In this document: positions 1-64,000 of the stretch, piece by piece
How the letters are laid out: every line of letters begins with the position of its first letter
Position numbering within the stretch: the first letter of the stretch is position 1
From: an uncultured archaeon
GTDB lineage: Archaea > Asgardarchaeota > Lokiarchaeia > Sigyniarchaeales > SOKP01
Reading direction: 5' to 3'
NCBI GenBank assembly: GCA_964493715.1
Contig: CAZBPC010000002.1
Location: 4,814-68,813, forward strand
Length of the DNA stretch: 64,000 nucleotides
Program-made: the position numbers and the translations under genes
Notes under the pieces: generated by a model
What the model was told of the DNA's origin: nothing
The model's database searches: none
What the model saw: only the letters and a program-made list of their open reading frames with translations

Positions 1-115
1 ACCAAATTTATTATGAATATATTGTATAAATAAATCTTGAAAAAATAAATGGAATTATTAATAGGATAATTGAAAAATTAACTTAAAAATCAAATGAGAT
101 GATTGATTTTTGAAT

Positions 116-130
116 AAATCGATTGAAATA
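116..130. promoter_or_regulatory. Inverted ORB-like element (AAATCGATTGAAATA), possible origin recognition box
   Basis: Near reverse complement of the TTCCAATCGAAATC element found upstream of cdc6 at 4053-4066. Lies in an AT-rich non-coding leader. Confidence 0.2.
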
Positions 131-235
131 ACACTCTCTCTTAAAATATAAGATGTGATGTTTTTTCTTTAATAATAAACAATATAATTATTCATTACAA
201 TACATAATATAAATTCTATCTCGAGAGAATAAACC

Positions 236-1990
236 TTGAATCACGAGTATCTTTCCCATAAGAAGGTATTAATAAATAGATTAGCGAATTCGGGTATAAA
301 TATTTCTCCCAAATCTATCGAAGTCATCATGAAACTTGAAAATCCTCTAATTAAAACCGATATCATTATACAAGAAATGAATACCATCCCCACTTTTAAT
401 GGACATCTTACTTTAAATGTAATGCAAAAAATATCTAATGAAGAAATCCAAAGGGTGTTAAAAAGAGAGAATCTGATAATAAGCAATGATGAAAAAACTA
501 CCTATAATGAAAATAACTTAGAGAGCAATCGAATAGACATTCCTTCTTCAATTAAAAGTGAATATGCGAATTCTATAGAAACTCAAAATCTTATTAATAC
601 TCCTCAGCCAAAAAAACCTGAACTAATAGTTATTAACCCTCTTCCTGCAAAAAAACAACAACCAAAAATTAAACAATTTGATTCCGTAAAATCTTCAATT
701 TCATTTAATCCTATAGCGAAAAATTATGAATTTGAATATAATATTTTAAAGGATCCAAATGGTAAACTCTTCACAAATGGATCCTTCGAAGATTTCTATG
801 AGATGACTGTGGATAAATACAATTCATTGCGTAATTTAATGAGAAATCGAGCTGAAGTGCTCTCATCAACAAATATTGAAAAGATAATTAGATTATCTAA
901 CAATGCTGAAGTATCTACAATGGGGTTGATCAATAGTATACGATTAACAAAAAACAAAAATTATCTTTTATCATTAGAAGATTTAACGGGAGAAATCTCC
1001 GTATTAATTAATAAAAATGATGAAGATCTCAATGAAATGAAAAGAGCTGAACGGCTCATCAATGATCAAATGATATATGTGGAAGGTATATATAATCCAA
1101 GTAATACTAAAGGCAAAGGAATTATCTTTGCAAATAAATTCACGAAGATAGATATTCCTACTAATTTCCAACCTAATAATTCAACTGAACCTCTTGCTAT
1201 TGCATTAATTTCCGATACTCATATCGGAAGTAAAGAGTTTGAAGAACCATTATTTAATAAATTTATCCAATTCTTGAAAGGCAAAGTTGGTGATAATAAG
1301 GTAAGAAAATTAGCTGGAAAAATTAAATATTTGATAATAAACGGAGATCTAATTGATGGAATTGGGGTTTATCCAAATCAGAATGAAGATCTCATCATAT
1401 CAGATATTTATAAACAATACGATAAGGCTACAGAATTTATCAAGGAGATCCCCGAATATATTAAAATTTTTTATGTATCGGGTAATCATGAACCCGTGAG
1501 AAATGCTATTGCGAGACCCGCTGTTCCTAAAAAATATTGTAAAGGATTAGTAGATTTAGGAGTTAAGTGTTTAGGTAATCCTTCTCTAATAAGTACCCAT
1601 AGTGTTAAAACCCTTATATTTCATGGGGAAAGCATGCACGATTTAAATATGGCCGTTCCAGATTTGGATATAAACAATCCAACTGAAACAATGAAAGAAT
1701 TGCTTATTTGCAGACATCTCGCCCCTACATATGGTGGAAAGACTCAAATTGCACCCACAAACAAGGATTGGCTCGTAATCGACACGATTCCCGATATATT
1801 TCATACCGGTCATCTACATATCAATGGATTTAATCGTTATCGAAATGTTAACTTAATCAATTCAGGATGCTTTCAAGCACAAACAGATTTTATGAGAAGT
1901 TTTGGTATAGATCCAACAATAGGAATAGTACCAGTTATTGAATTAGATTCCTTAAAAACAAGTATATTAGATTTTAAAAAGCAGCTTTAA
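236..1990 (+). CDS. DNA polymerase D (PolD) small subunit DP1
   Basis: 584-aa ORF. The C-terminal half has calcineurin-like phosphoesterase motifs in DP1 order (ALISDTHIGS, INGDLIDG, VSGNHE, HTGHLH). TTG start directly follows an in-frame TAA. Confidence 0.8.
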   Translation: MNHEYLSHKKVLINRLANSGINISPKSIEVIMKLENPLIKTDIIIQEMNTIPTFNGHLTLNVMQKISNEEIQRVLKRENLIISNDEKTTYNENNLESNRIDIPSSIKSEYANSIETQNLINTPQPKKPELIVINPLPAKKQQPKIKQFDSVKSSISFNPIAKNYEFEYNILKDPNGKLFTNGSFEDFYEMTVDKYNSLRNLMRNRAEVLSSTNIEKIIRLSNNAEVSTMGLINSIRLTKNKNYLLSLEDLTGEISVLINKNDEDLNEMKRAERLINDQMIYVEGIYNPSNTKGKGIIFANKFTKIDIPTNFQPNNSTEPLAIALISDTHIGSKEFEEPLFNKFIQFLKGKVGDNKVRKLAGKIKYLIINGDLIDGIGVYPNQNEDLIISDIYKQYDKATEFIKEIPEYIKIFYVSGNHEPVRNAIARPAVPKKYCKGLVDLGVKCLGNPSLISTHSVKTLIFHGESMHDLNMAVPDLDINNPTETMKELLICRHLAPTYGGKTQIAPTNKDWLVIDTIPDIFHTGHLHINGFNRYRNVNLINSGCFQAQTDFMRSFGIDPTIGIVPVIELDSLKTSILDFKKQL

Positions 1991-2002
1991 TTAAGAATTA
2001 TC

Positions 2003-2689
2003 ATGGATTTAACAATTCCCCGTAAAAATCTTACAGAATTGGTTTTATATATTTGGAAAATCATTGGATTATCTTTAATATCATTAAATGATCTTCTATA
2101 TCGACTTTCATTCGAATTATTTTTATTTGATCCAAAAGAAGCTAAAAAATTTGTTGAAACTGCGATTTCTCAAAATTATTTAATTTTAGATAGAGACGAT
2201 AATCTCAAATTATCAACGGAACTAAATCAAGAATTGAATATGTGGCAAATAAAAAGAAAGGAAGAAATTTCTGAGAGATTAACTTCCTCTAAAAGGATTA
2301 AAGATTTAAGGGGTGAAAACGGAACACAAAAAAACGCAAATCAATTCAAAAACCTATTTAAAATTTTCGTTGATGAAGCTACAGCGGGAAGATCAGCTTC
2401 TATTTTAAATTCTCATATAAAACTCCTCAGATTTGATGACAAAATTGGAATTCTTAAAGCAACTGTGAAAGGATCTCAAGAAAATAATTATAACGTAGAG
2501 ATAAATGTTGGGTTAAAAATATTAAAACATGATTGTCATGATTTTCAAACAAAAAAATCTAAATCCAAGAAATTTTGTAAACATTTAGCAAGATTATTTT
2601 TTCTAATAAAAGAACAAAATGAAAATTCAGCAACTTATTTCCTAAAAGAAATTGGAGAAAATATCAATGAATGGGAATTTATTGGTTAA
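2003..2689 (+). CDS. Hypothetical protein with C-terminal SWIM-like zinc-finger motif
   Basis: 228-aa ORF, 13 nt after DP1. The C-terminal KHDCHDF...FCKHLARLF resembles the SWIM CxC...CxH pattern, with the first Cys pair imperfect. Confidence 0.4.
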   Translation: MDLTIPRKNLTELVLYIWKIIGLSLISLNDLLYRLSFELFLFDPKEAKKFVETAISQNYLILDRDDNLKLSTELNQELNMWQIKRKEEISERLTSSKRIKDLRGENGTQKNANQFKNLFKIFVDEATAGRSASILNSHIKLLRFDDKIGILKATVKGSQENNYNVEINVGLKILKHDCHDFQTKKSKSKKFCKHLARLFFLIKEQNENSATYFLKEIGENINEWEFIG

Positions 2690-4005
2690 AGAAGCTTTTT
2701 AAATACGTTACTTTTGATTTTTACTTTATCAGTTTGTAATAGTAATGGTTTATAATTCAATAAATCAGCCAATGATATGTGTTTTATTTGAGATAATACT
2801 TTTTCTGTCAATGATAAATCTATATCTAAAGTGATAATTTTGGTCCTCCCATAATGCCCCATTGATCTTGTAGTAGCTGTTATAATACCTGCTAAAGCAA
2901 GTTCATTTATGTAATCTGATATTCTTCTTTTGGTTAATAATTTTGTATTTGTTAGCTTATTTGTAAGTTCTAAATGGATATCATATATTTCACCTGAAGT
3001 GATTATATTATCCCTAGAATACTTTCTCATCAAATAAATCGCGGTAAGTGTTAATTGAGACTGTAAGGGCATCCCTAATATATATTCAACAACATTGTCT
3101 TTCTCAATATCCTGTTGAGCTTTATTTACATCCAATTCAGAGATAAATGCTCGCTGATTTCTTTCTGAATTTTCTCCTGCTTTTCTTAATAATTGAAGTG
3201 CCTTACGAGAATCACCGTGTTCCTTAGCAGCTAAGCCCGCACATAATTTTATGACTCCTTCATTGATGACTCCCTCTTGAAATGCAACTTTCGCTCGTTT
3301 CTCAAGAATATCCGATAATTCATTTGCATTATAAGGATGAAAAACCAATTCTTCTTGTCCCAAACTAGATTTTACTCGTGGATCTAAGTAGTCCTTAAAT
3401 TTCAATTTATTTGAAATTCCAATAACATTAGCCCTACAAAGATCTAAATTTTCATTTAATCTGGTTAGATCGTAAAGAATTTCGTTTCCTCCCTTTTTTT
3501 CAATAAGAATATCAATTTCATCTAGGACAAGAAAACAAACATTTGTATTTATGCATAAATCTAGTAAACCTAATAGTTTCTTAAAAATTATATCTTTTGG
3601 TAAACCCGTGGGAGGAATTTTTTCTTTTCCGGAGATAGTGTTATATATATGTGCTAAAACTCGATAAGGTGTTGAAACTACATTACAATTTATATATATC
3701 CACCAAGGTGGCTTTGAATCACAGTGTTGTGCTAACTTCTGACTAACATATCTTATTGTAGCTGTTTTACCCGTACCAGTCATCCCATAACATAAGAAAT
3801 TTGGAGGAACATCTCCTTTCAATGCACAAGCAGTGAGTCCTGCTATTTTTTCTATCTCAGCGTCTCTATGTGGCAATTCATCTGGGATGAAAGATGGATC
3901 TAATGCTTCCCGATTTCTAAAAATTTTAGGACCATTCATATAATTTTTGTAAAAACGATCAATGTTAAAGCTATAGTTACCATTATTATTTGGGTTAGTC
4001 AACAC
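2686..4005 (-). CDS. cdc6: Orc1/Cdc6 replication initiator (AAA+ plus C-terminal winged helix)
   Basis: 439 aa. N-terminal DELPHRD motif, Walker A GMTGTGKT, Walker B LVLDEID. Length and layout are typical of archaeal Orc1/Cdc6. Confidence 0.9.
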   Translation of the reverse strand: MLTNPNNNGNYSFNIDRFYKNYMNGPKIFRNREALDPSFIPDELPHRDAEIEKIAGLTACALKGDVPPNFLCYGMTGTGKTATIRYVSQKLAQHCDSKPPWWIYINCNVVSTPYRVLAHIYNTISGKEKIPPTGLPKDIIFKKLLGLLDLCINTNVCFLVLDEIDILIEKKGGNEILYDLTRLNENLDLCRANVIGISNKLKFKDYLDPRVKSSLGQEELVFHPYNANELSDILEKRAKVAFQEGVINEGVIKLCAGLAAKEHGDSRKALQLLRKAGENSERNQRAFISELDVNKAQQDIEKDNVVEYILGMPLQSQLTLTAIYLMRKYSRDNIITSGEIYDIHLELTNKLTNTKLLTKRRISDYINELALAGIITATTRSMGHYGRTKIITLDIDLSLTEKVLSQIKHISLADLLNYKPLLLQTDKVKIKSNVFKKLL

Positions 4006-4052
4006 TCACATCATTCCTTTTATGTTTATATATAGGATGAACAGCAAAATAA

Positions 4053-4121
4053 TTCCAATCGAAATCATATTATTTCCAATGCAAGAATCTTATATAAATT
4101 TATTTATTGAAATCATATTAA
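4053..4121. repeat. ORB-like boxes and 12-nt direct repeat upstream of cdc6 (candidate oriC elements)
   Basis: TTCCAATCGAAATC (4053-4066) and TTCCAATGCAAGAATC (4074-4089) resemble the archaeal ORB core TTCCAnTGGAAA. GAAATCATATTA is repeated at 4061-4072 and 4109-4120. They lie in a 290-bp AT-rich intergenic region. Confidence 0.3.
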
Positions 4122-4295
4122 ATATTTAATAAGACCATCTTGCAACAACCTAATCAATAAAATATTATATTATTGTCGGGAATATAAAAGATCATTATTA
4201 GTTGACAAATATTATTAAACTCCTATTAAAAAGGAAAGTAAAACTTAATATTTAATTTCAATAAAAAATTAACTAATCTAATTTTCCCGTCTTTT

Positions 4296-5081
4296 ATGGT
4301 TCTAAAAATGACAGAATACGATAATAATGATCCTTCAAAAAGGAAACACATTAGAATTGCTTTAATTTTAGCTCTTACATGTGCTACGTTGATATTTTTA
4401 AATTTTGTGGTCATTTCAATTATTTTTGATTGGGCCGATTGGGTAGCCATATTAGTTTTTAGCATAATCTTCATCGTACCAGCATATATATCAAATGCGG
4501 GCATGGTAATGGTCGGAGGTGGCAAACCAATAGATGGTGGAAAGTTCTGTAAAGACGGAAGAAGAATCTTAGGCGACCATAAAACAGTCAATGGTCTAAT
4601 AAAGGGACCACTATATGTTGGAATTCCCATTTCTTTAGGAATACATCTTTTATTTTTTATTTTATGGCCTCTGATTCAACTTATTCCCATCCAAGCCGCT
4701 TCTCAAGGGTTTTTTGTTTTATATGCTGATCTTAGATTGTATGAATTTTACTTTATTGGTGGACCTTTCCCCATCGGAATTCTCATATTAGTCCTTAGGA
4801 TTATTCTCTGTTCATATGGCGCTGTTTTAGGGGATCTTGCAGGTTCTTTTTTAAAGCGACGCCTTAATTACGCAAGTGGAGCCCCTTTCTGGGTTGTAGA
4901 TCAATTGGATTTTGCTTTAGGAGCAATCCTTCTTGGTTCAATTCCAGCATTGATCTTTCCTGGAATTTATTTAGCTCCTGACTGGAACATTATAATATTT
5001 TTAATGATAATAACACCTTCTGTCAGCATCATAGCCAACACAATCGCTTATGTTGTCGGATGGAAGGATGTTCCGTGGTAA
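4296..5081 (+). CDS. carS: CDP-archaeol synthase (DUF46/CarS family)
   Basis: 261-aa polytopic membrane ORF with PIDGGKFCKDGRRILGDHKTVNG and the CTP-transferase signature GDLAGSFLKRR. Confidence 0.7.
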   Translation: MVLKMTEYDNNDPSKRKHIRIALILALTCATLIFLNFVVISIIFDWADWVAILVFSIIFIVPAYISNAGMVMVGGGKPIDGGKFCKDGRRILGDHKTVNGLIKGPLYVGIPISLGIHLLFFILWPLIQLIPIQAASQGFFVLYADLRLYEFYFIGGPFPIGILILVLRIILCSYGAVLGDLAGSFLKRRLNYASGAPFWVVDQLDFALGAILLGSIPALIFPGIYLAPDWNIIIFLMIITPSVSIIANTIAYVVGWKDVPW

Positions 5082-5082
5082 T

Positions 5083-5595
5083 TTAAATTCTTACAACCTC
5101 ACATTTTATGTTTATTGGAAAACCATCATCATTATTAAAAATAATATAATTTTCAAATAATTTATTTACCGCTTTGATATACTCTCCTTTACACCCAATG
5201 GCAATCCCCCTTTCTACAAAACTTAAAAAACCAATAATTATATCTTTTTTCCCAGAATACACATTTCGATAAACTCTTATGTCATGAACGTAAGGATCGG
5301 GAAAGAAGTTATACAGGAGTCTTAAAAGTGTTCTTTCATCACGAATAATTAATATCTTTTTATTTTGGATTTGTCGCCTCATGAGAGGTAAGGAAAGTTT
5401 TGCATTAAAATACTCTTGGCTATTTACAAAAAAGAAAACGAAATTACTAATCAAGATGATATTTTTAGGATAAACCTTGCAGCATTGATAAAAGTAATGG
5501 TGAAGGAGTAATTCTTGGTTAGTATATTTTTTTTTAATATGAAGTCTCTGATTTAATGACGAATCCGTAGAATCTGTAGAATTTATATCCAACAT
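5083..5595 (-). CDS. Hypothetical protein, possible KH-type RNA-binding domain
   Basis: 170-aa ORF. The C-terminal GIAIGCKGEYIKAVNKLF resembles the KH GxxG loop region. The N-terminal half is unrecognisable. Confidence 0.3.
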   Translation of the reverse strand: MLDINSTDSTDSSLNQRLHIKKKYTNQELLLHHYFYQCCKVYPKNIILISNFVFFFVNSQEYFNAKLSLPLMRRQIQNKKILIIRDERTLLRLLYNFFPDPYVHDIRVYRNVYSGKKDIIIGFLSFVERGIAIGCKGEYIKAVNKLFENYIIFNNDDGFPINIKCEVVRI

Positions 5596-5697
5596 GTATA
5601 AATAATTTTTTCAACAATCATTTTAAAGTCCTCTAAGAAAAAAATATACAATATGAGTTACTTTTTTAATTCAGAATCAATTTTATAAATTTATAAC

Positions 5698-6150
5698 GTG
5701 AATGAAAAGAAAGTGAAAATTCCCGGATTTGAATACATAGATCACACCGCAGATGTTCAAGCTCGTTGCTACGGACGTACTCTCGAACAAGCATTTGAAC
5801 AAACTGCCTATGCAGTTATGAAAACAATCTCACCTAATTTGGAGAAAATCCTCCCAATAGAGAAAAAAGAAATTACAATTAAAGCAGAAGATAAGCAAGC
5901 TTTATTATTTGATTTTTTATCTGAATTTTTATACATCTTTGATGTTGAAGGGTTAATATTTTCCCAAATAATCGTTGAGAAAATTAAAAAAAGGGGGGAT
6001 GAATTTACCTTAATCGCGAATGCCAGCGGAGAGAAATTTAATAATTTACGTCATGAAATCGGGATAGAAGTGAAAGCAATCACGTATTCATACATGAATA
6101 TTGAAGAAAAAAGTGATAAAACCATAATCGATATTGTTTTTGATATATGA
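5698..6150 (+). CDS. Archease (RtcB activator)
   Basis: 150 aa. N-terminal FEYIDHTADV motif typical of archease. Convergent with rtcB and abutting it with zero spacer. Confidence 0.85.
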   Translation: MNEKKVKIPGFEYIDHTADVQARCYGRTLEQAFEQTAYAVMKTISPNLEKILPIEKKEITIKAEDKQALLFDFLSEFLYIFDVEGLIFSQIIVEKIKKRGDEFTLIANASGEKFNNLRHEIGIEVKAITYSYMNIEEKSDKTIIDIVFDI

Positions 6151-7685
6151 TTATCCCTTAACAACTCCTACTGGCACTAAACGTACGATCTTTTCAATAA
6201 TTCCAAGATCGTGGCTAACTTGAACTACTTGATCAATATCTTTATAAGCTCCTGGAGCTTCTTCAGCAACTACTTCATTCGAAGCAGCTCTTATCGAAAT
6301 CCCTTGATTTTTAAGGCTATCTGTCAATTGTCGAATATTAGGAAGGTACTTTCGTTTTGCTTTAGATCTAGACATCACTCGACCTGAACCGTGTGCTGTT
6401 GAACCAAATGAGAGATCCATAGCTTTTGGTCTTCCAACACAAAGATATGAAGCTGAACCCATGGTACCTGGAATCAACGCTGGTTGTCCAATACTTTTAT
6501 AATCCTGTGACAATTCTGGATGACCTGGAGGAAAAGCTCGCGTAGCTCCTTTTCTATGTACATTTAATAAGATCTTTTTACCATCCACTTCGTGTTCTTC
6601 TATTTTAAGGATATTATGAGCAACGCCATATATCAGCGTGAAATCTAATTCCTCAGCACTCTGTTTAAAATGTGATTGAAATGATTCTCTTAACCAATGA
6701 GTAATTAATTGCCTATTATTAAATCCAAAATTCGCAGCACAAGCCATTTGACTTAGATACATATCTGCTTCTGGTGTATTTGCAGGCACACAAGCGAGCT
6801 CTCTATCGGGAACCTCAATCTTGTATTTTTTCATGGCTTGTTCTATAGCTCTCAACGAATCAGTACATATTTGATGACCTAAAGCTCTTGAACCTGTATG
6901 AACCATCACTGTGACTTGATTTTCTTGAAGAATTCCTAATTTCTTTGCTATATCTCTATTGAAAATTTTATCTACTTTTTGTATTTCTAAAAAATGGTTT
7001 CCACTTCCTAAAGAACCGAGTTGTTTTATACCTCTTTGCTTTGCTTTCTGTGAAACTAATTCTGCATTTGCATTTTTTAAAAAACCATTCTCCTCACAGT
7101 GTTTTATATCTTCTTTCAAGGCATAGCCATTATCAAGTGCCCAGTTTAATCCATTATTTAGAACATCATCTAAATCTGAGAAATTTATGTTTAATTTTCC
7201 TTTTGACCCTAATCCTGAAGGAATATTCTTGAATATTGTGTCTAATAAAGTTGGAATTTTTTTTTGAACATCTTTCATCATTAAATTCGTTCGTAGTAAT
7301 CTTACACCACAGTTAATATCGTCTTTGGCATAAAAGCCTATGCTCTTATGTATCCAACGCCGCCAGGCGAAATCATACCATCTGTGGCATCCGTTCCTGC
7401 AACTCCTCCAATACAAAAACCGTATCCTTGATGAGCATCAGATAATGCGATTGCATGTTTTTGAATGCCCGGCAAACAAGCAACATTACTTATCTGATCA
7501 AGAGTTCTATCTTGTTTAATCTTTTCCATGATATATTCATTGGCGTAAATATGTACTGGGACTTTCATTTCAAATTTTTTAATTGTCCCCTCAACTCGTG
7601 CCATCAAAGTTTGCGGTTCGATCTCATAAATATTTTCAGCAATTTTTTTTACATTCATTATCTTCAATAATTCTACATTTATCAA
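6151..7685 (-). CDS. rtcB: RNA-splicing ligase RtcB, interrupted by a 29-nt BHB mini-intron (exons 7685-7352 and 7322-6151)
   Basis: Two overlapping ORFs (7338-7685 and 6151-7416) in different frames. The first ends [10 protein letters not shown], and the second carries [20 protein letters not shown] and HGSGR motifs. Removing 7323-7351 gives one 501-aa RtcB. Confidence 0.85.
7323..7351 (-). other. Putative bulge-helix-bulge intron in rtcB mRNA (29 nt)
   Basis: Sense RNA: UUGG[AU|A]CAUAA-GAGCAUAGGCUU-UUAUG CCAA[AG|A]. It has a perfect 4-bp central helix, two 3-nt bulges and a 5-bp inner helix. Excision restores GVGY-DINCG in frame. Confidence 0.65.
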
Positions 7686-7828
7686 AAATTTAATTGAAAA
7701 TTGAATAAATTCATTATAAAAACTTATTTATAAGGATGTTTAAATTTTTTGATTATTGAAAAAAAATTAAGATTTTAAGTAATAGCTTAATTATGGCAAG
7801 GATTAATGTACTGTGGTAAAAATCTCTT

Positions 7829-9970
7829 TTAAGTATGAATAAATATTCCAGCAGATAATCCAAAATTATTGGAATCTTCTAAACATAGATTATAGATTTT
7901 CAATGGTTCACACTCGATGATTTCAATACTAATAATTTTATGATTAATCACTTTATGACTTCTGGTCAGATGCCCTGATAATCCTCTCTGTGAGCCAAAA
8001 ATTTTGTCACAAAGAGGACAAGGGAAGCAACCAACTTCTCGTACCTTATGGTCTGGGTTTTCAGGACAGTATCTTATATGAGTACTTAATCCTCCATTTC
8101 CCTTGAATAATTCATTACAAAAAGGACATGATATTAATTCATTGTGAACCTCAGCATAGTGTTTTTTTAATTCACTTGCCCCAATTATCATTTTTCCACA
8201 TTTATGACAAACCATCTTTCCATTTTTTGCCTTTTCTGATTGATTCTTCCGTCCTTTTTCACTCCTTACATATGCTTTTGAAGCTTTTTGAAATTTGTTC
8301 TGCAATTCTAACCAATGAGGTGGATGAGTGTTTTTATAATGCTCAATCATTTCCGCTCTGCCATAAACCAATTGACCACATATCTTACATATCATTTTGC
8401 CTTGTTTTCCTATTTCGGAGGACTTTTTCCGCCCCTTTTCACTTTTATTATATTTTACCAAATACTCTTTACCCCTTTTCCCAGCAGCCCTCGTCATATC
8501 ATAAAAGGCTTCTGATTTTATATAATCACTTATATTTTTCGATGCTCTTTTTGAGTGTCTTTTTTGAAATTGCGGATCTCGATGTAACTTTCTTATATTC
8601 TCTGAAGCCATTTCAGAATAGAAATCTGGATATAATTTATGTGCTCTCCCCCATCCAATTTCCCCTTTTACTGCTCTTTCACTGGCGAATTTACTATGGA
8701 TTTCAAAATGCTCTTTAAAAAATGTTCTCCTGATATTAGAGGGATTATTATTATATTTATCGAAATCGATATGATGCCTTATTTTCCCCATATCTTTTGT
8801 ATAAACATTATCCCTAATATTGTAATCATCAGCTAAATTATGTATATAATCATACGTTCCTGTTCTCGGATTATAGACAACCAGATAATCTTCTAATTTT
8901 AATCGCTTATCTTTATAAGATCTGTTAGCTACGGATATATCTTTAGCATAATAAATTTTTAAAGGCATTAATGAATCTTCATTATGCAAATGAACAACTT
9001 CAATTAATTTATTATTCCTGTTTATAAAAGCACAATTATAATCACAATATATTATGGTAGAATCATCCAAGGTAATTTTTATTAATTTTGATACATCTCT
9101 AATTCTTTTTATTTTTTCTATTTTTGAAATAACAATATTAGAGTATCGATCTAATGAAAAACAATACAATTCATTCCCTAAATTACATTCTTCCATTAAT
9201 TTTAAGAGAGTTAAATCACGTCCATCAGCTAGGTGAATTTTACTACTTCCTATTATACCCCCTTTTCTAAAATTCCTCTTTTCCTGTATATTATTAATGG
9301 TGCTGGACATTTTTGATTGAATTTTGTTAAAATCATAAGTATTTAAATCCCTAAATATCATTGCTTCAAATTTATCAATCAATCCCTTATTCCATAATTC
9401 AGAAACTAATATGAATACTTGTTTTACTAACCATCTTAGGTATATTATGAATCTCTGGCGAAAGATTGGGTACAATTTTACCTTATTGTGTATTTTTGTT
9501 AAATTAGAATAAAAATCTGCCAGGGTTATCTCATTTAATTTATCCAAAAAATCTTCTTCAACATCATTATGTAAAATAGGCATTAGAGCCCCCGATAATA
9601 AATTAAGCAATTTCACATCAAGCTCTACATTATCGAATTTCTTATCTAAAGTTTTTTCAAGATACCTAATATTGAAATAGATCATACGGGCAAGAACAAG
9701 TGTTAAATTGTCGATGAATCCAATCTGAATATCATGATCTTCGGCAATAATCTCAACAGGGTGTTCAATAGAATTGAGAGTAGTTTCGGAATTATTTTCT
9801 TCTGTATTATCCAAATTAGTGAGATTGATTTTATCCAACTTGCTTCCACAACGCTCGCAAAAATGTATCTTATCCTCATAGCCAGATATTTCTCTTATCT
9901 GATTATTTAAAATGCGCCATTCACAATTAGGGCAACTATAATAGTAAAGTCGACTATTGTCTACTACCAT
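7829..9970 (-). CDS. Zinc-ribbon / degenerate Hint (intein-like) / HNH / 4x C2H2 zinc-finger protein
   Basis: 713 aa. N-terminal CPNC...CERC ribbon. Hint block A-like SKIHLADGRDLTLL. HNH motif RHHIDFDKYNNNPSNIRR...H. Four C-X2-C-X12-H-X3-4-H/C fingers. Intein block F/G-like IYNLCLEDSNNFGLSAGIFIHT sits at the very C-terminus. Confidence 0.6.
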   Translation of the reverse strand: MVVDNSRLYYYSCPNCEWRILNNQIREISGYEDKIHFCERCGSKLDKINLTNLDNTEENNSETTLNSIEHPVEIIAEDHDIQIGFIDNLTLVLARMIYFNIRYLEKTLDKKFDNVELDVKLLNLLSGALMPILHNDVEEDFLDKLNEITLADFYSNLTKIHNKVKLYPIFRQRFIIYLRWLVKQVFILVSELWNKGLIDKFEAMIFRDLNTYDFNKIQSKMSSTINNIQEKRNFRKGGIIGSSKIHLADGRDLTLLKLMEECNLGNELYCFSLDRYSNIVISKIEKIKRIRDVSKLIKITLDDSTIIYCDYNCAFINRNNKLIEVVHLHNEDSLMPLKIYYAKDISVANRSYKDKRLKLEDYLVVYNPRTGTYDYIHNLADDYNIRDNVYTKDMGKIRHHIDFDKYNNNPSNIRRTFFKEHFEIHSKFASERAVKGEIGWGRAHKLYPDFYSEMASENIRKLHRDPQFQKRHSKRASKNISDYIKSEAFYDMTRAAGKRGKEYLVKYNKSEKGRKKSSEIGKQGKMICKICGQLVYGRAEMIEHYKNTHPPHWLELQNKFQKASKAYVRSEKGRKNQSEKAKNGKMVCHKCGKMIIGASELKKHYAEVHNELISCPFCNELFKGNGGLSTHIRYCPENPDHKVREVGCFPCPLCDKIFGSQRGLSGHLTRSHKVINHKIISIEIIECEPLKIYNLCLEDSNNFGLSAGIFIHT

Positions 9971-10150
9971 TAAAAATCATTTATTTTTTTATGCAAATTT
10001 GTAGTATTATTTCACCCTCTCTTTAAAAAGGAAAATTTTTTATTCATAAAATAAATTTTTTGTTTATTAAATTGAAGAATCTCAATTTATAACAAGGTAT
10101 TAAATATCATCCTTAAATCACGTTAAAAAAAGAAAAATCAAAAATAACAA

Positions 10151-10885
10151 TCATTTAATATCAATAAATTTCAGTAAACCCAAATCATCCAAGTCATCAA
10201 TAATAACCTCAATCTCAGCTTGAGGAATGCCAGCTTCCTCTGCTATATCTGAAATTGTATGAAATCCATCAGCTAAATGCGCAATCTTGTAAGCATTCTT
10301 ATCCAAAAAACCCTGCGTGATAACTTGCCTAGGTAATCTCTTTGAAGTCCATTCAGGTTTCTGATGTTGTACTGTACGTAAATCTTCTTCCGAAACAACT
10401 AACCCTTTCTTAGAAATTTCTTTGCTTTTTTTTAAAAAATCTTTTTCATATATTTTCAAAATTGGAATTTTGAGGGGTACTTCTGCAACCTTACCATTTT
10501 GTAAGATATTGTCGATGATTGCTTCAAAATCTCTAAACATTCGAACATCTCCTGACCAATTCACAAGTTTATCACCAAATTCTTCTACGAATCTCTCGAT
10601 TATGTCACTCAAGCATTTATGTGTGATTTTTGCATCATCATTCTTATCTGCGGCTGCCGTACAGAGAATTCCAGCTTTAAAAACTAATAACAAGTAAAAA
10701 ACCTGCATATCTATGATTTTTAATTCACCTGATCCCTTCGAGAATTCGACGCTAAAATCTTTAAGGGCAGTTAAAAAACCCGAAACCAAATCTTGGTTAA
10801 ATTCTATATTTCCATAACTTCGATGGACAAGACATATTCCCGAATATTGGTGTATCAGATATAGGTTATGAAGAACTTTAGGCAC
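10151..10885 (-). CDS. Longin/roadblock-like N-terminal domain protein with C-terminal winged-HTH
   Basis: 244 aa. The N-terminal LYLIHQYSGICLVHRSYG...LVSGFLTALKDFS pattern resembles longin/roadblock folds. The C-terminal ISDIAEEAGIPQAEIEVIIDDLDDLGLL looks like a wHTH. Confidence 0.35.
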   Translation of the reverse strand: MPKVLHNLYLIHQYSGICLVHRSYGNIEFNQDLVSGFLTALKDFSVEFSKGSGELKIIDMQVFYLLLVFKAGILCTAAADKNDDAKITHKCLSDIIERFVEEFGDKLVNWSGDVRMFRDFEAIIDNILQNGKVAEVPLKIPILKIYEKDFLKKSKEISKKGLVVSEEDLRTVQHQKPEWTSKRLPRQVITQGFLDKNAYKIAHLADGFHTISDIAEEAGIPQAEIEVIIDDLDDLGLLKFIDIK

Positions 10886-11150
10886 CTCCTAATTCAAATA
10901 TTGCGCTCTTATTACAGAAGCAAGACTTCAATTAATTGTTTTAATATTAATAATATTACCAATATTTATAATTTCTGAATTAAAAAATTTGCTGAATATA
11001 ATATTATTTCCATTTTAAATTAGCGTTGTTGAATTATTAATTTTTTCCCTTCAGCTTCTTTTATTCTGTAGGGTGATAAATTTAAGATATTATCAATTCA
11101 TTTTTCTAAAACGTATGAATATTAATTTCTAAAATATTGTTTAATACTCT

Positions 11151-11318
11151 TCATAGAGGATATGCAAAATCGACACATAATTCTTTACACATTATTATCA
11201 AAGCACCAAACTCTGTAATCCCTTCAATCACTCTCTTCTTTCCCAATACATACTCTTTAATTTCATTTCTGGTTAATCCAGTTTCTTCAATTATTGCCCT
11301 CAAGATTCTTTCATTCAA
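11151..11318 (-). CDS. Small protein resembling the N-terminal helical domain of archaeal RPA-like proteins
   Basis: 55-aa ORF (TTG start, GGTG 10 nt upstream): MNERILRAIIEETGLTRNEIKEYVLGKKRVIEGITEFGALIIMCKELCVDF. It is antisense to the listed ORF 11137-11322. Confidence 0.35.
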   Translation of the reverse strand: MNERILRAIIEETGLTRNEIKEYVLGKKRVIEGITEFGALIIMCKELCVDFAYPL

Positions 11319-11412
11319 TTAATCTCAACACCTGCTGCTTAAACTTTGAATTCGGATTGAATTAATATCCAGAATTAATTATTTAAACTCCGATTAAATT
11401 TTAAAGTCTAAA

Positions 11413-12147
11413 TTAAAATTTGAACCATCTACTATCATTTTTTAACGTTTCATATTCATTTAGATCTCCAAAATCTCCATAGAAGTGATCTTTACTCATT
11501 TTGAATACTCGAACTTGCCAGTTAAGATACTTGATTCCAAATCTTATAGTTTCAGGAATTTCAATTTCACCCCTAGCAGATGGTTTTTGTTTCTTTAATA
11601 TATTAAATATCTTTTTTGAAAGTATAAATATCCCCGCATTGTTTAGATTCGTTGAAGATGTTCCTTTAGGTGGTTTTTCAATAATTTCTGAACAATATTG
11701 ATTATTTAAGTATATAGCGGCACCCTTATAGGGATCATCAACTAAATTCCCCACTAAAATGAAATCTGGGTTTTCTTTTCTATAAATTTCGATTATTTCT
11801 TTATAAACTTCATATGAAACAAGCGTATCTCCCCATGTTAAGAAAAAGACAGAGTTATCAATAAACTTTTCACATAAAAGGACAGCTTCACCTGTTCCAT
11901 TTAACTCCTTCTGTTCTATATAGGATATCTTTATTCCCCAATTACGACCATCTTGAAAATAATCGATAATTTGCTCTTTACGATATCCAACAACTAGTAT
12001 GAAATCAAGAATTCCCGCTCTTTTTATACCTTCAATAATGAATTCTAATACTGGTTTACCCCTAAATGGTATCATTGTCTTTTGATAATCATCCGTATAG
12101 GGTTTCATACGCTTTCCAAAACCAGCACAAAGTATAATTGCCTTCAA
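11413..12147 (-). CDS. Sugar-1-phosphate nucleotidyltransferase
   Basis: 244 aa. N-terminal MKAIILCAGFGKRMKP signature of NTP-transferase (GlmU/RmlA-like) enzymes. Confidence 0.8.
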   Translation of the reverse strand: MKAIILCAGFGKRMKPYTDDYQKTMIPFRGKPVLEFIIEGIKRAGILDFILVVGYRKEQIIDYFQDGRNWGIKISYIEQKELNGTGEAVLLCEKFIDNSVFFLTWGDTLVSYEVYKEIIEIYRKENPDFILVGNLVDDPYKGAAIYLNNQYCSEIIEKPPKGTSSTNLNNAGIFILSKKIFNILKKQKPSARGEIEIPETIRFGIKYLNWQVRVFKMSKDHFYGDFGDLNEYETLKNDSRWFKF

Positions 12148-12160
12148 AAATCATTCCCCT

Positions 12161-13108
12161 TTATGTATAATTAAATAACTTGAATATCCAAGCTTTTCCA
12201 CCAGCATCTCTTATAGATTTTGCAACTTCTTCTTGTTTTCCCGGACATAGTGCGATCATACACCCTCCTCCTCCCGCACCCATTTGTTTCGCTCCTAATG
12301 CTCCCGCTTTCCTTGAAACCTGACATAATTCTTTAATTTTTTGAGTATCTGCTTTCAAGATGGCTTCTTGGTCTTGTTGAGTATTCATTAATAACCCTAA
12401 TTTTTGAAAATCCCCTCTTAGCAATGCTTCTTTTCCTTCATTTACACATTTTTCAATGATATTAAACGCTTTTATTGTTCCGGGTTCTTCCTTTTTAATT
12501 TGAATTTTTATCCTATTTAAAATAGAACTAGCCTTTCTTTCTTCAAGGGAATCGCCTATCACCATTGGTAATTCTTTAATATCTATTCTCTCAACTGTTG
12601 TATTAGCATCCGTATGAATAAAACTTACTCCTCCATGAGCTATGCTATATTGATCCATTCTACCACATTGGATACCTAATTCGTGATTTTCTCCCCAGAA
12701 AGCAATTTCAGCAATATCATTATTTCGTAATCCCAAACTATATGCTCTATTCATTACCTTAAGGAACCCTACTGATATAGCTGCTGATGTTGATAACCCA
12801 CGACCTATAGGAATATTAGAATTTACTTCCAAATAAAATCCCGTATTAATCTTTTCATTCAATCGTTCATATAAAACACTCCAATAAGAAAGATCTTTAT
12901 TTCGGGGAGGAGTATCTCCTAATTGAAATTCTATTTTTTCTTTAGTATTGTGACTATAAAATGTAATTGATGAGTTATCACATTTTATAAAATTGAAATT
13001 CATCATTAAATCGATTGTTGCTGCGATCACGGGTTTCTCCATTAAATCAACTTTATCCCCTAAAATACAAATGCGACCAGGTATTGAAATAGAGAATTTA
13101 TCCGACAT
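12161..13108 (-). CDS. GHMP-family sugar kinase
   Basis: GHMP motif PIGRGLSTSAA and C-terminal GAGGGGCMIAL. The start is moved to the internal ATG (MSDKFSISIPGRICILGD). Forms an operon with the downstream nucleotidyltransferase. Confidence 0.75.
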   Translation of the reverse strand: MSDKFSISIPGRICILGDKVDLMEKPVIAATIDLMMNFNFIKCDNSSITFYSHNTKEKIEFQLGDTPPRNKDLSYWSVLYERLNEKINTGFYLEVNSNIPIGRGLSTSAAISVGFLKVMNRAYSLGLRNNDIAEIAFWGENHELGIQCGRMDQYSIAHGGVSFIHTDANTTVERIDIKELPMVIGDSLEERKASSILNRIKIQIKKEEPGTIKAFNIIEKCVNEGKEALLRGDFQKLGLLMNTQQDQEAILKADTQKIKELCQVSRKAGALGAKQMGAGGGGCMIALCPGKQEEVAKSIRDAGGKAWIFKLFNYT

Positions 13109-13249
13109 TTTATTGTTCAAAACGCAAGATTGCTTTTTAATTGAGATGCTAAATCTTAGGAGTAGATAAATTTTATTTAGAGAAAAAAGTTTGTATTTAA
13201 ACATTCATTATCAATGATAAATCAATAAATTTGCCATTGGTGCAAAAAT

Positions 13250-13576
13250 ATGAAATATTGTATTTTTTTTGTTACTGTCTCGAATATCGAAGAAGGGAAT
13301 AATATCTCAAGAATTTTAGTTGAAGAAAGGCTAGCAGCTTGTGTGAGTGTTGTACCAAATATTATTTCCACTTATTGGTGGAAAAATAACATTGAAGTTG
13401 AGAAAGAAAATTTACTGATTATAAAAACTATTAAAAGTAAAAGTGATTTAATAATTCAAAAGATCCGCGAGATACATAGTTATGAAAATCCCGAATGTAT
13501 CAGAATACCTATAACAAAAGGCTCGGAAAAATATTTAAATTGGATTACCAATGTCGTAATTGATAAAAAGGAGTAA
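13250..13576 (+). CDS. cutA: CutA divalent-cation tolerance protein
   Basis: 108 aa. LAACVSV...STYWWKN...E motif pattern typical of CutA1. Confidence 0.8.
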   Translation: MKYCIFFVTVSNIEEGNNISRILVEERLAACVSVVPNIISTYWWKNNIEVEKENLLIIKTIKSKSDLIIQKIREIHSYENPECIRIPITKGSEKYLNWITNVVIDKKE

Positions 13577-13581
13577 TTTTA

Positions 13582-14382
13582 ATGAGTTTTGATATTTTTC
13601 GAGTCAATTGGATACTAGTTAGCTCAATCGTTATAATTCTTTTAATAATATTTTTAATATGTGTCAAGATTTATAAGATATTAACTCGTTGGAGGTATGC
13701 ATTCGTTAATGAAGATATCTCTTTGTCATCTTATATTTCAATAGAGAAAGAAAATGAGTCTAATATTAAAACTTGTCAGTGGAACTATGCTATAAATAAT
13801 AAACTCATAGATAAAAACGATCCTATAATAATCATCCTTCGGACAAAAAAGAGGATTAATTTATTAAGAGTCATAACTGAAGGACTCAGCAGTTATGGAT
13901 TAAGAGTGATAAATATATTATTTTCAATTAATAAAAAACCCTCACAAGAATTATATACAAATAATATCAACCTTGAGATGAAATCTATAATTAGTTCGAT
14001 AATGGAAATTATATCAGGATCTTTAAACAATAATAAATACATTTTATTATCTTATAATGATAAAAATATAGATCCCATTTACATCACAGATGAAAATGAT
14101 TACCAGGGTCATATAATCATAAATTCTAAGTCAAACATTGAAGAAAACCAGGAAAATTTGATAAGAAAGATAGGAATTAACTCCGTAAGGAATATCTATT
14201 TCATATACAGCGAATATAACATATTAAGGTTTAAAAAAAAAATCGTTAAGAAAAGTTATGGGACCCAAACCTCAACTAATTCAATAATTGTTAGTAATGC
14301 TAGTCGAAATTTTAAATATTTTGAAACTATTTTATTTGGGATAATTCTAACTCTTATTACTAAAATCAAAACCCACGAATGA
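13582..14382 (+). CDS. Hypothetical membrane-anchored protein
   Basis: 266-aa ORF with one N-terminal and one C-terminal hydrophobic segment. No recognisable motif. Confidence 0.4.
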   Translation: MSFDIFRVNWILVSSIVIILLIIFLICVKIYKILTRWRYAFVNEDISLSSYISIEKENESNIKTCQWNYAINNKLIDKNDPIIIILRTKKRINLLRVITEGLSSYGLRVINILFSINKKPSQELYTNNINLEMKSIISSIMEIISGSLNNNKYILLSYNDKNIDPIYITDENDYQGHIIINSKSNIEENQENLIRKIGINSVRNIYFIYSEYNILRFKKKIVKKSYGTQTSTNSIIVSNASRNFKYFETILFGIILTLITKIKTHE

Positions 14383-14383
14383 G

Positions 14384-15091
14384 TTGACAATGGATAATAT
14401 ATTAAGAAATTATAATAGAATCATCAAATATAAAAAAAGTAATTGGGAGCTTCTGAATAACAAAAGACTACAAGCTTTAAAATTACTAAATATTTTTGTT
14501 GAAGAAGGTTTTAATCCATACATTTATGGAAGTTTAGCTCGTGGAGATGTAAATATTGATAGTGATATTGATATTGTATTTCTACAAAGGATATCATCAT
14601 TTCTAATTGAGCATATTTTATTTAAAAAAGGTTATGATAATTATTTTAGAGAAATAGTGATGGCCACTCCAAGAGATACAATAAAATTATATATTTATTT
14701 AAGTGAATTAGAAAGCATCACAATCCCAATATCCCCTTTCGATAAAAAAAACTTAGAATTTTATTCATTTGGAGGAAAAATCAATCAAGTTCAATTAAAA
14801 AATAAAATTCGAGTCCCTGGAATAGATAAACGGTTAGTGCTTATTAACCCTACAAATGATGGTCATGAAGAATCCTCTGTTATAGGGAATGAGCATAACG
14901 TCGCTAAACAGATTAACGTAGATATTGAAACTGTTATAGAAAGAAGGAACGTACTTTTAAGGCGAGAACAATATGGGCGTACAGGGGTCTTCATAAAAAG
15001 ATCTTTAAAACCAGATGAATCTACAGAAGATGTTCTAAAAATACTTGCTAGAAAAAAAACAATTATTAGAAATAAAATGCGGGAAATATGA
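14384..15091 (+). CDS. Pol-beta-superfamily nucleotidyltransferase domain protein
   Basis: GSLARGDVNIDSDIDIVF (GS...D.D) minimal NTase motif. Confidence 0.6.
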   Translation: MTMDNILRNYNRIIKYKKSNWELLNNKRLQALKLLNIFVEEGFNPYIYGSLARGDVNIDSDIDIVFLQRISSFLIEHILFKKGYDNYFREIVMATPRDTIKLYIYLSELESITIPISPFDKKNLEFYSFGGKINQVQLKNKIRVPGIDKRLVLINPTNDGHEESSVIGNEHNVAKQINVDIETVIERRNVLLRREQYGRTGVFIKRSLKPDESTEDVLKILARKKTIIRNKMREI

Positions 15092-16257
15092 GAAAAAAAA
15101 GAATTGTTGATTCAGGAAAAAATAACTTACTAATTAAAGGAAGAGGGATCCCAAAGGGATGTCAAATATGTTTGAAAGGAGCAAAAACAGTCTTATTTCT
15201 AAATGGATTGTGCCAGAATCCAGATCATTGTTACTGGTATTGCCCCATTTCTGAAGAAAGAAAGAATAAATCTTTAATGTTTGCTAATGAGATCCAAATT
15301 ACGACGAAAGAAGAAATTCTTGATGAAATTTATAATACGGATGCCTTAGGTATGAGCATCACGGGAGGAGATCCCCTTTTTCCACCAAATATTGAATCTA
15401 CACTTGAAATAATTAGATTTATCAAATTAAAAATGGGTAAAAAATTCCATATACACCTTTATTCGAATGGTATTAATTTTGATGAGAATTTGGCAGTAAA
15501 TCTTGCGAATGCCGGCCTAGATGAAATCAGATTTAATCCCTCTCGGAATAATTGGAATGTTATCCGTTTAGCACTTAAAAAAGGAATGAAGGTTGGTGCT
15601 GAAGTGCCATTAATCCCTCAAGATAAGTATTTAAATGATATAGAACATCTTATCTTATTTTTAGATAAAATTGGGGCTGATTTTATCAATTTAAATGAAT
15701 TCGAATATAGTGAATCTAATTGTATTCATTTAAAAAATAGAGGTTTTGAATTAAAAAAGGAGACTATAGCTTCGGTTAAGAATAGTAAAGAAATGGCTTA
15801 TGAACTAATAAAGCGTATTTCTCCTAAAGTATCAATTAAAATTCATTTTTGCACAAGTATTACAAAAGATTATTGGCAATTAAGCAAACGATATTATCGA
15901 CGAGCAAAAAAAATACAAAAATCATATGAATCAATTTCTCTTGAAGGTTTATTGATTTACAGTCAAATCGAAGGACCTTTAGACGATTTAAATGAATTGA
16001 AAGAAGAATTACTAAAAATGACGAATTTAAAACCGAAATATTTTGAAATTGATAATTCAGTTTTAAAATTACCCGTTAATACTGCACTGAATGATGAAAT
16101 AATTCAATTAGTTAATAGTAAAGGATTAAAATGTTATATTCAAGAAATCACTCCATTCAGAGAAGAAAAATATAAACAAATAACAGAAAAAACACCAATT
16201 AACGTATTCCGGGAGGAATTAGGATTAAATGAGGATAGAAAAAGTCAAGATCAATGA
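15088..16257 (+). CDS. Radical SAM-like protein (non-canonical Cys cluster)
   Basis: 389 aa. Cys cluster CQNPDHCYWYC, then GGDPLF and EIRFNP segments as in radical SAM TIM barrels. Overlaps the upstream stop by 4 nt. Confidence 0.5.
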   Translation: MRKKRIVDSGKNNLLIKGRGIPKGCQICLKGAKTVLFLNGLCQNPDHCYWYCPISEERKNKSLMFANEIQITTKEEILDEIYNTDALGMSITGGDPLFPPNIESTLEIIRFIKLKMGKKFHIHLYSNGINFDENLAVNLANAGLDEIRFNPSRNNWNVIRLALKKGMKVGAEVPLIPQDKYLNDIEHLILFLDKIGADFINLNEFEYSESNCIHLKNRGFELKKETIASVKNSKEMAYELIKRISPKVSIKIHFCTSITKDYWQLSKRYYRRAKKIQKSYESISLEGLLIYSQIEGPLDDLNELKEELLKMTNLKPKYFEIDNSVLKLPVNTALNDEIIQLVNSKGLKCYIQEITPFREEKYKQITEKTPINVFREELGLNEDRKSQDQ

Positions 16258-16669
16258 TTTGAGCCAAATAAATTCACTTGAGAAAAGTACCTTTAAAAAT
16301 AATTCGTTTTCAGAAGAAACTATTGAACAACTAATTTTCCATAACACTTTTTTTTTGAAAATTGTAAATAACGATGAAAAAATAATCGGATTCGTAATAG
16401 CATTAGAGCAAGAAAGAAATAAACTCAATATTATAAATTTCCTCATAAGAGAAGATTATCGAAATATGGGATTAGGCTCTTATCTCCTAAATCATATATT
16501 AACGGAAGTCAAGAAATCAAAAAATTTTGATCGAATCATATTAAATGTACGAACGTCTAATCTAATCGCTCTTAAGCTGTATAAAAATCATAATTTTCAT
16601 ATTGTCAGAGAAATTGATAATTATTACTACAAAGGGGATAATGCTTACTTAATGGAGCTTAAGTTCTAG
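16229..16669 (+). CDS. rimI: GNAT N-acetyltransferase (RimI-like)
   Basis: 146 aa. The acetyl-CoA binding segment YRNMGLGSYLL fits the GNAT motif A. Confidence 0.75.
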   Translation: MRIEKVKINDLSQINSLEKSTFKNNSFSEETIEQLIFHNTFFLKIVNNDEKIIGFVIALEQERNKLNIINFLIREDYRNMGLGSYLLNHILTEVKKSKNFDRIILNVRTSNLIALKLYKNHNFHIVREIDNYYYKGDNAYLMELKF

Positions 16670-16772
16670 CTTTTTACTATTAACTTAAACTTATAAATAA
16701 AAACTATTATAATATCAGTATAAATAAATGCTTTAAATTCAGATTAATAATCAAAAGAGAGGTTGAGGTATA

Positions 16773-16925
16773 ATGACCCCATTCGATAATGAACTGAAAG
16801 AGGAAATAAAAAAGGGTGTTACTCTCCAAAAAGTAGATGAAGAAGAAATGAAGAAACGTGAGGAAGAAAAGAAGAAGCGGATGGAAGAATTGGAGATGAT
16901 TAAAAAAGCTCTTGGAGATAAATGA
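16773..16925 (+). CDS. 50-aa microprotein with WH2/beta-thymosin-like motif
   Basis: ATG preceded by GAGGTTGAGGT. Product: MTPFDNELKEEIKKGVTLQKVDEEEMKKREEEKKKRMEELEMIKKALGDK. EIKKGVTLQKVDEEE fits the WH2 pattern I-x-x-G-x-x-L-x-K-V. Confidence 0.4.
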   Translation: MTPFDNELKEEIKKGVTLQKVDEEEMKKREEEKKKRMEELEMIKKALGDK

Positions 16926-17050
16926 TTATTTTTTTTTACTATTTTTTTTATTTAGTTTTGTAATTTGAAGTATAAATTTATTGGAAAAATTACTTTTCTA
17001 ATACTATTACTATTTATTTTTAACCCTTTCATAAGAAAGATTGATTGGTT

Positions 17051-18124
17051 ATGAAAATTCTGGAAAAAAATGATAAAACAGGAGAAATAACGGTTCAAAT
17101 TGAGACCTTAAACGATTTATGGAGCCTATACAATGTAATAGCAGAGAATGATCAAGTTGCTGCTCGAACACAAAGAAGAATTGTATTAAAAGAAGGATCA
17201 AAAGGAGAGCGTAAGCCAATGTACCTTAAAATTAATGTAGAAGGTGTCTCATTTCATGAATTTTCTAATCGCTTAAGGATCAAAGGTACAATATTAGAAG
17301 GACCTGAAGATTTTGTAAGTTTTGGGACCTATCATACTTTAAATATTGAAATTGGTCAAACATTAGTTATTAAAAAGGAGAATTGGTTGAGAAGCGAAAT
17401 AAAGAGATTAAATGAAAAATCTAAATTTGAAACAAATTTTAATATGATTATAGTTGCTATAGAAGCAGGTTTGGCCACAATCTCCCTCACAACAAATTTC
17501 AGCCATAAAAGAATTGCTACCATAAAAAAAAATATACCAGGAAAACGATATGAGCAAACACACAGAAATAAAGCATATGAAGAATTTTTTTTAGAAATTG
17601 AAAAAATACTTGAAGAAAATATAAAGATTAATGAAATTAATTTGATTGTTTTATGCGGACCTGGAAGCACCAGAAATCACTTTTTAACTTATTTGAAAGA
17701 AAATGTAAAAGCACCTTACCAGAATAAAATTCAAAACTTTCATGCAAGTTCTGGGACTGAAAGTGGAATCATCGAAATTCTAAAATCTAAAAAATTAATG
17801 AGTATAAAAAATAATGTAAAAATACTACAGGAGAGTCAAAAAATAGAAGAGATCTTTACACTGTTTGACAAAAACCCTGATCTTGTCGCTATCGGCTTTG
17901 ATGAGATAGATGTTGCATCGCAAAAAGGTGCAGTAAAAGAATTATTTCTTGCTGATACCCTAATTAGAGGAGCAATGAAAAATCAAAAACTACAAATTGA
18001 AAGAATAATAAGTAATGTAGAGAGATCACAAGGTATAATCCACATTATGAATAGTGAGCATCCAACTGGCCAACGTATCGATGATTTAGGTTCTCTCGTA
18101 GCAATATTAAGATATAAGGTTTAA
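17051..18124 (+). CDS. pelA: Pelota (Dom34) mRNA surveillance / ribosome rescue factor
   Basis: N-terminal MKILEKNDKTGEITVQIETLNDLW and eRF1-like domain layout. About 357 aa from the ATG at 17051. Confidence 0.85.
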   Translation: MKILEKNDKTGEITVQIETLNDLWSLYNVIAENDQVAARTQRRIVLKEGSKGERKPMYLKINVEGVSFHEFSNRLRIKGTILEGPEDFVSFGTYHTLNIEIGQTLVIKKENWLRSEIKRLNEKSKFETNFNMIIVAIEAGLATISLTTNFSHKRIATIKKNIPGKRYEQTHRNKAYEEFFLEIEKILEENIKINEINLIVLCGPGSTRNHFLTYLKENVKAPYQNKIQNFHASSGTESGIIEILKSKKLMSIKNNVKILQESQKIEEIFTLFDKNPDLVAIGFDEIDVASQKGAVKELFLADTLIRGAMKNQKLQIERIISNVERSQGIIHIMNSEHPTGQRIDDLGSLVAILRYKV

Positions 18125-18142
18125 TCAATAATGGTGTAATGA

Positions 18143-19174
18143 ATGCATCAAGATATTATTTATGTCAATGAAGCATCTAATATCCCCTTGATGGGAGTAG
18201 ATTTTTTAGGTTTAATTGATCGTGGTACAAACATTATTGAGATTAAGCCCATAACATTATGCAATTTGAAATGTAAGTATTGTTTCGTTAGTGCTGGAGA
18301 TTATAGAACAAATTTTATCGTGAGTTCGAAATATATAATAAAAGGAATAAAAAAAATAACAGAAATTAAAGGAGCTCACGATTTAGAGATTCATATTGCG
18401 CCATATGGTGAAAGTTTACTTTATCCTGAATTATATGATTTATTGACGAAATTATGGAATATTGAAGGAATCTCTACAATTTCTATGCAAAGTAATGGAT
18501 TATTATTAACAGAAAAAAAAATCAACATGTTGGAATCATTAAATCTCTCAAGAATAAATATTAGTTTAAACACACTTAATGAAAATCTCGCAAGAAAATT
18601 GTGTGGTTGCAAAGTTTATGGTGTTAATGAATTATTAGATATTTTAAATTTACTTATCGCATCAAAAATAGATGTACTTATTGCACCAGTATGGTTTCCA
18701 GGGAAAAATGACATAGATATTGAAAATATTATTAAATATGTAATCTACTTAAAAAATCAAGGATATAAGCAAATCCCAAAAATTGGGATACAAAAATATT
18801 TAGTTTATAAAACTGGTAGAAAGCTCAGCAGAACTTATCCAAAATCTTGGGGATATTTCTATGAGCAACTTACGAAATTAGAAAAAAAATATGGATTAAA
18901 GTTAAAACTAGGACCTAAAGATTTTGGAATTCATAGAAGAGAATCGATCTCTACCTTAAATTTAAAAAAAAATGACGAAATAAAATTAGTAATAATATCT
19001 AAAGGACGTTGGGAACAAGAATGTATTGGTAAAATTACTAAAGAGATAGGTATTAAGGTACTATTGCAAAAACCCCTTAAATTTACAGATAATATGATTG
19101 GTAAAGAAATTAAAGTAAAGATTATAAAAGCTAATTATAAAGATAATATTCTAACTGCTAGATATCCTACCTAA
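18143..19174 (+). CDS. Radical SAM protein
   Basis: Canonical CNLKCKYCF (CX3CX2C) cluster near the N-terminus. 343 aa. Confidence 0.65.
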   Translation: MHQDIIYVNEASNIPLMGVDFLGLIDRGTNIIEIKPITLCNLKCKYCFVSAGDYRTNFIVSSKYIIKGIKKITEIKGAHDLEIHIAPYGESLLYPELYDLLTKLWNIEGISTISMQSNGLLLTEKKINMLESLNLSRINISLNTLNENLARKLCGCKVYGVNELLDILNLLIASKIDVLIAPVWFPGKNDIDIENIIKYVIYLKNQGYKQIPKIGIQKYLVYKTGRKLSRTYPKSWGYFYEQLTKLEKKYGLKLKLGPKDFGIHRRESISTLNLKKNDEIKLVIISKGRWEQECIGKITKEIGIKVLLQKPLKFTDNMIGKEIKVKIIKANYKDNILTARYPT

Positions 19175-19256
19175 TTAAATCACTTTGAAAAACCTAAAAA
19201 TTATAATATCAAAATGCTATTAAATTAATATTAAATGTAATGATTATTTATTCGAG

Positions 19257-19889
19257 TTGAAAATTATGAGTCCTATTATAACGCATGAAGATGAGCTAGA
19301 ATTAGCCAAAACTGAACAAGAACTCGTTAAAGAAATTAAAAAACTTGCGAAAGCTCAATCAGCACTTGTAAATTCTCAGAAAAAGTATGCGGAAAACTTA
19401 ACTAAAGCGACTCTTGCAAGAGAAATGATGAATCGAACTTATAGAGATGTTTTAAAACAAATGCAAACATTAGTGAGAGAAAGACGATCTAATATTAAAG
19501 ACGAAGAAGTCCAGTTGTTTGATGATATTATTCATCAAAATGATAAATATATTGAAGCTAACAAGAGTTATATTGATTCTATAAAAAATCTTACTCTAAA
19601 AAAGGATTATTTAATTGAAAAAAAAGAAGAATTTGCTGACGCATTAAACGAAGTAGCCCAAAGGAGAAGTGTCATCATAAAAAAAGCTCTATTTGTAGAA
19701 AAAAAGAAAAATAGCTTGGAAGAAGGCGAAAAAATAAAAATTTATGAATCCGAACTAGATGATATCCAAAGAGAATTTGATAGAGCTCGAGACGTAATGC
19801 TTAAAAAAATTAATCAATTTTTACAAGTTAGAGACGAGGTAGACAACTTGTGGTTAAAAGTAAAAGATACAGTATCCAAGTCAAGCTAA
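19257..19889 (+). CDS. Coiled-coil protein, unknown function
   Basis: About 207-210 aa, all-helical and K/E/Q-rich with heptad character. No catalytic motif. Confidence 0.4.
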   Translation: MKIMSPIITHEDELELAKTEQELVKEIKKLAKAQSALVNSQKKYAENLTKATLAREMMNRTYRDVLKQMQTLVRERRSNIKDEEVQLFDDIIHQNDKYIEANKSYIDSIKNLTLKKDYLIEKKEEFADALNEVAQRRSVIIKKALFVEKKKNSLEEGEKIKIYESELDDIQREFDRARDVMLKKINQFLQVRDEVDNLWLKVKDTVSKSS

Positions 19890-20026
19890 CTAATTCTTCA
19901 TTATTTTTTTACCAATTTTGATTTAATGACTTTTCATAGGTCACTACTTAAATTTATTAAACATCTCTAACATATAATTATTAAAAATTTCTATGAAAAT
20001 CAGTAATTAATTATCGGGATTAAAAA

Positions 20027-20494
20027 ATGTGTGCAGAAGAATTTACCAGCTTTTTAGAAAATGCTCGTAAATCTCCGATTGAAGAAAAGATCAATGCTTT
20101 TGGAGACATCGTTGAAAAAATGATGATCATGTTCCTAAGGATTCCAGATCTTGTTGATCAAGCCTTACTTACAATTAATCAGCAAATAACAACAATGGAA
20201 TCACGAATTAATACGATAAATACAGAAGTATCTAATATAAAGACAAAATCTACCCTTTCAACTCCAATTGTAGCCACACCTACCGCTCCGAGTAGTGCGC
20301 CTCCTCCATCAGGAGGACCACCTGGAAGACCACCTGGAGGACCACCTGGAGGACCACCTGGAGGACCACCTGGAGGACCACCGCCTCCACCTGGAGGACC
20401 ACCTGGAGCTGCTCGTCCTGCAAATCCCCAAAGTTTAAGGGGAGCAATAATGGGTGAATTAAAGCAATTATTTGCCAAACGGAACCAAGGTTAA
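20027..20494 (+). CDS. Polyproline-repeat protein (helical N-domain, (GPPG)n tract, C-terminal amphipathic helix)
   Basis: 155 aa. APPPSGGPPGRPPGGPPGGPPGGPPGGPPPPPGGPPGAARP is followed by SLRGAIMGELKQLFAKR. Confidence 0.6.
   Translation: MCAEEFTSFLENARKSPIEEKINAFGDIVEKMMIMFLRIPDLVDQALLTINQQITTMESRINTINTEVSNIKTKSTLSTPIVATPTAPSSAPPPSGGPPGRPPGGPPGGPPGGPPGGPPPPPGGPPGAARPANPQSLRGAIMGELKQLFAKRNQG
20311..20410 (+). repeat. 12-nt tandem repeat GGACCACCTGGA (about 7 units) encoding GPPG repeats
   Basis: Direct reading of ggaccacctgga iterations. It generates the spurious antisense ORF 20179-20478. Confidence 0.9.
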
Positions 20495-20852
20495 TATATT
20501 ATAGCATTTAAGTACTTCATTTATCTTATTAGATGTTTATTCCAATAACTTGTACCACTCTATCTTATTTTTTGACCTAAAACTATTAAAATGAGAAAAT
20601 AATTTAGCTTGCTGAATCAGTTTATCCAGAAGCTGATTCTCAAATTAGAAGATTTGGAGTATATTTAGCAAGTTTTCTAACATCAAGATATAATCCGATT
20701 GGTAATAACCTGATGATTCTCTTTAACAATTGGAGTCAATTCATTCATAAAAATCAATTATACCAAGAGAAAATCATTAAAGAAATTCTGAGCCTGCCGC
20801 TATGGAAGCATATATTAAATCCTGTAAAAGATATTATTTTGAATTTGAAGTA

Positions 20853-21431
20853 TTAAAACTCTAGAAAGCCTGGATCATCAAAAATGTCTTCGATTTTCTT
20901 TTCCCGCTTTACTTTACCTTCAGTTTCATCAAATAATGAATCTTCATCAGTTTTTATACCTTTTTCAAGTTCAAGAGTATCTAATTGCTGTAAAGCTCCC
21001 TTTTCAAGTTGTTTATACTCTTCGGATTTCATGCGCCAATGATTAGCATCTTCTAATTTATTACCTTCTTCCTCTTCCAAGGCGATTGCTGCTTTTGCTC
21101 GGCAAATGTCTGATAAAATAGAATATGATAATGCCAATTCACCCCATTCATTCCCTTTTTTTAATTTAAAGATTCTTTTTTCTAATCTTTGTAACTCTTG
21201 GTCTGCATAATAAACATCGATGAAATCCCCAAATGCATCAACTGGTTCAGATATGGAATTTACTATTACATCCTTATTCAATCCACAATATCCACATTTA
21301 ACCGTTGCAATAGCAGATTTTCTTATATTTTCTACTTTGACGGATTTTTCTCCGCAATTAGGACATGTAAAGATCTTTGGTACTCTCTTTACTCGTTTGT
21401 ATGATTGCTGCTTTCTTTTTCTTCTTCCCAT
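20853..21431 (-). CDS. elf1: Transcription elongation factor Elf1 homolog with long acidic coiled-coil C-terminal extension
   Basis: A basic N-terminus MGRRKRKQ, then FTCPNCGEKS...KCGYCGL...SEPVDAFGDFIDVYY, matches the Elf1 zinc-ribbon family pattern. 192 aa. Confidence 0.8.
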   Translation of the reverse strand: MGRRKRKQQSYKRVKRVPKIFTCPNCGEKSVKVENIRKSAIATVKCGYCGLNKDVIVNSISEPVDAFGDFIDVYYADQELQRLEKRIFKLKKGNEWGELALSYSILSDICRAKAAIALEEEEGNKLEDANHWRMKSEEYKQLEKGALQQLDTLELEKGIKTDEDSLFDETEGKVKREKKIEDIFDDPGFLEF

Positions 21432-21602
21432 AGAACTTCACGTGAAAATGATTACAATAATGATATATAAACCAAAACTAAAAAAATTTAGCTTTTTTAA
21501 TGAGAAATTAAAGTATACCATAAAATTTTTTAGGAATGCTTAATTATGATAAGTACTCTTTTTGATTGAAATGATTAAAATTAAGGTGAGTGGACAATAG
21601 GC

Positions 21603-22703
21603 ATGGAACATAAGTCTCTATCAATAGAAGAAGATGAAAATTTGTTAATCAAGATCCTTGATGATGCAGATATGCGTTACATAATACTGTATATGTATAT
21701 AATTCGAAATGATTTGCTAAAGGATCTTAGTGATTCTAAAATGATAGAATCTTATGAACGTGTTTTAATCTTGGATGAAATATTTAAAAATAATATAATT
21801 GAATTTTGGGATGAAGAATTCATTGAAATAATGATAGATCTGGGTCTATTCAAAAATATAAGAAGTTTGGGAGAGTATAACAAATTAGAAGGAGATTTTA
21901 TCCTAAAGTTAGGAGAAGAAACCATTACAATTGAAAACAACACGATTTCTGTACCCGATGATATTCTCTTCTTAATTATTAAAAAAAAATTCAAATTTTT
22001 GAACAGAAGGAATTTCAATCTCGCACTTACGAGATTAAAAGGAGTCAGTTGTGAAAAAAGCAGTATTATTCATCCTTTTATTTATGAAATTGGAGATCAC
22101 GACTTTACTCTTTCTAATGATCTTTATTATATATTGGATCAATTTGGAAATGTATATCAATCAGTTAAAATTGAAATTACAATTGAAGGATTTTACCAAA
22201 GATTTGAAGAATTACTTGAAAAAGTCAATAATTTTATTGATATATTTGATCCCGTTTTAAATTCTAAACCAGGAATGAAAAGGATTGATGAGGCTCTAGA
22301 ACAAAACAAAGAAGTCATATCATTTCTAAAAGATTCAAAAATTCAACTTTCAGATAAATTTAATTTAGAAAATGTTGAAAAGTCAGATGATACATATAAG
22401 AAGTGGTATACACAATTAACGATTTTACTAAATTCGAGGTATCAATTAAATAAGATTCAAGATAAACTGAATGAATTAAGAAGTTATTATTCAGGAAAAA
22501 AAAAAAAAAATAATTATCTTGAATTTATTGAAAAAATCTCGTTTAATGAAAATGGAATAGTTAATACTATTCAAAACACACTCATCAAATTAAGAAAAGA
22601 AATTGTTGAAATTAATACTCAAATTTCGGATTTTACAAAAAAAAAATTAAAATTATTAAATTTAGATTATGAAAGAATAATTGTTGAAAGCAAGAATGAA
22701 TAA
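21603..22703 (+). CDS. Operon gene 1: hypothetical protein with C-terminal coiled coil
   Basis: 366-aa ORF. AAGGTGAG lies upstream. Contains an A15 tract at 22496-22510. No recognisable motif. Confidence 0.5.
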   Translation: MEHKSLSIEEDENLLIKILDDADMRYIILYMYIIRNDLLKDLSDSKMIESYERVLILDEIFKNNIIEFWDEEFIEIMIDLGLFKNIRSLGEYNKLEGDFILKLGEETITIENNTISVPDDILFLIIKKKFKFLNRRNFNLALTRLKGVSCEKSSIIHPFIYEIGDHDFTLSNDLYYILDQFGNVYQSVKIEITIEGFYQRFEELLEKVNNFIDIFDPVLNSKPGMKRIDEALEQNKEVISFLKDSKIQLSDKFNLENVEKSDDTYKKWYTQLTILLNSRYQLNKIQDKLNELRSYYSGKKKKNNYLEFIEKISFNENGIVNTIQNTLIKLRKEIVEINTQISDFTKKKLKLLNLDYERIIVESKNE

Positions 22704-22705
22704 TT

Positions 22706-23665
22706 ATGATATGTCCATCATGTAATGTTGAAATGGAACCCCTTGTAGCAGGTATCTTTCAATGCCCTAATTGCAGAAAGATAGTAAAATCTAAAGAAAA
22801 AACAAGTAAAAATGTTTCAGACGAGGGTGAAGATAAAGGAGGATTTTTAGATGGAAATTATTTTCATGACCAGTTAACATTAAATAAAGAGTATGAAATT
22901 TGTGAAAAAGGTATAATTATCAATAAAACAGAAACTAGAGTACTGGCTGCTCTAATTTGCCATAGTCCATTGTTAAAGAGTGAAAGATACGTTCGACTTT
23001 CATGGTGGAAAACATATCAACACGCAGGAATGCTTAAAATTTATGAAAGTCACGTTCTAACTAACCTAATTAAAGCCTTAGAAAAATTTGATGAATCTTT
23101 TGATGATTTGTGGAACTGGAAAGGAAAATTTGATAAAAAGGATTCAAAAACTGAAGAGGATCTAGAAAAAGAGAAAAAATTAGACATCATTAAATATCGT
23201 ATATTAGAGAATCGAACATGCCCTAATTGCCAACAGAAAATGGAAAAACATAAATCTCATTATATCTGTCAACATTGTTCAGAAATTGTTATTTTAGAAG
23301 GATATAATCAACCAATTTTTAATATCGATTCTAAAGATCTTGATTTGAGATTTCATAGTAATTTTCCCATTAATTTTTATATGCCTACAAGTGGAATAAC
23401 CATCAAATGGCTTGTAGGTGAATGGAAAGCTATAGTCGTTATTTATTCAAATAATAACCCTAATAGACGCTGGCTTAGATTTTATTGGTGGACTCGGGAT
23501 TTAAGTAAATTAATAAAATATGGACAAAGGGAGATGACTGAAGGTACTCAAATGGGATGGAAAGCGCAAAAGGGAGTGTCTTCTCCAAATATATTTGATA
23601 AAAAGAATATTAGACCATTGATTAATGCTTTGGAAAAGATTTCTAATGAATTAAATTGGAACTAA
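22706..23665 (+). CDS. Operon gene 2: internally duplicated zinc-ribbon protein
   Basis: 319 aa. Two modules each contain a CxxC...CxxC ribbon (CPSC..CPNC and CPNC..CQHC), an R[YW][VL]R[LF]xWW[KT] motif and an [IL]xALEK[FI] helix. Confidence 0.55.
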   Translation: MICPSCNVEMEPLVAGIFQCPNCRKIVKSKEKTSKNVSDEGEDKGGFLDGNYFHDQLTLNKEYEICEKGIIINKTETRVLAALICHSPLLKSERYVRLSWWKTYQHAGMLKIYESHVLTNLIKALEKFDESFDDLWNWKGKFDKKDSKTEEDLEKEKKLDIIKYRILENRTCPNCQQKMEKHKSHYICQHCSEIVILEGYNQPIFNIDSKDLDLRFHSNFPINFYMPTSGITIKWLVGEWKAIVVIYSNNNPNRRWLRFYWWTRDLSKLIKYGQREMTEGTQMGWKAQKGVSSPNIFDKKNIRPLINALEKISNELNWN

Positions 23666-23682
23666 AATAGGAAAGAGAAAAA

Positions 23683-24822
23683 ATGGAAAAAAGAACGAAT
23701 TCTTCATGGCAAAACCTCTTACAATCATTTGAAAAAGGGCTTGAATTGGCAATCGATCAAGTAAAAAAACGTGATGTTGAAAGCATACCTGGAGCAAAAG
23801 ATGCATTAGTTCAACGGCTTGAAAATATGAAATTACACTTTCCTAGGAATAATGGTGATTTATTTAAGAAAGCAGTAAATGAAAAAATCCAATTTTTTTT
23901 TTTCCCTAAAACTAAAAATTTCTCTGAAGCATTTAGTAAGATTTTAAATTCCCGGACCCATGAACAAGATTTTATAATAAATGAGTTACTCAATGGTTTT
24001 GTCACCTCCAAGGCAAAAGCAATCGCCTCGGGAACGCAAGTGCCTATTATAGATAGGATGGTAGAAGCTTTTAGTAAAAGAAATGATTTCCACATAGTGG
24101 ATCATCAATTTTATGCTATGTTTGGGGATCCAAATAAACCTCGACATTATGTTAAAAACCAACTTGAAGAACTTGTCAATATGTTTGGATTAATCTCTAA
24201 GAAGCTTATCATTGAGAAAGATGTAAGACGAAGTGAGGAGAAAGTTTATACTTTTTACACCTTTCCTGATGATATTATTAAAATCCTTGAAGAAAAATAC
24301 CTAATACTTGATACTAAATTAGGATATGCTTATGTTTCTAAAAATTTTGATAGAAATGTATTTATATGTATGTTTTTAGCAAATGTAGCAATTAACAGTG
24401 ATAATATTGAAAAAATTGGAGGTTCTTATACCATAAATGGAATTTGTGCCATTTTTGCATTAATTTTATTACTGAGTTTTATGCCAAAACTATCCGTGGA
24501 CGAAACAAATCCAATTTTAAATGATCCTGGTTATAATGAAAGTAATATGAGTGTTATTCCAAAATCTTGGATGATGCGACAAGTTTTAGAGCCATTATTT
24601 GAACCACTGATTAAAATTATTGCTTATAGATTAGGGGGAGGTTTATGGCTATCAAAAGTTATTGATTCAGAAATAAATAAAAGGATTCACAATCAAATAC
24701 GTTTCTTATTAAAAGATGTCAATAAATGGGTGTTGGGTGAACTAGTACGTGTAGAGATTCCAATTTTTGTAGAAATTGCGAATATCTTTGCAGAAATTGT
24801 AGTTGGATATGATAAAGAATAA
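23683..24822 (+). CDS. Operon gene 3: hypothetical protein with central hydrophobic segment
   Basis: 379-aa ORF, 17 nt after gene 2. No recognisable motif. Confidence 0.5.
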   Translation: MEKRTNSSWQNLLQSFEKGLELAIDQVKKRDVESIPGAKDALVQRLENMKLHFPRNNGDLFKKAVNEKIQFFFFPKTKNFSEAFSKILNSRTHEQDFIINELLNGFVTSKAKAIASGTQVPIIDRMVEAFSKRNDFHIVDHQFYAMFGDPNKPRHYVKNQLEELVNMFGLISKKLIIEKDVRRSEEKVYTFYTFPDDIIKILEEKYLILDTKLGYAYVSKNFDRNVFICMFLANVAINSDNIEKIGGSYTINGICAIFALILLLSFMPKLSVDETNPILNDPGYNESNMSVIPKSWMMRQVLEPLFEPLIKIIAYRLGGGLWLSKVIDSEINKRIHNQIRFLLKDVNKWVLGELVRVEIPIFVEIANIFAEIVVGYDKE

Positions 24823-24845
24823 ATTAACTATTAAAATGAGATATC

Positions 24846-26147
24846 ATGAGTTATTCAAAAAAACCTGCAAGAAAATCTGGACGTAAGCGCGAGAAATGGA
24901 CTGATATTTTACCAAGATACCTTACATTTATTAGTCATATGAGACCAATTCTTAGAGAAACAAGAAAAATTGTTAGTGATTTGGATGCAGATTTATTGAT
25001 AGACACAGAAATCTTAGATAAAATTCGTGAAGAAGAGGAAAAAAGAAATATAAGAAAAGTAAGAGCACTTTCCGAATTCTCTGCAATGTATCGATCTAAT
25101 GTTTATGAAATAATCAAAGGCTTTATTACTAAATATAGAGGAACAATTCCAATTATTGATATTAAAGATTACATCATTGAGTTCTTACATGAATCTATCG
25201 GTGCTCTATATATTTTAAGACATATAACTAATCCAGATCAAAAAAATTTGGATGATACCTACCTTTATTCTCTTAGCAAATTTATAGAAGAGCGTTTATT
25301 TCATAAAGGTGCAAATTTAAGAATGATATATGAAAAACTTCATAAATTTTCGACGGAATACTATGAATGCCAAAGACATTTATTGCAATCACATACCTAT
25401 TACAGAGAGAAACTAGATAATTCTGATTCATTTGAAATACCAGGAATCTCTCCAAAAATGTATCAAATAATAAACAACATTACATCATTGTTTAATCTTG
25501 ATCCTAGTTTCGGGGTTTTTCCAGAACGACCTGATTATGAAATTCCAATGATTTTAAAAAGTGATATATTTTTACCTTATATCGACTCTATAGCTAATGC
25601 AGAAGAGGAATCTATTGAAAATCTAGCTGAACGAATCGGTATGCGATTAATTGATGATCTATTTTTAGCACCTAAAGAGGAATTTGTAAATATATTAGAA
25701 GAAAATAATTATTTAAGAACAAATAAACAATCCGATGGAACAATAAGATATTTACCTCAATTTAGTAATGAAACCCTTATCTTGCATTACCTTGCATTTG
25801 TTTCTCAACGGAGGGGTTTTTTATCAAAAGAATTGATTAATTGGATTTCGATGAATTTTGCATTTTTGATATATATGGGGATTTTAAAATGGAAATTATC
25901 AGATGAGAATATCTTTTATTCAATATTTAAAGATTTACAAACTAATGAAAAAATTTTACCTTATTTAATGAAGCTAATTTGTTTTCCGAATTATCTTGGA
26001 TTAGATAAAATGAAGATAAGAGACTCAGTTCAATATAGGAAGGAAATATTTAATTTTATAGGATCACAAATTGATAATTTAAAAGATCTCATTAATGAAG
26101 TTGCACTATTTTGTGAAAAATTTGATAAAGAAAGAAAGAAAAACTAA
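24846..26147 (+). CDS. Operon gene 4: hypothetical protein
   Basis: 433-aa ORF with a basic N-terminus (KKPARKSGRKREK). No recognisable motif. Confidence 0.5.
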   Translation: MSYSKKPARKSGRKREKWTDILPRYLTFISHMRPILRETRKIVSDLDADLLIDTEILDKIREEEEKRNIRKVRALSEFSAMYRSNVYEIIKGFITKYRGTIPIIDIKDYIIEFLHESIGALYILRHITNPDQKNLDDTYLYSLSKFIEERLFHKGANLRMIYEKLHKFSTEYYECQRHLLQSHTYYREKLDNSDSFEIPGISPKMYQIINNITSLFNLDPSFGVFPERPDYEIPMILKSDIFLPYIDSIANAEEESIENLAERIGMRLIDDLFLAPKEEFVNILEENNYLRTNKQSDGTIRYLPQFSNETLILHYLAFVSQRRGFLSKELINWISMNFAFLIYMGILKWKLSDENIFYSIFKDLQTNEKILPYLMKLICFPNYLGLDKMKIRDSVQYRKEIFNFIGSQIDNLKDLINEVALFCEKFDKERKKN

Positions 26148-26180
26148 ATAATAATATACCGAAAAAAGAGATGAAAGAAA

Positions 26181-27290
26181 ATTTCTAAATTAAAAGATGA
26201 TCTTGAAAAGAAAGTAATATTTACGGATGACGTTATTAGAGAAAGACTTGGGAAATATGGTGTGGTATACTTTCCGGAAGATATTAAAGAATCCGTTGAT
26301 GATATATTAGGGAATGCAAAGATAAAAGAAATACTTGAAGATTTCTTCAAAGCTTTGAACAAGTATTATGATTTTGTGGAACAGTTAAAAAATACCAATT
26401 TAGCTCCAAATCTCACAGTACTTTTATATGGTCCTCCAGGAACAGGCAAAACCTCACTAACTAGAGGATTTGCAAAAAAATATGGCGTGCCAATATGTGT
26501 AGTTGAATCAGATCGCCTTGTTTCACCGTTATTAGGAGATACAATTAAAAACATAAGAAATGTGGTGGAGTTAGCTTCAGAAATTTCTAAAGAGAGAGGT
26601 GCTTTTGTTTTATTTTTTGATGAAATTGATGCTGTTGGTTCAGAACGATCCAACACACATGAAGTAGGAGAAATCAAAAGAGCTGTCATTTCGTTTTTAC
26701 AGGTAATTGATAGAGTAAATTATGAAGGTGTACCATTAGCAATATTCGGAGCCACAAATCACCAACATCAATTAGATTCAGCAATATGGAGGCGCTTTAC
26801 ATTTCATTTTAGATTTGATTTTCCGGATTATAATTTAAGAAAGAAGATAATTGAAGCTTTTTTAGATAAAATCAAACAAGCAAAAATAGGTGTTGATAAT
26901 CAAATTTTTTCTAATTTAAATGAGGAATATAATCGTATGCAAAAAATTGAAAAAGAAATTACAAATAAAATGGGGCAGAACGTCACTGAATTTGATGATA
27001 TAATATTATGGAATGAAATTTCCAAGAAAATTAAAGGAGAGGGGTTATTAAAATTGACTCACGGATATTCTGGATCTGATATCGAAAGAGGAACTAAAGT
27101 TGCATTATTAAAAGCGATTACTATCGAACTCCTAACTTACGATCTATTCTATGATTCCTTAAAGTTAGTTGGAGGTACAGCAATTCATGTCGAACGTCAA
27201 AATACTCTAGCAACTACGAGAGGATTCATATTAAAAGATGAAAGAAATGAGAAAAAATCTAATAGGGATAATAAACCTCCTGAAATTTAA
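26181..27290 (+). CDS. Operon gene 5: classical-clade AAA+ ATPase (start probably ATT at 26181; first GTG at 26262)
   Basis: Walker A LLYGPPGTGKT, Walker B FFDEIDAV, second region of homology GATNHQHQLDSAIWRRF, and YSGSDI near the C-terminus. No MIT or other N-domain. Confidence 0.8.
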   Translation: MSKLKDDLEKKVIFTDDVIRERLGKYGVVYFPEDIKESVDDILGNAKIKEILEDFFKALNKYYDFVEQLKNTNLAPNLTVLLYGPPGTGKTSLTRGFAKKYGVPICVVESDRLVSPLLGDTIKNIRNVVELASEISKERGAFVLFFDEIDAVGSERSNTHEVGEIKRAVISFLQVIDRVNYEGVPLAIFGATNHQHQLDSAIWRRFTFHFRFDFPDYNLRKKIIEAFLDKIKQAKIGVDNQIFSNLNEEYNRMQKIEKEITNKMGQNVTEFDDIILWNEISKKIKGEGLLKLTHGYSGSDIERGTKVALLKAITIELLTYDLFYDSLKLVGGTAIHVERQNTLATTRGFILKDERNEKKSNRDNKPPEI

Positions 27291-27329
27291 TCCTTTAATA
27301 TATGAATATGATAATAAAATTGATGAAAA

Positions 27330-28370
27330 ATGTCAAAAGATTACATTCTTGATTTAAGTAGAATAAAAAGTATCACACAACCTTTATTAACCCTCCAAAA
27401 TGGATTAGGGTCCCTTTCCCCTTTATTAGAGCAAATAGAGCAATCGAAAAATGGTTTTCATAAAATCCTCTTTTTAAATATGGATAAACAACAATTTAAT
27501 CAGATAATAACTCTAATTCAAGAATTACATAAGGAATTAACTCAAATAACACACAAAAATATCACTAATTTCCTTGCTTTTCAAGATAATTTGTTGAAAA
27601 AATATAGGGAGCAATATAGAGATCGTTTATTAAGATTGAAAATCGACCAGGAAAAAAGTAAAAACCTTGGCCTTTACTTAATTGGTCAGAAAAAAATAAG
27701 CAAGGTAGATCATCAGATTTCCTACGTTAACTCTATTATTCTGGATGACTGGTTCAATCTTTTAGATTCTTTAAATCAAAACTCTAATTTTTTGAGTTTA
27801 ATCCCTAAAATAAGAGATTATTACAAAAAAATCACTCACAATAGATTAAAAATGGAATTAGAAAAGATACCTGAGGAATTTGATGTAATGATCAAACGTG
27901 AATTCAAGAATGCTTTTAATGAAGATCCTGATTTATCTTTTGAACAATTTTTCAATGAAAATGAAAAGATGTTAACTGCTGCCGATTTAAACACAAGAAG
28001 AGAAGTGTTACAAAGAGTCAAGGAAAAAGAAGAATTAGAAAAATTAAAATTAAAGCAAGAAGAGCAAAATCAAGGTTATAAAGATTACTTAAAATTATCT
28101 GCAAAAGAATTTGAAAGGCGAAGGAGAAAAAAATCAAGAGAAAAATTAAGTGAGATTGATATTTCTTCCAACCCAAAAGAAGAAATAGAAATTAGTAAAG
28201 AAGTATCTGAGAAAATAGAACAATTTAAATCACAATTCGAAAAAAAATTTCAAGATGATTATTTAACAGGATTAGATCAAGAACTAGATCCACTAGATTT
28301 AATTAGAGAAAGGAAAAAACTGAAAGCTGAAGAGTTTAAGAAATTCAAAAAACATTTTGATCAGGAATGA
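27330..28370 (+). CDS. Operon gene 6: K/E-rich coiled-coil protein
   Basis: 346-aa ORF with a highly charged C-terminal half. No recognisable motif. Confidence 0.5.
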   Translation: MSKDYILDLSRIKSITQPLLTLQNGLGSLSPLLEQIEQSKNGFHKILFLNMDKQQFNQIITLIQELHKELTQITHKNITNFLAFQDNLLKKYREQYRDRLLRLKIDQEKSKNLGLYLIGQKKISKVDHQISYVNSIILDDWFNLLDSLNQNSNFLSLIPKIRDYYKKITHNRLKMELEKIPEEFDVMIKREFKNAFNEDPDLSFEQFFNENEKMLTAADLNTRREVLQRVKEKEELEKLKLKQEEQNQGYKDYLKLSAKEFERRRRKKSREKLSEIDISSNPKEEIEISKEVSEKIEQFKSQFEKKFQDDYLTGLDQELDPLDLIRERKKLKAEEFKKFKKHFDQE

Positions 28371-28374
28371 ATAA

Positions 28375-29991
28375 ATGACAGTTGAGGATGAACATAAACA
28401 AATAACTATAGGAACGCAGAAATATAATATCCAAGATAAGTTAACATTGATATTAGGAAAGATTAAAGACGATGACTTAATCTCATTTAAGGATGAAAAT
28501 TTAGTTGATTTAATCACAAATTTAGATCCTTTACCAGTAGAGAATATTATTAAAAATCTAAAATCAGTTTACCCCGTTATCACAAAATCGATCAATCTCT
28601 TGAAATACTTAAAAGATTATATTAAAACTATCGAATTAAATACTGAAATTATATCAGATTATAATAAATTGGCTCAGAAAATCATTCTTTCATTTCAATT
28701 CGTATTTCTGAACAATGAAAAATCTCAACTCAATGACGAATTAGAGATCGCAAAATTATCCAAGCAATCAAGTGAAATAAAAGCAATTTCAGATTTATTG
28801 GAGAAGTTAAATGAATCTTTAGCACATAATAAAACCAATTTGACTTATTTAGAGCAAGATTACCAAAAAAAGAAAAATCAAATTGATAAAATAAACCAAG
28901 AAATCCAAAATGCAAATGATATTATACAAAGCTTGACAAATAAGAAAAAATTATGTTTTAGGTATATCAATAACATCACACGTAATATGGATTTATCATC
29001 AAAATTAATAATTAATGAAGCAGAAATCAATTCAACATTAGATTTAGATCCTGATTTAACCAATGCTGAAAAAATCAGAAAACTGCAAATTAAAGCAAGA
29101 GAAATACAGCATGACATAAATCAGCATAAATTAAAAATAGACGAAACTAAACTTAAATATGACAATTTATCACCCCAATTTAAAATAATTAGTGAGGATT
29201 ATGAAAAACTTGTTCATTTGATTGAAGAAGATGAAAATAAAGTAAAAAAAAAAGAACATAAACTGAAAGATATGATATCAGGATTAGATCCTAAAATGAA
29301 TGAAAAATTACAAAAAATTGATTTTAGATCTATTCAAACCCCCTCCCAAATAGAATCAGAATTATCAAATATTGAATCGAGATTAAATACAATTTTAACA
29401 AACGAAACCTTCATCCATGATAATTCTTTTATTAAAGTCGAGGAGGTAATAAAGGAGCTTAATAAATTAATTATTTATTCAAAGAAAAATAAAAACCAAA
29501 TTACAATTTCTGATGCAAATCAAAAATTCACCGATATGTTTGAAGGCTACTTCACATTAGAGTCTATTGTTAGTAAATTAGAGGAAATACTTAATTTACT
29601 ATTAAGTGAGATAGATTTACGAGTAAACTTAGAAATATCAATTACCGAAGGATATACAAAATTATTAATTCATCCTCAATTTGCCAGAAATAAGGCACAA
29701 AATTTACAATATGATGACTTAACGACCCCCGAAAAGATATTTTTCGTAATTATAATGTACATATCAATAAAAATGCTCCAAAAATCAAAAACAATACTTT
29801 TTTCAAATGTTTTCATTCCCGAATCTTATAATAAGCGAGGATCGATATTTAGAACAATTAGAAGGTTAGTCCAAATTTTTGAGAGAAATTCTTATTTCAA
29901 TGATTATACTATCGTCTTTATAATTTCAAATTTAGAATTGAAAAAACAAATGGAAAATATAAAAATAATAAAAATTAAAGAAAGTGATTAG
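28375..29991 (+). CDS. Operon gene 7: SMC/Rad50-like coiled-coil protein with degenerate ABC-ATPase head motifs
   Basis: 538 aa. The N-terminal KLTLILGKIKDDD sits where IVGPNGSGKS would be. A coiled coil of about 350 aa follows. The C-terminal LTTPEKIFFVIIMYISI...ILFSNVFIPESYN...YTIVFIISN parallels LSGGEK...ilDEpd..LD...viTH with the catalytic residues replaced. Confidence 0.45.
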   Translation: MTVEDEHKQITIGTQKYNIQDKLTLILGKIKDDDLISFKDENLVDLITNLDPLPVENIIKNLKSVYPVITKSINLLKYLKDYIKTIELNTEIISDYNKLAQKIILSFQFVFLNNEKSQLNDELEIAKLSKQSSEIKAISDLLEKLNESLAHNKTNLTYLEQDYQKKKNQIDKINQEIQNANDIIQSLTNKKKLCFRYINNITRNMDLSSKLIINEAEINSTLDLDPDLTNAEKIRKLQIKAREIQHDINQHKLKIDETKLKYDNLSPQFKIISEDYEKLVHLIEEDENKVKKKEHKLKDMISGLDPKMNEKLQKIDFRSIQTPSQIESELSNIESRLNTILTNETFIHDNSFIKVEEVIKELNKLIIYSKKNKNQITISDANQKFTDMFEGYFTLESIVSKLEEILNLLLSEIDLRVNLEISITEGYTKLLIHPQFARNKAQNLQYDDLTTPEKIFFVIIMYISIKMLQKSKTILFSNVFIPESYNKRGSIFRTIRRLVQIFERNSYFNDYTIVFIISNLELKKQMENIKIIKIKESD

Positions 29992-29997
29992 AAATTT

Positions 29998-30495
29998 ATG
30001 GAAAATCAAGATATTGAAACTACTGTTAGAAAAATAACAAAGCTCATTTTAACAAATCCTCAAAAATTAATAAGAGAAGAAGACTTGAAAACTTTAAGTA
30101 GCGAGCAAGATTTTGAGGATCTTATAAGTAAAGTTTACATTAATTTACAAAATGTTGGATTTGAATTAATCAAAACAAAATTTTTTGACCAAAGCTTCTA
30201 TGTGTTAACCACCGATGGCATGGATGACACTATCTCACCCTCTCAATATGGAATATTAGCTTTAATAACTGCTCTTAGTAAAGAACTAGAAGAAAATTTA
30301 CCAATAAAAGATATTAAAGAATTATTTGCCGAAGTATGGGATTCAGACGTTAAATTGTTAATAGATAATGATTACTTAAGAGAAAATGAGGATTTAGCAA
30401 TTATTAGAGTTTCTCCTCTTGGAAAAGCCATACTAAAGAATATAATTCAAGATCTAAGATTAAAAAACTTGTTAAATGTTTTTGAAGAAGAATAA
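29998..30495 (+). CDS. Operon gene 8: tandem winged-helix protein, ScpB/kite-like
   Basis: 165 aa. The first WH ends in GFELIKTK...FYVLTT. The second begins ISPSQYGILALITAL...IKDIKELF..., paralleling the ScpB pattern LSxAxLEvLAiIaY..It..eIeeirG. Confidence 0.4.
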   Translation: MENQDIETTVRKITKLILTNPQKLIREEDLKTLSSEQDFEDLISKVYINLQNVGFELIKTKFFDQSFYVLTTDGMDDTISPSQYGILALITALSKELEENLPIKDIKELFAEVWDSDVKLLIDNDYLRENEDLAIIRVSPLGKAILKNIIQDLRLKNLLNVFEEE

Positions 30496-30528
30496 CCTTA
30501 TTATAATAAAAAAAAATAGAAGATGCGA

Positions 30529-30942
30529 TTATTTCTCAAGATCCAATATAAATTGCTCATAAATTTTCTTTACTCGATCCGCTGATGGCCCCGTTCCTCT
30601 CACTCCGTTTTCATCAACGATAATTTTACCATTTAAAATTGAAATAATGTTTTGATCTTCTATGTAATTAACGTGTCCAGAGAAGATTGTTCCGATTCTC
30701 TCTGATAAAGCTACCATGGGAAATGGTTCATCTTCTATACTCACAAAATTATAATACGAGCTACGCACTAATAACTTAGGAAAAGATTTATTTTTATCAT
30801 TTTTTGCGTTCACAAGTATAAGGTTTGAATCTTCGGATACTCCTTTTAATTGACCTACAAAAAATCCATCTCCCTCTAAGTAGACCTTAACGATCTTATC
30901 TATGAGTAAACCTAATTCTTGATTATATGATCTAAGCGACAT
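30529..30942 (-). CDS. Sm-like (LSm) domain protein with C-terminal extension
   Basis: 137 aa. The N-terminal KVYLEGDGFFVGQLKGVSEDSNLILVNA fits the Sm1 motif. Confidence 0.55.
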   Translation of the reverse strand: MSLRSYNQELGLLIDKIVKVYLEGDGFFVGQLKGVSEDSNLILVNAKNDKNKSFPKLLVRSSYYNFVSIEDEPFPMVALSERIGTIFSGHVNYIEDQNIISILNGKIIVDENGVRGTGPSADRVKKIYEQFILDLEK

Positions 30943-31043
30943 GTTTATGATTAATTAAGATTATTTTCTATGTTATTAATATTAAATATGATCATTTGCT
31001 TTTATTCTTAATTCAGATCAGTATGCGATTTCTTATATTTATA

Positions 31044-31682
31044 TTAAGAAAGGAGTAAATTAATCAAATTAGATATATTCTCTCCAGTCTGTGCGCTTGT
31101 AGGAATTACTTCTAAATTAGGATTAATCTCTTTTGCATCTAAAATCATTTCGTCAATATCTACATCAATAACATCTAATAAATCGATTTTATTAATTATT
31201 GCTATATCTGACATCTTGAATAGCAAAGGATGTTTTTTTATCACCCATTCTCCTTCTGTAATGGATACAACGACAATTCTTTTATCAGCACCTAAAATAA
31301 AATCAGATGGGCAAATCAAGTTTCCCACATTTTCAATAAAAACAATATCATAATTACTTAAATCGATATTTTTTAGCACTTGATTGATATGATAAGAATT
31401 TAAAGCACATTCCCTTCCAGTATTTATTTGAATCGATTTTGCCCCATATTGTTCGATCCTGTCAGCATCAATTCTTGTTGCAACATCACCATTAATAACA
31501 AGTACGTTGTTATCATTAGAAATTTTTTTAACGATTGCCTCTAGTAAGGCAGTTTTACCTGCTCCAATAGCACCTACAATATCAAACGATTTTATATTAT
31601 GTTTTCTAAATAGTTCACTATTTTTGGATGCTAATCTCTCATTATTATCGATTAAGTCTTCATTTAACTCAATAATTTTCAT
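31044..31682 (-). CDS. hypB: Hydrogenase nickel-insertion GTPase HypB
   Basis: 212 aa. GAIGAGKTALLE P-loop, ENVGNLICP and NKIDL motifs. Confidence 0.85.
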   Translation of the reverse strand: MKIIELNEDLIDNNERLASKNSELFRKHNIKSFDIVGAIGAGKTALLEAIVKKISNDNNVLVINGDVATRIDADRIEQYGAKSIQINTGRECALNSYHINQVLKNIDLSNYDIVFIENVGNLICPSDFILGADKRIVVVSITEGEWVIKKHPLLFKMSDIAIINKIDLLDVIDVDIDEMILDAKEINPNLEVIPTSAQTGENISNLINLLLS

Positions 31683-31709
31683 GATATTTGTTTTTAGTTT
31701 TTTTTGATT

Positions 31710-32636
31710 TTAGTATCTACTTCTTATTTGATATCGAAATACAACATAAGCTCCAATGATTCCACCTAAATCAGGGAGATAGTATATGAAAGAGAGAGGG
31801 CTAAATAATACTGGGAAAATCCTCAGTAATATGATTATAATTAATAAGGTTTTTCCTTTCAACCTTACTGGAATGATCATCATTAGCGCTGTTATTTCTT
31901 GATTCATTACGGGGAATATTGAATATGAAATTAAACCTAAAATACCTCCCCATGCGAATCCTATAGGAATTGCCACTAAATTTATTGGTGCAATACTAAT
32001 TAATGAAAATCTTAAAAGGATAAATAACAAAAGAGAAAAAAAACTTGATATCATAAAAAGTTTGAAAAGAAAGGATGATCCAAATCTTATTTCAATAGAT
32101 CTGGAGAGCAAATACGTGAAAAATAACATTATCGCTAAAAAAAATATATCAATAAATGCATAGTAGCTAAATAAATTAATTTCTGTAATGAATAGAGAAG
32201 TGAGAATCGTTTGAAATGCGTAATTATTTATTAATCCATTCAAACTAAAATAAATAAATAATTGAAGATTGTTTGCTGCAAAGAATGATGCAACTATGGA
32301 AAAGACTAAAATAAAAATTAATAGTGTTTTTGTCCCTCTAAAATTCGTGCTCCAATTATTTGAGCGTTTTACTCTTGGTAAATAATTTTGGTCTTGCCGT
32401 TTTAAGTAATTATTCAATTGTTTTTGCTGCTTGGACTTAGATTTTATTTTTTTTGGTTTAATAAGTAAAGGATCCCCTCCAGTAGAAGTCTTCGGTACTA
32501 AGGGGATATGCTTTAATTCAAACGTACACTGATGATTCTCAGGTAATCTATGCTTCTTACAAAATTGTTTCCCGCAGTATTTGCACCGAAACGGTAAATA
32601 TCCAATTTCTTCTCCACAAAATTTACATAAGGACAT
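31710..32636 (-). CDS. AN1 zinc finger fused to a rhomboid-like (apparently catalytically inactive) membrane domain
   Basis: The N-terminus CKFC-x10-CKYC-x4-CKKH-x5-HQC is a perfect AN1 pattern. The membrane domain has the rhomboid-like SIEIRFGSSFLF segment. It has AWGG where GxSG is expected and LPDLGG where AHxGG is expected. Confidence 0.55.
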   Translation of the reverse strand: MSLCKFCGEEIGYLPFRCKYCGKQFCKKHRLPENHQCTFELKHIPLVPKTSTGGDPLLIKPKKIKSKSKQQKQLNNYLKRQDQNYLPRVKRSNNWSTNFRGTKTLLIFILVFSIVASFFAANNLQLFIYFSLNGLINNYAFQTILTSLFITEINLFSYYAFIDIFFLAIMLFFTYLLSRSIEIRFGSSFLFKLFMISSFFSLLLFILLRFSLISIAPINLVAIPIGFAWGGILGLISYSIFPVMNQEITALMMIIPVRLKGKTLLIIIILLRIFPVLFSPLSFIYYLPDLGGIIGAYVVFRYQIRSRY

Positions 32637-32734
32637 TAGATAGCGATATTCAAATATATTAATTTAAAAATATCATGAAACTCATTGATACTCTATAATT
32701 ATGGTTTATAAAAAAATGATTCTGTTAAATTTTA

Positions 32735-33670
32735 TTATATCGGGATATATGGATTCGATCCAACTGGGGCATATATACTAATCAAGGTTATAACTAATAA
32801 TACCGTTAAAGGTACTATGAGAGTGATATAAACTTTTTTGCTCCATTTCCAGATATTCTGACCATCTAAAATTCCAAAGGGGATCATGTTAAATAAACCA
32901 AGCATGAAATTAAATTGAGCTCCATATCCAATAAAATAATTCAAGGGATATAATACAGGGGGTATTATGTAAGAAATTAATAATAGAATAGAACCATAAA
33001 TCAAATTAACAAGGGGTCCAGCAGCTTTACATAATCCTGTTTTCCTACTTACTTTATCTAACCCTAAAACGACTACCGCTCCGGGTAAAGCCATTCGTCC
33101 CAATGATATTAACGTCATGAGCATCCCGTAAGTAAGCAATCTGAATTTTGTTTGCAAGCCAAAATGAAGTGCTACCTGCCGGTGACCAAATTCATGGAAG
33201 AGAAAAGCGGTCACGTAAAATGCTGAAAGCATGAACCAAGCCCAAATTAAACCATATGATACCACGTCAAAAAACGACACAAGTCCAATAATAAATATTA
33301 GAGTGCTTGCGATCAGAAAATGCACTAATTCCGATTTATGTGCTAATAGAATCCCTTTAAATTTTATCCCCGAATTCGGATCAAATGCATTATCAGGAAT
33401 TTGTTTTTCTTGTTTATACCACGTATATGTACCGTCAGTGGTTCCTCGAATTATAGAACTTCCTGATTCATTTTCAACCATAGATGATCGAATTGAGGAA
33501 GTGACTGATTGAGGGCTTGCTTGAAATATTTGAACAGTTGAAGATTCTTTAACTATATTACATTCATGGTCTATTGGATCTTTATGAAGAAAACAATAAT
33601 TCTGTCCACATTGAATACAATTATGTATTTCTGGAACAACTTCTCCGCAATGGTAACATATTGGTATTAT
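32735..33670 (-). CDS. AN1 zinc finger fused to a site-2 protease (M50) domain; N-terminal AN1 part lacks a canonical start codon
   Basis: HEFGH and NMIPFGILDG M50 motifs. The in-frame upstream 63 codons encode CYHC-x9-CIQC-x4-CFLH-x5-HEC (perfect AN1). The only candidate starts are ATA (33670/33667), 5-8 nt after GAGGT. Confidence 0.6.
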   Translation of the reverse strand: MIPICYHCGEVVPEIHNCIQCGQNYCFLHKDPIDHECNIVKESSTVQIFQASPQSVTSSIRSSMVENESGSSIIRGTTDGTYTWYKQEKQIPDNAFDPNSGIKFKGILLAHKSELVHFLIASTLIFIIGLVSFFDVVSYGLIWAWFMLSAFYVTAFLFHEFGHRQVALHFGLQTKFRLLTYGMLMTLISLGRMALPGAVVVLGLDKVSRKTGLCKAAGPLVNLIYGSILLLISYIIPPVLYPLNYFIGYGAQFNFMLGLFNMIPFGILDGQNIWKWSKKVYITLIVPLTVLLVITLISIYAPVGSNPYIPI

Positions 33671-34094
33671 GAAAAACCTCTTTATGATAATTTAATAAAA
33701 ATATAATATATATTATGATATATAATTTGATATATAAAATTCCATGCTTTTAATTGTCATCAAAATAGATTTATTAGGTCGTAGTTGGATAAATTAATTA
33801 TATTCAAAATTATTGATCTGGATAATAAGAAATTAATTATGAGTGATGAAGAAAATAAACCGACTTCTGAGGATATAAAAAAAGAACGAAAAAATTTAGA
33901 AGAGCTAGGAGTGACTAGCACATGGAATCTTTTATCTGATTTAGCAAAGAAAAAAAAAGATGATGATTAAAGATTCTTATCAAATCTTTTAAAATTCACA
34001 ATTGCTTTTTTGGATTCAAAAAATAAATTAAAGAAGAATAATTTTAGAAAATAATAAAAACATCAACATTTGGTCGATTAATACGGGGAAAAAC

Positions 34095-34313
34095 GTGGTC
34101 TATTGTCCAGTGTGCGAAGCAAACGTAGAGCTAAGGCGTAAAAATTTTGAACATATCTACCACGAAGTATTATGTTTTTTGGTTACACTTACCGCAGGCC
34201 TAGGATTCATCGTCTATCTTATTTTAAAATATAGTAAACCGAAAAATCGTTGCCCAAATTGTGAGTTACAATTTGATTTAAACAACCTACCCAATATATT
34301 GGAGAAAAATTAA
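34095..34313 (+). CDS. Small zinc-ribbon membrane protein
   Basis: 72 aa. CPVC...CPNC pairs flank one hydrophobic helix. Confidence 0.45.
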   Translation: MVYCPVCEANVELRRKNFEHIYHEVLCFLVTLTAGLGFIVYLILKYSKPKNRCPNCELQFDLNNLPNILEKN

Positions 34314-34591
34314 ACATCAACTACTTTTACCTTCATTTCCTTCTTACATCGTGGGCAAATCTTATCGTTATCTTTAAGGTTTTTCTTTCTTAATATTTTT
34401 TTATACTTACACTTCGAATCTGAACAAGTTAATACAAATTTAGTTAATAAATGTGAGTCCTTATTAGTTTCTACAACTGGTGGTTGAAATTCGAATTCCT
34501 CAATTTTATCTTCTATTTTTCTTTTTTTTGGAGGTTTCTTTTGAACTTTTTTGTTATCTCCATTATCTTTTATCCATTTATCTAAGCTCAT
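34310..34591 (-). CDS. Small lysine-rich zinc-ribbon protein
   Basis: 93 aa. Basic N-terminus, with CSDSKC...CPRC at the C-terminus. Confidence 0.45.
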   Translation of the reverse strand: MSLDKWIKDNGDNKKVQKKPPKKRKIEDKIEEFEFQPPVVETNKDSHLLTKFVLTCSDSKCKYKKILRKKNLKDNDKICPRCKKEMKVKVVDV

Positions 34592-34734
34592 AACATAACC
34601 ACTGATTTTATAGCATTTATTCGATCATTGTAATATTACATCTAAATATTATTACTTCATCTTGCTACAAATAATATAATTCTGATCTATATATAAAAAA
34701 ATAGTAAAAATAAAAATTAGGTTTGATTAGAGTT

Positions 34735-35976
34735 CTAAAAAACTTGTTCTTTCCCTTCTATTAAACGTTTTCTTAAAAGTATTAAGCTTTCTTTTCTCAA
34801 CATTTCTTCACTTACTTCAGCCGCTATTTTTTCAATGCTTGTAAAGTTCACATTTTCAGCTGGGATCAATTCAATTGAATTTATCCAAGGGTCAGTTATG
34901 GGACGACCAATCTGAGATAGTAGTTTAACATGTGCCTCTATGATATCTCCTTCTCCTCGGTTTACAATCGCTCTGGCCATGTTTGTTGCTAAGATATTGT
35001 ATATTTTTCCGACATGATTAATCGGGTTCTTTCCACAAACAGCTTCTAAACTCATTGTACGGCAAGGAGTGATCAAACCATTCGATCGATTTCCACGACC
35101 AACTTCACCATCATCACCAGCTTCTGCAGAAGTTCCTGTAATTGTAAGATATACTAATCCCTTTTCGAGGTTATCGCCTACATTTACTTGACAAGTGACT
35201 TCTCTATCTGGAATTATTTTTGCTGCTAAATCCAAAACTGCATCTTTAATTTGGTTAGTGTAGCTTACATATTCATCAAGATCATTAATGTATTTGCTAA
35301 CCATTGCTGCTGCGATTGTAATTCCTACGTTATTCCCAATCCTTTCAGTCATTACCTTTATATCTTCTCCTGAACCTTTACACTTATCTTTAAATTGTGG
35401 AGAATTTAGTAATCTTTCCGCTTCTAAAGTTATATTCTCAACATCAGAGAAGGGAGCAAAACCTACACCGAAACTTGTGTCATTTGCTAAAGGAACTTCA
35501 TTAGAATGATGCGATGAGTCAAAAACTCCTGTCAAGTCAATTGATCCTGGACGAACAGCATAATCAAATTGTATATCTCGATTTAAATCAAGGTTTCTAA
35601 AAATTTTTTCTAATTCAGTTCGTTGGGTTTCGATGCATATTGTCGCAACGGGAATATAATCTAACTTAGTTTCAGTTCCACACTCAGTAAGAATCTGATT
35701 GATAGCTCTCCCTACGATTAGAAAATATTGAGGTTGGATTATCATCCCTCCACCATAAGCAGGTTTCGCAGTTCCTCCAACTAAAGCTGCTTTATCGACA
35801 TTATGATGGTATACGCGATCATAATGTTTTAAATAATATGCACATAACGCTCTTGAGCAAGCATCTGCGACAGCATCACATACAGTGTCTGGATGCCCTA
35901 TTCCTTTCCTTTCAACTATTTCGGGATTTTGACTTTTTTCGATTGGTAAAAAATTTGCATTTGTTATTTTTAACAT
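34735..35976 (-). CDS. mat: Archaeal-type S-adenosylmethionine synthetase
   Basis: 413 aa. The N-terminal [11 protein letters not shown] motif and length are typical of archaeal MAT. Confidence 0.85.
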
Positions 35977-36150
35977 GTTGCTAAACCAAGTTCTTATACA
36001 TATAACTATGTTTTTATTTTAACTATGTTTTTAAATTAATGAGCTTATTTAATAATTATTGAAATGAAAATATCTCTGCAGCATTTTTTATGCATTCAGA
36101 TTATACTAAATAAATTTTATGGATAAGTAATTAGAAATAAAGAAAGAGTT

Positions 36151-36720
36151 ATGAAAATCTTACCAGAATTTAAGGAAATCAAAGCTTTGAGGAAGTCTTT
36201 GAATATCAGCCAGAAAGAACTTGGAAAAATCTTAGAAATTCCCCAATCTACAATTTCTCGAATTGAAAATGAAACCATGGATCCTCCATATTCTAAATTT
36301 AAGAAAATTTACGAATTTTTAGAGATAGAGCGTAGAAAGAGAAAGCAAACAGAAAATATCGCTGGTGATATTATGACAAAAAAAATTTATAGCATTGACT
36401 CGCGCTCAACAATGAAAGATGCGATGGAAATAATGAATAAATATAGCATTTCCCAAATACCAATAATAGAGAATAATGGGCAGAATTTAGGGAGTATAAC
36501 TTCTAAAAAAATCCAAAAACTCATCATTGATAACCCAGAACTTATTAATACCAATGTATTGAATTTTAAAGAATTACCGTTTCCAGAGGTAGAAAAAACT
36601 TGGAATGTTAAGGATATTTCAAATCTTTTGGTGAATTATTCAGCTGTTTTAGTAAAGGAGTTTGATGAATATTTGGGAATCATAACTGATTCGAATTTTC
36701 TTAAATTAACTTTAAGGTGA
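36151..36720 (+). CDS. XRE-type HTH plus CBS-domain regulator
   Basis: The N-terminal LNISQKELGKILEIPQSTISRIEN is HTH_3-like. The C-terminal half has tandem CBS-like segments (IMTKKIYSI..., ISQIPII). Confidence 0.7.
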   Translation: MKILPEFKEIKALRKSLNISQKELGKILEIPQSTISRIENETMDPPYSKFKKIYEFLEIERRKRKQTENIAGDIMTKKIYSIDSRSTMKDAMEIMNKYSISQIPIIENNGQNLGSITSKKIQKLIIDNPELINTNVLNFKELPFPEVEKTWNVKDISNLLVNYSAVLVKEFDEYLGIITDSNFLKLTLR

Positions 36721-36787
36721 TGTGAATCAATTTTAAATCAAAAAAAGAATTTTTTAAGTAATTCATATTTCTAGTAATGTAGATATT

Positions 36788-37792
36788 ATGGATGATATTC
36801 TTGAAAAAATAAATTTCATTTTGAAAAAAGCTAATTTTGAAACATTTTTACTTAATAATTTCTATGAAAAAAAGAATAAATTTTGTTTTGATCTGTTAGC
36901 AAAAAAGCAAGGAACTATTTTTAGTGTTAAAATATTTTCAAATATTGATAATCTTAATAAAGACTTAGTAAATGATATTAAATCACTGTCAATCTTGCTT
37001 AAATCAAAACCTTTACTGATAGGTCTTAGAAATAGATACCAAAACTTAGAGGATAATGCTCTATATATGCGATATGGATTGCCTTTTATTTCGATTAATA
37101 CATTTGAAAAAATTATAGAAAATGACGAATATCCATACATATTAGCTAGGAGAGGAGGTGGCATTATTTTCTTGGATGGGCAACTTATGAAATTAAAAAG
37201 AGAATCTGAAGCAATCTCACGAAAGGAGCTTTCAGAGAAATTGGGTGTTACGAAAAGAACAGTTTGTGCCTATGAAAATGATAGTATGCGGCCTTCAGAG
37301 AGTATTGCTTTAAAAATTCTTGAATTATTACATGATAATATGATCCTAAAGAGAATGAATCCATTTGGCTGGAAGATAAAATTTGACTTTAAAGAAACCT
37401 CTATTAGTGAAGAAAAAGATTTAAACCCTTTTGAAACTCATATACATGACGTCATTGAGGATATTGGAATGTCAACATATTGGTATAGTAAAGGACCCAT
37501 CCCTTTCAAATTTTCTATTTATTCCCCTTCTGAACCCCAGGTTAATGTTTATCCAATCTTTTCAGGGATCTCTGAAGAACAAAAAAAAATATCAGAAACT
37601 AATTTAAAATGCTTGAAAATATTCACAAATTTATTTCAGAAAAAAAGTCTATTAATTGTAACCAACGAAATTAAAGTAACCGATACTATTAAGCAAAACT
37701 TTATTCCAATTGTAAAAATTAAAGACTTAGAAAAAGTAGATAACGAAGATGAATTTATTGAACTCGTCAAAGGAACGACAAACAACATCTAA
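36788..37792 (+). CDS. Conserved archaeal protein with central XRE-type HTH
   Basis: 334 aa. Central ISRKELSEKLGVTKRTVCAYEN HTH motif. Confidence 0.5.
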   Translation: MDDILEKINFILKKANFETFLLNNFYEKKNKFCFDLLAKKQGTIFSVKIFSNIDNLNKDLVNDIKSLSILLKSKPLLIGLRNRYQNLEDNALYMRYGLPFISINTFEKIIENDEYPYILARRGGGIIFLDGQLMKLKRESEAISRKELSEKLGVTKRTVCAYENDSMRPSESIALKILELLHDNMILKRMNPFGWKIKFDFKETSISEEKDLNPFETHIHDVIEDIGMSTYWYSKGPIPFKFSIYSPSEPQVNVYPIFSGISEEQKKISETNLKCLKIFTNLFQKKSLLIVTNEIKVTDTIKQNFIPIVKIKDLEKVDNEDEFIELVKGTTNNI

Positions 37793-37793
37793 A

Positions 37794-38483
37794 TTGATTT
37801 GTGGATTAGATGAGGCTGGCAGAATATAATTCGTATCGAATGATATGTTAACAGGACCTGTTCTAGGCCCAATGGTTATTTGTGGTGTTTGTTTCCTCGA
37901 AGAAAATATCCAATCTCTAGAAACTTTAGGAGTGAAAGATTCAAAAAAACTAACTATAAGAAAAAGAACCGAATTATCCGCAATATTAAAATCAATTTGC
38001 TTTTCTTATCAAAATGTTATAATTTCTCCTCAAGAAATTGATGAGAGGATTTCATTGAGAATTTCATTAAACCGACTTGAAGAATTAAAAATGGCCCAAA
38101 TACTGAATCATCTAAAGCCAGAGTTAGTATATATAGATGCCGCTGATGTGAGAGAAGAGCGATTTGGACGGTCTATAGCTAAATTATTAAATTATTCACC
38201 AAAAAAAATCATTTCCAAACATAAAGCTGATGATCTTTACCCAATAGTTTCAGCTAGCTCAATTATTGCTAAAGATATGAGAGATAGACTCATTGAAGAA
38301 CTAAAAAAAAATTATGGAGATTTTGGTTCAGGATATCCCTCAGACGAACGTAGTACGACATTTCTTCGAAAGTGGATAATAGATAATAAGAAAGCTCCAC
38401 CTATTGCAAGAAAATCATGGGAAACTACGAAAAAAATAATAAGAGAAGAAATATTTAATAAGAAGATTACTGATTATGTATAG
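37794..38483 (+). CDS. rnhB: Ribonuclease HII, interrupted by a 30-nt BHB mini-intron (exons 37794-37822 and 37853-38483)
   Basis: A TTG start gives MICGLDEAGR, followed by an in-frame TAA-containing 30-nt insert and then GPVLGPMVICGV. The joined sequence reproduces the universal G(I/L)DEAGRGPv.GPmV motif. The spliced ORF is 219 aa. Confidence 0.85.
37823..37852 (+). other. Putative bulge-helix-bulge intron in rnhB mRNA (30 nt)
   Basis: UGGC[AG|A]AUAU-A-AUUCG-UAU-CGAAU-G-AUAU GUUA[AC|A]. Central helix UGGC/GUUA (2 Watson-Crick pairs and 2 G.U), two 3-nt bulges, and a 9-bp inner stem. Excision joins AG|A GGA to give DEAGR-GPV. Confidence 0.6.
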
Positions 38484-38546
38484 ATATATTGTAAGATTAA
38501 TTTAGTTTGAAGAAAAATAAAATTTCTTACAGAAGTATTATTTAAA

Positions 38547-39236
38547 TTATTTGTGGGCAACTAAAATGATGTGATTTGCTGCATATCTGTGAATATTTAA
38601 GTTTTCAATTATTTCATAACCTGCCTTTTCCAAAGTCTTTTTCTCTTGAAGATAAATTTTTTCAGGCTTTTGAACACTATCAATTGATTGAGATTTGATT
38701 GCAAGAATTAGAAGTCCTTTATCCTTTAGATAATAATTGCAGTTCGCAATGGCAATTTGTGCTTGGTTTGGTTGAGCTATATCTTGATAAACTAAATCAA
38801 TTTTAGTAAAAACAGAATTAGCATATTTTTCGGGAAAATTAGCATCTCCTAAAATTGGAATAATATTTTTTCTTTTGTTAGTATTCTGAATCAACTGTCG
38901 CATGCTACGTTCAGCAAATTCTACTCCATAGATAATTCCATCACATACTATGTCTGAAAGGTGAGATATTGTTGTACCTGACGATGCTCCTAAATATAAG
39001 CATTTTAATTCACTTGATAAAAAATCCTCTAAAGGTTTTTCCAATATCATTGCAGCTAATTTACTTCTATAAGGATCCCATTCTCGATACTCTTCTCCTT
39101 TAAATGTAACTAACTTCTCCCCGTACACTTTATTACCAGAAACTAAGTTTTTAGAATAAAGTTTTAGGTTATTTGGAGGACCAGATATATAAACATTAGA
39201 ATATTTTGGATGTGCTCTAATGCTTTCGTTGCTCAA
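38547..39236 (-). CDS. flpA: Fibrillarin (C/D box sRNP 2'-O-methyltransferase)
   Basis: 229 aa. REWDPYRSKLAA and LYLGASSGTTISHLSDIV motifs. Confidence 0.9.
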   Translation of the reverse strand: MSNESIRAHPKYSNVYISGPPNNLKLYSKNLVSGNKVYGEKLVTFKGEEYREWDPYRSKLAAMILEKPLEDFLSSELKCLYLGASSGTTISHLSDIVCDGIIYGVEFAERSMRQLIQNTNKRKNIIPILGDANFPEKYANSVFTKIDLVYQDIAQPNQAQIAIANCNYYLKDKGLLILAIKSQSIDSVQKPEKIYLQEKKTLEKAGYEIIENLNIHRYAANHIILVAHK

Positions 39237-39237
39237 A

Positions 39238-40461
39238 TTAATTTTCCCTCCTTCTTTTTTTATTTAATTGCTTTTTATTTGGTTTTATTTTTGGCTCACT
39301 TTTTTTAAGTGGGGGTTTTGTATATTTTTTTTCAAGCTCTTTTATTTTTTCTTCAACTTCGTTTGCTAAAGTTTCTCCTATGAACTCACCATTAAAAAAA
39401 TCTACTTTAGTGGCAATTCCTATTTTCCCTGAAATAACTCTAGAAATCTTTCCACGGTTATATGCTTTACTTCCTCTAATCAAATTCCATTGAAAAATTA
39501 AACCGTGTTTGGGTCGTTTTTCACCAGTTTTAAGGAATCTATACAAGGCTTTTTCAGCTCCTAAAAGTTGAATCCTCGAAGCTGGCATATAAGCTAAGTT
39601 TTTTAAACTTCCTGCTTTTGATATCAATTTTGCTCCTATCAAACTTCCAATAAGTTTAGTAAGATTAGGTGCCGCTTGAGTCATTAAATCTTCAAGATAT
39701 TCCTCCAATACTTCTCGAAAGGCATCTAAATCTAATATTTGTCGAGCGTATTTTTTAATTATAGAAAGATCTAAATCTGCTCCCATAGATCGGGCTGCTA
39801 AATCTTGTAGCATTTGAGTTCGTTTATCTGTAAAAGTAAAATATTCACTAATATTCTCAACAGTATAATTATCTCGATGACCTAATTTGTCAACCATTTT
39901 AGCCAAGATTACATTATCCTCAATTAATTTATCAGTTAATTCCGGAAAATGTAAACCATACCATTCCTTTAACCGGCTTGCAAATAAACTTATTGATTTC
40001 TTTAAAATATCGAGGGATTCGATCACTTGAATTATTATTAAATCTTCTTTTCCCCCTGCTTCTTTTATATTAGTTTTGATTAATTTTTCTTGCACATGTT
40101 TAAAATGCAATGAGATTTCATTAAATTCAAGGTAATTTCCTATTTTTTTTAGCTGTTCTGTCAAATTAAATCGAAAATTTCTGAATTCCAAGTTTTCAAT
40201 AGCATGAGTCGTTTTTAAATCTAATGTCTGGTTCGTAATAGTTGCTAATGCCTCGTTATCAAAAATTAAAACATCAAACCCAGCGGCACTAATTTCTTGG
40301 ACAAATTGTTCAAATTCTTTACTGATAATATTTTCCTTTAATCCATTGAAAAAATCAATAGCTTTATTTTCATTTTTACTAAAATCAATAAAATTGATAA
40401 TTGTTTCTCCTTCGTCCAAGGCATAGATTCCTAATAATGTATCAATTACAAAACACTTCAT
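39238..40461 (-). CDS. nop5: Nop5 (Nop56/58) C/D box sRNP core protein
   Basis: 407 aa. NOP domain motifs (LGAEKALYRFLKTGEKRPKHGLIFQ), a lysine-rich tail, and an operon with fibrillarin. Confidence 0.9.
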   Translation of the reverse strand: MKCFVIDTLLGIYALDEGETIINFIDFSKNENKAIDFFNGLKENIISKEFEQFVQEISAAGFDVLIFDNEALATITNQTLDLKTTHAIENLEFRNFRFNLTEQLKKIGNYLEFNEISLHFKHVQEKLIKTNIKEAGGKEDLIIIQVIESLDILKKSISLFASRLKEWYGLHFPELTDKLIEDNVILAKMVDKLGHRDNYTVENISEYFTFTDKRTQMLQDLAARSMGADLDLSIIKKYARQILDLDAFREVLEEYLEDLMTQAAPNLTKLIGSLIGAKLISKAGSLKNLAYMPASRIQLLGAEKALYRFLKTGEKRPKHGLIFQWNLIRGSKAYNRGKISRVISGKIGIATKVDFFNGEFIGETLANEVEEKIKELEKKYTKPPLKKSEPKIKPNKKQLNKKRRREN

Positions 40462-40530
40462 TTTTCATTAAACTTGTGATATGAATTATCTCAAATAATA
40501 ATAATAATACTTTCTTAAATTATAATAGTA

Positions 40531-41457
40531 ATGCTAGAGGTAAATATTTCTGGTTTAAATTTAAAATCACCATTCATTCTAGCTTCTGGTATCTTAGGAG
40601 TTTCTTTTTCTAGTATGAAGAAACTTATGGATGCGGGCTTTGGGGCTATAACAACTAAATCTATTGGTCCTAAACCCAGAAAAGGATATAAAAATCCTTC
40701 AATAATCGAAATTTTTCCCGGCACTTTCCTGAATAGTGTAGGATTAGGGAATCCCGGAATAGATTATTTCATTTCAGAAATTAAAGAGATTAAAGCGAAC
40801 AATATTCCTTTAATTGTGAGTGTTTTTGGTGATACAAATGAATTATACTTAGAGGTAGCATTAAAAGCACAAGAAGCTGGAGCCGATGCAATAGAAATTA
40901 ACATTTCCTGTCCTCACGCTGAGGTTTCTTCTATAGGCATAAATAAAGATCTCACATTTGACCTAACAAAACTTCTTAAGGAAAAATTATCGATTCCTTT
41001 ATTTGTAAAATTAAACCCTAATGTCACTGATATATGTGAGATAGCTCTCGCTGCCCAAGAGGGTGGTGCAGATGCTGTTGTCGCGATAAATACAATGAAA
41101 GCAATGAAAATCGATGTTAACACTATGAGACCTATTTTATCTCATGGAAGTGGAGGGCTTTCTGGAAAGGGAATTCACCCTATCGCAGTGAAAAAAGTTT
41201 ACGATCTCTACAAAATTTTAAAAATTCCAATAATAGGATGTGGAGGAATATCTAAATGGCAAGATATTATAGAATTTTTCCTTGCTGGAGCAAGAGCTGT
41301 CCAAATCGGTACAGTTTTATATAAAGGCTTAGAAATTATTCCTGATATAATAAAAAATCTTAATACATTTTTAGAAGAACGGTCAATTGATAATATTTCT
41401 AAACTGATAGGTAAAGCACATTATTTTAAAACTCAAGAGGTGCCAGATTTTGACTAA
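40531..41457 (+). CDS. pyrD: Dihydroorotate dehydrogenase 1B, catalytic subunit
   Basis: 308 aa. LKSPFILASG, EINISCPH and GGLSG motifs. Followed by pyrK. Confidence 0.85.
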   Translation: MLEVNISGLNLKSPFILASGILGVSFSSMKKLMDAGFGAITTKSIGPKPRKGYKNPSIIEIFPGTFLNSVGLGNPGIDYFISEIKEIKANNIPLIVSVFGDTNELYLEVALKAQEAGADAIEINISCPHAEVSSIGINKDLTFDLTKLLKEKLSIPLFVKLNPNVTDICEIALAAQEGGADAVVAINTMKAMKIDVNTMRPILSHGSGGLSGKGIHPIAVKKVYDLYKILKIPIIGCGGISKWQDIIEFFLAGARAVQIGTVLYKGLEIIPDIIKNLNTFLEERSIDNISKLIGKAHYFKTQEVPDFD

Positions 41458-42304
41458 TTACTCTATAAAAATTGTACCTATTATTGAATCTTATGAAGTA
41501 TGTAAGGATATAAAGAATATCACCTTTAATATTAAAAATCTTAAGGACTATAAGTTTGAAAAGCCTAAACCTGGTCAATTTGTAATGGTGTGGGTACCTG
41601 GCATTGATGAGATTCCGATGTCAATATCAAGTTTCGATGATGATGGAAATTGCAGTATTCTTGTGAAAAATATTGGAGAATGCACCAATGCCCTAAATAA
41701 TCTAAAAACTGGAGATTATATAGGTGTGAGAGGACCTCTTGGGAATTGGTTTGAAATACCAACTGAAAGTTTTAAAAAGATTTTCTTAATCGCTGGGGGA
41801 GTGGGTATAGCACCATTGAAATTTTTAATTATTGAACTAAATAATCTGAAAAAAAATTATGTCTTGATCAAAGGTGCTAAAGCAAAAAATGAACTAATCT
41901 TTATCCATGAACATCAAAACTTTGATAAAGAAATCGCAGAAATTTTTTATTGCACTGATGATGGAAGCTATGGTACTGAAGGATTTGTTTCTGATGTTTT
42001 CAAAAACGTTATTAATGATTTTTCTGAAAAACAATTATCAAACGCACTTGTTTATACCTGCGGACCAGAAAAAATGATGTATGAAATTTTTCAGATATGT
42101 GAACAAAATGGAATGGAATTACAAGCAAGTTTAGAGAGAATTATGCGCTGTGGTTGTGGATTATGTGGTTTATGTGCTTTAGATCCTCTTGGATTTCTTG
42201 TTTGTAAGGACGGTCCAATATTTAATTCCGAAAAGTTAAGGAAAATAGAAGATTTTGGTAAATATCGCCGAGATTTTACTGGAAAGAAAAATCAAATCGA
42301 TTGA
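41450..42304 (+). CDS. pyrK: Dihydroorotate dehydrogenase electron-transfer subunit
   Basis: 284 aa. FAD/NAD-binding fold (AGGVGIAP) and a C-terminal CGCGLCGLC 2Fe-2S cluster. Overlaps the pyrD end. Confidence 0.8.
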   Translation: MTNYSIKIVPIIESYEVCKDIKNITFNIKNLKDYKFEKPKPGQFVMVWVPGIDEIPMSISSFDDDGNCSILVKNIGECTNALNNLKTGDYIGVRGPLGNWFEIPTESFKKIFLIAGGVGIAPLKFLIIELNNLKKNYVLIKGAKAKNELIFIHEHQNFDKEIAEIFYCTDDGSYGTEGFVSDVFKNVINDFSEKQLSNALVYTCGPEKMMYEIFQICEQNGMELQASLERIMRCGCGLCGLCALDPLGFLVCKDGPIFNSEKLRKIEDFGKYRRDFTGKKNQID

Positions 42305-42409
42305 ATCATATAATTTATAATATTTATATAAAAGTTTATCTCGATTAATGATACGAAAAATTTGCTTTAGAACATAAAAATTGGGTTCCTATTTTTAACG
42401 TAAAATTCT

Positions 42410-44791
42410 CTATATCATTAATTCAAACTTTTTCAAGTAAAAAAACTTAATCTGATCGTTCAACAAAAGACATGTTACAAATGTATAACCTATTATAAAT
42501 AAAATTGTTATTATAGGTATAGGAGTAATTCCTGGCAGCCCTATTGAAGAAAGTAATAATATAATAATGGAATTAATAATAATCACAATAGCTAAAGGTT
42601 TACTCGGTTTTGAATTCCAAAAGTGCTTTCTTTCTCTAACGGTGAGTACCGTAAAATATCCTGAATACACCAAAAACACAAGTACAAATGTATGTAAGGC
42701 ATTTACATTTCCCAGTATTCCAAACATTAAATCCCCAATAAAGACTAGAAATATCCCCTCAATAACCATTAGAACGCCTAAAATCGCTCCTATTTTTACC
42801 ATTCCGTTAACATTCCAAGTTTCTGGTTTTTTAGAATAACGAACATTATCGGTAGAAAGAGATAAAGTGACATAATCACTTAAAAACAAAAGAATGATAA
42901 TATCTAAAGCAGAAACAATATAAATTCCAAAGATAACAAAAGCAAGAATTATAAATAGTACTCGTTTAAATGTTCTAATCATTTTATTTATTATCCAGGT
43001 TGCAATCCTTTGATAAATCATTCTTCCTATTATTATTAAATCAATGATACCCTCTAACCCCTCAGTAGTAAGCACCGCACTTGAAGATTTCTTTGCAACA
43101 TCTGTAGCATTACTAACAGCTATTCCAACCTCTGATTGCTTTAGCGCAGGAGCGTCATTGACGCCATCTCCGGTCATACCAACGATATGATTATAATTTT
43201 GTAAATCTTTTACAATTAAATATTTATCTTCAGGATAAATTTCAGCAAATCCTATGGCATTTTCAATAATATCGTTTTTATCTTTATCTGTTAAACTTTT
43301 CTTTAATTCTGTTATTCTGATTACATTTTTACCTAAATCAAGCTCCGATGCAATCTCTTGTGCTATAGGTAAAGCATCTCCCGTTAAAATTTTTACAGAA
43401 ATACCTAAATCATTAAGTTTCTTGATTAATTGGGAGGCATTTTCTCGAATTTTATCATATAGCATTACATATCCTACCAATCGTAAATCTTGCTTTTGAA
43501 TCCCATATGCAACAGCAAGAAATCTATATCCTTTTGCTATGTAAGAATTAATTTCTTGAGTTATATTATCAAGTTCAATAAAATCATTTTGAACTAAATC
43601 TTGAATTTCCTTTACAGCACCTTTAAAAACGTAGAATTCAGCATTATTTTTTTTAATGAAAGCTTCTGTTTTTCTTGTTGATGGATCAAAAGGGATGAAA
43701 TATTTTTGCTCACAGTCATTAATTTTTATGTTTTTATATTTTGTCATCGATATAAAAGCATAATCAATGGGATCTTGGTTTGCTTCTTGAGATGCCAAGG
43801 CTCCATAGAAGAGAACATCATTTTCTTCAAATCCAGGACGTGGTAAAATCTTTACAATAGAAAGTTTATTAATAGTGAGAGTTCCGGTCTTATCCACACA
43901 AACAATATCCATAGTTGAAGCATCTTCAGTTGCATCCAACCTTGTTATTAATACACCTTTTTTAGATAATTCCAAAGATCCTAAAGCCATACTTAATGTA
44001 AACATAGTAGGCAATGCAACGGGAATAGAAGCAACTAAAAGTATTGCAATTAAAGGGAGAATCTGGAACACAAATTCAATTCCTTTTAACAATGATATGC
44101 TTATTGCTATAAATATTGATATAAATACAATTGCAAGAAGCCACTTAACTACTTTTGATATAATTTCTTGAATATGGAGTTTAGGTTTAGCAATTTGAAC
44201 AAGTTCAATAGTGCGTCCAAAAAAAGTTTTCGTTCCAGTTTTAGTAATGAATCCTGTAATTTCTCCACGTTTTACAATGGAGCCTGAATACAACTCATCA
44301 CCTTTTTTTTTCTTAATAGCCATGAATTCTCCCGTTAATGTAGATTGATCTATTTCCAAATTGCCCTCTAATATATTTAAATCGGCCGGAACGAAATCCC
44401 CGCCTCTTAATCTTACAATATCGCCCGGAACTAACTCTCTTGCAGGAATTAATGTCCAAACTCCATCCCGTTTAGTCCGTGCTTTAATACTAAGCTTTTC
44501 CTTAAGAAGATCCACTGCGCTATTAGCTTTCTCTTCTTGATAATAACCGATTATAGCATTAAACAGGAGAAGCCCCATAATTATATAACCTTCAATATAT
44601 TTACCTAATAGGAATTCTAATATAATCGTAAATTCTAACATCCATGGAGTAATACCCCAGAATTTTTTTAAAAATTTTTGAAGTAAGTTTACTTTTTTTT
44701 CAGGAACCTCATTATAACCATATATATTTAATCTGGTCTTAATTTCCACTAAATCTAATCCCTTTTCTAAATCATTAGAAATTAAATTCAA
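42410..44791 (-). CDS. P-type cation-transporting ATPase (type III H+-ATPase-like)
   Basis: 793 aa. TGE-like LTGEF, phosphorylation site CVDKTGTLT, and MTGDGVNDAPALK hinge. Confidence 0.85.
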   Translation of the reverse strand: MNLISNDLEKGLDLVEIKTRLNIYGYNEVPEKKVNLLQKFLKKFWGITPWMLEFTIILEFLLGKYIEGYIIMGLLLFNAIIGYYQEEKANSAVDLLKEKLSIKARTKRDGVWTLIPARELVPGDIVRLRGGDFVPADLNILEGNLEIDQSTLTGEFMAIKKKKGDELYSGSIVKRGEITGFITKTGTKTFFGRTIELVQIAKPKLHIQEIISKVVKWLLAIVFISIFIAISISLLKGIEFVFQILPLIAILLVASIPVALPTMFTLSMALGSLELSKKGVLITRLDATEDASTMDIVCVDKTGTLTINKLSIVKILPRPGFEENDVLFYGALASQEANQDPIDYAFISMTKYKNIKINDCEQKYFIPFDPSTRKTEAFIKKNNAEFYVFKGAVKEIQDLVQNDFIELDNITQEINSYIAKGYRFLAVAYGIQKQDLRLVGYVMLYDKIRENASQLIKKLNDLGISVKILTGDALPIAQEIASELDLGKNVIRITELKKSLTDKDKNDIIENAIGFAEIYPEDKYLIVKDLQNYNHIVGMTGDGVNDAPALKQSEVGIAVSNATDVAKKSSSAVLTTEGLEGIIDLIIIGRMIYQRIATWIINKMIRTFKRVLFIILAFVIFGIYIVSALDIIILLFLSDYVTLSLSTDNVRYSKKPETWNVNGMVKIGAILGVLMVIEGIFLVFIGDLMFGILGNVNALHTFVLVFLVYSGYFTVLTVRERKHFWNSKPSKPLAIVIIINSIIILLLSSIGLPGITPIPIITILFIIGYTFVTCLLLNDQIKFFYLKKFELMI

Positions 44792-45095
44792 AACTTATTT
44801 CTCCTTTACATAATGCTATAAGATCTTTCATTCTAAACATTTTAGAATAAATCTATTATAAATACCTTTTTCTTATAATATTTAAACGATTTTTAAGTTA
44901 AAAGTTTTATAAACCAAAAAGAATCACAATAAATTTTTGATTAGATGGTATTTAATTAATTATGAAATGATCCTAATTACTCTAAAACAATAATATGTTT
45001 ATTCTCTAATGTTATCATTGATGTTTCTATAAATAATTAAAATATTGATTTCAAAATCATAAAATTTATCCTATTATAAAAACTATGTTTACTAA

Positions 45096-46721
45096 ATGGC
45101 TGAAGATCTTGATGATTCTGAAAAGTTGGAAAAGATATCTCGAGAAATAATAAATTATTTAATTAAAAATCCTAACATAGCACGTCATAGAATTACAAAT
45201 TTAAAGGGAAAAATTGGAAAAAAATATCATCTTGATAACGTCATAAAGAATGCAACTATTTTACAATTTGCCACAATTGAAGAAAGAAGAATCATTGTAC
45301 CACTACTTAAAAGAAGAAAGACACGAACAATCTCAGGAGTATCAGTAATTGCAATTATGACCAAACCACTTCCGTGTCCCGGCACGTGCATTTTTTGTCC
45401 TGGTACAAGCTCTCAACCAGGTCAAAAAGTTGCTCAATCTTATACAGGACAAGAACCCGCTGCACTCCGTTCTATCCATAATCAATATGATTCCTTTAAA
45501 CAAGTCCAAAGCAGAATATCTGATCTAGAAGCAATTGGTCACGTTATAGACAAGATTGAACTTATTTGTATGGGTGGTACCTTTTTGTCAGCACCTTTAG
45601 ATTATCAACAACAGTTCATTCAAGGAGCCTACGAGGGTATTCTAAATAAAAAAGTATCTGATTTAAATGAAGCGAAACTATTAGCCGAAAATTCAAAACG
45701 TCGGTTAATTGGATTAACTATCGAAACAAGACCCGATTATTGCAAAGAAGAACATGTTGATAGAATGTTATCGTATGGTGTAACAAGAGTAGAACTTGGT
45801 ATTCAAACTGTATTTGATGATGTTTTTGAGTTGGTAAAACGAGGTCATACTACAAGGGACAATATAGAAGCAATCAGGATTGCTCGTGATGCTGGTCTCA
45901 AAATTAATGCCCATATCATGCCGAATTTGCCGGGTTCAGATTATAATCGAGATCTAAATCTATTTCGGACATTATTTTCTAATGCGGACTATAGACCAGA
46001 TATGCTAAAAATCTATCCATGTTTGGTAATAAAAGGTACGGAACTATATAAATGGTGGAAAAACGATTTATATCATCCATACTCAACTGATCAATTAATT
46101 GATTTGATCGCTCAAATTAAAAAAGAGATCCCACCTTATGTTAGAATTCAGAGGATTATGCGAGATATACCAGCGCCATTAATCGAAGCAGGATGTAATA
46201 AAAGTAACCTAAGACAATTGGTAAAGGCGAGATTAGATGAAAATAAATCAAAATGCAATTGTATAAGATGTCGAGAGTATGGCATAGCTCTAAATAAAGA
46301 ACAATACGCTGATAATAAATTTGAAGATTTTAAGCTAGAAAGACTAGATTATAAAGCATCCCAAGGAGAAGAAATTTTTCTTTCGTTTGAAAATGAAGAT
46401 TTACTAATAGGTTATTTGAGGTTAAGAAAACCTTCTGAATTTTCTCATAGATCTGAGTTAAATGATGGAAATACCTTAATTGTTAGAGAAATTAGAATTG
46501 TTGGTGAGATTGTTCCAATAGAAACTGTTCCAAGTTATTTTAACCAAATTCAACATCGTGGCTTTGGAAAGATGCTTATGGAAGAAGCAGAAAAAATATC
46601 AAGAGAAGAGCATGATGCAAAAAAATTAGCAGTCATTAGTGGAGTTGGGGCGAGAAACTGGTTCTATAAATTAGGTTATGAATCAGATGGACCATACGTT
46701 TCAAAAAATTTAGTTTTTTAA
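45096..46721 (+). CDS. elp3: Elp3 homolog (radical SAM plus GNAT tRNA wobble-uridine modification enzyme)
   Basis: 541 aa. KPLPCPGTCIFCPG cluster. Radical SAM core followed by a C-terminal acetyltransferase-like domain (QHRGFGKMLMEEAE). Confidence 0.85.
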   Translation: MAEDLDDSEKLEKISREIINYLIKNPNIARHRITNLKGKIGKKYHLDNVIKNATILQFATIEERRIIVPLLKRRKTRTISGVSVIAIMTKPLPCPGTCIFCPGTSSQPGQKVAQSYTGQEPAALRSIHNQYDSFKQVQSRISDLEAIGHVIDKIELICMGGTFLSAPLDYQQQFIQGAYEGILNKKVSDLNEAKLLAENSKRRLIGLTIETRPDYCKEEHVDRMLSYGVTRVELGIQTVFDDVFELVKRGHTTRDNIEAIRIARDAGLKINAHIMPNLPGSDYNRDLNLFRTLFSNADYRPDMLKIYPCLVIKGTELYKWWKNDLYHPYSTDQLIDLIAQIKKEIPPYVRIQRIMRDIPAPLIEAGCNKSNLRQLVKARLDENKSKCNCIRCREYGIALNKEQYADNKFEDFKLERLDYKASQGEEIFLSFENEDLLIGYLRLRKPSEFSHRSELNDGNTLIVREIRIVGEIVPIETVPSYFNQIQHRGFGKMLMEEAEKISREEHDAKKLAVISGVGARNWFYKLGYESDGPYVSKNLVF

Positions 46722-46792
46722 TAATAAATTTAAATTTTCCTACTTGATTAGTTATTGCATTATTATATTTAACATTAAAATGATGATTTTTA

Positions 46793-48712
46793 ATGAAACA
46801 ATTTAATTATAAAGATTTAGGGCTTAAATGTGGTCTTGAAATACATCAACAACTTGATACTGAAACTAAGCTGTTTTGCAGATGTCCAACTAATCTCCAA
46901 GGAACAAGAGAACCTGATTTCACTCTCAAAAGACTAATGCGACCCGTGTTAGGAGAAATGGGCACGTTTGATAAAGCAATGCTAACTGAATATGAAAAAG
47001 GTATGGAGGTTGTTTATGAGGGTTATAATGACGTGATCTGTACTTATGAAATGGATGATACCCCTCCGTTTTCATGCAATGAAGAAGCGAGAAAAATTGC
47101 TTTGGAATTGGCAATGCTATTAAACGCTAATATAATTGAAGAAATGCATGTTTGCAGGAAAAACTATTTAGATGGGAGCGTACCTTGCGGATTTCAAAGA
47201 ACGATGATCTTAGGAACAGATGGATACGTGGAACTTAAAAATGGCAAAAAAATTGGAATTGACATTTTAAGCTTAGAGGAGGAAGCTGCTAGACGAATTA
47301 AAACTGAAAACAGAACAAATTATTTTAGGTTAGATAGATTAGGAATTCCCTTAGTTGAAATAACTACTAATCCTGATATAAATCATCCCGATGAATGTAG
47401 AGAATGTGCTGAACGATTGGGATTGCTTTTATGGTCAACAAAAGTAAAAAAAGTTCTCGGTTCAATACGTCAAGATATTAATGTTAGTATTAAGTTAGGA
47501 ACTCGAATCGAGATAAAAGGAGTACAAAAATTAGGATGGATACCCGTTCTAATTAATCATGAAATCTCCCGGCAACTTGGATTGGTACATATTAAAGAAG
47601 AGTTAAAAAAAAGAAATCTTAAACCAATTGATATTCCTTCTAATGGTCAAGATTTAACAAAGTTAATTAAAGCAAATACCAGTTTCATAGGGGCGGGAAT
47701 AAAAAAAGGTAAAACACTTTATGGTCTTAATTTGAAAGGTTTTAAGGGTATATTCGGTACCGAGCTGATGGAAGATTATAGATTTGGTACAGAAGTCAGT
47801 AGTAAAGTAAAAACTCTAGTAGGATTGAAAGGGTTGATTCATTCAGATGAAATTCTTAACAAGTATAAATTTTCAAATGAGGATCTTAAGAAAATTAGAA
47901 AATATTTACACTCTGACTCTCAGAATGATTGTTTCCTGTTGATTTTAGGTTCATTGAAAGATGTCGAAAAAGCCATTGATATCATTATTCAACGGGTAAA
48001 ATTATCATTCAAGGGGGTCCCTCCCGAAACTCGAAAAGCATTAGAAAATGGTAATACTGAATTTTTGAGAGAATTACATGGCGGAGCACGATTATATCCT
48101 GATACCGATTCTAAAGCTATCTTTAATCCGCCTAAAGAAGCAGAACTTATAAGAAAAAATCTTCCAGAATATCCTTGGATAACGATAAAAGAATATTCAA
48201 AGAAATACTCTTTAGAAGAGAAACTGATTAAGAAATTGATCTTCAATGATAAACTTGAATTATTTGAAAAATTAATCAAGATATTTTCTGAAAATCCTGG
48301 TCTTATAATAAATGCAATATTAGAAATAACTACTGCCTTACGAAGAGATGGTAAAAATATGGAGAATATATCCGATTCAGATTTTGAAGATATATTTATG
48401 GAAATAAAAAGAAGAGAAATAAGTAAGGAAGCAATTGAGGAAATTTTGATAATGAAAGCAGATAACCCCGCTCTATCTATTGATGATATTAAAAAAAAAT
48501 TAAAACTTGAGAAAATGACTGTAGATCAACTAAAAAAAATAATAGAAATGGTGGTTATCAACAACTTGGAAATTATAAAAAGTAAAGAAATGCGAGCAAT
48601 AGGACCTTTAATGGGAGAAATTATGAAGGAAGTGCGAGGTAAAATTGATGGAGCAATTGTTTCTGAGGAATTAAAAACAGCAATTCAAAATAAATTGGAG
48701 GAATTAAAATAA
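46793..48712 (+). CDS. gatE: Glu-tRNA(Gln) amidotransferase subunit E
   Basis: 639 aa. N-terminal GLKCGLEIHQQL. Immediately followed by gatD. Confidence 0.85.
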   Translation: MKQFNYKDLGLKCGLEIHQQLDTETKLFCRCPTNLQGTREPDFTLKRLMRPVLGEMGTFDKAMLTEYEKGMEVVYEGYNDVICTYEMDDTPPFSCNEEARKIALELAMLLNANIIEEMHVCRKNYLDGSVPCGFQRTMILGTDGYVELKNGKKIGIDILSLEEEAARRIKTENRTNYFRLDRLGIPLVEITTNPDINHPDECRECAERLGLLLWSTKVKKVLGSIRQDINVSIKLGTRIEIKGVQKLGWIPVLINHEISRQLGLVHIKEELKKRNLKPIDIPSNGQDLTKLIKANTSFIGAGIKKGKTLYGLNLKGFKGIFGTELMEDYRFGTEVSSKVKTLVGLKGLIHSDEILNKYKFSNEDLKKIRKYLHSDSQNDCFLLILGSLKDVEKAIDIIIQRVKLSFKGVPPETRKALENGNTEFLRELHGGARLYPDTDSKAIFNPPKEAELIRKNLPEYPWITIKEYSKKYSLEEKLIKKLIFNDKLELFEKLIKIFSENPGLIINAILEITTALRRDGKNMENISDSDFEDIFMEIKRREISKEAIEEILIMKADNPALSIDDIKKKLKLEKMTVDQLKKIIEMVVINNLEIIKSKEMRAIGPLMGEIMKEVRGKIDGAIVSEELKTAIQNKLEELK

Positions 48713-50074
48713 ATGTTCGATAAATTGCAAGGTTATAAGGGAAAAGTTAAAAAGTATTTGGAAGAAAACAAAATAGAAATCTGGGATATAGTTGAAATTG
48801 AAACCATCAAAACAACATTAAAAGGTATTCTTCTTCCTCGAAATGAATACGCAGATCCTAATTTTATTGAAATTAAACTTAAAAATAATTACAATTTGGG
48901 AGTAAATCTCAACGAAGTTAATAAGATTACTAAAACTGGGAAAAAAGAGGCTATATACAAGATCCCTGAAAGAAAGTTCCCCATTAATAAGGAACTCCTA
49001 AATGTTAGGCTCCTTGGAACAGGTGGGACGGTTGCTTCAAGGTTAGACTACACAACGGGAGCAGTAATTCCCTCATTTACTCCTGAGGAGTTATTTAGTT
49101 CTGTTCCAGAATTAGCTGAAATATGTAATCTTGATTGTGAAATTGTATTTGAAATATTATCCGAAAATATGAAACCCGAATTATGGCAACAGTTAGCTAT
49201 TAAAATTAAAAAAGCAGCGGATGAGGGAATAGATGGGATTATCATTGGGCACGGAACAGATACGATGAGTTTTACTAGCGCAGCATTATCTTTTATGTTA
49301 GAAAATTTATCAATTCCCATTGTATTGACCGGCAGTCAAAGAAGTTCAGATAGACCTTCCTCTGATGCTGCACTGAATCTTATCAACTCGGCAACAGTTG
49401 CAACATCAGATATAGCAGAAGTCGTAGTAGTAATGCTTGGATCAACTTCTCATGATTATGGATTAATTCATAGGGGAACACTAGTCAGAAAAATGCATTC
49501 TTCTGTAAGAGATACGTTTCGCACAATCGATGATATTCCAATTGGAATGATCAAAAGGAATAGAAAAATAAAACTGTTTAAAGATGATGTCCAGAAGCGA
49601 AATAATCGAGAAATAATTCTCAAAACAAATTTCGAAAACAAGATAGCTCTTATCTATTCATATCCTGGTATGGAAAATGAATTGATTGAATTTTATATAG
49701 ATAATGGATATAAAGGGATAGTTTTTGCTGGCACGGGATTAGGTCACCTCAGTACCGATATATACAAGGCAATCAAAAGAGCGATAGAAGAAAACATCAC
49801 AATTTTTATGACTACTCAAACTCTCCATGGTTTCGTGGGTATGGATGTCTATTCAACAGGAAGAGAACTCCAAAATCTTGGGGTAATACCTGGAAAAAAT
49901 ATTTTACCCGAAGTTGCTTATGTTAAACTTGGATGGGTTCTTGGACAAACCAAAGATCCTAAGAAGATTAAAGACTTATTATTAGCAAATATCGCAAGGG
50001 AATTTATTGAGCGAGAATTGCCCATTGCATTTAATTATAATATTGATGAATTGCTCAAAAATAATAAGCTCTAA
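48713..50074 (+). CDS. gatD: Glu-tRNA(Gln) amidotransferase subunit D (asparaginase-like)
   Basis: 453 aa. LGTGGTVAS and HGTDTM asparaginase motifs. Its start abuts the gatE stop. Confidence 0.85.
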   Translation: MFDKLQGYKGKVKKYLEENKIEIWDIVEIETIKTTLKGILLPRNEYADPNFIEIKLKNNYNLGVNLNEVNKITKTGKKEAIYKIPERKFPINKELLNVRLLGTGGTVASRLDYTTGAVIPSFTPEELFSSVPELAEICNLDCEIVFEILSENMKPELWQQLAIKIKKAADEGIDGIIIGHGTDTMSFTSAALSFMLENLSIPIVLTGSQRSSDRPSSDAALNLINSATVATSDIAEVVVVMLGSTSHDYGLIHRGTLVRKMHSSVRDTFRTIDDIPIGMIKRNRKIKLFKDDVQKRNNREIILKTNFENKIALIYSYPGMENELIEFYIDNGYKGIVFAGTGLGHLSTDIYKAIKRAIEENITIFMTTQTLHGFVGMDVYSTGRELQNLGVIPGKNILPEVAYVKLGWVLGQTKDPKKIKDLLLANIAREFIERELPIAFNYNIDELLKNNKL

Positions 50075-50181
50075 GAATTTTTGCTTTATTTATTTGAAAT
50101 TTTATGAGATAACTCAAAATAATAAAAAATTTATACTTTATTTAATTAATAAAGATAATTCTACTTTGTCTAGTGATATAT

Positions 50182-50910
50182 ATGGGAAAACGAATACTTG
50201 TTCAGAGAAAAGGATACGGGCACTTGTGGGCACAATCTCCAAGTCATCGACATATGGGAGAAGTTAAATACCGATCGTTTGAGAAAGGGGAGAAAAAAAT
50301 CACATTTAGTGTAACAGAATTAGTTCATTCCCCGGGAAGAGGAGCTCCATTAGCACGAATAAAATATGAAGACGGCAAGAAGGGATTGTGGTTACCCCCT
50401 GAAGGAATTTATGAAGGTCAAGAATTTATTCAATCTAAAAAAGGTTATGGCGTTCCTGTCGAAGTAGGAAATATTATCCCTCTTAAAAAAGCGCCTCTTG
50501 GAGCATTAGTGTTCAACATTGAAGGTACACCTGAAGATGGTGGAAAATTTGCTCGAGCTTCTGGAGTTTCTGCTATTGTTAGGGATAAATTAGACAATAA
50601 GGTACAATTATTATTTAGATCGAAAAAAATGCGTTGGTTTAATGATAGTTGTCTATGTACCATTGGAGTGGTAGCAGGAGGAGGAAGGACAGATAAACCA
50701 TTTTTAAAAGCTGGAACCAAATTCTATGCCTATCGATCAAAGGCAAAAAAGTGGCCTATTGTGAGAGGAGTTACTATGAATGCATGTAGTCATCCTTACG
50801 GTGGAGGCGCAAAGCAATCTCCTCATAAACCAACAACAACTTCTCGTAATGCTCCTCCCGGTAGAAAGATTGGGCAGATAGCAGCAAGAAGAACAGGTCA
50901 TCAAAACTAA
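50182..50910 (+). CDS. rpl2: Ribosomal protein uL2
   Basis: MGKRILVQRKG... and C-terminal HPYGGG...KPTTTSRNAPPGRKIG motifs. The gene stands alone, without the usual uL3-uL4-uL23 / uS19 neighbours. Confidence 0.9.
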   Translation: MGKRILVQRKGYGHLWAQSPSHRHMGEVKYRSFEKGEKKITFSVTELVHSPGRGAPLARIKYEDGKKGLWLPPEGIYEGQEFIQSKKGYGVPVEVGNIIPLKKAPLGALVFNIEGTPEDGGKFARASGVSAIVRDKLDNKVQLLFRSKKMRWFNDSCLCTIGVVAGGGRTDKPFLKAGTKFYAYRSKAKKWPIVRGVTMNACSHPYGGGAKQSPHKPTTTSRNAPPGRKIGQIAARRTGHQN

Positions 50911-51039
50911 AAATTTAATTTTCTGATTTTCTCGATGTCTTTGAATCATAATAATAAATCAATTCTGGCAAAGTCTAAAGCTATCATTAAAAAATCTAAA
51001 ATTCCTGAATTTAGACCGTAAAAATATCAAAAAAATCCC

Positions 51040-51060
51040 CTAAGATTTTTTTAATCTTAG
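51040..51060. terminator. Hairpin with T-run between convergent rpl2 and tfb
   Basis: CTAAGATT-TTTTT-AATCTTAG perfect 8-bp inverted repeat. Confidence 0.3.
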
Positions 51061-51129
51061 AAAATATAAATTTAAAAATATAGCTTTAATAAAATTTAAA
51101 ATTAAATAAGAAAAATTAAAAGAGAGAGT

Positions 51130-52011
51130 TTAAAAAGAAAATTCGACTGAAGTCAAAAGCTCCTTATATCTTGATCTTAGGGTAACTTCTGTCACTCCAA
51201 TTATTCGTGAAATGTCTTTCTGACTAACTTTCACATTTCTTAGCTTGGAAATTAAATATATCGAACCAGCACATAGACCTTTTGGATCCTTGCCCGAAAT
51301 CGATGTTTTTCTAATAAAGTTCTGAAGCACTCGCATGGCTTCTTTCTCAACCTCAATTCCAAGACTTAAATCCGCACAATAACGAGGAATTAGTGAAACG
51401 GGGTTAATATGTGATATTTTTAAATTAAGTTCTCTTACTAAGATTTTATAACATTTTTTAACAATATTATCATTTATCGATGCTTCTTCTAATATTTCTT
51501 GAAGCGTAATAGGAACTTTCTCATCTTTACAAGCATAATAAGCGCAAGCAGCAATCATCCCATTAATTGAACGACCACGGAGTAATTGGCGTTTAAATAC
51601 TTCTTTGTATAAACGTACTGCAGATTTCTTGACACGATCAGGAAAATTGAGATTTCCTCCAATTCTTTTTAGCTCAGTTATTGCCATCAACATATTTCGT
51701 TTTTCCCATGATAAGTGAGTATTCCATTTTGCAGCTCGACGAAGATCAGGACTTTTAATTTTAGAACGATCAATTACAGTACTTAATCCAATATCAGGCA
51801 TTAAGATGGACATTGGAGAACCTGTACGTTCTTTTTTGTCTTTTTCTGATTTAGAATAAGCTCTGATCCCACTATGATTAATATCAAGACCCCTTTCAAA
51901 AATAACAAGCCCACATTGCATGCATACAGTCTCTCCTCGCTCTTCACTTGCAGTTGTGCTTCCACTACATTCTGGACATATGTTTGTTACGATATCAATC
52001 TCGACAACCAT
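51130..52011 (-). CDS. tfb: Transcription initiation factor TFB (TFIIB)
   Basis: 293 aa. N-terminal zinc ribbon CPECSG...CMQCG, two cyclin-like repeats and a C-terminal HTH (IGVTEVTLRSRYKEL). Confidence 0.9.
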   Translation of the reverse strand: MVVEIDIVTNICPECSGSTTASEERGETVCMQCGLVIFERGLDINHSGIRAYSKSEKDKKERTGSPMSILMPDIGLSTVIDRSKIKSPDLRRAAKWNTHLSWEKRNMLMAITELKRIGGNLNFPDRVKKSAVRLYKEVFKRQLLRGRSINGMIAACAYYACKDEKVPITLQEILEEASINDNIVKKCYKILVRELNLKISHINPVSLIPRYCADLSLGIEVEKEAMRVLQNFIRKTSISGKDPKGLCAGSIYLISKLRNVKVSQKDISRIIGVTEVTLRSRYKELLTSVEFSF

Positions 52012-52633
52012 TTTTTTTACCCTTTTATAATTCTTTTACAATAATATATTTAAAATTCTTGTTTGTCCCGTGTTAAATTGGGATAACAAAAATTAAATGT
52101 TTACACACAACAATTTTTTTGTTATGATACAAATATTATGCTTTTGTATTTAAATCTTGTGATTTGAATTTGAAAATTGTGGCGATCTATATCCCATTGA
52201 TAGGCAGTTATCTATATTTATTTACTTTTTTGATAATTTTTATTTTTATAACAAAATAAATATAATCACATATGTTTTTATAAAAAATATAATTTTTAGT
52301 GTGCCATCCATACTAAAAAAATGATATATTATGTTAGTGATAATTTTCATAGGACCATAGGGCCTTCTATTCCACACGAAAAAAAATTCTATTTTAATTG
52401 TGGGTTAAGAAGAAAAAAAGATACTAGAAAATAAAAAAACTTGACTTAAAAGAGACTAGTCGATTTGTATTAAAAAAAATAAATTATCATTATAGGGAAA
52501 CGAAAAATTAATTATTACAACTCTAACGTAGGAGAAGAGATAAAAATAAATTTAAATAATTTATCTCTTATCATCTTTTTGAACAAAAAAAAAAAATGTG
52601 GTAAAAAACCTTTGTTCGAATGACTCTCTTATC

Positions 52634-52639
52634 AGGTGA
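52634..52639 (+). promoter_or_regulatory. Shine-Dalgarno AGGTGA, 7 nt upstream of a putative ATT start
   Basis: AGGTGA-aatttaa-ATT. The same arrangement recurs at 53786-53801. Confidence 0.5.
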
Positions 52640-52646
52640 AATTTAA

Positions 52647-53684
52647 ATTATAAAAAAGGCTCCAAATTCCAAAGAAGAAGCAAATGAGCCCGAAAAAGGG
52701 GATGAAAAAGAGCAAAAGGTTTCTGATAAATCTTCAGAATCAAAAGATGAGGATTCAAATGATGACAATCGTCCTCATTTCACAGAAGAACAAATAGAAA
52801 ATCTTGACTTGGAAAGTGAAATGCTAAAATTTTATATGCGTATGTATGAAGATGAGACTGATAGATATGCAATTTGGAGAAATACGATAACGGAGGGTTT
52901 TAAAAGATGGCTAAAAGGAGAAAAGATCTACATGCGCGACAAAGAAAGAATCTCGCTATACGTGTCTGAAGAAACGAAATTAGAATGGCAAGATTTTCTC
53001 AATCAAAATAAAGATGATTATAGTTCATTTTCAAAACTCATTCGAGAAAGTGTTAAAACATTCATCGAAGATTCACTTAGAAATAGTGATGATATTTCAA
53101 GAATTGATACTAATACAATTGCAAACATATCTCATGCATTGAAAGAACCTTTAACATCAATAAAAGGATATTCTCAACTCCTTCTTGAAAGCAAGGAATA
53201 TGAAGATAAACTCACTGATATCGTGAAAGATACTATCAAGAATATTTTTGATCAAAGTAATATCCTCGAAAACAAAATTAAAGACTTTTTGGATAATATA
53301 AAAGTCCAAGCTAATCATATTGATGTTCTTTTAATTGAAGATGATCTACCAACAATTCGATTAATAACTAAAATCATTGAAAGTAGGGGTTATGTATGCA
53401 AGGGAGTTATTAGCGGTTCAAAAGGATTAGAAGAATTAGGAAGAACTTCTCCAAAGGTAATCTTATTAGACATTATTTTGCCTGATCTTAGTGGATATGA
53501 TATATGTAAAACAATCAAGTCTGATAACGAATGGAATCAAATTCCCGTATATTTCTTAACAGCTATTTCTGGATCTGAAGTCAGAAAACACCTGAATGAA
53601 ACAAAAGCAGATGGTTATGTTCTCAAACCTTTCAATTTTTCTGATTTTGAAGTCATTTTTGATATTTTAAATGGTGAAGCCTAA
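52647..53684 (+). CDS. RHH - HisKA(DHp) - receiver domain protein, paralog A (putative ATT start)
   Basis: RHH-like RISLYVSEE...SKLIRESVKTFI. H-box ISHALKEPLTSIKGYSQLL. REC motifs (LLIEDD, LLDIILPD, LTA, LKPF). No HATPase domain. The frame is open from 52647 with no ATG/GTG/TTG before 52809. Confidence 0.7.
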   Translation: MIKKAPNSKEEANEPEKGDEKEQKVSDKSSESKDEDSNDDNRPHFTEEQIENLDLESEMLKFYMRMYEDETDRYAIWRNTITEGFKRWLKGEKIYMRDKERISLYVSEETKLEWQDFLNQNKDDYSSFSKLIRESVKTFIEDSLRNSDDISRIDTNTIANISHALKEPLTSIKGYSQLLLESKEYEDKLTDIVKDTIKNIFDQSNILENKIKDFLDNIKVQANHIDVLLIEDDLPTIRLITKIIESRGYVCKGVISGSKGLEELGRTSPKVILLDIILPDLSGYDICKTIKSDNEWNQIPVYFLTAISGSEVRKHLNETKADGYVLKPFNFSDFEVIFDILNGEA

Positions 53685-53785
53685 CTTAAAATTTTTGTAA
53701 AAAATTTTATATAAAAAGCACAAATTTGTTGTTATAACAAGATCTAATTTTTTGCACAATAACACAATTACTTTTAAACATTATT

Positions 53786-53791
53786 AGGTGA
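53786..53791 (+). promoter_or_regulatory. Shine-Dalgarno AGGTGA, 7 nt upstream of a putative ATT start
   Basis: AGGTGA-ttaggct-ATT. Paralogous to 52634-52649. Confidence 0.5.
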
Positions 53792-53798
53792 TTAGGCT

Positions 53799-54743
53799 AT
53801 TAAAAAAGGAGAGAAAGATGCTAAAGAGGAATTTTACGATTCTCCTCATTTGAGCGATGATGAGATTGAAAAATTAGATTTGAATAGCGATAAAGCGAAA
53901 GATTTAATGAGAAAGTATCAAAAATCTTTTGATAAATATGCAATTTGGAGAGATTCAATAACTGAAGGCTTTAAGAAATGGCTTAAAGGAGAAAAAATAT
54001 ATGATCGAGATAAAGAGCGAATTTCTCTTTATGTATCAGAAGAGATGAAAAATGATTGGCAAGATTTTATAAAAGAAAACAACTACACTATCTCAAAATT
54101 AATAAGAGAGAGCGTAGATTTCTTTATAAATAAAAAATTAAGAAGATTCAATGGAGATGTTCTTAAAACGGAGAGTCAAGCAATTTCTAACATATCACAT
54201 GCACTCAAAGAACCGTTAACTTCTATTAAAGGCTTTTCACAATTATTGATTGAAAATTATAAGGATGATTTAAATGAAGATGTTTTTAACACCATTCAAA
54301 ACATATTTGAACAATCTCAACTCTTAGAGAATAAAATCGTAAATATCCTTGATAATATCAAAACCGAAAAAACTCAATATGATATTTTGTTGATTGAAGA
54401 TGATCAAGCAACTATTCGACTCCTCACGAGTTATTTCGAGAGCAAGGGATTTAATTGCCAAGGTGTTGTTAGCGGTACTAAAGGGTTGGAAGAATTGAAT
54501 AACAATATTCCCAAAGTTATCTTATTGGATATAATTCTTCCCGATTACAGTGGGTATGAAATTTGTAAGATAATAAAATCCAATAACAAGCTAAAAGATA
54601 TAAAGATTTTTTTATTGACCGCCATCCCTGGTTATGAAGTAAAAAAACACATGGAAGAAACTAAAGCTGATGGGTACATCCTAAAACCCTTTGATTTCTC
54701 TGACTTCGAGATTCTTTTCGATTACCTCAAAAAGGATGAATAA
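53799..54743 (+). CDS. RHH - HisKA(DHp) - receiver domain protein, paralog B (putative ATT start)
   Basis: Same architecture as paralog A. Homology to A (SPHLSDDEIEKLDL vs RPHFTEEQIENLDL) extends upstream of both listed TTG starts. Confidence 0.7.
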   Translation: MKKGEKDAKEEFYDSPHLSDDEIEKLDLNSDKAKDLMRKYQKSFDKYAIWRDSITEGFKKWLKGEKIYDRDKERISLYVSEEMKNDWQDFIKENNYTISKLIRESVDFFINKKLRRFNGDVLKTESQAISNISHALKEPLTSIKGFSQLLIENYKDDLNEDVFNTIQNIFEQSQLLENKIVNILDNIKTEKTQYDILLIEDDQATIRLLTSYFESKGFNCQGVVSGTKGLEELNNNIPKVILLDIILPDYSGYEICKIIKSNNKLKDIKIFLLTAIPGYEVKKHMEETKADGYILKPFDFSDFEILFDYLKKDE

Positions 54744-54775
54744 TTGAAAATATCACTGGGATTTATATAAGAGAA

Positions 54776-54882
54776 TGGCGGGCTATGAGGGAATTTCGCA
54801 ATCATCCTATTCGGACGAATCTATCGAACCCCCGACCCCCCGGTTAAGAGCCGGATGCGCTACCTAGCTGCGCCAATAGCCC
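54776..54882 (-). tRNA. tRNA-Lys(CUU) with 30-nt intron in the T-loop (59/60) and encoded CCA
   Basis: Cloverleaf read by hand: acceptor GGGCUAU/AUAGCCC, D arm GCGC-AGCUAGGUA-GCGC, anticodon arm UCCGG-CUCUUAA-CCGGG, T stem GGGGG/CCCUC. Intron 54793-54822 with BHB UUCG[AU|A]...CGAA[AU|U]. Confidence 0.85.
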
Positions 54883-54920
54883 TGATTTTATATATTTTTT
54901 TACTACACCATTAATCAAAA

Positions 54921-55021
54921 CGCAGACGGAGGGATTCGAACCCCCGAGCGCTCACGCGCACCGGTTTACTCGAATATGAAAACACTCAAGACCGGCGTCT
55001 TACCAACTAGGCTACGTCTGC
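54921..55021 (-). tRNA. tRNA-Ser(UGA) with 18-nt canonical 37/38 intron
   Basis: Acceptor GCAGACG/CGUCUGC, anticodon stem CCGGU/ACCGG, loop CUUGAG..A, long variable arm GCGC-GUGA-GCGC, T arm GGGGG-UUCGAAU-CCCUC. Intron 54967-54984 with BHB CUUG[AG|U]...CGAG[UA|A]. Confidence 0.85.
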
Positions 55022-55281
55022 GTGTTTGAGATAATAAATGGTGTTGATACTTAATCATGAATAATTAAGTTAAATTAGATTATATTCAATTAAATAAATT
55101 TTTTTTTATTTTATCTTCATTTTTTCCTCGAAAAAAATTAAGATGTAATTTCTCTGACCGAATGTGCATTACTTGCACCATTTATATCAATAAGGCACAA
55201 GACTGAGAGAGATTTACGAATTTCATGAGTAGAACCAAATTTTTCGTAAAATATAAATTTTGTTGTATATTAGAATACTAC

Positions 55282-55764
55282 ATGAGTGCCGCTAAAGACT
55301 TTAGATATTTAATTCCTCAAAAAATATTTGATGAAATAACAAAAAAAGCCACAGAAGCATATCCTAATGTCGAACATTATTGGATATTTGCAGATCGCAA
55401 GGAGAATTTTGGTATTGTGACTAAATTCATTCCGAACCCTGACTTGAAAAAATCTAGAACTCATATGAAGCCTAGAAGTTGGATGCGATACAAAAAATCT
55501 AAAATCTATAACATGCGTAAATTTAAGCAAGAATTAGGTGTTGATATTGTTTGGCAAGCTCATACACATCCCTCTGGTAACGAAAAACTCCACCAAATCG
55601 ATAAAAGAATACTTAAATACCTTTCTAATGGAGTGATGATTGTGGTAATACCTGAAATCCCAGATCAGAATTTAAAAGGAAATCTAATTGGCTGGTATTA
55701 TGATAAGCGGTATACAAAAAAACCCATAATTGAGCGCATGACATTTGAGATCATATCCGAATAA
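55282..55764 (+). CDS. JAB1/MPN/Mov34 (JAMM) metalloprotease domain protein
   Basis: An upstream Glu (YPNVEHYW) and AHTHPSGNEKLHQID fit the JAMM E...HxHx(7-10)D pattern. The start is set at the internal ATG (MSAAKD). Confidence 0.6.
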   Translation: MSAAKDFRYLIPQKIFDEITKKATEAYPNVEHYWIFADRKENFGIVTKFIPNPDLKKSRTHMKPRSWMRYKKSKIYNMRKFKQELGVDIVWQAHTHPSGNEKLHQIDKRILKYLSNGVMIVVIPEIPDQNLKGNLIGWYYDKRYTKKPIIERMTFEIISE

Positions 55765-55971
55765 TTTGTGAATCAATTTTACTCTTTAAAATCTATCAAA
55801 AAATTATAATCAATTTCGACGTGTTTCAATTAACTCCAAATGATTATGAATGATATTTTCCCTATTTCTTATTTTTCTTTACCACTTAATTGGGAGACGT
55901 TTTAGTAGTTATTTATAAGTTTACGATAATTACTGTAAAAATAATTATTTTATTTATGAAAAGTAATAACA

Positions 55972-57174
55972 ATGGAACAATCTACAGAAATATTGAATGT
56001 AAATTCGAAACAAGAAAATAAAATTACCTCTTTTTTCCAAGTTGATGTTCTGAAAACAATAATGATTTTTCTTGTGATTTTTGATCATACCATTCCGTGG
56101 GATATAAAAAATCACTTAGGAGTGGCTCTCTGGGAAAGGATCTCCATTCCCGTGTTTTTGGTCATAATGGGGTTTAACATGGGTCTTTCATTTCAAAAGA
56201 AAAAAAACCAGTCTTTAAAGCAGCTTTATTCCTGGAAATACTTTCGGCACAAAATTATACGCTATGTCTTACCATTTCTTCTCCTATATCTTATTTCTTC
56301 CATAATTGGAGGATTATTTTATGGACCAAGTCTTCATAATATAGCAACTGGACAGTGGGGTACAAGTTGGGATGATCGTCACTTGTTCATAGGAATATTG
56401 CCCTTTTGGGGACCGGGTAATTGGTTCATACCAGTGATTTTTGGAAGTATTATCATTATGCCTTTAATTTATAAAGGATTCTCAGGATCGACATTCAGGG
56501 CAACTATTTCTTTAATTATATGTTTTTTAATTGAATTTAGCCTGCAATTATTTGTCTATTATGCATTGAAAAATCCTAACCCACCTCCAACATTTATTAC
56601 GTGGGATGATTATTATAATTATCTTATCATAGCTTGTAGTATATTTTTTTATCTTTCAGCAATTGGTTTAGGAATGTGGTTTTCCCAGAACCATAATATT
56701 TTTAATGTTCATAACTGGTTTATGTGGGTGCTATTTCCCTTGAGTCTAGCCTATCTCATAGCATACCAATTTTTTGATTTTAGGTTTAGGAATGAAAATG
56801 GAGTTTCTTTTATATCTGGTGATTATAATTTCTTAGTCTTTCCTTATTCAGCTTTCTTGGTTTTAATCGCATTGAAGCTGTTACCTCACGAATCTAAGAA
56901 TTGGTTTTCAAAGGGGATAAAAATGATAAGCAGATCAACTTATCACATCTTATTAACACAAATATTGTATTTTGCTATTGTAGTAGCATTGTATGGAGAT
57001 CATTATAGAGCAAGTATCATTGGAATTAACCCTGATCAAGATATAGTTGCGTTTTTATATCTCATAATAAATTGGGTCATTTGTATTCCGATTGGAGTAT
57101 TTTGGTGGTATGTAGAGACGAAATTAAAAAATATTATTAGCACAAAAATCATACTCAAAAGAAACCTAAAATAA
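55972..57174 (+). CDS. Acyltransferase-3 family integral membrane protein
   Basis: 400 aa with about 10 hydrophobic segments. The N-terminal FFQVDVLKTIMIFLVIFDH is typical of the acyltransferase_3 family. Confidence 0.6.
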   Translation: MEQSTEILNVNSKQENKITSFFQVDVLKTIMIFLVIFDHTIPWDIKNHLGVALWERISIPVFLVIMGFNMGLSFQKKKNQSLKQLYSWKYFRHKIIRYVLPFLLLYLISSIIGGLFYGPSLHNIATGQWGTSWDDRHLFIGILPFWGPGNWFIPVIFGSIIIMPLIYKGFSGSTFRATISLIICFLIEFSLQLFVYYALKNPNPPPTFITWDDYYNYLIIACSIFFYLSAIGLGMWFSQNHNIFNVHNWFMWVLFPLSLAYLIAYQFFDFRFRNENGVSFISGDYNFLVFPYSAFLVLIALKLLPHESKNWFSKGIKMISRSTYHILLTQILYFAIVVALYGDHYRASIIGINPDQDIVAFLYLIINWVICIPIGVFWWYVETKLKNIISTKIILKRNLK

Positions 57175-57265
57175 ATTCTTTTTTTATTTTTTTTTACATA
57201 AATTGGTCTACAATTCACAATAAAAAAGTATTAAAAATTTAAAACGTTATATAATTATATAAAAA

Positions 57266-57346
57266 GCAATCGTCGCCTAGTGGTATGGCGCTGGTCTGCT
57301 AAACCGGTGTCCGACGGACTCGTGGGTTCGATCCCCACCGATTGCG
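57266..57346 (+). tRNA. tRNA-Ser(GCU), intron-less
   Basis: Acceptor GCAAUCG/CGAUUGC, anticodon arm CUGGU-CUGCUAA-ACCGG, long variable arm GUCC-GAC-GGAC, T arm GUGGG-UUCGAUC-CCCAC. Confidence 0.85.
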
Positions 57347-57365
57347 TTTATATGATAAAAACATC

Positions 57366-57468
57366 GGGCCAGTGGTCTAGTGGCTATAAATCGTGAGATC
57401 TTCTTATAATTGATTAGGACGCCACGCTTACACCGTGGATATCGGGAGTTCGAACCTCTCCTGGCCCA
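57366..57468 (+). tRNA. tRNA-Val(UAC) with 31-nt intron in the D-loop
   Basis: Acceptor GGGCCAG/CUGGCCC, anticodon arm CCACG-CUUACAC-CGUGG, T arm GGGAG-UUCGAAC-CUCUC. The D arm GUCU-AGUGG/UA-GGAC is split by 57384-57414, with BHB UAGU[GG|C]UAUAA...UUAUA AUUG[AU|U]. Confidence 0.8.
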
Positions 57469-57480
57469 TTATTTTTATTC

Positions 57481-58275
57481 CTAATGGCATAATTCTCTAA
57501 TTCTAGAAGGTCTAATCGCATTTAGTTTACAATTCCGTAAATATTTTCCTATATCAGCGATTATCCCAGGAGCTTCAGTATTATCTGAGAGAAGAACTAC
57601 GTTATCTATAAAATTGTGCCTATAAATGGAAACGATATCTCTTAGATGTCCCGTTTTTATCAAAGCTTTTTTTAATTGACCTTTTGTTTCTCCGCTAACA
57701 TAAACAGCCTCGAGATCTTCATCAAGAACTTTTTTAAAGAAATTTAAAGTTGGAATATCTAACTCACCTTGAGCATTTTGCTTTTCAAGATCTATTTTAT
57801 TAATTTTTACGTGAACAGGAAATTCATTTATGAAATCATATGCTTTAATAATTTCAGGTAAAGATTTTTCTTTAAAATTACATAATTGATCCCTAAGCGT
57901 ATGTAAAGAAATTAAAACATCCGTTTTAGGATTTAAGATCCCACAATCTACAAATAACCCAAATCCTACTTTTCCGACATCTACTAAATTTCCTTTCAAA
58001 CGCATTCCATTTTCTAAATTCTTGAATTCCTGGATCGTACCAATTTCTTTCTTTAACATGTTAACGATAAACACTTCCTCAGGACCTGATATCGTGATTT
58101 CCACTCGTTGGTCAAACTTTCTTACTTTATTGAAAATTATTTTTGTGTTAGGAAACCCTTGAGTTAATTCAAGGATGTATTTTTGATACCTTGAAACCAA
58201 ATCTTTTGAATTTTGATCATTTCTACTATTATAAAGTCTATCGAATAAAACAATCTGCTTTACGATTAAAATCAC
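57481..58275 (-). CDS. Hypothetical protein with S1/OB-like segment
   Basis: 264 aa. GMRLKGNLVDVGKVGFGLFVDCGI resembles an S1-type RNA-binding strand pattern. Confidence 0.3.
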   Translation of the reverse strand: MILIVKQIVLFDRLYNSRNDQNSKDLVSRYQKYILELTQGFPNTKIIFNKVRKFDQRVEITISGPEEVFIVNMLKKEIGTIQEFKNLENGMRLKGNLVDVGKVGFGLFVDCGILNPKTDVLISLHTLRDQLCNFKEKSLPEIIKAYDFINEFPVHVKINKIDLEKQNAQGELDIPTLNFFKKVLDEDLEAVYVSGETKGQLKKALIKTGHLRDIVSIYRHNFIDNVVLLSDNTEAPGIIADIGKYLRNCKLNAIRPSRIRELCH

Positions 58276-58433
58276 CAGAGGAAAAAATTAGTATGATATA
58301 ATTAATAATCTAAACGAAATAAAATACTTTCTCCTAAGCTCATTTTTCTCTTGTACATTCTATTCCAGTAAATTTAAATTACTTTTCTTTTATTGTAATG
58401 GATAGAAAAAAATATTAATGAGAAAGATTACCC

Positions 58434-58805
58434 ATGGAAGAACATAGGTTTTTTAATATCGTAGAAAAGCTAAAAGAATATGAAGGAATGGATGAGATAT
58501 TTCTATTAAATTCTGAAGGAGAAGTGATCTATAAATCGGAAGATTTTACTTTAACAAGCGATGAAGCAAAGACACTTTTAAAAGCGTGGAAAGAAAAAGA
58601 ACCTGCTATTATTTTTCACGATCTGCGTTTTGCGATTCTTAAAAATGATGAAATTCAATTAGCTGCAAAAAATATAACAGGTGGAAAGGGAAATATAGTA
58701 GGATCCATAACTAAAGAAGGAGATTATCTTGTTGCGCATACAAGGGATGAAGGATTGATCCTACTAGAATGGTCAATTTTTATAAATAAAGTGGCATGGA
58801 GTTAA
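58434..58805 (+). CDS. Profilin-like protein (Asgard-type)
   Basis: 123 aa. IFLLNSEGEVIYKSEDFTLTSDEAKTLLKAW...LRFAILKNDE...AKNITGGKGNIVGSITKEGDYLVAHT follows the profilin pattern (dG.vwa.s.gF.l...E...l...F...G.ky..l..d...gkkG..G...t...lv). Confidence 0.55.
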   Translation: MEEHRFFNIVEKLKEYEGMDEIFLLNSEGEVIYKSEDFTLTSDEAKTLLKAWKEKEPAIIFHDLRFAILKNDEIQLAAKNITGGKGNIVGSITKEGDYLVAHTRDEGLILLEWSIFINKVAWS

Positions 58806-58877
58806 TTACCATTTTCTTTCTTAAGATAAAATAAAACTAATTCGAAAACACTATCTATTTATTTTAATGTAGAAAAA

Positions 58878-59693
58878 ATGAAAGTTGAAATCCGGGAAGC
58901 TAAAAGTATTATAACTAAAAGTAATATCCCTTCAATAGATTATGTGATAAATCCATATACAGGGTGCCAACATGGTTGTATTTACTGCTATGCGGAATTC
59001 ATGATTAGGTTTACTGGTCATAAAGGAGAGAAATGGGGCGCTTTCTTAGATGTTAAAAATTATGACTTTGGAAAGATTAAACCTTCAAGATATGATGGTA
59101 AATCAATTCTGTTAAGTTCTGTGACAGATCCATATTTACCATTAGAAAAGAAATATCAAAATACCAAAAAGATTTTAGAAAGTCTTGTTGGAACTAGTGC
59201 TAATATTCAAATCCTTACAAAATCAAAATTAGTAACCAGAGATATAGAGTTATTCAAAAAATTTGAAAACATAAAAGTTGGAATTTCGATAAACACATCA
59301 AGCGATAATTTTGCCAGAATTATCGAACCCGCTGCGTCTAAACCTTCAGAAAGATTAAGTGCAATAGAGCAAATTTCTAGAGAAAATATAGAGACTTATG
59401 TATTTGTGTCCCCCTTTTTTCCAGAAATTACTGATTTTAAAGCTATATTAGAAAAAGCTGAGAATTATACTAAGAATTTTATTTTTGAAAATTTAAACTT
59501 TAGACCCCATAATGTTCCAAGAATTTATCAGATAATTGATAAGTATTATCCAACATTACTCCCTAAATATAAAAAAATTCGACAAGATCAGAGTTATTGG
59601 GACTTTGTTGAATTAGAAATTAAAGAATTCTGTGAAAGTAAACAACTTAATTATGAAATTGAATTTCATCATGGTGGATTTTCAAAAAGCTGA
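58878..59693 (+). CDS. Radical SAM protein (SplB/DNA-photolyase-like family)
   Basis: 271 aa. INPYTGCQHGCIYCYA cluster and VTDPY motif. Confidence 0.7.
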   Translation: MKVEIREAKSIITKSNIPSIDYVINPYTGCQHGCIYCYAEFMIRFTGHKGEKWGAFLDVKNYDFGKIKPSRYDGKSILLSSVTDPYLPLEKKYQNTKKILESLVGTSANIQILTKSKLVTRDIELFKKFENIKVGISINTSSDNFARIIEPAASKPSERLSAIEQISRENIETYVFVSPFFPEITDFKAILEKAENYTKNFIFENLNFRPHNVPRIYQIIDKYYPTLLPKYKKIRQDQSYWDFVELEIKEFCESKQLNYEIEFHHGGFSKS

Positions 59694-60045
59694 GTTAATG
59701 TATTAATGTCATTATGAAATAATAAGAAAGAGAATTATTATGAACAAGATTCTTTTTTAAGGACCTCCTTCATTCCTTTATTTTTTCAAATTAATAATTG
59801 TCACAATTTTTTGTACAAAAAGCAATGTATTGGAGAATTGAATCAAAATGTATGTATTATAAAAACAAAATATAAATTATTTGATTTATTACTTCTTTTT
59901 AACAGAATTAAAATACAAGAAAAAATTAACGCAAATAAAAATCTGTATTCAGAAGTGTTTAGGTTCTGATTAGAGTTTTGCGGTTTATACAATTCCATAA
60001 TATTTGAGCTAACATCTGTTGTAATATAAAGAAGGTGCATGAGAA

Positions 60046-60762
60046 ATGTTCAGTCAACAAGGTCGTGGATATGATATGGCTATAACGCAATTTTCGCCTG
60101 AAGGAAGATTATTTCAGGTAGAATATGCTATTGAAGCCGTTAGACGCGGTACTACTGCTATAGTTTGTACCAACAAGCATTCTGTTGTATTTGCAGTAGA
60201 AAAGAAAAGTTTAGAACTTCAAGAGGTTCGCGGTTCAGAGAAAATTTTTAAGATTGATGACCATATTGGTGTAGCTATTGCTGGACTCACGGCAGATGCC
60301 CGCGTGTTGGTTGACCGTGCAAGAGTTCAAGCACAAGTTAATTTATTAAATTATGATGAAAAAATTTCAGTAAAAGATTCAACCTTGAACATATGTGAAT
60401 ATCTTCAAATGTTTACCCAGAATGCTGGGGTTAGACCTTTTGGAGTAAGTCTTCTGGTTGCTGGAATTGATTCAGATGGAAGCACTTCCTTATACTTAAC
60501 AGATCCAAGTGGAGCAATGTGGGGATATAAAGCTTTTGCGATAGGGGCAGGTGCAAATGAAGCAAGAGCATACCTTGAAGAGAATTATAAAGAAGATATG
60601 AGTGATGAAGAATTAAAATTATTACCATTACGAACTTTAAAAGAATTAATGGGTGAAAATTTAACATCACGCACATGTGATGTAACTTATATTTTGAAAG
60701 ATGATGTGAAGTTTAAATTATTGAGCGTTGAAGAAAAAGAAGAATTATTAGGTATGCTATAA
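60046..60762 (+). CDS. psmA: Proteasome alpha subunit
   Basis: YDMAITQFSPEGRLFQVEYAIEAV signature. 238 aa. GAAGGTG lies 8 nt upstream. Confidence 0.95.
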   Translation: MFSQQGRGYDMAITQFSPEGRLFQVEYAIEAVRRGTTAIVCTNKHSVVFAVEKKSLELQEVRGSEKIFKIDDHIGVAIAGLTADARVLVDRARVQAQVNLLNYDEKISVKDSTLNICEYLQMFTQNAGVRPFGVSLLVAGIDSDGSTSLYLTDPSGAMWGYKAFAIGAGANEARAYLEENYKEDMSDEELKLLPLRTLKELMGENLTSRTCDVTYILKDDVKFKLLSVEEKEELLGML

Positions 60763-60868
60763 TATAGAAACATCCTCAAGGTAACCCTTTATAATTATAA
60801 TCAATAACATAGACAAAGAATAGACGAGATAAAAATTTATAATTAAAGAGCAATATTTGATAAAGCGT

Positions 60869-61660
60869 ATGATTGATAGAGCAAGAATTGATTTAGGTGG
60901 ATATATCATTGGACGCATCGAAAAAGAAGGAAGGACTTTTGAAATGTTATTAGACCAAGAAAAAGCATGGGATGCAAAAAAAATCATACGAGATGAAATA
61001 AGCAATAACCTAAAAAGTGGAAGTGATAAATCTCGTCTTTCCGTTCAAGATATATTAAACGACCCTAGAATTTCCGTAGATCTCATTTTTGAAAGTTTTT
61101 CGGTTTTTGAAGATCTTAAAAGAGGAAAAAAAGCTACTGATGGTGATATGGAGGCAGTTTTTAACTCTACTGAGGGCAGGACGATTGCTGCTCATATTTT
61201 ATTAGATGGAGAGATTCATTGGACTAAGACACAGAGAGAAGAAGAAAGAGAGAAAAAACTAAAGCAAATAATTACGATTATAAGCAAGAATGCGATAAAT
61301 CCACAGAATAAAAAACCCCATCCATATCAGAGAATTGAAAAAGCTATAGAAGAAGCAAAAGTTAAAATCTCTTTGATGAAAAATGCTGAGGAACAAGTTG
61401 AAGATGTTGTAAAAAGTCTACAATCTATTATCCCAATTCGAATGGAACAAGTAGAGATTGCACTTAAAATTCCATCATCATTTACCGCAAAAGGATATAA
61501 TGTTGTTGCTCAAATGGCTCAAATTAAAAAAGAAGAATGGCAAGCTGACGGATCATGGGTATCTGTAATTAACATTCCTGCAGGTCTTCAAATGGAATTG
61601 ATTGATAAACTGAATAAGCTCACACATGGAAGAGTTCAAACAAAACTCTTAAAATCCTAA
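60869..61660 (+). CDS. sdo1: SBDS (Shwachman-Bodian-Diamond) ribosome maturation protein homolog
   Basis: The N-terminal GRIEKEGRTFEMLLDQEKAW FYSH-domain pattern, and its position between psmA and rrp4 as in the conserved archaeal superoperon. Confidence 0.8.
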   Translation: MIDRARIDLGGYIIGRIEKEGRTFEMLLDQEKAWDAKKIIRDEISNNLKSGSDKSRLSVQDILNDPRISVDLIFESFSVFEDLKRGKKATDGDMEAVFNSTEGRTIAAHILLDGEIHWTKTQREEEREKKLKQIITIISKNAINPQNKKPHPYQRIEKAIEEAKVKISLMKNAEEQVEDVVKSLQSIIPIRMEQVEIALKIPSSFTAKGYNVVAQMAQIKKEEWQADGSWVSVINIPAGLQMELIDKLNKLTHGRVQTKLLKS

Positions 61661-61745
61661 ACTTTCGTAGTTTAACTAATTTTTTTAGCGCTATATTTTT
61701 TCATTTAGACAAAAGAAAAAACGTAAAGAGTGTGAAATTATACAA

Positions 61746-62576
61746 ATGAGTTTTAAAGATGAAGAACAAAGACTTAAAGATGATAATCAAGAAGAAGAGG
61801 CGGTAAATACTGAAGAAGATTCTGATCCTGATGAATTTGAGGATGAGGAAACCACTCGTAATTTAGTTGTACCAGGTGAAATCCTTACTACAGATACAAA
61901 AACTTACTTACCCGGAAGAGGAACAATACTTAGTCAGGATCGCTCTAAAATAATATCACTTAATATTGGATTAAAACAAACAAAAAAGAATTACATCAAC
62001 GTTATCCCTCTAAGAGGATTCTATACTCCACGTCCCGGAGATAAAGTATTAGCATTGGTAATTGATAAAAATCCTGTAAAATATAGGTGTGATATTAACG
62101 CTAAAGATGATGCTATTCTTAAACCTAAAAATACAATGAAACGGGGGAGAATATCCAGAGGAATGAGAGGAGGTCCTCCAGATCGTGATAATTCAAATGC
62201 TGAAATGTATGATATTGGGGACATATTGATTGCCAAGATAGTCTCTGCAGATAGATTAAATGCCCCTGAATTAACTACCGTTGGTAAGTATTTAGGAAAA
62301 AAGAATAATGGGATTGTTATATCAATTGATCCCCCAAAAATTCCTCGTGTTATAGGAAGAGACGGATCTATGATTAAAAATTTAAAAAATTTAACTAAAA
62401 GCACAATTTTCGTAACACAAAATGGGCGTATCTGGTTAAAAGGTGAAGATATTGCTCACGAGCGATTATTAATTGATGCAATAAGAAAAATCGAACGAGA
62501 AGCCCATACAGTTGGATTAACAGATAGAATGGTAGATTATATTGAAAATGAAAAAAAAAAGAGAGGTTTGAAATAA
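61746..62576 (+). CDS. rrp4: Exosome RNA-binding subunit Rrp4 (S1 plus KH) with acidic N-terminal extension
   Basis: VVPGE...L, an S1 segment (GDKVLALVIDKN), a KH segment (KIPRVIGRDGSMIKNL), and superoperon context. Confidence 0.85.
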   Translation: MSFKDEEQRLKDDNQEEEAVNTEEDSDPDEFEDEETTRNLVVPGEILTTDTKTYLPGRGTILSQDRSKIISLNIGLKQTKKNYINVIPLRGFYTPRPGDKVLALVIDKNPVKYRCDINAKDDAILKPKNTMKRGRISRGMRGGPPDRDNSNAEMYDIGDILIAKIVSADRLNAPELTTVGKYLGKKNNGIVISIDPPKIPRVIGRDGSMIKNLKNLTKSTIFVTQNGRIWLKGEDIAHERLLIDAIRKIEREAHTVGLTDRMVDYIENEKKKRGLK

Positions 62577-63338
62577 ATGCCGTTAGTAATTAATGATGAA
62601 TATCCTGAAAAGTTATTTCGTGATGATGGAAAAAGGTTAGATGGGCGAGATAAGACTGAATTAAGACCGATTAAAATGGAAGTAGGCGTTATAGAGAATG
62701 CAGATGGTTCTGCTTATTTGGAATGGGGAAATAATAAGATTTATGCAGCTGTATATGGTCCACGAGAAGTACACCCGCATCATTTAGCCAAACCTGATAG
62801 TGGAATTTTACGCGTCTTTTATAGAATGACAACATACTCCGTATTCGAGAGAAAGCGACCTGCTCCAGGTCGTAGAGAAAAAGAGATTTCTATGGTGATA
62901 ACTGATTGCTTGAAACCACTTTTATTTCTAGAATTATATCCCGGCACATCTTTCGAAGTTTTTATTGAAGTTATGGATGCTGACGGTGGAACAAGATGTG
63001 CAGCAACTACAGTAGCAGCTCTAGCTTTAGCAGATGCAGGAATTCCGATGAAAAGTTTGGTGACAGCAGTAGCTGTTGGAAAGATTGATAACGAATTAGT
63101 CGTGGATCTATCAGGTATCGAAGATAAAGCAGGACAAGCGGATTTGCCATGTGCTATAACATGGTTTAATGAAGAATTATCTTTATTACAGTTTGATGGA
63201 GATATGAATCTTGAAGAAATGGAAGAATTTCTGTCATTAGCAAAATCTGCCTTATCAGATATATACGAAATACAATTAGCCGCCTTGAAAAAGAAATACA
63301 TTGACATTCAAGAAGAAGTTAGTGGAGGTAATAGTTAA
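62577..63338 (+). CDS. rrp41: Exosome catalytic-ring subunit Rrp41 (RNase PH)
   Basis: RLDGRDKTELRPIKMEVGV...ADGSAYLEWGNNKIYAAVYGPRE RNase PH signature. Confidence 0.9.
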   Translation: MPLVINDEYPEKLFRDDGKRLDGRDKTELRPIKMEVGVIENADGSAYLEWGNNKIYAAVYGPREVHPHHLAKPDSGILRVFYRMTTYSVFERKRPAPGRREKEISMVITDCLKPLLFLELYPGTSFEVFIEVMDADGGTRCAATTVAALALADAGIPMKSLVTAVAVGKIDNELVVDLSGIEDKAGQADLPCAITWFNEELSLLQFDGDMNLEEMEEFLSLAKSALSDIYEIQLAALKKKYIDIQEEVSGGNS

Positions 63339-63339
63339 A

Positions 63340-64000
63340 ATGATGAATATAAAGCGCGTCATTTCTGCAATAGAAAAGAATTACATAATTCAAAATCTTA
63401 GAAAAGAAGAACGGTTTGATGATCGAGGTCTATGGGATTACCGAAAAATTTCTATTAAGCACGATGTCATTGCTTCAGCTGAGGGATCTGCTGATGTGTC
63501 TTTAGGTAAAACAAGAATAGTCACTGGATTAAAATATGAAGTCGGGGAACCCTTTCCAGATATGCCTAATGAGGGTGTATGTACAGTTATGGCGGAGTTG
63601 TTGCCTATAGCATCCCCACTCTTTGAAAGAGGTCCGCCTGATGAACAATCTATTGAATTAGCACGCGTAGTCGACCGAGGAATCAGACATGCTGATTGTG
63701 TTCAAACTAAGAAATTATGCATAGAACCTAATAAAGCAGTTTACATTCTCTTTGTTGATATGTATGTGTTGAATTATGCGGGAAATTTAATTGATGCAGG
63801 AGGAATAAGTGCGTTAACCTCATTGATATCGAGCCATATTCCAGAAGGTAAAATGGAAGAGGGAAAACTCGTGTGGACTGGGAAATATTTAGATGGAGAA
63901 TATATTGTAAAGGAACTTCCTTTAGTTTTAACTTACGGTAAGATTGATAATATGATCTTTCTGGATCCTAGTTTACCCGAAGAATTAATCTGCGACGGAA
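63340..64000 (+). CDS. rrp42: Exosome ring subunit Rrp42 (RNase PH-like), 3'-truncated by window edge
   Basis: An open frame from ATG 63340 to the window end: RFDDRGLWDYRKISIKHDVIASAEGSADVSLGKTRIV. Follows rrp41. Confidence 0.85.
   Translation, partial: MMNIKRVISAIEKNYIIQNLRKEERFDDRGLWDYRKISIKHDVIASAEGSADVSLGKTRIVTGLKYEVGEPFPDMPNEGVCTVMAELLPIASPLFERGPPDEQSIELARVVDRGIRHADCVQTKKLCIEPNKAVYILFVDMYVLNYAGNLIDAGGISALTSLISSHIPEGKMEEGKLVWTGKYLDGEYIVKELPLVLTYGKIDNMIFLDPSLPEELICDG

Follow-up and report, generated by a model that had tools for sequence, protein, structure and literature searches.

The 64-kb stretch of DNA analysed here, henceforth the window, encodes on its minus strand the RNA ligase RtcB (6151-7658), and analysis of open reading frames and translations showed that the frame of this gene is interrupted by 29 nt at 7323-7351. 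Adjoining it on the plus strand (5698-6150), in a convergent tail-to-tail arrangement, is the gene for archease, the cofactor of RtcB (PMC3973293), recognized through Pfam PF01951 (142 bits); a preliminary description of this DNA had already remarked on the two genes being neighbors. That description placed the break inside the active-site motif GGVGYDINCG, with the upstream frame running into a stop and DINCGVRLL being picked up 29 nt further on in a different frame, and both observations were reproduced from the ORFs and their translations. The first exon (7352-7658, minus strand), delimited by the ORF, gene calls at MNVKK and the Pfam RtcB domain, begins at the ATG at 7658 and comprises 102 codons and the first base of the Tyr103 codon, while the second (6151-7322, minus strand) contributes AC, 389 codons and the stop. 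Between them lies the BHB-type (bulge-helix-bulge) element ACAUAAGAGCAUAGGCUUUUAUGCCAAAG (7323-7351, minus strand), whose position and length are common to 14 other alleles. Its deletion in silico joins GGA U to AC GAU and yields GVGYDINCG, as had been claimed, the predicted spliced junction being GGCGGCGTTGGAT joined to ACGATATTAACTGTGG. The predicted product matches the Pfam RtcB model from end to end (560 bits) and aligns with Pyrococcus RtcB (7lfq/1uc2; E about 1e-178) without a gap at the junction. The likely start at ATG 7658, chosen in the light of homologues and database gene calls, corrects the length of this product from 501 to 492 amino acids, and that of the unspliced fragment from 115 to 106. 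An unspliced message meets a stop three codons past Tyr103 and is additionally shifted in frame by the 29 nt; as with coding BHB introns of the cbf5 type, it gives no active protein, the host gene here being rtcB rather than cbf5, i.e. the same kind of element in another gene. Gene callers cut the intron-bearing rtcB into pieces of 106 and 376 amino acids, so that in many Asgard and DPANN genomes RtcB is misannotated or taken to be absent.

The fold proposed for the element has at its core the four-base-pair helix UUGG/CCAA between the three-nucleotide bulges AUA and AGA, and this much was recovered as first described. The exon strand of this central helix (H; 7354-7357, minus strand like all elements of the fold) covers positions 2-3 of the Val101 codon and positions 1-2 of the Gly102 codon, and pairs with the intron strand CCAA at 7325-7328, which becomes CCUA where the exon strand is UAGG (alleles L107 and L108). 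The 5' bulge (7351-7353), unpaired in MFE and consensus folds, has its predicted cut after A-U, between 7352 and 7351, and the 3' bulge (7322-7324) after A-G, between 7323 and 7322, with G, C or A as its middle base among the alleles. The inner helix (h') is longer than the 5 bp originally assigned to it: in both MFE and consensus folds, and with the backing of covariation, CAUAAGAGC (7342-7350) forms 9 bp with GCUUUUAUG (7329-7337), closed by the loop AUAG (7338-7341), within which 7338-7340 is the in-frame UAG that ends unspliced translation. An in-frame stop (UAG, UGA or UAA) occupies the loop positions in 12 of 13 alleles. The assignment to BHB geometry stands for the central helix and both bulges, and is qualified on the exon side, where the outer helix (h) between CG at 7358-7359 and CG at 7320-7321, the latter within the Tyr/Asp codons, has only 2 bp, namely an invariant G-C and a C-G present in 10 of 13 alleles; hence closure of the 3' bulge is poor and the motif counts as relaxed. 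When compared with the canonical hBHBh' form, in which both bulges are closed, the Loki-type alleles combine a covarying h' of 9 bp with an h of merely 1-2 bp and are HBh'-like, whereas L108 has a longer outer helix (2 + 5 bp). The central helix flanked by two bulges recurs throughout, H being fully paired in 11 of 13 alleles with a single mismatch each in L100 and L105. MFE and RNAalifold folds agree on H, the 5' bulge and the 9-bp helix; the local fold z-score is only -1.2, and some MFE folds favor a 5x5 internal loop over a closed 3' bulge.

The register of cleavage could be calibrated on the tRNA genes of the window. The rule of cutting between the second and third bulge nucleotides (PMC2738675) was said in the preliminary description to process correctly two tRNA introns encoded here, and it does so: tRNA-Ser(UGA) (54921-55021, minus strand) carries an 18-nt BHB intron (54967-54984) at 37/38, and tRNA-Lys(CUU) (54779-54882, minus strand) a 30-nt BHB intron (54793-54822) at 59/60, whose 5' bulge is likewise AU/A. 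These intron-bearing tRNAs were missed or miscalled by ARAGORN and Rfam without splicing, and were solved by in silico splicing. Applied to rtcB, the same rule gives GGA UAC GAU, encoding GYD, and with it a full-length RtcB. The non-canonical intron of tRNA-Lys implies that the host possesses an active EndA, the Asgard versions of which are (alpha-beta)2-type enzymes with an L1 loop conferring broad specificity (PMC5829648). A scan for BHB motifs coupled to ORF fusions on both strands of the window returned 62 hits, with rtcB as the sole candidate in the 64 kb to combine a long inner helix with a short, frame-restoring intron; the remaining hits proved to be ordinary tandem-gene boundaries with weak AT-rich helices.

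Suspicion of an assembly or sequencing artefact was allayed by recovery of the same allele from two other sequencing runs, Logan SRR8556609 (3.9 kb, 0 mismatches) and SRR9700623, and by a contig of JGI sample 3300031277 with the identical 29-nt insert. Including this one, 15 or more alleles have 29 nt inserted at one and the same position of rtcB, 8 of the intron-bearing alleles having been retrieved with a DNA pattern that fixes part of the intron, and no fewer than 16 clusters of gene calls for the N-terminal part stop 0-3 residues past GGVGY. In all complete intron-bearing rtcB genes the exons are intact, and they are under purifying selection, with dN/dS of 0.03-0.13 also inside intron-bearing clades and dS ranging up to saturation. 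Alignment of the orthologs bore out covariation in the helices: across 13 alleles compensatory changes affect 6 of the 9 inner-helix pairs, 97% of cells pair as against 30-46% when the partners are slid, and none of 500 shuffles reached covariation as strong as that observed. An initial version of this test, confined to the pattern-ascertained alleles, was not significant (86/500), and significance was attained after addition of alleles derived from protein fragments. All 12 intron-bearing alleles compared have GTT GGA TAC as codons 101-103, as against none of the 76 without the intron, and three alleles found later by protein search also fit. A Woesearchaeota-like lineage has introns of other lengths at the same nucleotide, 31 nt in L107 and 19 nt in L108, in which H is UAGG/CCUA, a compensatory swap of U-A (Loki-type) to A-U that couples a synonymous exon site with the intron; here the Tyr codon arises only from cuts according to the BHB rule, and no other register restores it. 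The exact spliced products of 8 alleles were absent from the protein collection in which they were looked up. An intact RtcB, P0030 (with NATDGMI), was considered as a precise intron loss or a transcript and set aside as uninformative, its junction reading GTA GGA TAT.

Taken together, recurrence, covariation and exon selection support the core of the original reading, namely that rtcB is split by a BHB mini-intron of the tRNA type which has to be removed from the RNA, and 7323-7351 is in all probability a genuine archaeal intron of this type in a coding sequence. From comparative sequence evidence, we judge that the rtcB intron is real, functional and mobile. In the mechanism we envisage, exon UUGG of the pre-mRNA would pair with intron CCAA, with the 9-bp intron hairpin stacked on one side and a 3-nt bulge at each end; EndA would cut each strand after the second bulge nucleotide, and RtcB with archease would seal the 2',3'-cyclic-phosphate and 5'-OH ends, re-creating the codon for Tyr103 and the GYDINCG motif that binds metal. 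Messages escaping this process would give only the 106-residue fragment because of the in-frame stop in the hairpin loop. Cleavage by EndA and ligation by RtcB are inferred, and since removal of the intron would itself use RtcB, new RtcB should depend on old RtcB, which assumes a host with no second ligase.

The distribution of the intron bears on how this dependence is to be understood. Intron-bearing alleles are distributed patchily over the rtcB tree, in which they occupy no fewer than seven places; close relatives whose proteins are 89-94% identical do without the intron, which must hence be dispensable. Allele L091 and the intron-less L072 are 97.7% identical, with 12 of their 34 differences falling between -34 and +10 of the junction, and this foreign tract of roughly 45 nt is 93% identical to distant intron-bearing alleles. 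The sequence DATDGMI is likewise present in 8 of 12 intron-bearing and in 0 of 76 intron-less alleles. The patchy distribution on the tree and the location of the intron inside a foreign tract in one allele suggest that it moves by recombination, and the combination of patchiness with co-conversion of flanking exon is that of a mobile intron. The 29 nt hold no ORF and no homing endonuclease was identified, so that the spread may have proceeded by plain recombination. As an alternative account of the conserved upstream exon we considered a long-range helix, CCACAG(-37)/CUGUGG(+12); it is broken without compensation in L077 and L078 and is not predicted by RNAalifold, and we prefer co-conversion. 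The intron would thus hold an invariant site from which it is hard to delete, and pass between rtcB alleles via recombination, taking flanking exon along. The patchy spread and the co-conversion tract favor a mobile, probably selfish element over an evolved regulator.

The strongest competitor to this view is that the intron evolved as an autoregulatory device, tying ligase synthesis to ligase activity in the manner of a positive feedback, a checkpoint or a bistable switch. Such a topology is a direct consequence if EndA and RtcB splice the intron; moreover, conservation extends to the intron as well as to the in-frame stop in its loop, and the intron of cbf5 has been suggested to act as a negative regulator (PMC2738675). 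Nevertheless, we regard it as rather unlikely, as the intron is dispensable, its distribution and the co-conversion tract suit a mobile element, and an essential enzyme is not kept in homeostasis by positive feedback. Most likely, the self-referential loop came along with the intron and is tolerated, rather than being a designed regulator. The loop would vanish altogether if some other machinery removed the intron at the RNA level, such as another endonuclease, or a ligase of the Rnl3 or 2'-5' type. The relaxed context of the 3' site might be taken to hint at this, but geometry and register are those of the host's own tRNA introns, every archaeal BHB intron known so far is handled by EndA, and splicing in archaea has RtcB as its established ligase (PMC5829648, PMC3973293), making the involvement of such enzymes quite improbable.

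Even less can be said for translational recoding, in which the ribosome would shift frame or hop across the 29 nt without RNA splicing, as in T4 gene 60. The stop and hairpin after the Tyr codon lend the locus a superficial likeness to gene 60, but a frameshift would place about 10 extra residues in the invariant GYDINCG, a conserved slippery site is absent, and the stops present in both frames in L105 and L108 could not be avoided by any single frameshift. A hop fares no better, in that the codon at which the ribosome would land is NAC, where N is G, C or A and never U, and the unspliced RNA of L107 and L108 has no Tyr codon at all. The notion of a pseudogene or of a sequencing or assembly error, with RtcB function supplied by another copy, is encouraged by the splitting of rtcB by gene callers and by two loci that we rejected as intron cases, L103, an unrelated split rtcB that is a poly-G frameshift, and L102/L104, which resembled a giant intron and turned out to reflect an extra truncated rtcB fragment in the L104 genome. 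It is largely refuted, and retains hardly any credence, in view of the same allele in independent assemblies, the undecayed exons under constraint, an insert of exact length with conserved, covarying structure, and the failure to find a second close rtcB for three intron-bearing MAGs among the 80 best loci. Equally implausible is a split enzyme whose 106- and 376-residue products are made apart and come together as a working ligase. The two ORFs are long, and gene callers report each of them, but 11 of 14 alleles have no ATG, GTG or TTG upstream of Asp104 in the exon-2 frame, and starting from the next ATG, 13-138 codons downstream, would cost the DINCG motif its metal ligands Asp and Cys.

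Splicing of mRNA by the archaeal tRNA machinery has so far been known from one coding sequence, cbf5, and from one 5' UTR, that of HVO_1309 (PMC7714728, PMC10485636); the latter amends the statement in the preliminary description that BHB introns in mRNAs are essentially restricted to cbf5. A 2023 review expected further archaeal mRNAs to be spliced in this way (PMC10485636), and no report of an intron in rtcB mRNA was found in the literature searched. If the present reading is true, rtcB would be the second case in a coding sequence, located within the splicing ligase itself and in those archaea that are most closely related to eukaryotes. It would provide Asgard EndA and RtcB with a natural mRNA substrate that is easy to assay, set up a self-referential expression circuit that is directly testable, and indicate that BHB introns devoid of an ORF can pass between alleles and bring flanking exon sequence with them.

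The nearest counterpart is the intron of crenarchaeal cbf5 pre-mRNA (Watanabe 2002; Yoshinari 2006; Yokobori 2009, PMC2738675), which resembles that of rtcB in being short, BHB-like, usually relaxed and placed in coding sequence. It too is found at a catalytic residue's codon, is cut by the hetero-oligomeric EndA between the second and third bulge nucleotides, as predicted for rtcB, and is patchy in distribution with inferred gains and losses. In contrast to cbf5, the host gene in the present case is the RNA ligase itself, which renders the arrangement self-referential; the lineages are Promethearchaeota/Loki-type Asgard and a Woesearchaeota-like group rather than Crenarchaeota; and there is a recombination and co-conversion signature of lateral gain, while splicing of rtcB is predicted from sequence. 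The HVO_1309 transcript of Haloferax volcanii is, as proposed for rtcB, an mRNA on which the archaeal splicing endonuclease acts, but its intron lies in the 5' UTR and leaves the reading frame uninterrupted, and H. volcanii, a euryarchaeon, has an enzyme of the alpha2 type. With archaeal tRNA introns (hBHBh'; EndA and RtcB/archease) the rtcB intron shares the 4-bp helix, the 3-nt bulges and the register of the cut, along with the size range of those in the window (18-30 nt) and, in the case of tRNA-Lys, the 5' bulge AU/A; it differs in residing in an mRNA without a tRNA body, in its outer helix of 1-2 bp and in the coding constraint on the exon strand of H.

The same invariant motif of RtcB is also home to another selfish element, the intein (e.g. 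Pyrococcus horikoshii PH1602), for which database sequences read DIN/CLT.D..IL, three codons downstream of the intron site; one rtcB, L101, contains both intein and mini-intron. Excision of inteins takes place in the protein, and they encode, or did so formerly, a homing endonuclease, whereas the mini-intron would be excised from the RNA and contains no ORF. A search with Pfam at a lenient threshold found no Hint/intein domain in the zinc-finger protein encoded upstream. More speculatively, and with less confidence than we would grant even an autoregulatory origin, the rtcB mini-introns, of 19, 21, 29 and 31 nt, might constitute an old mobile family directed at one nucleotide of the motif in the active site, spread over several archaeal phyla (Asgard, DPANN-like and others) and propagated by the enzymes on which they depend, for instance via EndA/RtcB reverse splicing into intron-less rtcB mRNA followed by recombination; RNA-ligation capacity would then gate its own synthesis in a self-sustaining loop, an archaeal forerunner of the RtcB-dependent, frame-switching splicing of XBP1. 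In XBP1/HAC1, as in rtcB, removal of a very short intron (26 nt in XBP1) shifts the frame to give an active protein, the chemistry is that of 2',3'-cyclic phosphate and 5'-OH ends, and ligation in metazoans is by RtcB with archease. Unlike the rtcB intron, those of XBP1/HAC1 are excised by the endonuclease IRE1 from twin stem-loops instead of a BHB, their splicing is induced by stress, and its target is a transcription factor.

The gene for the RNA-splicing ligase RtcB (6151-7658, minus strand) is interrupted just as the preliminary description had it: the upstream ORF runs into a stop, the sequence DINCGVRLL... continues downstream in another frame, and removal of the 29 nt at 7323-7351 creates the junction GGA U|AC GAU and a single ORF. 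Read from the ATG at 7658, the spliced product has 492 aa, matches the whole Pfam RtcB model (560 bits) and, in alignment with RtcB structures from Pyrococcus (E about 1e-178), shows no gap at the junction. The archease gene (5698-6150, plus strand) does adjoin rtcB tail to tail. The window has a G+C content of 30%, and its closest rtcB relatives come from MAGs labelled Promethearchaeota, taxonomic labels being used as deposited, which makes it likely that the DNA is from a Loki-type Asgard archaeon. Immediately upstream of rtcB lies a gene for a 713-aa C2H2 zinc-finger protein (7829-9970, minus strand), which is a conserved neighbor, since at L104, a locus from another genome, the protein encoded next upstream of rtcB shares 57% identity with residues 234-713. 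On visual inspection the two termini of the zinc-finger protein (GSSKIHLADGRDL... and ...IYNLCLEDSNNFGLSAGIFIHT) look like intein/Hint blocks; despite this, Pfam detects zinc fingers only.

According to the literature on cbf5, bulge-helix-bulge (BHB) motifs are cut between bulge residues two and three (PMC2738675). Applied in silico to the window's two intron-containing tRNA genes, this rule gives clean tRNAs by ARAGORN, in line with what had been claimed for this register, and in rtcB it takes out precisely 7323-7351. The tRNA-Ser(UGA) gene (54921-55021, minus strand) has an 18-nt intron (54967-54984) at 37/38, with the central helix CUUG/CGAG and a very weak inner helix. The intron of the tRNA-Lys(CUU) gene (54779-54882, minus strand) is 30 nt long (54793-54822) and interrupts the T-loop at 59/60, a non-canonical position; its hBHBh' motif is canonical, the T stem serving as outer helix. 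Unspliced, the gene is miscalled by ARAGORN as 54796-54881.

Of the BHB geometry originally proposed for rtcB, the central helix, in which UUGG (7357-7354) pairs with CCAA (7328-7325), and the 3-nt bulge AUA following it stand, whereas the inner helix and outer closure need revision. The inner helix, given as 5 bp, has 9 bp in the sense RNA fold (CAUAAGAGC/GCUUUUAUG, loop AUAG), and the 3' bulge AGA is closed by just two exon-exon pairs (G-C and C-G), which makes the motif a relaxed, HBh'-like BHB rather than a canonical hBHBh'. RNAalifold independently finds the central helix, 5' bulge and inner helix. The local fold energy is ordinary (z = -1.2), and hence the case depends on comparative evidence.

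In species-representative genomes, the best 80 rtcB loci include 76 without interruption and three (L076-L078) in which 29 nt are inserted at this very nucleotide; a scan of metagenomes by DNA pattern found eight further alleles with such an insert. The exon-1 fragment as protein query, a search independent of the intron sequence, recovered at least 16 clusters of N-terminal fragments ending 0-3 residues past GGVGY, with the read-through tails IRA, IKA, IKV, M, MKT and KKA, and the DNA behind three clusters (L100, L105 and L106) contains 29-nt inserts at this site with diverged helices. The window allele itself is present in the protein collection as gene-caller fragments of 106 and 376 aa. 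At L104 an intact intron-less rtcB and an extra 5' rtcB fragment occur in one genome (3314-3670 and 6183-6938); the fragment, which may have been left behind by a break or recombination event at this point, has 80% nucleotide identity with the intact copy and ends at precisely the nucleotide where the intron sits in other alleles (GTTGGT T|TAACAT).

Covariation is weak in the pattern-ascertained alleles alone (reached by 86/500 shuffles). With 13 alleles, including ones found without the intron pattern, both partners have changed in six of the nine inner-helix pairs; 97% of cells pair, a share that drops to 30-46% once the 3' partners are shifted along, and covariation as strong as that observed turns up in none of 500 shuffles. 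At the center of the 3' bulge the alleles have G, C or A, a free variation that fits an unpaired base. Codons 101-103 read GTT GGA TAC in 12/12 intron-bearing versus 0/76 intron-less alleles (for the eight alleles ascertained by sequence pattern, GGATAC was in the pattern and GTT was not), and three later alleles from the protein search fit as well; judged by this codon usage, the exon strand of the central helix is constrained. An in-frame stop occupies hairpin loop positions 2-4 in 12 of 13 alleles (7338-7340, minus strand, in the window). UAG, UGA and UAA interchange at these positions, and the exception, L100, has the loop AUUU and a UAG two codons past the Tyr instead. Such a stop suggests that early termination of translation on mRNA still carrying the intron is selected for; however, 64% of random 29-mers with this composition also contain an in-frame stop.

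Shorter and longer introns occur at the identical nucleotide in two further alleles, L107 (31 nt, about 1395-1430) and L108 (19 nt, about 305-325). Their rtcB genes are nearest to Woesearchaeota sequences (76-78% identity), a placement that is only probable because bacterial-labelled MAGs are almost as near. Both share the bulges AU|U and AG|A and the central helix UAGG/CCUA, which relative to UUGG/CCAA is a compensatory swap involving a synonymous exon site and its partner in the intron; their inner hairpins differ in length, and the outer helix is extended in L108 (2 + 5 bp). The unspliced codon in both is UUG: the Tyr codon arises only by the BHB-rule cut, and other registers never give GYD. 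In a distant third lineage, the rtcB of L101 (1444-4227; 920 aa without the insert) contains two elements in one motif, namely an unrelated, BHB-like 21-nt insert with an in-frame TAA between TAT (Tyr) and GAT (Asp), and an intein that follows DIN and includes a LAGLIDADG domain. The database RtcB fragments P0192, P0261 and P0263 read GGVGYDIN|CLT.D..IL, which puts the point of intein insertion three codons past the site of the mini-intron. With mini-introns here and inteins at DIN|C in other RtcBs, two kinds of selfish element target one invariant motif.

Readings that dispense with splicing fare less well. Ribosome hopping over the insert is disfavored: the landing codon is NAC, in which N is never U, and L107 and L108 have no Tyr codon before splicing. 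A single frameshift past the insert cannot work in L105 and L108, which are closed in both frames, and in other alleles would add about 10 residues to the active site. Separate translation of exon 2 with DINCG is impossible in 11/14 alleles, which lack an in-frame start codon upstream of Asp104. As for decay, in all complete intron-bearing genes the two exons read through without interruption to the usual stop codon and the catalytic motifs are retained, and dN/dS among intron-bearing alleles is 0.03-0.13, also within intron-bearing clades (window versus L087, dS 0.49, omega 0.086; L077 versus L078, dS 0.17, omega 0.126); on these sequence comparisons a pseudogene is untenable. An assembly artefact is dismissed by two Logan assemblies from different runs that match the window, insert included, with 0 mismatches over 3.9 kb and 2.4 kb; the identical insert is also on a JGI contig. 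The split rtcB of L103 (2501-3909 of a 464-kb JGI contig), used as a negative control, has no intron; its frame shifts by one base within a poly-G tract (CCTGGGGGGTTGG), probably through a sequencing error.

In an rtcB tree (simple NJ, without support values) intron-bearing alleles fall in at least seven places, some beside intron-less alleles, and the window's 90% protein cluster mixes intact and split members. Across the full gene, the intron-bearing L091 and the intron-less L072 share 97.7% identity, with 12 of the 34 differences between -34 and +10 of the junction; in this tract the identity of L091 to the window and to L086 is 93%, versus 50-80% elsewhere. The linked variant DATDGMI is present in 8/12 intron-bearing and 0/76 intron-less alleles. 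Together, the tract and this linkage bear the signature of lateral gain by recombination, in which flanking exon sequence was co-converted. Close relatives do without the intron, a point in favor of a tolerated mobile element.

The preferred reading, splicing of the rtcB pre-mRNA, would involve cleavage by the tRNA splicing endonuclease EndA and ligation of the exons by RtcB with its cofactor archease, as we infer from the geometry, the host's tRNA introns and the established enzyme roles: Asgard EndA is an (alpha-beta)2 enzyme with an L1 loop (PMC5829648), and RtcB and archease have established roles in ligation (PMC3973293). If RtcB were the sole ligase, new RtcB would require old RtcB; such a loop would follow logically and need not be adaptive. 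The literature searched, coverage of which was incomplete, yielded no account of an intron in rtcB mRNA, so that a prior description is possible. The preliminary description held that BHB introns in archaeal mRNAs are known essentially only from cbf5; this is right as to cbf5, and reviews place beside it, as the other known archaeal mRNA substrate, the HVO_1309 5' UTR.

Follow-up and report, generated by a model that had tools for sequence, protein, structure and literature searches.

Among prokaryotes, it is the Asgard archaea that have lokiactin, profilin and gelsolin, and a 2024 review names only profilins and gelsolin/cofilin-like proteins as their actin regulators. Neither a peptide dedicated to sequestering monomers nor a nucleator belongs to the known toolkit, which leaves the start and the buffering of lokiactin assembly to be explained. 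A gene for a 50-aa microprotein, located on a 64,000-nucleotide stretch of DNA from an uncultured Asgard archaeon (this whole stretch is called the window below), raises the question of whether a free-standing protein resembling WH2 domains and beta-thymosins could act as such a regulator.

A conserved Asgard gene between RimI and Pelota

The preliminary description of the locus had placed a 50-aa ORF with a strong ribosome-binding site in an otherwise empty 375-bp gap, and each of these points was reproduced. The ORF runs from ATG 16773 to TGA 16925 on the + strand and is translated as MTPFDNELKEEIKKGVTLQKVDEEEMKKREEEKKKRMEELEMIKKALGDK (50 aa), exactly as described; at this length it falls under the customary 60-aa limit of ORF listings and would be passed over by them. 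The Shine-Dalgarno-like sequence lies directly upstream, and the gap from the stop of the RimI-type GNAT gene (16669) to the start of Pelota (17045), inside which the ORF is located, measures exactly 375 bp. The features of the gene and its surroundings are as follows.

16773..16925 (including the stop codon), + strand: microprotein coding sequence, from its translation, 192 homologues, dN/dS and gene order in 81 Asgard loci
16715..16745, + strand: TATA-like A/T-rich elements, putative archaeal promoter of the microprotein gene, from sequence reading
16757..16769, + strand: Shine-Dalgarno-like GAGAGGTTGAGGT, ending 3 nt 5' of the ATG, from sequence reading
16926..16959, + strand: oligo-T tract, putative archaeal transcription terminator, from sequence reading
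14384-19889, + strand: seven-gene block of a 235-aa nucleotidyltransferase, radical SAM, RimI-type GNAT, microprotein, Pelota, radical SAM and a 210-aa coiled-coil protein

The putative promoter contains ATAAATAAAT at 16720-16729 and TTTAAAT at 16733-16739, 35-50 nt 5' of the ATG. A TATA-like motif between -75 and -25 was found in 71 of 78 orthologous loci, a count that is weakly informative because the genome has 30% GC. A Shine-Dalgarno-like 4-mer occurs no more than 20 nt from the start in 57/78 loci against a background of 13%, and a run of five or more T within 40 nt past the stop in 72/78 against 10%; in the window, the runs that may terminate transcription are T9 at 16929-16937 and T8 at 16942-16949. 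A sigma-70 promoter scan was set aside, as its model is not applicable to archaea, and an Rfam scan of the 375-bp gap gave only a noise-level SAM-II match and no family accounting for the gap.

Searching 5.8 billion proteins identified 192 homologues, all of 49-51 aa and 70-96% identical. Where a source name is given, it is either a spurious JGI name or that of a hypothetical protein from Lokiarchaeota/Promethearchaeota, Hermod-, Hod- and Thorarchaeota MAGs. The family was found only in Asgard genomes: 94 relatives come from species-representative genomes, and all 80 of the loci retrieved have Asgard gene content, including one mislabelled as a bacterium. Analysis of 48 gapless coding sequences gave a dN/dS of ~0.10, with codon position 3 the most variable (0.29 vs 0.17 and 0.13) and the N- and C-terminal halves under equal constraint. 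At the same loci, median identity to the window was ~76% for the microprotein, ~62% for Pelota, ~55-60% for the radical-SAM genes and ~45% for RimI; identity above that of Pelota and RimI would be expected for the ligand of a very conserved partner. The ORF is a genuine gene, conserved and under purifying selection. A short, low-complexity ORF in an AT-rich genome (30% GC) might also be a chance ORF in an intergenic spacer, or mark a non-coding RNA locus, but the probability of this is practically nil, being refuted by the conservation data: the 192 homologues, the low dN/dS with its third-position variability and the retained Shine-Dalgarno and oligo-T signals, together with the lack of an Rfam match. 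Conservation in related genomes, proposed as a check in the preliminary description, was thereby established.

The flanking genes, a RimI-type GNAT (16229-16669; TIGR01575, 85.3 bits) and Pelota (17045-18124; TIGR00111, 250 bits), belong to the seven-gene block, which is shared by loci labelled Loki, Thor, Hermod, Hod and Odin. Of 81 loci, 74-80 keep the order and strand of the first six genes, and 65 keep those of the 210-aa coiled-coil gene (CC210). Overlaps of 4 nt between the nucleotidyltransferase and radical-SAM genes and of 29 nt between the radical-SAM and GNAT genes suggest translational coupling of these three, and the RimI-microprotein-Pelota order is also kept in one divergent archaeon. 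Linkage to Pelota is not obligate: Hod- and Sigyn-labelled members bearing LKKV (MDDELKNAIKGGAALKKVD...) adjoin a MoxR-type AAA+ ATPase/VWA pair and not Pelota, and another family member sits between a ZPR1-like gene and a GNAT. Given its own expression signals, the microprotein gene looks like an independent unit within an inherited housekeeping block.

Several further observations were made at these loci. The contigs L084 and L087 share one arrangement, in which the family member (5001-5156 in both) is divergently transcribed from the MoxR-AAA/VWA pair. Locus L035 (DATKTW010000134.1), labelled as a Candidatus Nanopelagicaceae bacterium, carries six of the seven block genes, with Pelota 64% and the microprotein 82% identical to the window, and is almost certainly a mis-binned Asgard contig. 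The 210-aa predicted coiled-coil protein (window 19257-19889, + strand) is 52-96% identical across loci, often above Pelota, and no relative was found in Pfam, NCBIfam or the PDB; it is an uncharacterised, strongly constrained Asgard protein. Downstream lies an Elf1-like zinc-ribbon protein (20853-21431, - strand; PF05129, E=1e-18), which at 192 aa is more than twice as long as the 79-position domain model and has a syntenic counterpart in the Thorarchaeota locus L001. Beyond it, seven same-strand ORFs of 319-538 aa occupy 21603-29991 (+ strand), of which five have no Pfam match; these lie on either side of a double-zinc-ribbon protein and an AAA ATPase (26262-27290). The 538-aa ORF among them (28375-29991) was considered as actin-like and rejected, the phmmer match being at noise level (E=0.05) without PDB or Pfam support.

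Predicted anatomy and the resemblance to WH2 domains

An AF2 model of the microprotein, built on a 59-sequence alignment, predicts a helix at residues 3-14, an extended segment at 15-22 (GVTLQKVD) and a second helix at 23-49, with a mean pLDDT of 88.9. Helix, loop and helix follow one another in the same order in actin-bound beta-thymosin. A Foldseek search of the peptide model against the PDB gave no matches. The predicted elements map to the window as follows.

16779..16814, + strand: N-terminal predicted helix, residues 3-14 (PFDNELKEEIKK), from AF2, block pLDDT 81-88
16791..16838, + strand: WH2-like segment, residues 7-22, ELKEEIKKGVTLQKVD (L8, I12, G15, L18, K20, V21), from the HMMER and HHalign register with the N-WASP and MIM WH2 domains
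16839..16919, + strand: predicted long C-terminal helix, residues 23-49, from AF2, pLDDT 94-96

The hydrophobic residues of the N-terminal helix fall at positions 4, 8 and 12, and in the broad family L8 is kept in 86% and I12 in 88% of members. In the model the N-terminal helix leads into an extended motif of the LKK[TV] type, with a helix amphipathicity that is marginal (hydrophobic moment 0.49 vs 0.28±0.13 in shuffles, P=0.07). Conservation in the broad family reaches 98% at G15, 100% at L18, 93% at K20 and 86% at V21, and the residues L(-10), I(-6), G(-3), V(-2), L(0), K(+2), V(+3) fall in the same register as in N-WASP. The second residue of the WH2 'LL' doublet, at position -9, is K or Q in free-standing orthologues and not hydrophobic, and the hydrophobic residue at position 4 is an extra one, lying one turn before the WH2 register.

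The C-terminal half is REEEKKKRMEELEKVKEALG, no part of which matched any thymosin or PDB chain when the family profile was compared with the PDB. Its signature, R29-EEEKKK-R36 .. E39-L40 .. L47, includes the most conserved part of the wider family, the REEEKKKR..EL block, with acid-base pairs from i to i+4, the pattern of ER/K single alpha-helices. A short hydrophobic patch (M37, L40, I/V43, L47) follows the REEEKKKR sequence. No member of the broad family departs from L18, R36, E39 and L40, and R29, E32, K33 and K35 are each kept in at least 93% of members; in the modules reused in repeat and fusion proteins only L18 and R36 stay invariant. The idea that the C-terminal helix is conserved on one face was rejected (R=0.22 vs a null of 0.20, P=0.40), the conservation being that of a contiguous ER/K block.

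The fit of residues 7-22 to the WH2 consensus, on which the preliminary description had rested its reading, was confirmed. The pattern occurs once in the 59,150 six-frame residues of the window, where the expectation is 0.000 for its strict and 0.055 for its relaxed form, and in none of 200,000 shuffles of the peptide. Measured by Pfam, the microprotein is not a formal member: WH2 (PF02205) gave no match to the window protein at E<=10, matched 1 of 30 family members at E=0.16 without reaching the gathering threshold of 23.1 bits, and gave no match to the repeat proteins at E<=1, while Thymosin (PF01290) gave no match at E<=10 and matched 0 of 30 members. Pfam/NCBIfam scans of the peptide and 30 relatives found no TMA7, SERF, thymosin or ribosomal-protein match; sub-threshold matches to the unrelated K/E-rich families DUF3006, Phlebovirus_NSM and DUF7067 were read as compositional and discarded.

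Tests that depend on residue order, by contrast, were all positive. When the family profile was searched against the PDB (177,635 sequences), tandem WH2 of N-WASP (E=0.0019), N-WASP (0.36) and the MIM WH2 (0.54) were found among the five best matches, all aligned to profile positions 2-25, whereas two column-shuffled profiles retrieved no WH2 chain (best match E=0.19 for one, no match for the other). A WH2 HMM built from four sequences taken from search output and 14 further WH2 sequences entered by hand scored the window peptide at 7.9 bits, a score reached by 13 of 5000 whole-sequence and 2 of 5000 N-half shuffles, and scored divergent members with a canonical LKKV at 15-18 bits. Compared with the WH2 alignment in HHalign, the 59-member family alignment scored 17.9 (probability 55%, E=1.2e-4) over residues 7-22, compared with 7.07±1.72 for column shuffles, none of 600 reaching 17.9. 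An independent alignment of 30 repeat and fusion modules scored 17.6 in the same register, against 6.72±1.48 and 0/300. Both results hold with only the four search-derived WH2 sequences, and the HHalign probabilities are moderate (41-56%). Single repeat and fusion modules averaged 0.06 bits against the WH2 HMM, 4 of 31 having p<=0.01, and only the mean of the set beats shuffles; the notion of a stronger WH2 likeness in repeat modules than in the free peptide is thus wrong for single sequences and true only at the level of the set or profile.

The WH2 resemblance is not an artefact of K/E composition and stands above composition-matched controls, which answers the possibility raised in the preliminary description that the match might be indistinguishable from shuffled K/E-rich sequence. 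Its label of a WH2/thymosin motif is retained in part, the similarity exceeding shuffles (HHalign, HMM and shuffled profiles alike) and the Pfam thresholds for WH2 and Thymosin not being reached.

An exhaustive HMMER search of 1.84 billion representative proteins with the Asgard profile also retrieved P0168 (E=1.3e-4), a WH2-repeat protein with repeats such as GLKNEIKKGPVLKKTMSVDKSSP, whose only PDB matches were an N-WASP/thymosin hybrid and the WIP WH2. Its ORF lies on L088 (1-774), a 774-bp metagenomic contig with GTAAGT and GTAGTA splice-donor-like sites. Because of these sites the contig is probably eukaryotic, and P0168 is probably an exon of a eukaryote that gene calling took for a prokaryotic gene.

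Repeat and fusion proteins, and known systems compared

The complete module of ~47 aa recurs in larger proteins, with ~9 tandem copies in P0126 and 4-5 in P0162, P0170 and P0175, so that a stand-alone layout of ~40-50 aa, as in beta-thymosins, is repeated as a unit. P0146 and P0165 are 33% identical and share one architecture, consisting of an N-terminal domain, 2 or 4 modules and a conserved C-terminal domain of ~50 aa. The best Pfam match of the N-terminal domain was Profilin (PF00235), with E=2.5e-4 and 1.5e-3, just below the cut-off. A two-sequence profile of the domain matched Loki and Odin profilins in the PDB at 5.1e-10 to 3.9e-9 and 7pbh at 1.1e-6, the next match being at 0.35. A Foldseek search with its AF2 model returned Odin and Loki profilins as the top five structures, three of them solved on actin, with TM scores up to 0.82 (5zza, Odin profilin/actin). 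Sequence profile and predicted fold agree in confirming the domain as an Asgard profilin.

The main partner of profilin is actin, and by way of the profilin fusion the module is linked to the actin system; domain context is the strongest functional clue. The fusions are rare, forming two clusters from a few MAGs. P0146, P0165 (locus L082 8001-9164) and P0155 make up a rare family of profilin, 2-4 WH2-like modules and C-terminal domain. The C-terminal domain reads I.AKF.TDYIYDDFQLLK.K.EIE..LK, and its AF2 confidence is low because the alignment is shallow.

Other fusions are neutral with regard to actin. P0171 and P0172 consist of an LRR domain and then the module, plus an RHH- or RING/zinc-finger-like tail, and in P0160 the module follows a ribbon-helix-helix domain. 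The order of LRR and module in P0171 and P0172 recalls leiomodin; as pure speculation, the LRR and ribbon-helix-helix fusions might be imagined as MRTF-like transcription factors that sense actin. Around the fusion and repeat genes lie housekeeping genes, which gave no functional hint, and word-indexed protein searches with P0165 and with the module alignment gave nothing new.

Among known systems, the WH2 domains of WASP, N-WASP, WAVE, WIP and MIM share with the microprotein an amphipathic helix, a Gly, L-x-K-V/T and subsequent acidic residues. Both have one and the same register, L(-10), I(-6), G(-3), hydrophobic(-2), L(0), K(+2), V(+3), and both occur singly and in tandem arrays, as carried by Spire, Cobl and N-WASP. 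The microprotein differs in scoring below the Pfam threshold, in having K/Q instead of a hydrophobic residue at position -9, and in being a complete 50-aa protein rather than a motif within a large one; it is also always accompanied by a conserved C-terminal helix of ~27 residues that WH2 domains lack. With beta-thymosins (thymosin beta-4 and the repeats of ciboulot, actobindin and tetrathymosin) it shares the free-standing length of ~45-50 aa, the succession of N-terminal helix, LKKT-type segment and C-terminal helix, and the head-to-tail repetition of the whole module in larger proteins. Unlike them it has no Pfam Thymosin match, its C-terminal helix is about twice as long and of ER/K type, and the thymosin C-terminal motif LP.KE.IE.EK was not found, REEEKKKR.EEL standing in its place. 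Divergent members such as MDDELKNAIKGGAALKKVD presumably resemble the N-terminus of actobindin, a likeness we take only as a lead.

WH2-like motifs have been published for archaea. The linkers of Asgard two-domain gelsolins carry the LKKT-type motifs LRRV, LKHV, LVDV and LKDV, so that the suggestion in the preliminary description that WH2 motifs had not been described in archaea is incorrect. In crystal structures with rabbit actin this linker motif lies at the actin surface, the contact residues being conserved in Loki actin; on rabbit actin, then, Asgard gelsolins already occupy this cleft and the LKKT site. The gelsolin motif is a four-residue linker whose cleft helix is supplied by a gelsolin domain, whereas the microprotein has a predicted helix of its own and no gelsolin domain. 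In the literature available for searching, neither a free-standing archaeal protein of WH2/thymosin type nor the microprotein sequence was found.

Two other systems invite comparison. Leishmania profilin has a WH2-like insertion that contacts actin, and the Leishmania/Trypanosoma protein, like P0146 and P0165, combines a profilin with a WH2-like element in a single chain, the two parts contributing to the binding of actin; there the element is an insertion of ~20 residues inside the profilin fold of a eukaryotic parasite and not a set of C-terminal tandem modules. Arcadin-2 of Pyrobaculum, which depolymerises crenactin filaments, is an archaeal regulator of an archaeal actin homologue, a role for which the microprotein is only a candidate, and its C-terminal peptide reportedly binds a hydrophobic groove of crenactin. 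It is unrelated in sequence, belongs to another archaeal phylum and has no LKKT-type motif.

Candidate function and its alternatives

The reading we prefer, to which we give about an even chance, is that the microprotein is an Asgard-specific, free-standing, beta-thymosin-like binder of lokiactin monomers. It builds on what was seen directly, namely a real gene under purifying selection, WH2 similarity above composition controls, and a module found in tandem and fused to profilin; its binding steps we infer from sequence and models. The N-terminal helix would lie in the barbed-face cleft of actin, where WH2 domains bind between subdomains 1 and 3, and be terminated by G15, and the extended L18-x-K20-V21 would run along the actin surface in the manner of the LKKT/V motif of WH2 domains. 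The ER/K-type C-terminal helix would reach the pointed-face side of the same monomer, an option modelled on the C-terminal helix of thymosin beta-4, or else engage a second partner. A single-module protein would then buffer or sequester monomers and exchange them with profilin, and the rare multi-module and profilin-fused relatives could gather several monomers as a nucleation or delivery device. As the Pfam thresholds are not reached and the thymosin C-terminal motif is lacking, the microprotein is not filed as a member of Pfam WH2 or Thymosin; we do argue that it most likely works like one. The thymosin-like peptide envisaged in the preliminary description gains from the predicted helix/extended LxKV/helix layout and the profilin fusions, and loses from a C-terminal half with no thymosin counterpart and from the missing Pfam Thymosin match.

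Each alternative accounts for some of these observations. The microprotein could be an Asgard-specific helical protein for another conserved partner, its likeness to WH2 being convergent; the G-x-x-L-x-K turn and the ER/K helix would then be features of a small helix-loop-helix or single-alpha-helix adaptor. Such an adaptor would fit with Pfam thresholds that are not reached, single modules that score weakly against the WH2 HMM, the strongest conservation residing in a family-specific C-terminal block, and the existence of LRR and RHH fusions, and the confidently ordered loop and helices of the AF2 model could mean an autonomous mini-fold instead of a disordered WH2. We nevertheless consider it unlikely, as it does not account for the same-register match of two independent alignments to WH2 (z ~6-7), for the enrichment of WH2 chains among the PDB matches or for the attachment of the module to profilin. 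That attachment, covalent in P0146 and P0165, could itself indicate that the module binds profilin or another cytoskeletal signature protein and not actin, for example as a functional replacement for polyproline tracts, to which profilins of the Loki type do not bind, and archaeal profilins have been published as associating with polyproline by a mechanism that appears divergent from that of eukaryotic profilins. The resemblance is specifically to actin-binding WH2, however, and the eukaryotic precedent, the WH2-like insertion of Leishmania profilin, contacts actin, which makes a profilin ligand very unlikely.

Gene order points in a different direction, that of a translation or ribosome-rescue accessory protein linked in function to Pelota and RimI. 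The NTase-rSAM-RimI-microprotein-Pelota-rSAM-CC210 order is widely kept, the divergent archaeon retains its RimI-microprotein-Pelota core, a GNAT adjoins the gene in a third arrangement too, and small K/E-rich proteins often associate with ribosomes. Since the entire block is conserved, this linkage may be mere inherited gene order; the gene has its own Shine-Dalgarno sequence, TATA-like elements and putative oligo-T terminator, Hod- and Sigyn-labelled members lie beside MoxR-AAA/VWA instead of Pelota, and no Pfam/NCBIfam translation family was matched, TMA7 and SERF included. A translation role would also leave the profilin fusions unexplained, and we regard it as distinctly unlikely.

Beyond the preferred lokiactin-binding role, a bolder and more tentative proposal, which we hold to be possible but on balance doubtful, is that the family represents an ancestral Asgard G-actin module of WH2/beta-thymosin type that predates eukaryotes, deployed in three forms: a widespread and highly conserved monomer buffer of 50 aa, tandem arrays, and profilin fusions serving as primitive nucleators of actin or machines for monomer delivery. 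The WH2 motif would in that case have been invented in archaea, and the pre-eukaryotic cytoskeleton would gain a third regulator class for actin besides profilin and gelsolin.

The microprotein family is widespread in Asgard genomes, strongly constrained and apparently undescribed, and it shows that surveys of eukaryotic signature proteins have a blind spot for genes of less than 60 aa. Because the microprotein is widespread, more conserved than its housekeeping neighbours and short enough for synthesis, the hypothesis is directly testable in assays with lokiactin or rabbit actin, and the microprotein is a testable candidate for an undescribed archaeal actin regulator. Confirmation would make the profilin-module and tandem-module proteins the first candidate archaeal actin nucleators, and would move the origin of the WH2/thymosin principle of actin binding to before eukaryogenesis.

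Follow-up and report, generated by a model that had tools for sequence, protein, structure and literature searches.

The window analysed here is a stretch of 64,000 nucleotides in which eight co-directional genes (g1 to g8) occupy positions 21603 to 30495 of the plus strand. We interpret this operon as a lineage-specific SMC-family machine that is vertically inherited in Lokiarchaeia, driven or reset by an AAA+ ATPase, and probably active on DNA. Its function is unproven, and we consider this reading as likely to be wrong as right. If correct, the operon would encode an undescribed relative of SMC complexes, in which an SMC-like subunit devoid of an ATPase of its own invariably has a separate AAA+ ATPase as partner, along with four proteins of unrecognised fold. 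The features are as follows.

21432 to 21602, no strand: elf1-g1 intergenic region of 171 bp, inferred to hold the operon promoter
21603 to 22703, plus strand: g1, 366 aa, acidic (pI 5.1), with a K/E-rich C-terminal third and an unrecognised fold
22706 to 23665, plus strand: g2, 319 aa, internally duplicated CxxC..CxxC zinc ribbon plus Trp-rich domain
23683 to 24822, plus strand: g3, 379 aa, the most conserved subunit
24846 to 26147, plus strand: g4, 433 aa, fold unrecognised, with a basic N-terminal tail, KKPARKSGRKREK
26168 to 26183, plus strand: g5 translation start, with an SD-like GAGATGA (26168-26174), a 6-nt spacer and ATT (26181-26183)
26181 to 27290, plus strand: g5, 369 aa, classical-clade AAA+ ATPase of an IetA-like subfamily
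27330 to 28370, plus strand: g6, 346 aa, helical-looking, with a K/R/E-rich C-terminal half
28375 to 29991, plus strand: g7, 538 aa, short SMC/Rad50-fold protein
29998 to 30495, plus strand: g8, 165 aa, acidic (pI 4.5), tandem winged-helix protein of the KITE type

The first-pass annotation, made from sequence alone, had described eight tightly spaced co-directional ORFs, with g5 starting at 26181, between a divergent elf1 and a convergent LSm gene and without signs of a provirus. All of these claims held. The ORF table returned the coordinates as first listed apart from the start of g5 (see below), every boundary pair matched, and the intergenic gaps from g1 to g8 are 2, 17, 23, 33, 39, 4 and 6 nt, the two widest lying on either side of g5. 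The flanking genes were confirmed as Elf1 (PF05129) and LSm (PF14894), and an SD-like GGTGA is located 14 nt upstream of the g1 ATG. No integrase was found near the operon, there is no tRNA within 24 kb, a search for long flanking repeats found none, and GC content is 0.25-0.32 throughout, without a shift at the operon.

The operon is a real eight-gene unit, far beyond chance, since the same order recurs in about 60 independent loci and the dN/dS values of its genes lie between 0.08 and 0.32. The arrangement of Elf1, the eight genes and LSm is kept with very little change in these Lokiarchaeia loci and in the cultured strain Prometheoarchaeum syntrophicum MK-D1. Values for g1-g5 and g8 are 0.08-0.14, compared with 0.09 for Elf1 and 0.07 for LSm. 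All eight genes are co-inherited under purifying selection.

The predicted structure of g7 (AlphaFold2, pLDDT 85.4) shows SMC/Rad50 architecture. Its N- and C-terminal halves make an ABC-type head, and its arms form an antiparallel coiled coil of about 140 residues without a hinge or zinc hook. The top PDB matches in Foldseek were Rad50, LmuB, Smc, JetC, Smc5/6, MukB and cohesin (E=5e-8 to 1e-4), and a viral library returned Rad50/SbcC-like proteins. None of the 81 g7 orthologues carries a Walker A or signature motif; the ATPase motifs are replaced by conserved LIxGKFKKN, LTTPEK (80 of 81 orthologues), IIFSN, NK(R/A)GSI(F/Y)R and ISN.

The adjacent g8 is a KITE-type tandem winged-helix protein, as shown by its predicted model (AlphaFold2, pLDDT 75.5), which contains two H-β-H-H-β-β units. 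Foldseek placed MAGE-G1/Nse3 (4e-5) ahead of the Nse1-3-4 complex (3.6e-4) and ScpB (7e-4), with MukE and JetB further down. The Foldseek TM-scores were low (0.15-0.38), which we attribute to coiled-coil geometry and two-domain flexibility. For g6, which is less conserved (identity about 42%, dN/dS 0.22), we propose a kleisin-like bridging role. This is inferred from position only, and hhalign detected no similarity between g6 and the proteins encoded after the SMC in deep lineages, the candidate partners.

The sole intact NTPase of the operon is g5. A mechanical ORF caller places its start at GTG 26262 rather than at ATT 26181, yet the peptide encoded by 26181-26262 is conserved among orthologues (consensus ..YTDDVIKERLGKYG..). 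In many orthologues an ATG aligns with this ATT, which is itself present in about 14 of 36 orthologous loci, and gene callers give orthologue lengths of 367-369 aa in related genomes. Together with the SD-like site, these observations support translation from a conserved non-canonical AUU start. The protein matches PF00004 (7.8e-27), the PADLOC IetA model (1.2e-58), the NCBIfam IteA model (176 bits, 8.9e-52, against a cut-off of 510 bits) and phrog_3757 (8e-58), with Cdc48/p97 as best PDB match (1e-34). Walker A (GPPGTGKT), Walker B (FFDEID), the SRH (..WRRF) and a non-aromatic pore loop (SPLLGDT) are intact in all 77 orthologues, and the C-terminal PPEI in 75 of them. The N-terminal extension is short.

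The remaining four subunits are conserved proteins without a recognisable enzymatic motif. Apart from the zinc ribbons of g2, neither g1-g4 nor g6 had a match in Pfam, NCBIfam, PHROG, PADLOC or PDB profiles, and no catalytic-type residue is conserved in g1, g3 or g4 over the deep lineages. g1 (identity about 62% over some 60 loci) has homologues in L089, L090 and L092-L095, with no polar residue invariant among deep lineages. In g2, both Cys quartets are invariant in the orthologue alignment, each unit carries a Trp-rich domain of about 120 aa with the motifs SWWK and RFYWW, and the halves align with one another (E=3e-4). The DNA repeat ATGCCCTAATTGC occurs within the gene at 22762 and 23218, and in the Helarchaeota locus L090 the halves are two separate small genes. 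Its Pfam and PDB matches do not go beyond the zinc-ribbon level. g3 (identity about 79%, dN/dS 0.08) contains a single, conserved, strongly hydrophobic stretch at aa 245-273 whose hydropathy reaches TM-like strength. Just 29 representatives of its family were found in 1.84 billion proteins, every named one Asgard, and even a diverse profile found no PDB match. g4 (identity about 78% between loci) has homologues in 605 clusters, the best 120 all being hypothetical proteins of Asgard MAGs or unnamed; its residues invariant in deep lineages are hydrophobic or structural only. With its zinc ribbons, g2 may be a nucleic-acid binder, as may g4 (basic tail) and g6 (K/R-rich).

Four protein-level claims of the first-pass annotation also held: a classical AAA+ ATPase without an N-terminal adaptor domain (g5), a coiled-coil protein with degenerate ABC/SMC head motifs (g7), a duplicated zinc-ribbon protein (g2) and a ScpB-like tandem winged-helix protein (g8), for which ScpB is among the top structural matches, behind Nse3/MAGE. 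Linkage that persists in eight deep lineages strongly supports the annotation's proposal of a multi-subunit machine in which an SMC-like scaffold is joined to an AAA+ motor. The proposal would have been refuted by profile assignment to a described system or mobile backbone, or by a neighbourhood unconserved in relatives; no such assignment emerged, and the neighbourhood is conserved. The annotation had left the role open among DNA organisation, defence and cytoskeleton; the evidence leans towards a vertically inherited housekeeping function without settling the matter.

In the deep lineages L090-L096, g3-g4-g5 are contiguous, and an SMC-like gene of about 1,000-1,075 aa lies directly downstream, except that in L092 a minus-strand g2 homologue intervenes and the L096 contig stops before the downstream gene can be identified. 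The g1/g3/g4/g5 set, plus g2 where the locus reaches that far, adjoins a full-length SMC of some 1,050 residues in these sister lineages. L090, L092, L094 and L095 retain all three of Walker A, signature and Walker B. In L093 the gene is truncated by the contig end, though its Walker A is intact, and in L091 the motifs are degenerate. Two or three small partner genes follow the long SMC in four loci, the last being a g8 homologue in three, and such genes are visible only where contigs extend far enough. The Helarchaeota cluster ends in a homologue of g8 (hhalign 96.6%), and L091_172 is another. No homology between g7 and the long SMCs is seen at the sequence level. The deep-lineage clusters have no single fixed genomic place.

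Variant loci were also found. The g6-g8 trio occurs without adjoining g1-g5 in L007, L008 and L087, and in L007 and L087, where g6 accompanies g7 and g8, it directly follows a defence-type module of HerA-like, DpdB-like and PAPS-reductase (BrxP/SspD-like) genes. L084, with a genome of 2.27 Mb, keeps operon remnants only. The module is thus separable and dispensable. Searches of 2.9 million viral contigs returned no relatives of g3, g4 or g7, plasmid and phage records contained none of g3 or g4, and no effector domain was detected in the operon.

In the mechanism we propose, nucleic acid would be held or bridged by an SMC/kleisin-like/KITE core made up of g6-g7-g8. Within the order that includes this window and MK-D1, the SMC subunit may have shrunk to a short, ATP-blind scaffold, an idea that rests on fold and gene position because g7 lacks sequence homology to the long SMCs. 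With g7 ATP-blind, a g5 hexamer would be the sole energy source, and g5 with g1-g4 may remodel the coiled-coil scaffold, whether by loading, opening, resetting or disassembling it, by analogy with NSF and SNAREs or TRIP13 and HORMA proteins. The operon's fixed place in the chromosome, its housekeeping-level conservation and its lack of an effector suggest that it works constitutively to organise or maintain the chromosome or DNA, rather than serving as a mobile defence cassette. MK-D1 has a canonical SMC-kleisin-KITE operon elsewhere (supplement, bioRxiv 10.1101/2024.01.07.573240), so the eight-gene complex is an additional one. However, direct evidence of DNA binding, complex formation and expression is lacking. 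Profile searches place g5 nearest to a family of anti-phage ATPases, the Foldseek TM-scores are low, the possible g3 transmembrane segment fits a purely chromosomal machine poorly, and the separation of g6-g8 from g1-g5 in L007 and L087, with the dispensability seen in L084, also counts against this reading.

The main alternative, which remains possible and is still live, is a domesticated core system against mobile elements, of the Wadjet/Lamassu/Smc5-6 kind. Recognition of aberrant or foreign DNA would fall to the SMC-like and KITE proteins, and g1-g4 with the IetA-like AAA+ would carry out or control the reaction to it. This alternative is favoured by the far better fit of g5 to IetA anti-phage models than to those of PAN, CdvC and Cdc48 (1e-58 against about 1e-24), by LmuB and JetC among the g7 fold matches, by the defence-type module beside g6-g8 in L007 and L087, and by the varying genomic places of the deep-lineage clusters. 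Against it, no nuclease, protease, TIR, Sir2 or other effector was detectable with Pfam, PADLOC or NCBIfam, the IetS protease partner is absent, g1, g3 and g4 have no conserved catalytic residues, and PADLOC JetA, JetB, JetD and LmuA models found no match. Unlike typical defence islands, the locus shows housekeeping-level conservation and is fixed over an order.

A role away from DNA, as a coiled-coil cytoskeletal, membrane-associated or protein-remodelling assembly, appears unlikely. Here the ATP-blind SMC-fold protein would be only a structural rod, disassembled by the AAA+ in NSF-like fashion. The loss of every nucleotide-binding motif from g7, the conserved TM-like stretch in g3 and the placement of g5 in a classical clade of protein remodellers support it. 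However, the partner in sister lineages is a true SMC in which hinge-like and ATPase motifs are present, KITE proteins are not known to partner anything other than DNA-acting SMC complexes (ScpB, MukE, Nse1/3), and g2, g4 and g6 are inferred to resemble nucleic-acid binders. It is improbable that g1-g5 and g6-g8 are unrelated neighbours, although g6-g8 lie apart from g1-g5 in L007, L008 and L087 and the internal gaps are widest (33 and 39 nt) around g5. g3-g4-g5 adjoin an SMC-like gene in at least six independent deep lineages and MK-D1 despite extensive rearrangement elsewhere, and such persistent linkage is otherwise hard to explain, which argues for a functional tie. An integrated virus, plasmid or other mobile element is all but ruled out: most products lack a known function, as is common in such elements, and phrog_3757 matches g5, but there is no integrase, tRNA, flanking repeat or GC shift, no relatives appear in viral contigs, phage records or plasmid records, and dozens of genomes keep the locus in synteny between housekeeping genes.

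Our preferred reading, a lineage-specific SMC-family machine, places the operon closest to the SMC-kleisin-KITE complexes (Smc-ScpAB, MukBEF, and Smc5/6 with Nse1-Nse3-Nse4). Shared features are the ABC head and antiparallel coiled coil of g7, a small KITE gene beside the SMC-fold subunit, the operon organisation and, in sister lineages, a full-length SMC that retains Walker A, signature and Walker B, with small partner genes behind it in several loci. In contrast, g7 is just 538 aa, hingeless and devoid of all ATPase motifs, the products have no sequence match to SMC_N, ScpA or ScpB models, and no kleisin is identified. No described SMC complex has counterparts of the five extra conserved subunits, among them the AAA+ ATPase, and MK-D1 carries a canonical SMC operon as well.

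Wadjet (JetABCD) and Lamassu (LmuACB) are likewise multi-gene operons, and their resemblance lies in the short-armed g7, whose fold matches LmuB (9hqu_A) and JetC, and in g8 as a KITE-like partner comparable to JetB. The eight-gene operon differs in lacking a JetD/Toprim or LmuA-type effector and PADLOC matches to JetA, JetB, JetD or LmuA (LmuB reached merely E of about 0.08-0.09), in its ATPase-dead g7, where JetC and LmuB are active, and in its vertical, syntenic, housekeeping-level conservation. With IetAS (Ietos; the AAA+ ATPase IetA and the subtilisin-like protease IetS) it shares an AAA+ core, g5 being closest to IetA profiles, whereas the 176-bit score is far under the equivalog cut-off of 510, the first 90 or so IetA profile positions are uncovered, no IetS protease is present and the gene context is entirely different. 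Compared with the archaeal mre11-rad50-herA-nurA operon, it has no Mre11 or NurA nuclease, its ring ATPase is classical AAA+ rather than HerA/FtsK-type, and g7 has no zinc hook or ATPase motifs. The two nevertheless both couple a Rad50/SMC-fold coiled-coil protein to a ring ATPase, and Rad50 is the top structural match of g7.

The eight plus-strand genes g1 to g8 (21603-30495) form a compact block, with intergenic gaps from g1 to g8 of 2, 17, 23, 33, 39, 4 and 6 nt. The first-pass annotation had proposed eight open reading frames and a list of their boundaries, and both held exactly. Its flanking genes are Elf1 (PF05129), transcribed divergently, and LSm (PF14894), transcribed convergently. 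GC content across the region stays at 0.25-0.32, the nearest tRNAs lie at window positions beyond 54 kb, and no flanking repeats were found around the operon; nothing in the GC, tRNA or repeat evidence points to an island. Rfam identified no RNA elements within the operon. The window sequence is identical to two JGI metagenome contigs.

Two minus-strand tRNA calls, each made by one tool only, are a tRNA-Lys from ARAGORN (54796-54881) and a 101-nt Rfam tRNA, possibly containing an intron (54921-55021). The conserved upstream neighbour of the operon (20027-20494) encodes a 155-aa protein with a (PPGG)n tract, which is coded by a 12-nt tandem repeat (20306-20422). A mirror ORF on the strand opposite this gene is probably spurious.

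A g7 profile was scanned against one genome per GTDB species, giving 101 relatives, 80 of which were kept. These come nearly all from Asgard ('Promethearchaeota') MAGs, the exceptions being a few 'uncultured archaeon' records and two records titled Bathyarchaeota and Nanopelagicaceae. The order Elf1, g1 to g8, LSm and a cobW-like GTPase gene is intact in about 60 loci, namely those long enough to show it.

Genes of the conserved block, with length and identity to the window
g1, plus strand, 366 codons, no profile match: about 62%
g2, plus strand, 319 codons, zinc-ribbon protein: about 68%
g3, plus strand, 379 codons, no profile match: about 79%
g4, plus strand, 433 codons, no profile match: about 78%
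g5, plus strand, 342 codons (369 with the upstream start), AAA+ ATPase: about 72%
g6, plus strand, 346 codons, kleisin candidate: about 42%
g7, plus strand, 538 codons, SMC-like: about 36%
g8, plus strand, 165 codons, predicted KITE: about 62%
Elf1, divergent flank: about 73%
LSm, convergent flank: about 80%

Measured against the close relative L010, dN/dS is 0.08-0.14 for g1 to g5 and g8 and reaches 0.22 in g6 and 0.32 in g7; the housekeeping genes on either flank lie at 0.09 (Elf1) and 0.07 (LSm). The g3 family has only 29 representatives in 1.84 billion proteins, and its named members belong to Prometheoarchaeum syntrophicum MK-D1 (DSAG12_00347), one MAG of Helarchaeota and further Asgard MAGs. 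In MK-D1, the complete set of eight genes lies between Elf1 and LSm, presumably as locus tags 00345-00352. Its canonical SMC-kleisin-KITE genes are located elsewhere in the genome (supplement, bioRxiv 10.1101/2024.01.07.573240), so the cluster represents an additional system in this organism.

Structure models were generated with AlphaFold2 for g7 and g8 only. For g7, no significant sequence match was found anywhere, including Pfam and a PDB profile search. In its model (pLDDT 85.4), three strands at the N-terminus are followed by two antiparallel helices of about 140 residues and then by a strand/helix unit at the C-terminus. This predicted topology corresponds to the SMC fold, with an N-/C-terminal ABC-type head and a long antiparallel coiled coil. 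The top 50 Foldseek matches listed from the PDB comprise Rad50, LmuB, Smc, JetC, Smc5/6, MukB and cohesin (E=5e-8 to about 7e-4, probability about 1.0), the only other entries being an integrative model and the motor domain of a dynein. A viral structure library returned only Rad50/SbcC-like proteins. TM-scores are low because the coiled-coil geometry differs, so the SMC assignment is based on topology and on the agreement among the hits.

The predicted head lacks the motifs of an ABC ATPase. Neither Walker A (GxxxxGK[ST]) nor the signature LSGG[EQ] occurs in any of the 81 g7 orthologues, and the place of Walker B (hhhhDE) is taken by IIFSN; the other residues found at motif places are LIxGKFKKN, LTTPEK (80/81) and NK(R/A)GSI(F/Y)R. 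At the apex (aa 207-229), the model shows a short low-confidence loop and a helix, with no hinge, zinc hook, globular domain or CxxC.

The g8 model (pLDDT 75.5) contains two consecutive winged helices, and its best Foldseek matches in the PDB are MAGE-G1/Nse3 (4e-5), the Nse1-3-4 complex, ScpB (7e-4), MukE and JetB. Nse3, ScpB, MukE and JetB are KITE subunits of SMC complexes. We therefore predict that g8 is a KITE with tandem winged-helix domains, at the level of fold only; the ScpB Pfam model does not match it. The g6 product may be the kleisin, a possibility suggested by position alone: it has no Pfam or PDB match, it does not resemble the proteins encoded after the SMC gene in sister lineages, and hhalign comparisons with the 281- and 292-aa proteins of the Helarchaeota locus L090 were negative.

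The g5 product is a classical AAA+ ATPase (PF00004, 7.8e-27) whose best PDB relatives are Cdc48/p97 (1e-34). Profiles of the anti-phage ATPase IetA match it much more strongly (PADLOC 1.2e-58, NCBIfam 8.9e-52, phrog_3757 8e-58) than do the PAN, CdvC and Cdc48 family models (about 1e-24). Against the NCBIfam IetA equivalog, it scores 176 bits, with a cut-off of 510. Walker A (GPPGTGKT), Walker B (FFDE[IL]D) and the arginine-finger SRH (WRRF) are present in all 77 orthologues. Pore loop 1, whose position was assigned by reading the alignment against the usual clade motif, is SPLLGDT (26480-26500) and non-aromatic in 77/77. In classical AAA+ proteins, the aromatic pore-loop-1 residue of [KR]-[YWF]-x-G, absent here, serves substrate threading. 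The C-terminus (27279-27290) reads PPEI in 75 of 77 orthologues and may act as a docking motif.

Mechanical ORF calling starts g5 at GTG 26262. The first-pass annotation had instead placed the start at ATT 26181, and this held on three grounds. The peptide encoded by the 27 codons upstream of the GTG is conserved in all orthologues. The ATT aligns with the ATG of many orthologues and is itself present in about 14 of 36 loci (L050, L039, L030, L061 and L074 among them), the others having ATG or TTG. An SD-like GAGATGA sits 6 nt upstream (element and start, 26168-26183). Because the start codon is a non-canonical ATT, standard gene callers shorten g5 by 27 residues. The unusual AUU start suggests that the level of g5 is kept low by translation, an inference made without expression data.

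Scans of all eight proteins with Pfam, NCBIfam, PHROG and PADLOC detected only the AAA+ domain of g5, the zinc ribbons of g2 and coiled-coil noise, and the same scans on distant homologues gave nothing further. Profile-HMM comparison of g1 to g4 and g6 to g8 with PDB sequences yielded no meaningful match, leaving g1, g3, g4 and g6 unmatched in all five resources. The g2 protein consists of two tandem copies of a unit that joins a zinc ribbon to a Trp-rich domain; hhalign found no internal paralogy between g1/g6, g3/g4, g2/g8 or g1/g8. Since the residues of g1, g3 and g4 that are invariant across deep lineages are hydrophobic or structural only, these proteins look like structural subunits, not enzymes. 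A strongly hydrophobic, TM-like stretch of g3 (aa 245-273, window 24415-24501; Kyte-Doolittle 2.27) persists in relatives at 22-30% identity; it could anchor the protein in a membrane or be a buried helix, between which we do not choose. A weak REase_II match of the Helarchaeota g3 homologue (E=7e-4) was dropped, as no acidic or lysine motif is conserved in the g3 family.

Seven loci with distant g3 homologues (L090-L096, roughly 20-30% identity) provide insight into the history of the cluster. The genes g3, g4 and g5 are contiguous in all seven, and g1 and g2 homologues were found in most. An SMC-like gene directly follows g5 in L090, L091, L093, L094 and L095; in L092, a minus-strand g2 homologue stands between the two, and the L096 contig stops before a downstream gene can be identified. 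The SMC-like proteins measure about 1,030-1,075 aa where complete, and they match SMC_prok_A/B at 1e-12 to 1e-44. Those of L090, L092, L094 and L095 have a canonical Walker A (e.g. GRNGVGKS, GKNGTGKS), a signature S-x-G-Q and a Walker B ..IDEF. The L093 gene, cut by the contig end and thus lacking its C-terminus, keeps Walker A and a hinge-like motif. The full-length, 1,034-aa protein of L091 (14390-17494) has lost both Walker A and Walker B (LISGKYEVDKK; TTLDLSNEE) and is a possible intermediate step from the active long SMCs to the short ATP-blind g7.

The small genes after the long SMC fall into three orthologous families: X (about 290-325 aa, with weak winged-helix matches in the L090 and L092 members), Y (about 280-320 aa) and Z. 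L090, L094 and L095 carry all three; L091 has just a partial Y and Z, and the L092 contig stops inside X. In the window and in MK-D1, the ATP-blind g7 of 538 aa stands, by position, where a once-active SMC stood. Sequence homology has not been shown, as hhalign of the g7 profile with the long SMC of L090 aligns the coiled coil only. In L095, an Elf1 gene (12063-12623) adjoins the long-SMC cluster downstream on the same strand, so Elf1 adjacency recurs outside the window's order.

Other loci have rearranged or lost the system. In some Lokiarchaeia (L007, 78-9239; L008; L087, 3039-12059), the trio g6-g7-g8 is kept and g1 to g5 are replaced, directly upstream, by genes for a HerA-like ATPase, a 131-aa protein, a DpdB-like protein (PADLOC, 6e-30) and a PAPS-reductase/Fe-S protein (BrxP 7e-50, SspD 8e-22). 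In L087, the trio still adjoins LSm, and g7 is broken by a frameshift. The complete 2.27-Mb chromosome CP070805.1 (L084) retains beside LSm only g8 and an N-terminally truncated g7 that starts at about residue 163 (10043-11634), with g1 to g6 absent at the locus, apparently a case of system decay in a small genome. These variant loci and L084 indicate that the two modules are separable and that the system is dispensable in some lineages.

Taken together, the evidence gives good support to a cluster that combines an SMC-fold protein with a KITE, an AAA+ ATPase and structural subunits, all of them inherited together. The reading we favour, at about even odds in the absence of expression, interaction or DNA-binding evidence, is a constitutive SMC-family machine acting on DNA. 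In such a machine, the AAA+ ring, with g1 to g4 as adaptors, would load, open or reset the SMC-like/KITE scaffold, and in the window's order it would have become the only ATPase.

A role in defence in the style of Wadjet, Lamassu or Smc5/6 remains possible. It draws support from the likeness of g5 to IetA and from the defence-type genes next to the trio at the variant loci; against it stand the lack of any detected effector, the fixed locus and constraint at the level of housekeeping genes. That the proteins serve a structural role not on DNA seems unlikely to us. It is similarly improbable that two separate operons merely happen to be adjacent; the linkage of the g1-g5 module with the SMC/KITE module is ancient, since the deep-lineage loci share it. 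A mobile element can be all but ruled out, because the searches of such elements turned up no relatives: scans of viral contigs with g3, g4 and g7 alignments returned nothing, and neither did tblastn against plasmid and phage records.

Beyond the constitutive SMC-family machine lies a bolder reading, towards which we are rather more sceptical than favourable, in which motor function was handed from the SMC heads to a dedicated AAA+ ATPase. The cluster would then encode an SMC-derived machine of a new class, present in the prokaryotes most closely related to eukaryotes. SMC complexes are universal DNA-folding motors, and to our knowledge no described SMC complex is powered other than by its own ABC ATPase heads. 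The proposed series would run from an active SMC with an AAA+ ATPase (deep lineages) through a long ATP-blind form (L091) to a short, hinge-less, ATP-blind form (MK-D1 and the window). The dark subunits g1 to g4 would act as the adaptor that links the AAA+ ring to the SMC/KITE core, and the KITE, with Nse3/MAGE as its nearest structural relatives, would tie the system to the Smc5/6 branch.

The cluster, conserved among Asgard archaea, couples an SMC-family protein to an AAA+ ATPase that is a protein apart and to four others whose fold is unknown; one order has an SMC head that is permanently ATP-blind. Should the parts cooperate, they would constitute a new mode of driving or regulating an SMC-type scaffold and an extra SMC-like system in the lineage that gave rise to eukaryotes, and the scenario in which the Asgard ancestor of eukaryotes had two SMC complexes (bioRxiv 10.1101/2024.01.07.573240) might have to be revised. 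This can be tested directly, as the full operon is present in the cultured MK-D1 and the proteins are small enough to reconstitute.

Compared with known systems, the cluster fails the tests for canonical SMC-ScpAB, Wadjet, Lamassu and IetAS, and we found no account of it in the searchable literature on Asgard AAA+/coiled-coil clusters, Lokiarchaeia SMC-like proteins, kleisins, defence, Ietos and MK-D1. For Wadjet (JetABCD), the PADLOC models of JetA, JetB, JetC and JetD match no window protein, and the match of the L007 homologue to JetC spans the coiled coil only. For Lamassu, the g7 fold resembles 9hqu_A; LmuB models reach only E=0.08-0.09 against the window, and there is no LmuA. For IetAS, g5 matches the PADLOC IetA profile at 1.2e-58 yet stays well below the NCBIfam equivalog cut-off (176 vs 510 bits), and no S8 peptidase or other protease domain that could represent the IetS partner occurs in the eight genes. 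As a member of the classical AAA+ (PF00004) clade, g5 has Walker A, Walker B and the SRH arginine fingers but not the aromatic pore loop. With respect to SMC-kleisin-KITE complexes, functional ABC ATPase motifs and a hinge or zinc hook are absent from g7, while the SMC fold and the KITE subunit are matched, at the level of predicted structure, by g7 and g8; the ATPase motifs are present instead in the long SMCs of L090, L092, L094 and L095.

Follow-up and report, generated by a model that had tools for sequence, protein, structure and literature searches.

Can a protein with the build of an SMC or Rad50 subunit still serve a cell after its ATPase motifs are gone? The prevailing view is that SMC-type complexes function solely through head engagement driven by ATP. 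No known prokaryotes are more closely related to eukaryotes than the Asgard archaea, and the question is raised by a gene pair in the window, the whole stretch of 64,000 nucleotides from an uncultured lokiarchaeial genome that was analysed. A first-pass annotation, made from the letters of the sequence, had read gene 7 as a pseudo-ATPase SMC paralogue and gene 8 as its ScpB-like partner. The two are the last genes of an eight-gene operon:

21603..26147, forward strand: genes 1 to 4 of the operon (366, 319, 379 and 433 aa), from open reading frames and cross-locus comparison
26262..27290, forward strand: gene 5, a classical single-domain AAA+ ATPase, from Pfam, PADLOC and Cdc48/p97 matches and conserved motifs
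27330..28370, forward strand: gene 6, 346 aa, apparently helical and highly charged, with homologues and no family match
28375..29991, forward strand: gene 7, an SMC/Rad50-like protein without ATPase motifs, from a 538 aa open reading frame, homologues, an AF2 model and Foldseek
29998..30495, forward strand: gene 8, an acidic tandem winged-helix, kite-like protein, from a 165 aa open reading frame, homologues, an AF2 model and Foldseek

Both genes proved to be genuine and conserved, with homologues that have the same neighbours in other Asgard loci. Gene 7 has 76 close homologues and 127 in a library of 1.84 billion proteins; gene 8 has 623 at 62–70% identity. Gene 8 starts 6 nt after the stop of gene 7 and was its immediate downstream neighbour in each locus examined. 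The called genes of the operon are separated by 2–39 nt, excepting the uncertain start of gene 5. The gene order is identical in loci L001 and L003–L006 and, of the 76 loci that genome contigs yielded, all that are long enough to show it keep it too. Neighbouring genes have housekeeping functions (Elf1, Lsm, SAM synthetase, RNase HII and fibrillarin), and the operon seems to belong to the core genome. The literature searched gave no description of the gene 7 family or of the eight-gene operon; an ESCRT survey, an SMC-evolution preprint and a paper on divergent SMCs of the ocean were set aside as sources, as they concern other proteins.

In the AF2 model of gene 7 the head is split, the coiled coil is antiparallel and a hinge is lacking, in agreement with the head/coiled-coil/head layout that had been read from the sequence. 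The underlying alignment held 36 sequences only. The model reached a pLDDT of 85, with 81–96 in both head halves, and a pTM of 0.57. Its parts are:

28375..28572, forward strand: reduced N-terminal head half, residues 1–66, with three strands plus three short helices by DSSP on the AF2 model
28573..28986, forward strand: ascending coiled-coil arm, residues 67–204, AF2 helices 67–131 and 133–204
28945..29115, forward strand: conserved apex region, KKxCFxxINxITRxM and LTNAEKIRxLQxKAxExQ on either side of a poorly modelled 25-residue turn
29062..29613, forward strand: descending coiled-coil arm with several breaks, residues 230–413, AF2 helices 230–304, 306–313, 323–342, 355–371 and 382–413
29614..29991, forward strand: C-terminal head half, residues 414–538, AF2 strand-strand-helix-strand-helix-strand-strand, pLDDT 85–96

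The modelled coiled coil is intramolecular and antiparallel, with ~135 residues per arm and a pLDDT mostly of 85–95. The N-terminal head half is far smaller than in real SMCs; the corresponding half of SMC and Rad50 has ~150–170 residues. Because this half is so small, the head may be unable to form dimers as SMC heads do. Its shortness does not stem from a mis-called start, since orthologues conserve the N-terminus. Near-invariant residues at the apex are K191, K192, F195, I198, N199, I201, T202, I234, Q238, A241 and Q245, and the pLDDT of the turn falls below 50 at residues 207–213. An apical dimerisation element, either a hinge domain or a CxxC zinc hook, is absent from the model and the sequence; the whole protein has one cysteine.

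A Foldseek search of the PDB with this model returned 51 matches at E ≤ 1e-3. SMC-superfamily chains, with a probability of 1.00, made up nearly the whole set. The listed non-SMC exceptions were a dynein motor domain and one integrative model. Best matches were Rad50 (7zr1_C, 6e-8), MukB (7nyw), Pyrococcus Smc (5xei), LmuB (9hqu), Smc5/6 and JetC. TM-scores to PDB chains were low, at 0.15–0.23. Head-only SMC constructs were also matched (5h68_A, by the C-terminal head half, over 129 columns with an rmsd of 3.9, and 4i99_B), with rmsd values of 3.9–5.7 Å over 129–145 columns; therefore the coiled coil alone cannot account for the matches. In the model, the two termini of gene 7 together make up a reduced head of the ABC type.

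The ATPase motifs of SMC heads can be followed through this fold by their degenerate equivalents:

28438..28476, forward strand: Walker A equivalent KLTLILGKIKDDD, strand and first glycine (G28) retained, no GK[ST]
29719..29736, forward strand: signature equivalent LTTPEK, with TTPEK invariant among the 36 aligned sequences
29794..29808, forward strand: Walker B equivalent strand ILFSN, with S477/N478 at the D/E positions of RecN
29830..29856, forward strand: NKRGSIFRT loop and helix at the position of the D-loop, with N486, K487, G489, S490 and R493 invariant
29917..29931, forward strand: H-loop equivalent strand FIISN, asparagine in place of histidine

All strings quoted by the first-pass annotation lie where it had placed them: KLTLILGKIKDDD at residues 22–34, LTTPEK at 449–454, ILFSN at 474–478 and FIISN at 515–519, together with the strings in gene 8. 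The claim that the motifs are recognisably placed is supported by the AF2 model, in which they fall on the motif elements of an SMC head: strand 23–28 with a short loop and helix, helix 451–468, strand 473–477 and strand 512–518. The distance from the signature-equivalent leucine to S477/N478 is 28 residues, the same as to the D/E pair of Escherichia coli RecN (28) and shorter than in SbcC (32).

The same motifs had been called chemically dead, and this holds for the family. Every member examined lacks the lysine of Walker A, the acids of Walker B, the Ser-Gly-Gly of the signature and the histidine of the H-loop, and none of the four ATPase motifs is present in the alignment of 36 homologues. 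In place of GxxxxGK[ST], gene 7 has LILGKIKDDD. According to the AF2 model and motif comparison, its P-loop is cut to ~3 residues, about five too short to wrap a phosphate. Leucine and Glu-Lys alone are retained when LTTPEK is compared with LSGG[EQ]. S477 is nearly invariant and N478 invariant; the Walker B pattern hhhhDE is missing and with it the acidic pair for Mg2+ and water activation. GxxxxGK[ST] occurred in 0 of 62 orthologues from fetched loci. Among 126 full-length proteins (at least 450 aa) of two protein searches, two carried it and neither is a true family member: both are weak matches that align with the profile in its coiled-coil region only, and one of the two, an SMC-type protein of 942 aa, has GPNGAGKS at residue 34. 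A search for orthologues that retain the Walker motifs found none among the family members covered. A distant branch of the family also has no ATPase motifs and reads L[KT]RxEK at the signature position.

The loss of chemistry coincides with strong conservation. Conservation in the family peaks at residues 445–500, where the major-residue frequency is 0.71 vs 0.42–0.59 elsewhere. TTPEK, N478, N486, K487, G489, S490 and R493 are invariant in the 36 sequences at ~35% identity, and G28 is nearly so. The former active-site surface (TTPEK helix, FSN strand and NKxGSxxRT loop) ranks first in conservation and the coiled-coil tip second. That the active-site region is the best conserved argues, at the level of sequence, that it is reused for another role and is not decaying. 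Chance matches in K/I/N-rich sequence, named at the outset as the result that would undo the reading, do not explain the placement of the elements, the RecN spacing, the invariant residues and the Foldseek probability of 1.00.

Sequence profiles did not recover the relationship. Pfam, NCBIfam and PADLOC gave no family assignment for genes 6, 7 or 8. Among curated SMC models (Pfam SMC_N and AAA_23; TIGR02168/02169), a match was confined to the coiled-coil part, at 20 bits vs a cut-off of 567, and Pfam gave nothing. The PDB profile search with gene 7 was negative, and a profile of its C-terminal head alone retrieved spurious TALE-repeat matches only. Family profiles aligned by hhalign with E. 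coli MukB, SbcC, RecN, MukE and MukF were not significant, and global-mode alignments were meaningless. Of the term pseudo-ATPase SMC paralogue, the SMC-type head and coiled coil and the family-wide loss of motifs stand; 'paralogue' found no support from sequence profiles and rests on fold, motif register and context. Profile surveys of SMC, kleisin and kite genes overlook members such as genes 7 and 8.

Gene 8 is acidic (pI 4.5) and was modelled by AF2 with moderate confidence (pLDDT 75.5) as two winged helices:

29998..30213, forward strand: first winged helix, residues 1–72, DSSP helices 2–19, 27–34 and 39–52, strands 24–26, 55–62 and 65–72
30238..30453, forward strand: second winged helix, residues 81–152, DSSP helices 81–97, 103–109, 111–123 and 140–152, strands 127–130 and 135–138

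Kites accounted for 11 of the 16 best Foldseek matches. The top three were Nse1/MAGE-G1 (9e-5 to 1e-3), and ScpB (4e-3) and MukE were also matched. TFIIIC (2e-3) and ESCRT-II Vps22 (3cuq_A, 5e-3) were interleaved with the kites. The earlier description of a protein that mirrors ScpB 6 nt downstream is correct for the gap, the tandem winged helices and the kites as best structural matches; the nearest relatives in structure are Nse1/MAGE-G1 and not ScpB. Pfam models of ScpB, MukE, Nse1 and MAGE gave no such match at E ≤ 1 to 28 members of the gene 8 family, and the PDB profile search and hhalign against MukE were negative as well. The rates at which genes 7 and 8 evolve show no covariation (r = −0.02). 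The assignment of gene 8 as kite-like is based on its predicted fold and on gene context.

A kleisin would be expected to bridge such a pair by analogy, and gene 6, always directly upstream of gene 7, had been named as a positional candidate without an ScpA motif. The absence of the motif was confirmed: Pfam, including a member-by-member scan, NCBIfam and PDB profiles gave no kleisin signature in gene 6. Comparison of genes 1, 3, 4 and 6 with MukF by hhalign was negative, so that a kleisin was found nowhere in the operon by Pfam, NCBIfam, PDB profiles or this alignment. Gene 6 has 185 homologues, most of exactly 346 aa. Its evolutionary rate, alone among the genes, covaries with that of gene 7 (r = 0.58), a value that saturation of two fast-evolving genes could also give. 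Gene 6 is a possible partner of gene 7.

Gene 5, two genes upstream of gene 7, is the sole recognisable NTPase of the operon and is always present with an intact active site. It matched Pfam AAA (7.8e-27), PADLOC IetA (1.2e-58), NCBIfam IteA (8.9e-52) and Cdc48/p97 (1e-34). Conserved motifs are GPPGTGKT (Walker A), FFDEID (Walker B) and LDSAIWRRF, and the second region of homology is present. The LDSAIWRRF segment resembles the Vps4/katanin type. The pore loop SPLLGD has no aromatic residue, the C-terminal PPEI is invariant, and a MIT, Cdc48-N or OB domain was not recognised. Five of the other operon proteins had no known-family match in Pfam, NCBIfam, PADLOC or PDB profiles; gene 2 carries two zinc ribbons. 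PDB profile searches with genes 1, 3, 4 and 6 gave nothing useful, hhalign of the eight families against each other detected no paralogy, and Pfam and NCBIfam recognised no DNA-binding domain anywhere in the operon. Genes 3 and 4 are ~80% identical across loci where gene 7 is 36% identical.

The gene 7 family is probably a nucleotide-independent scaffold of the SMC/Rad50 superfamily that works with the kite-like gene 8 and with an AAA+ ATPase acting in trans. Nucleotide binding would have been lost in the ancestor of the entire family. Fixed protein–protein contacts, from head to head or from head to partner, may be the present role of the conserved surface of the head and of the tip of the coiled coil. 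Gene 7 would then be an arm or scaffold independent of nucleotides, and it would carry gene 8, probably via another operon protein, with gene 6 as the foremost candidate for that link. Any assembly, opening or remodelling that needs energy could be performed in trans by gene 5. The first-pass annotation had offered a static scaffold or energy outsourced to the AAA+ protein; what favours these two ideas is the constant presence of gene 5, its active site intact, in the operon. The step to a substrate is the weakest: the analogy with SMC-kleisin-kite complexes would make DNA or chromatin the likeliest one. A bolder version, in which the operon encodes a previously undescribed Asgard-specific machine, an SMC-kite-type DNA-holding ring without its own ATPase whose loading, opening or recycling falls to a dedicated AAA+ remodeller acting in trans, is unlikely.

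The choice of substrate also separates the scaffold from its strongest competitor, which accepts the folds and dispenses with DNA. Gene 7 would be a tether or cytoskeletal element, gene 8 an adaptor of the ESCRT-II/cullin type, and the AAA+ protein would disassemble them like Vps4 or Cdc48. This is rather unlikely, yet several observations fit: Vps22 among the matches of the acidic gene 8, the Vps4/katanin-like segment of gene 5, and an operon in which no DNA-binding domain was recognised. The archaeal SMC-like proteins Sph3 and Arcadin-4 are reported to have cell-shape or cytoskeletal roles (PMC10869688). Kites outnumber and outrank all other classes in the gene 8 matches, however, and the position of gene 8 directly behind an SMC-type gene in all loci is the classic context of a kite. 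ESCRT-III, MIT and membrane-binding domains were not found in the operon by Pfam and NCBIfam.

Peak conservation at the former active site, with N486, K487, G489, S490, R493 and the nearly invariant G28, could also mean that gene 7 still binds a nucleotide or phosphate ligand in a non-canonical way, by GK at residues 28–29 or the NKRGS loop, as a divergent enzyme or switch. We give this little credence. The distant branch shares the same operon context but does not retain K29 or NKRGS, and has QG[DSK] at the first site and a TKQTF-like sequence at the second. The shortened P-loop and the missing acidic pair also speak against a ligand site.

An operon for defence against viruses or plasmids, akin to Lamassu/Wadjet with their SMC-like sensor or to IetAS with its AAA+ protein IetA, is very improbable and was rejected. 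IetA is the best family match of gene 5, and LmuB, of similar size, and JetC are among the structural matches of gene 7, but the IteA score is 176 bits against a family cut-off of 510. Pfam, NCBIfam and PADLOC recognised no IetS protease, nuclease or other effector, and gene 7 has no ATPase motifs. Gene order in the operon is the same in all loci, its surroundings are housekeeping genes, and genes 3–5 are 74–80% identical where gene 7 has 36%, a vertical behaviour of core genes that differs from patchy defence islands. Hardly any weight was left for a generic coiled-coil protein whose termini were modelled as ABC-like from a shallow alignment: the 36 sequences, the pTM, the low TM-scores and the negative profiles would suit such an artefact, but it was rejected on the confident head halves, the head-only matches (differing arm angles would lower TM-scores), the agreement with RecN in motif order, carrier elements and spacing, and a conserved L-x-x-x-E-K at a helix start that resembles LSGGEK-type signatures.

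If the bolder version of the nucleotide-independent scaffold is true, it would be a third way to power an SMC-type complex, and the gene 8 fold, nearest to Nse1/Nse3, might bear on the origin of eukaryotic SMC accessory subunits. Head fold, coiled coil and kite-like partner are kept under purifying selection without a nucleotide site, which points to an undescribed structural use of the SMC architecture. The operon offers a well-defined candidate complex to experimenters with cultured Lokiarchaeia.

Among known systems, Rad50/SbcC resembles gene 7 in its split ABC-type head, its intramolecular antiparallel coiled coil without a globular hinge and the best structural match. Unlike gene 7, Rad50 retains all its motifs (Walker A/B, signature and H-loop), carries a CxxC zinc hook at the apex of far longer arms, and works with the nuclease Mre11. 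RecN (553 aa) and LmuB (chain of 631 aa) are close to gene 7 (538 aa) in size and in the order head, short coiled coil, head. RecN shares the spacing from signature to Walker B, and LmuB 9hqu_A aligns with gene 7 over 539 columns. RecN serves DNA repair in bacteria, and LmuB, together with a nuclease effector, defends against phages. In contrast to gene 7, both are active ATPases and have no kite, and the hhalign comparison with RecN was not significant.

Gene 5 corresponds to IetA and classical-clade AAA+ proteins (Cdc48, Vps4/CdvC and PAN) in its single classical AAA domain, intact Walker A/B and second region of homology; its sub-cut-off score and an operon without an IetS protease separate it from IetAS. 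ESCRT-II Vps22/Vps25 share the tandem winged helices of gene 8 and rank below the kites, in an operon without a recognisable ESCRT-III or Vps4-type MIT partner. A published survey of archaeal ESCRT systems leaves SMC and Rad50 unmentioned (PMC10936438). Lamassu/Wadjet systems have an active SMC-like ATPase, an effector nuclease and a patchy distribution, in contrast to an operon without ATPase motifs in gene 7 or a recognised nuclease.

Asgard genomes carry two or three canonical SMC sets that are recognisable by sequence (preprint 10.1101/2024.01.07.573240). SMC-kleisin-kite complexes (Smc-ScpAB, MukBEF, JetABC and Smc5/6-Nse1/3/4) use ATP-driven head engagement and a kleisin that bridges neck and cap. 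Compared with them, genes 7 and 8 have lost the ATP site, reduced the N-terminal head half and have no hinge, kleisin found or profile match. What they share with these complexes is the arrangement itself: a gene of SMC fold that adjoins a small acidic gene of tandem winged helices.

Genes 7 and 8 are the last two of an eight-gene run on the plus strand, and gene 8 begins 6 nt past the end of gene 7. Intervals of 2-39 nt separate the called genes, except for gene 5 with its uncertain start.

Genes of the operon (window position, strand, product, mean identity to the window)
Gene 1: 21603-22703, plus, 366 aa; 62%
Gene 2: 22706-23665, plus, 319 aa, duplicated zinc-ribbon protein; 69%
Gene 3: 23683-24822, plus, 379 aa; 80%
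Gene 4: 24846-26147, plus, 433 aa; 79%
Gene 5: 26262-27290, plus, 342 aa as called, AAA+ ATPase; 74%
Gene 6: 27330-28370, plus, 346 aa, candidate bridging subunit; 42%
Gene 7: 28375-29991, plus, 538 aa, predicted SMC/Rad50 fold; 36%
Gene 8: 29998-30495, plus, 165 aa, kite-like protein; 64%

The same gene order occurs in a Hodarchaeota-labelled genome and two metagenome contigs, in the distant loci L005 and L006, and in every sufficiently long locus of the 76 from one-genome-per-species contigs. Genes 7 and 8 are constantly paired, within a constant eight-gene context that includes one intact AAA+ ATPase. Named homologues of genes 7 and 8 come solely from metagenome-assembled Asgard archaeal genomes. 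By their submitters' labels, the genomes with the operon belong to Promethearchaeota/Lokiarchaeia, Hod-, Hermod-, Thor- and Odinarchaeota; their synteny is near-perfect, which suggests a fairly close relationship among most of them. The complete operon, at 58-79% identity to the window, also lies on a 62-kb contig (DATKTW010000134.1) that was submitted as 'Candidatus Nanopelagicaceae bacterium' (Actinomycetota) and is most likely mis-binned. Genes 3 and 4 (23683-26147) are about 80% identical across loci where gene 7 is 36% identical, and about 50% in the most distant loci.

The window has a G+C content of about 29% and holds the archaeal housekeeping genes Elf1, an Lsm protein, archaeal SAM synthetase, RNase HII, aRF1, Elp3 and GatE. 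The Elf1-type zinc-ribbon protein (20853-21431, minus strand, 192 aa) is extended at its C-terminus by a long acidic coiled coil, and in all loci examined its gene runs divergently to the operon. A 155-aa protein (20027-20494, plus strand) has a helical N-terminal part followed by a long Pro/Gly repeat (GGPPGGPPGG...), of which the antisense ORF 20179-20478 is a by-product. Genes of similar size lie at the far upstream edge of two orthologous loci, L001 (156 aa) and L003 (147 aa), with a gene for 549-551 aa between them and the operon. A 713-aa protein (7829-9970, minus strand) matches Pfam zf-C2H2 (1.6e-7); zinc fingers of this C2H2 type are far more characteristic of eukaryotes.

Gene 7 had no match in Pfam. 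The NCBIfam SMC models reached only its coiled coil (20 bits; cut-off 567), and the PADLOC LmuB models stayed at noise level. An AlphaFold2 model was calculated from an alignment of 36 homologues with about 35% identity and had a mean pLDDT of 85. The N-terminus forms strands 9-12, 15-18 and 23-28 and three short helices. Long helices ascend at 67-204 and return at 230-413, with a poorly ordered apex of 25 residues between them. The C-terminal domain follows in the order strand, strand, helix, strand, helix, strand, strand. Foldseek comparison with the PDB gave 51 matches at E <= 1e-3, nearly all to SMC superfamily heads: Rad50 (7zr1, 6e-8), MukB, Pyrococcus Smc, Lamassu LmuB, Smc5/6, Wadjet JetC and cohesin SMC1/SMC3. 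TM-scores were low (0.15-0.23), as expected when long arms point at differing angles. Head-only constructs were also matched (5h68_A, 129 columns, rmsd 3.9 Å; 4i99_B, 145 columns, 5.7 Å), therefore the coiled coil alone does not explain the result. The model thus assigns gene 7 an SMC/Rad50 fold and agrees with the head/coiled-coil/head layout without a hinge that the first-pass annotation had read from the sequence.

The motif strings quoted in that annotation were all found in place. In the model they sit on the elements that bear the real motifs in SMC heads.

Motif equivalents in gene 7
Walker A: third strand LTLILG, leading through KIK into a helix; of the P-loop, the first Gly is kept (G28, at least 90% conserved)
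Signature motif: LTTPEK at the start of helix 451-468; Leu and Glu-Lys are kept
Walker B: ILFSN, strand 473-477; the acidic pair is absent
H-loop: FIISN at the end of strand 512-518; His is replaced by Asn

The P-loop equivalent is about five residues too short and lacks GK[ST]. The signature Leu is 28 residues away from S477/N478, the same distance as to the Walker B D/E in Escherichia coli RecN; it is 32 in SbcC. Searched by profile, 1.84 billion representative proteins yielded 127 gene 7 matches, 67 of them below 1e-30. The search also revealed a more remote branch whose 525-575-aa proteins share the layout and have L[KT]RxEK at the signature position and, again, no Walker A motif; two of these proteins are encoded within the same eight-gene operon (L005, L006). 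GxxxxGK[ST] was absent from the gene 7 orthologues of all 62 fetched loci. Among 126 full-length proteins (>=450 aa) from two protein searches, two carried the pattern: a 942-aa SMC-type protein (GPNGAGKS at residue 34) and a 526-aa protein (at residue 101), both weak matches whose alignment to the profile was confined to its coiled-coil part. The search for orthologues with intact Walker motifs was therefore negative, in line with the earlier view that the nucleotide-binding motifs are dead. On these sequences, the nucleotide site has been lost across the whole gene 7 family and throughout its history.

The best-conserved part of gene 7 is residues 445-500 with the signature, Walker B and D-loop equivalents (mean major-residue frequency 0.71; arms 0.42-0.51, N-terminal head half 0.49, apex region 0.56). 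Invariant in the 36-sequence alignment are T450, T451, P452, E453, K454, I474, N478, N486, K487, G489, S490 and R493. In active SMC proteins, the signature motif and the D-loop of the ABC-type heads line the head-to-head interface. We infer that the former engagement surface was retained as a fixed protein contact. A second conserved patch, KKxCFxxINxITRxM and LTNAEKIRxLQxKAxExQ, flanks the apex, which is the place of dimerisation in Rad50, MukB and Smc. In the alignment, conservation is selective and favours the apex and the former active-site surface. In Lamassu, the effector is reportedly held at the apex end of the arms, as the title of the LmuB entry 9hqu ("nuclease sequestration state") suggests.

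Gene 8 is far better conserved than gene 7: its 623 homologues share 62-70% identity, compared to about 35% for gene 7. The AlphaFold2 model (pLDDT 75.5) has winged helices at residues 1-72 and 81-152. The best Foldseek matches in the PDB were the human NSE1/MAGE-G1 pair (9e-5, 1e-4, 1e-3), followed by ScpB of four organisms (4e-3 to 2e-2), a chain of the yeast Smc5/6 complex and MukE. Kites made up 11 of the 16 best matches, interleaved with TFIIIC (2e-3) and ESCRT-II Vps22 (5e-3). The protein is acidic (pI 4.5), as are ScpB and MukE. Its strings show the faint resemblance to ScpB seen in the first-pass annotation and fit the ScpB consensus, a lead and not a test, and sequence models of ScpB, MukE, Nse1 and MAGE matched none of 28 family members. 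Of the ScpB-like kite proposed in that annotation, the kite was supported, with tandem winged helices and kites as top matches; the nearest kites by score were NSE1/MAGE-G1 and not ScpB. By predicted structure and context, and not by sequence, gene 8 fits the definition of a kite.

No kleisin was identified, and gene 6 remains a candidate by position only: the lack of an ScpA motif noted earlier extends to the kleisin models, none of which matched, and Pfam and NCBIfam gave no match either. Most homologues among the matches listed have exactly 346 aa. Conservation is strong in the C-terminal third, which is rich in charged residues (EFERRRRKKSREKL ... DPLDLIRERKK); designed coiled coils were the sole PDB-sequence matches of the N-terminus. 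Once the shared tree signal is removed, rates covary in no pair of the operon but genes 6 and 7 (r = 0.58; genes 7 and 8, r = -0.02). Genes 6 and 7 also evolve fastest, therefore saturation could yield the same covariation. The L005 and L006 genes in the gene 6 place encode only 285 and 263 aa, compared to 346 aa, and run into the beginning of the gene 7 orthologue. BLAST no longer picks up genes 6 and 7 in these two loci, with genes 2-5 still 42-53% identical.

Gene 5 encodes a single-domain classical AAA+ ATPase with conserved GPPGTGKT, FFDEID and LDSAIWRRF. Its unusual, non-aromatic pore loop SPLLGD (LVSPLLGDT) and invariant C-terminal PPEI are conserved in 61 orthologues, distant loci included. 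Classical AAA+ unfoldases have an aromatic residue at this pore-loop position. The PPEI tail may be a docking motif. IetA models were the best family matches, far below the curated cut-off, and the operon has no IetS protease. The frame is open for 29 codons (window 26175-26261) ahead of the first canonical start, GTG at 26262, and encodes ...VIFTDDVIRERLGKYG, which matches orthologue N-termini (MVYSEAEIRERMSKYG in L005). This stretch has no ATG, GTG or TTG, so ATA or ATT may serve as a non-canonical start codon, or this lineage may have lost the start. Orthologues mostly have 352-373 aa, compared to 342 aa in the window. Gene 2 is an internal duplication: a CxxC...CxxC zinc ribbon with a Trp-rich domain of about 130 residues behind it occurs twice, and the two halves align with E = 3e-4. 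Genes 1, 3 and 4 had no match in Pfam, NCBIfam or PDB sequences, and no paralogy was found among the eight families. The operon's functional core is probably formed by genes 3 and 4.

Gene 7 may serve as a nucleotide-independent arm or scaffold, with the old engagement surface and the tip as fixed contacts. Gene 8 would join as a kite-like subunit, probably via a bridging protein such as gene 6, and energy-dependent steps would be performed in trans by the AAA+ protein of gene 5. Only the analogy to SMC-kleisin-kite complexes suggests that it acts on DNA. We consider this whole picture reasonably likely. Our confidence is much higher for the predicted structural identity of genes 7 and 8 and much lower for DNA as the substrate. 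The main rival keeps the folds and gives the complex a non-DNA scaffold or cytoskeletal role, for which archaeal SMC-like proteins provide precedents (PMC10869688); we regard it as rather unlikely. A defence island is argued against, because the synteny amid housekeeping genes is conserved and genes 3-5 evolve slowly.

Asgard genomes have two or three canonical SMC-kleisin-kite sets according to a survey with sequence profiles (10.1101/2024.01.07.573240), an approach that the gene 7/8 pair would escape; our literature search found no paper on this pair. The eight-gene operon as a whole may be something newer, a claim beyond the present evidence. Gene 7, with none of the catalytic features of the SMC superfamily and no match to a curated sequence model, is classified as an SMC-superfamily pseudo-ATPase with a kite-like partner, gene 8, inside an uncharacterised conserved Asgard operon. 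By Foldseek score it is nearest to Rad50; in its architecture, it comes closest to RecN and LmuB, SMC relatives with short arms and no hinge.
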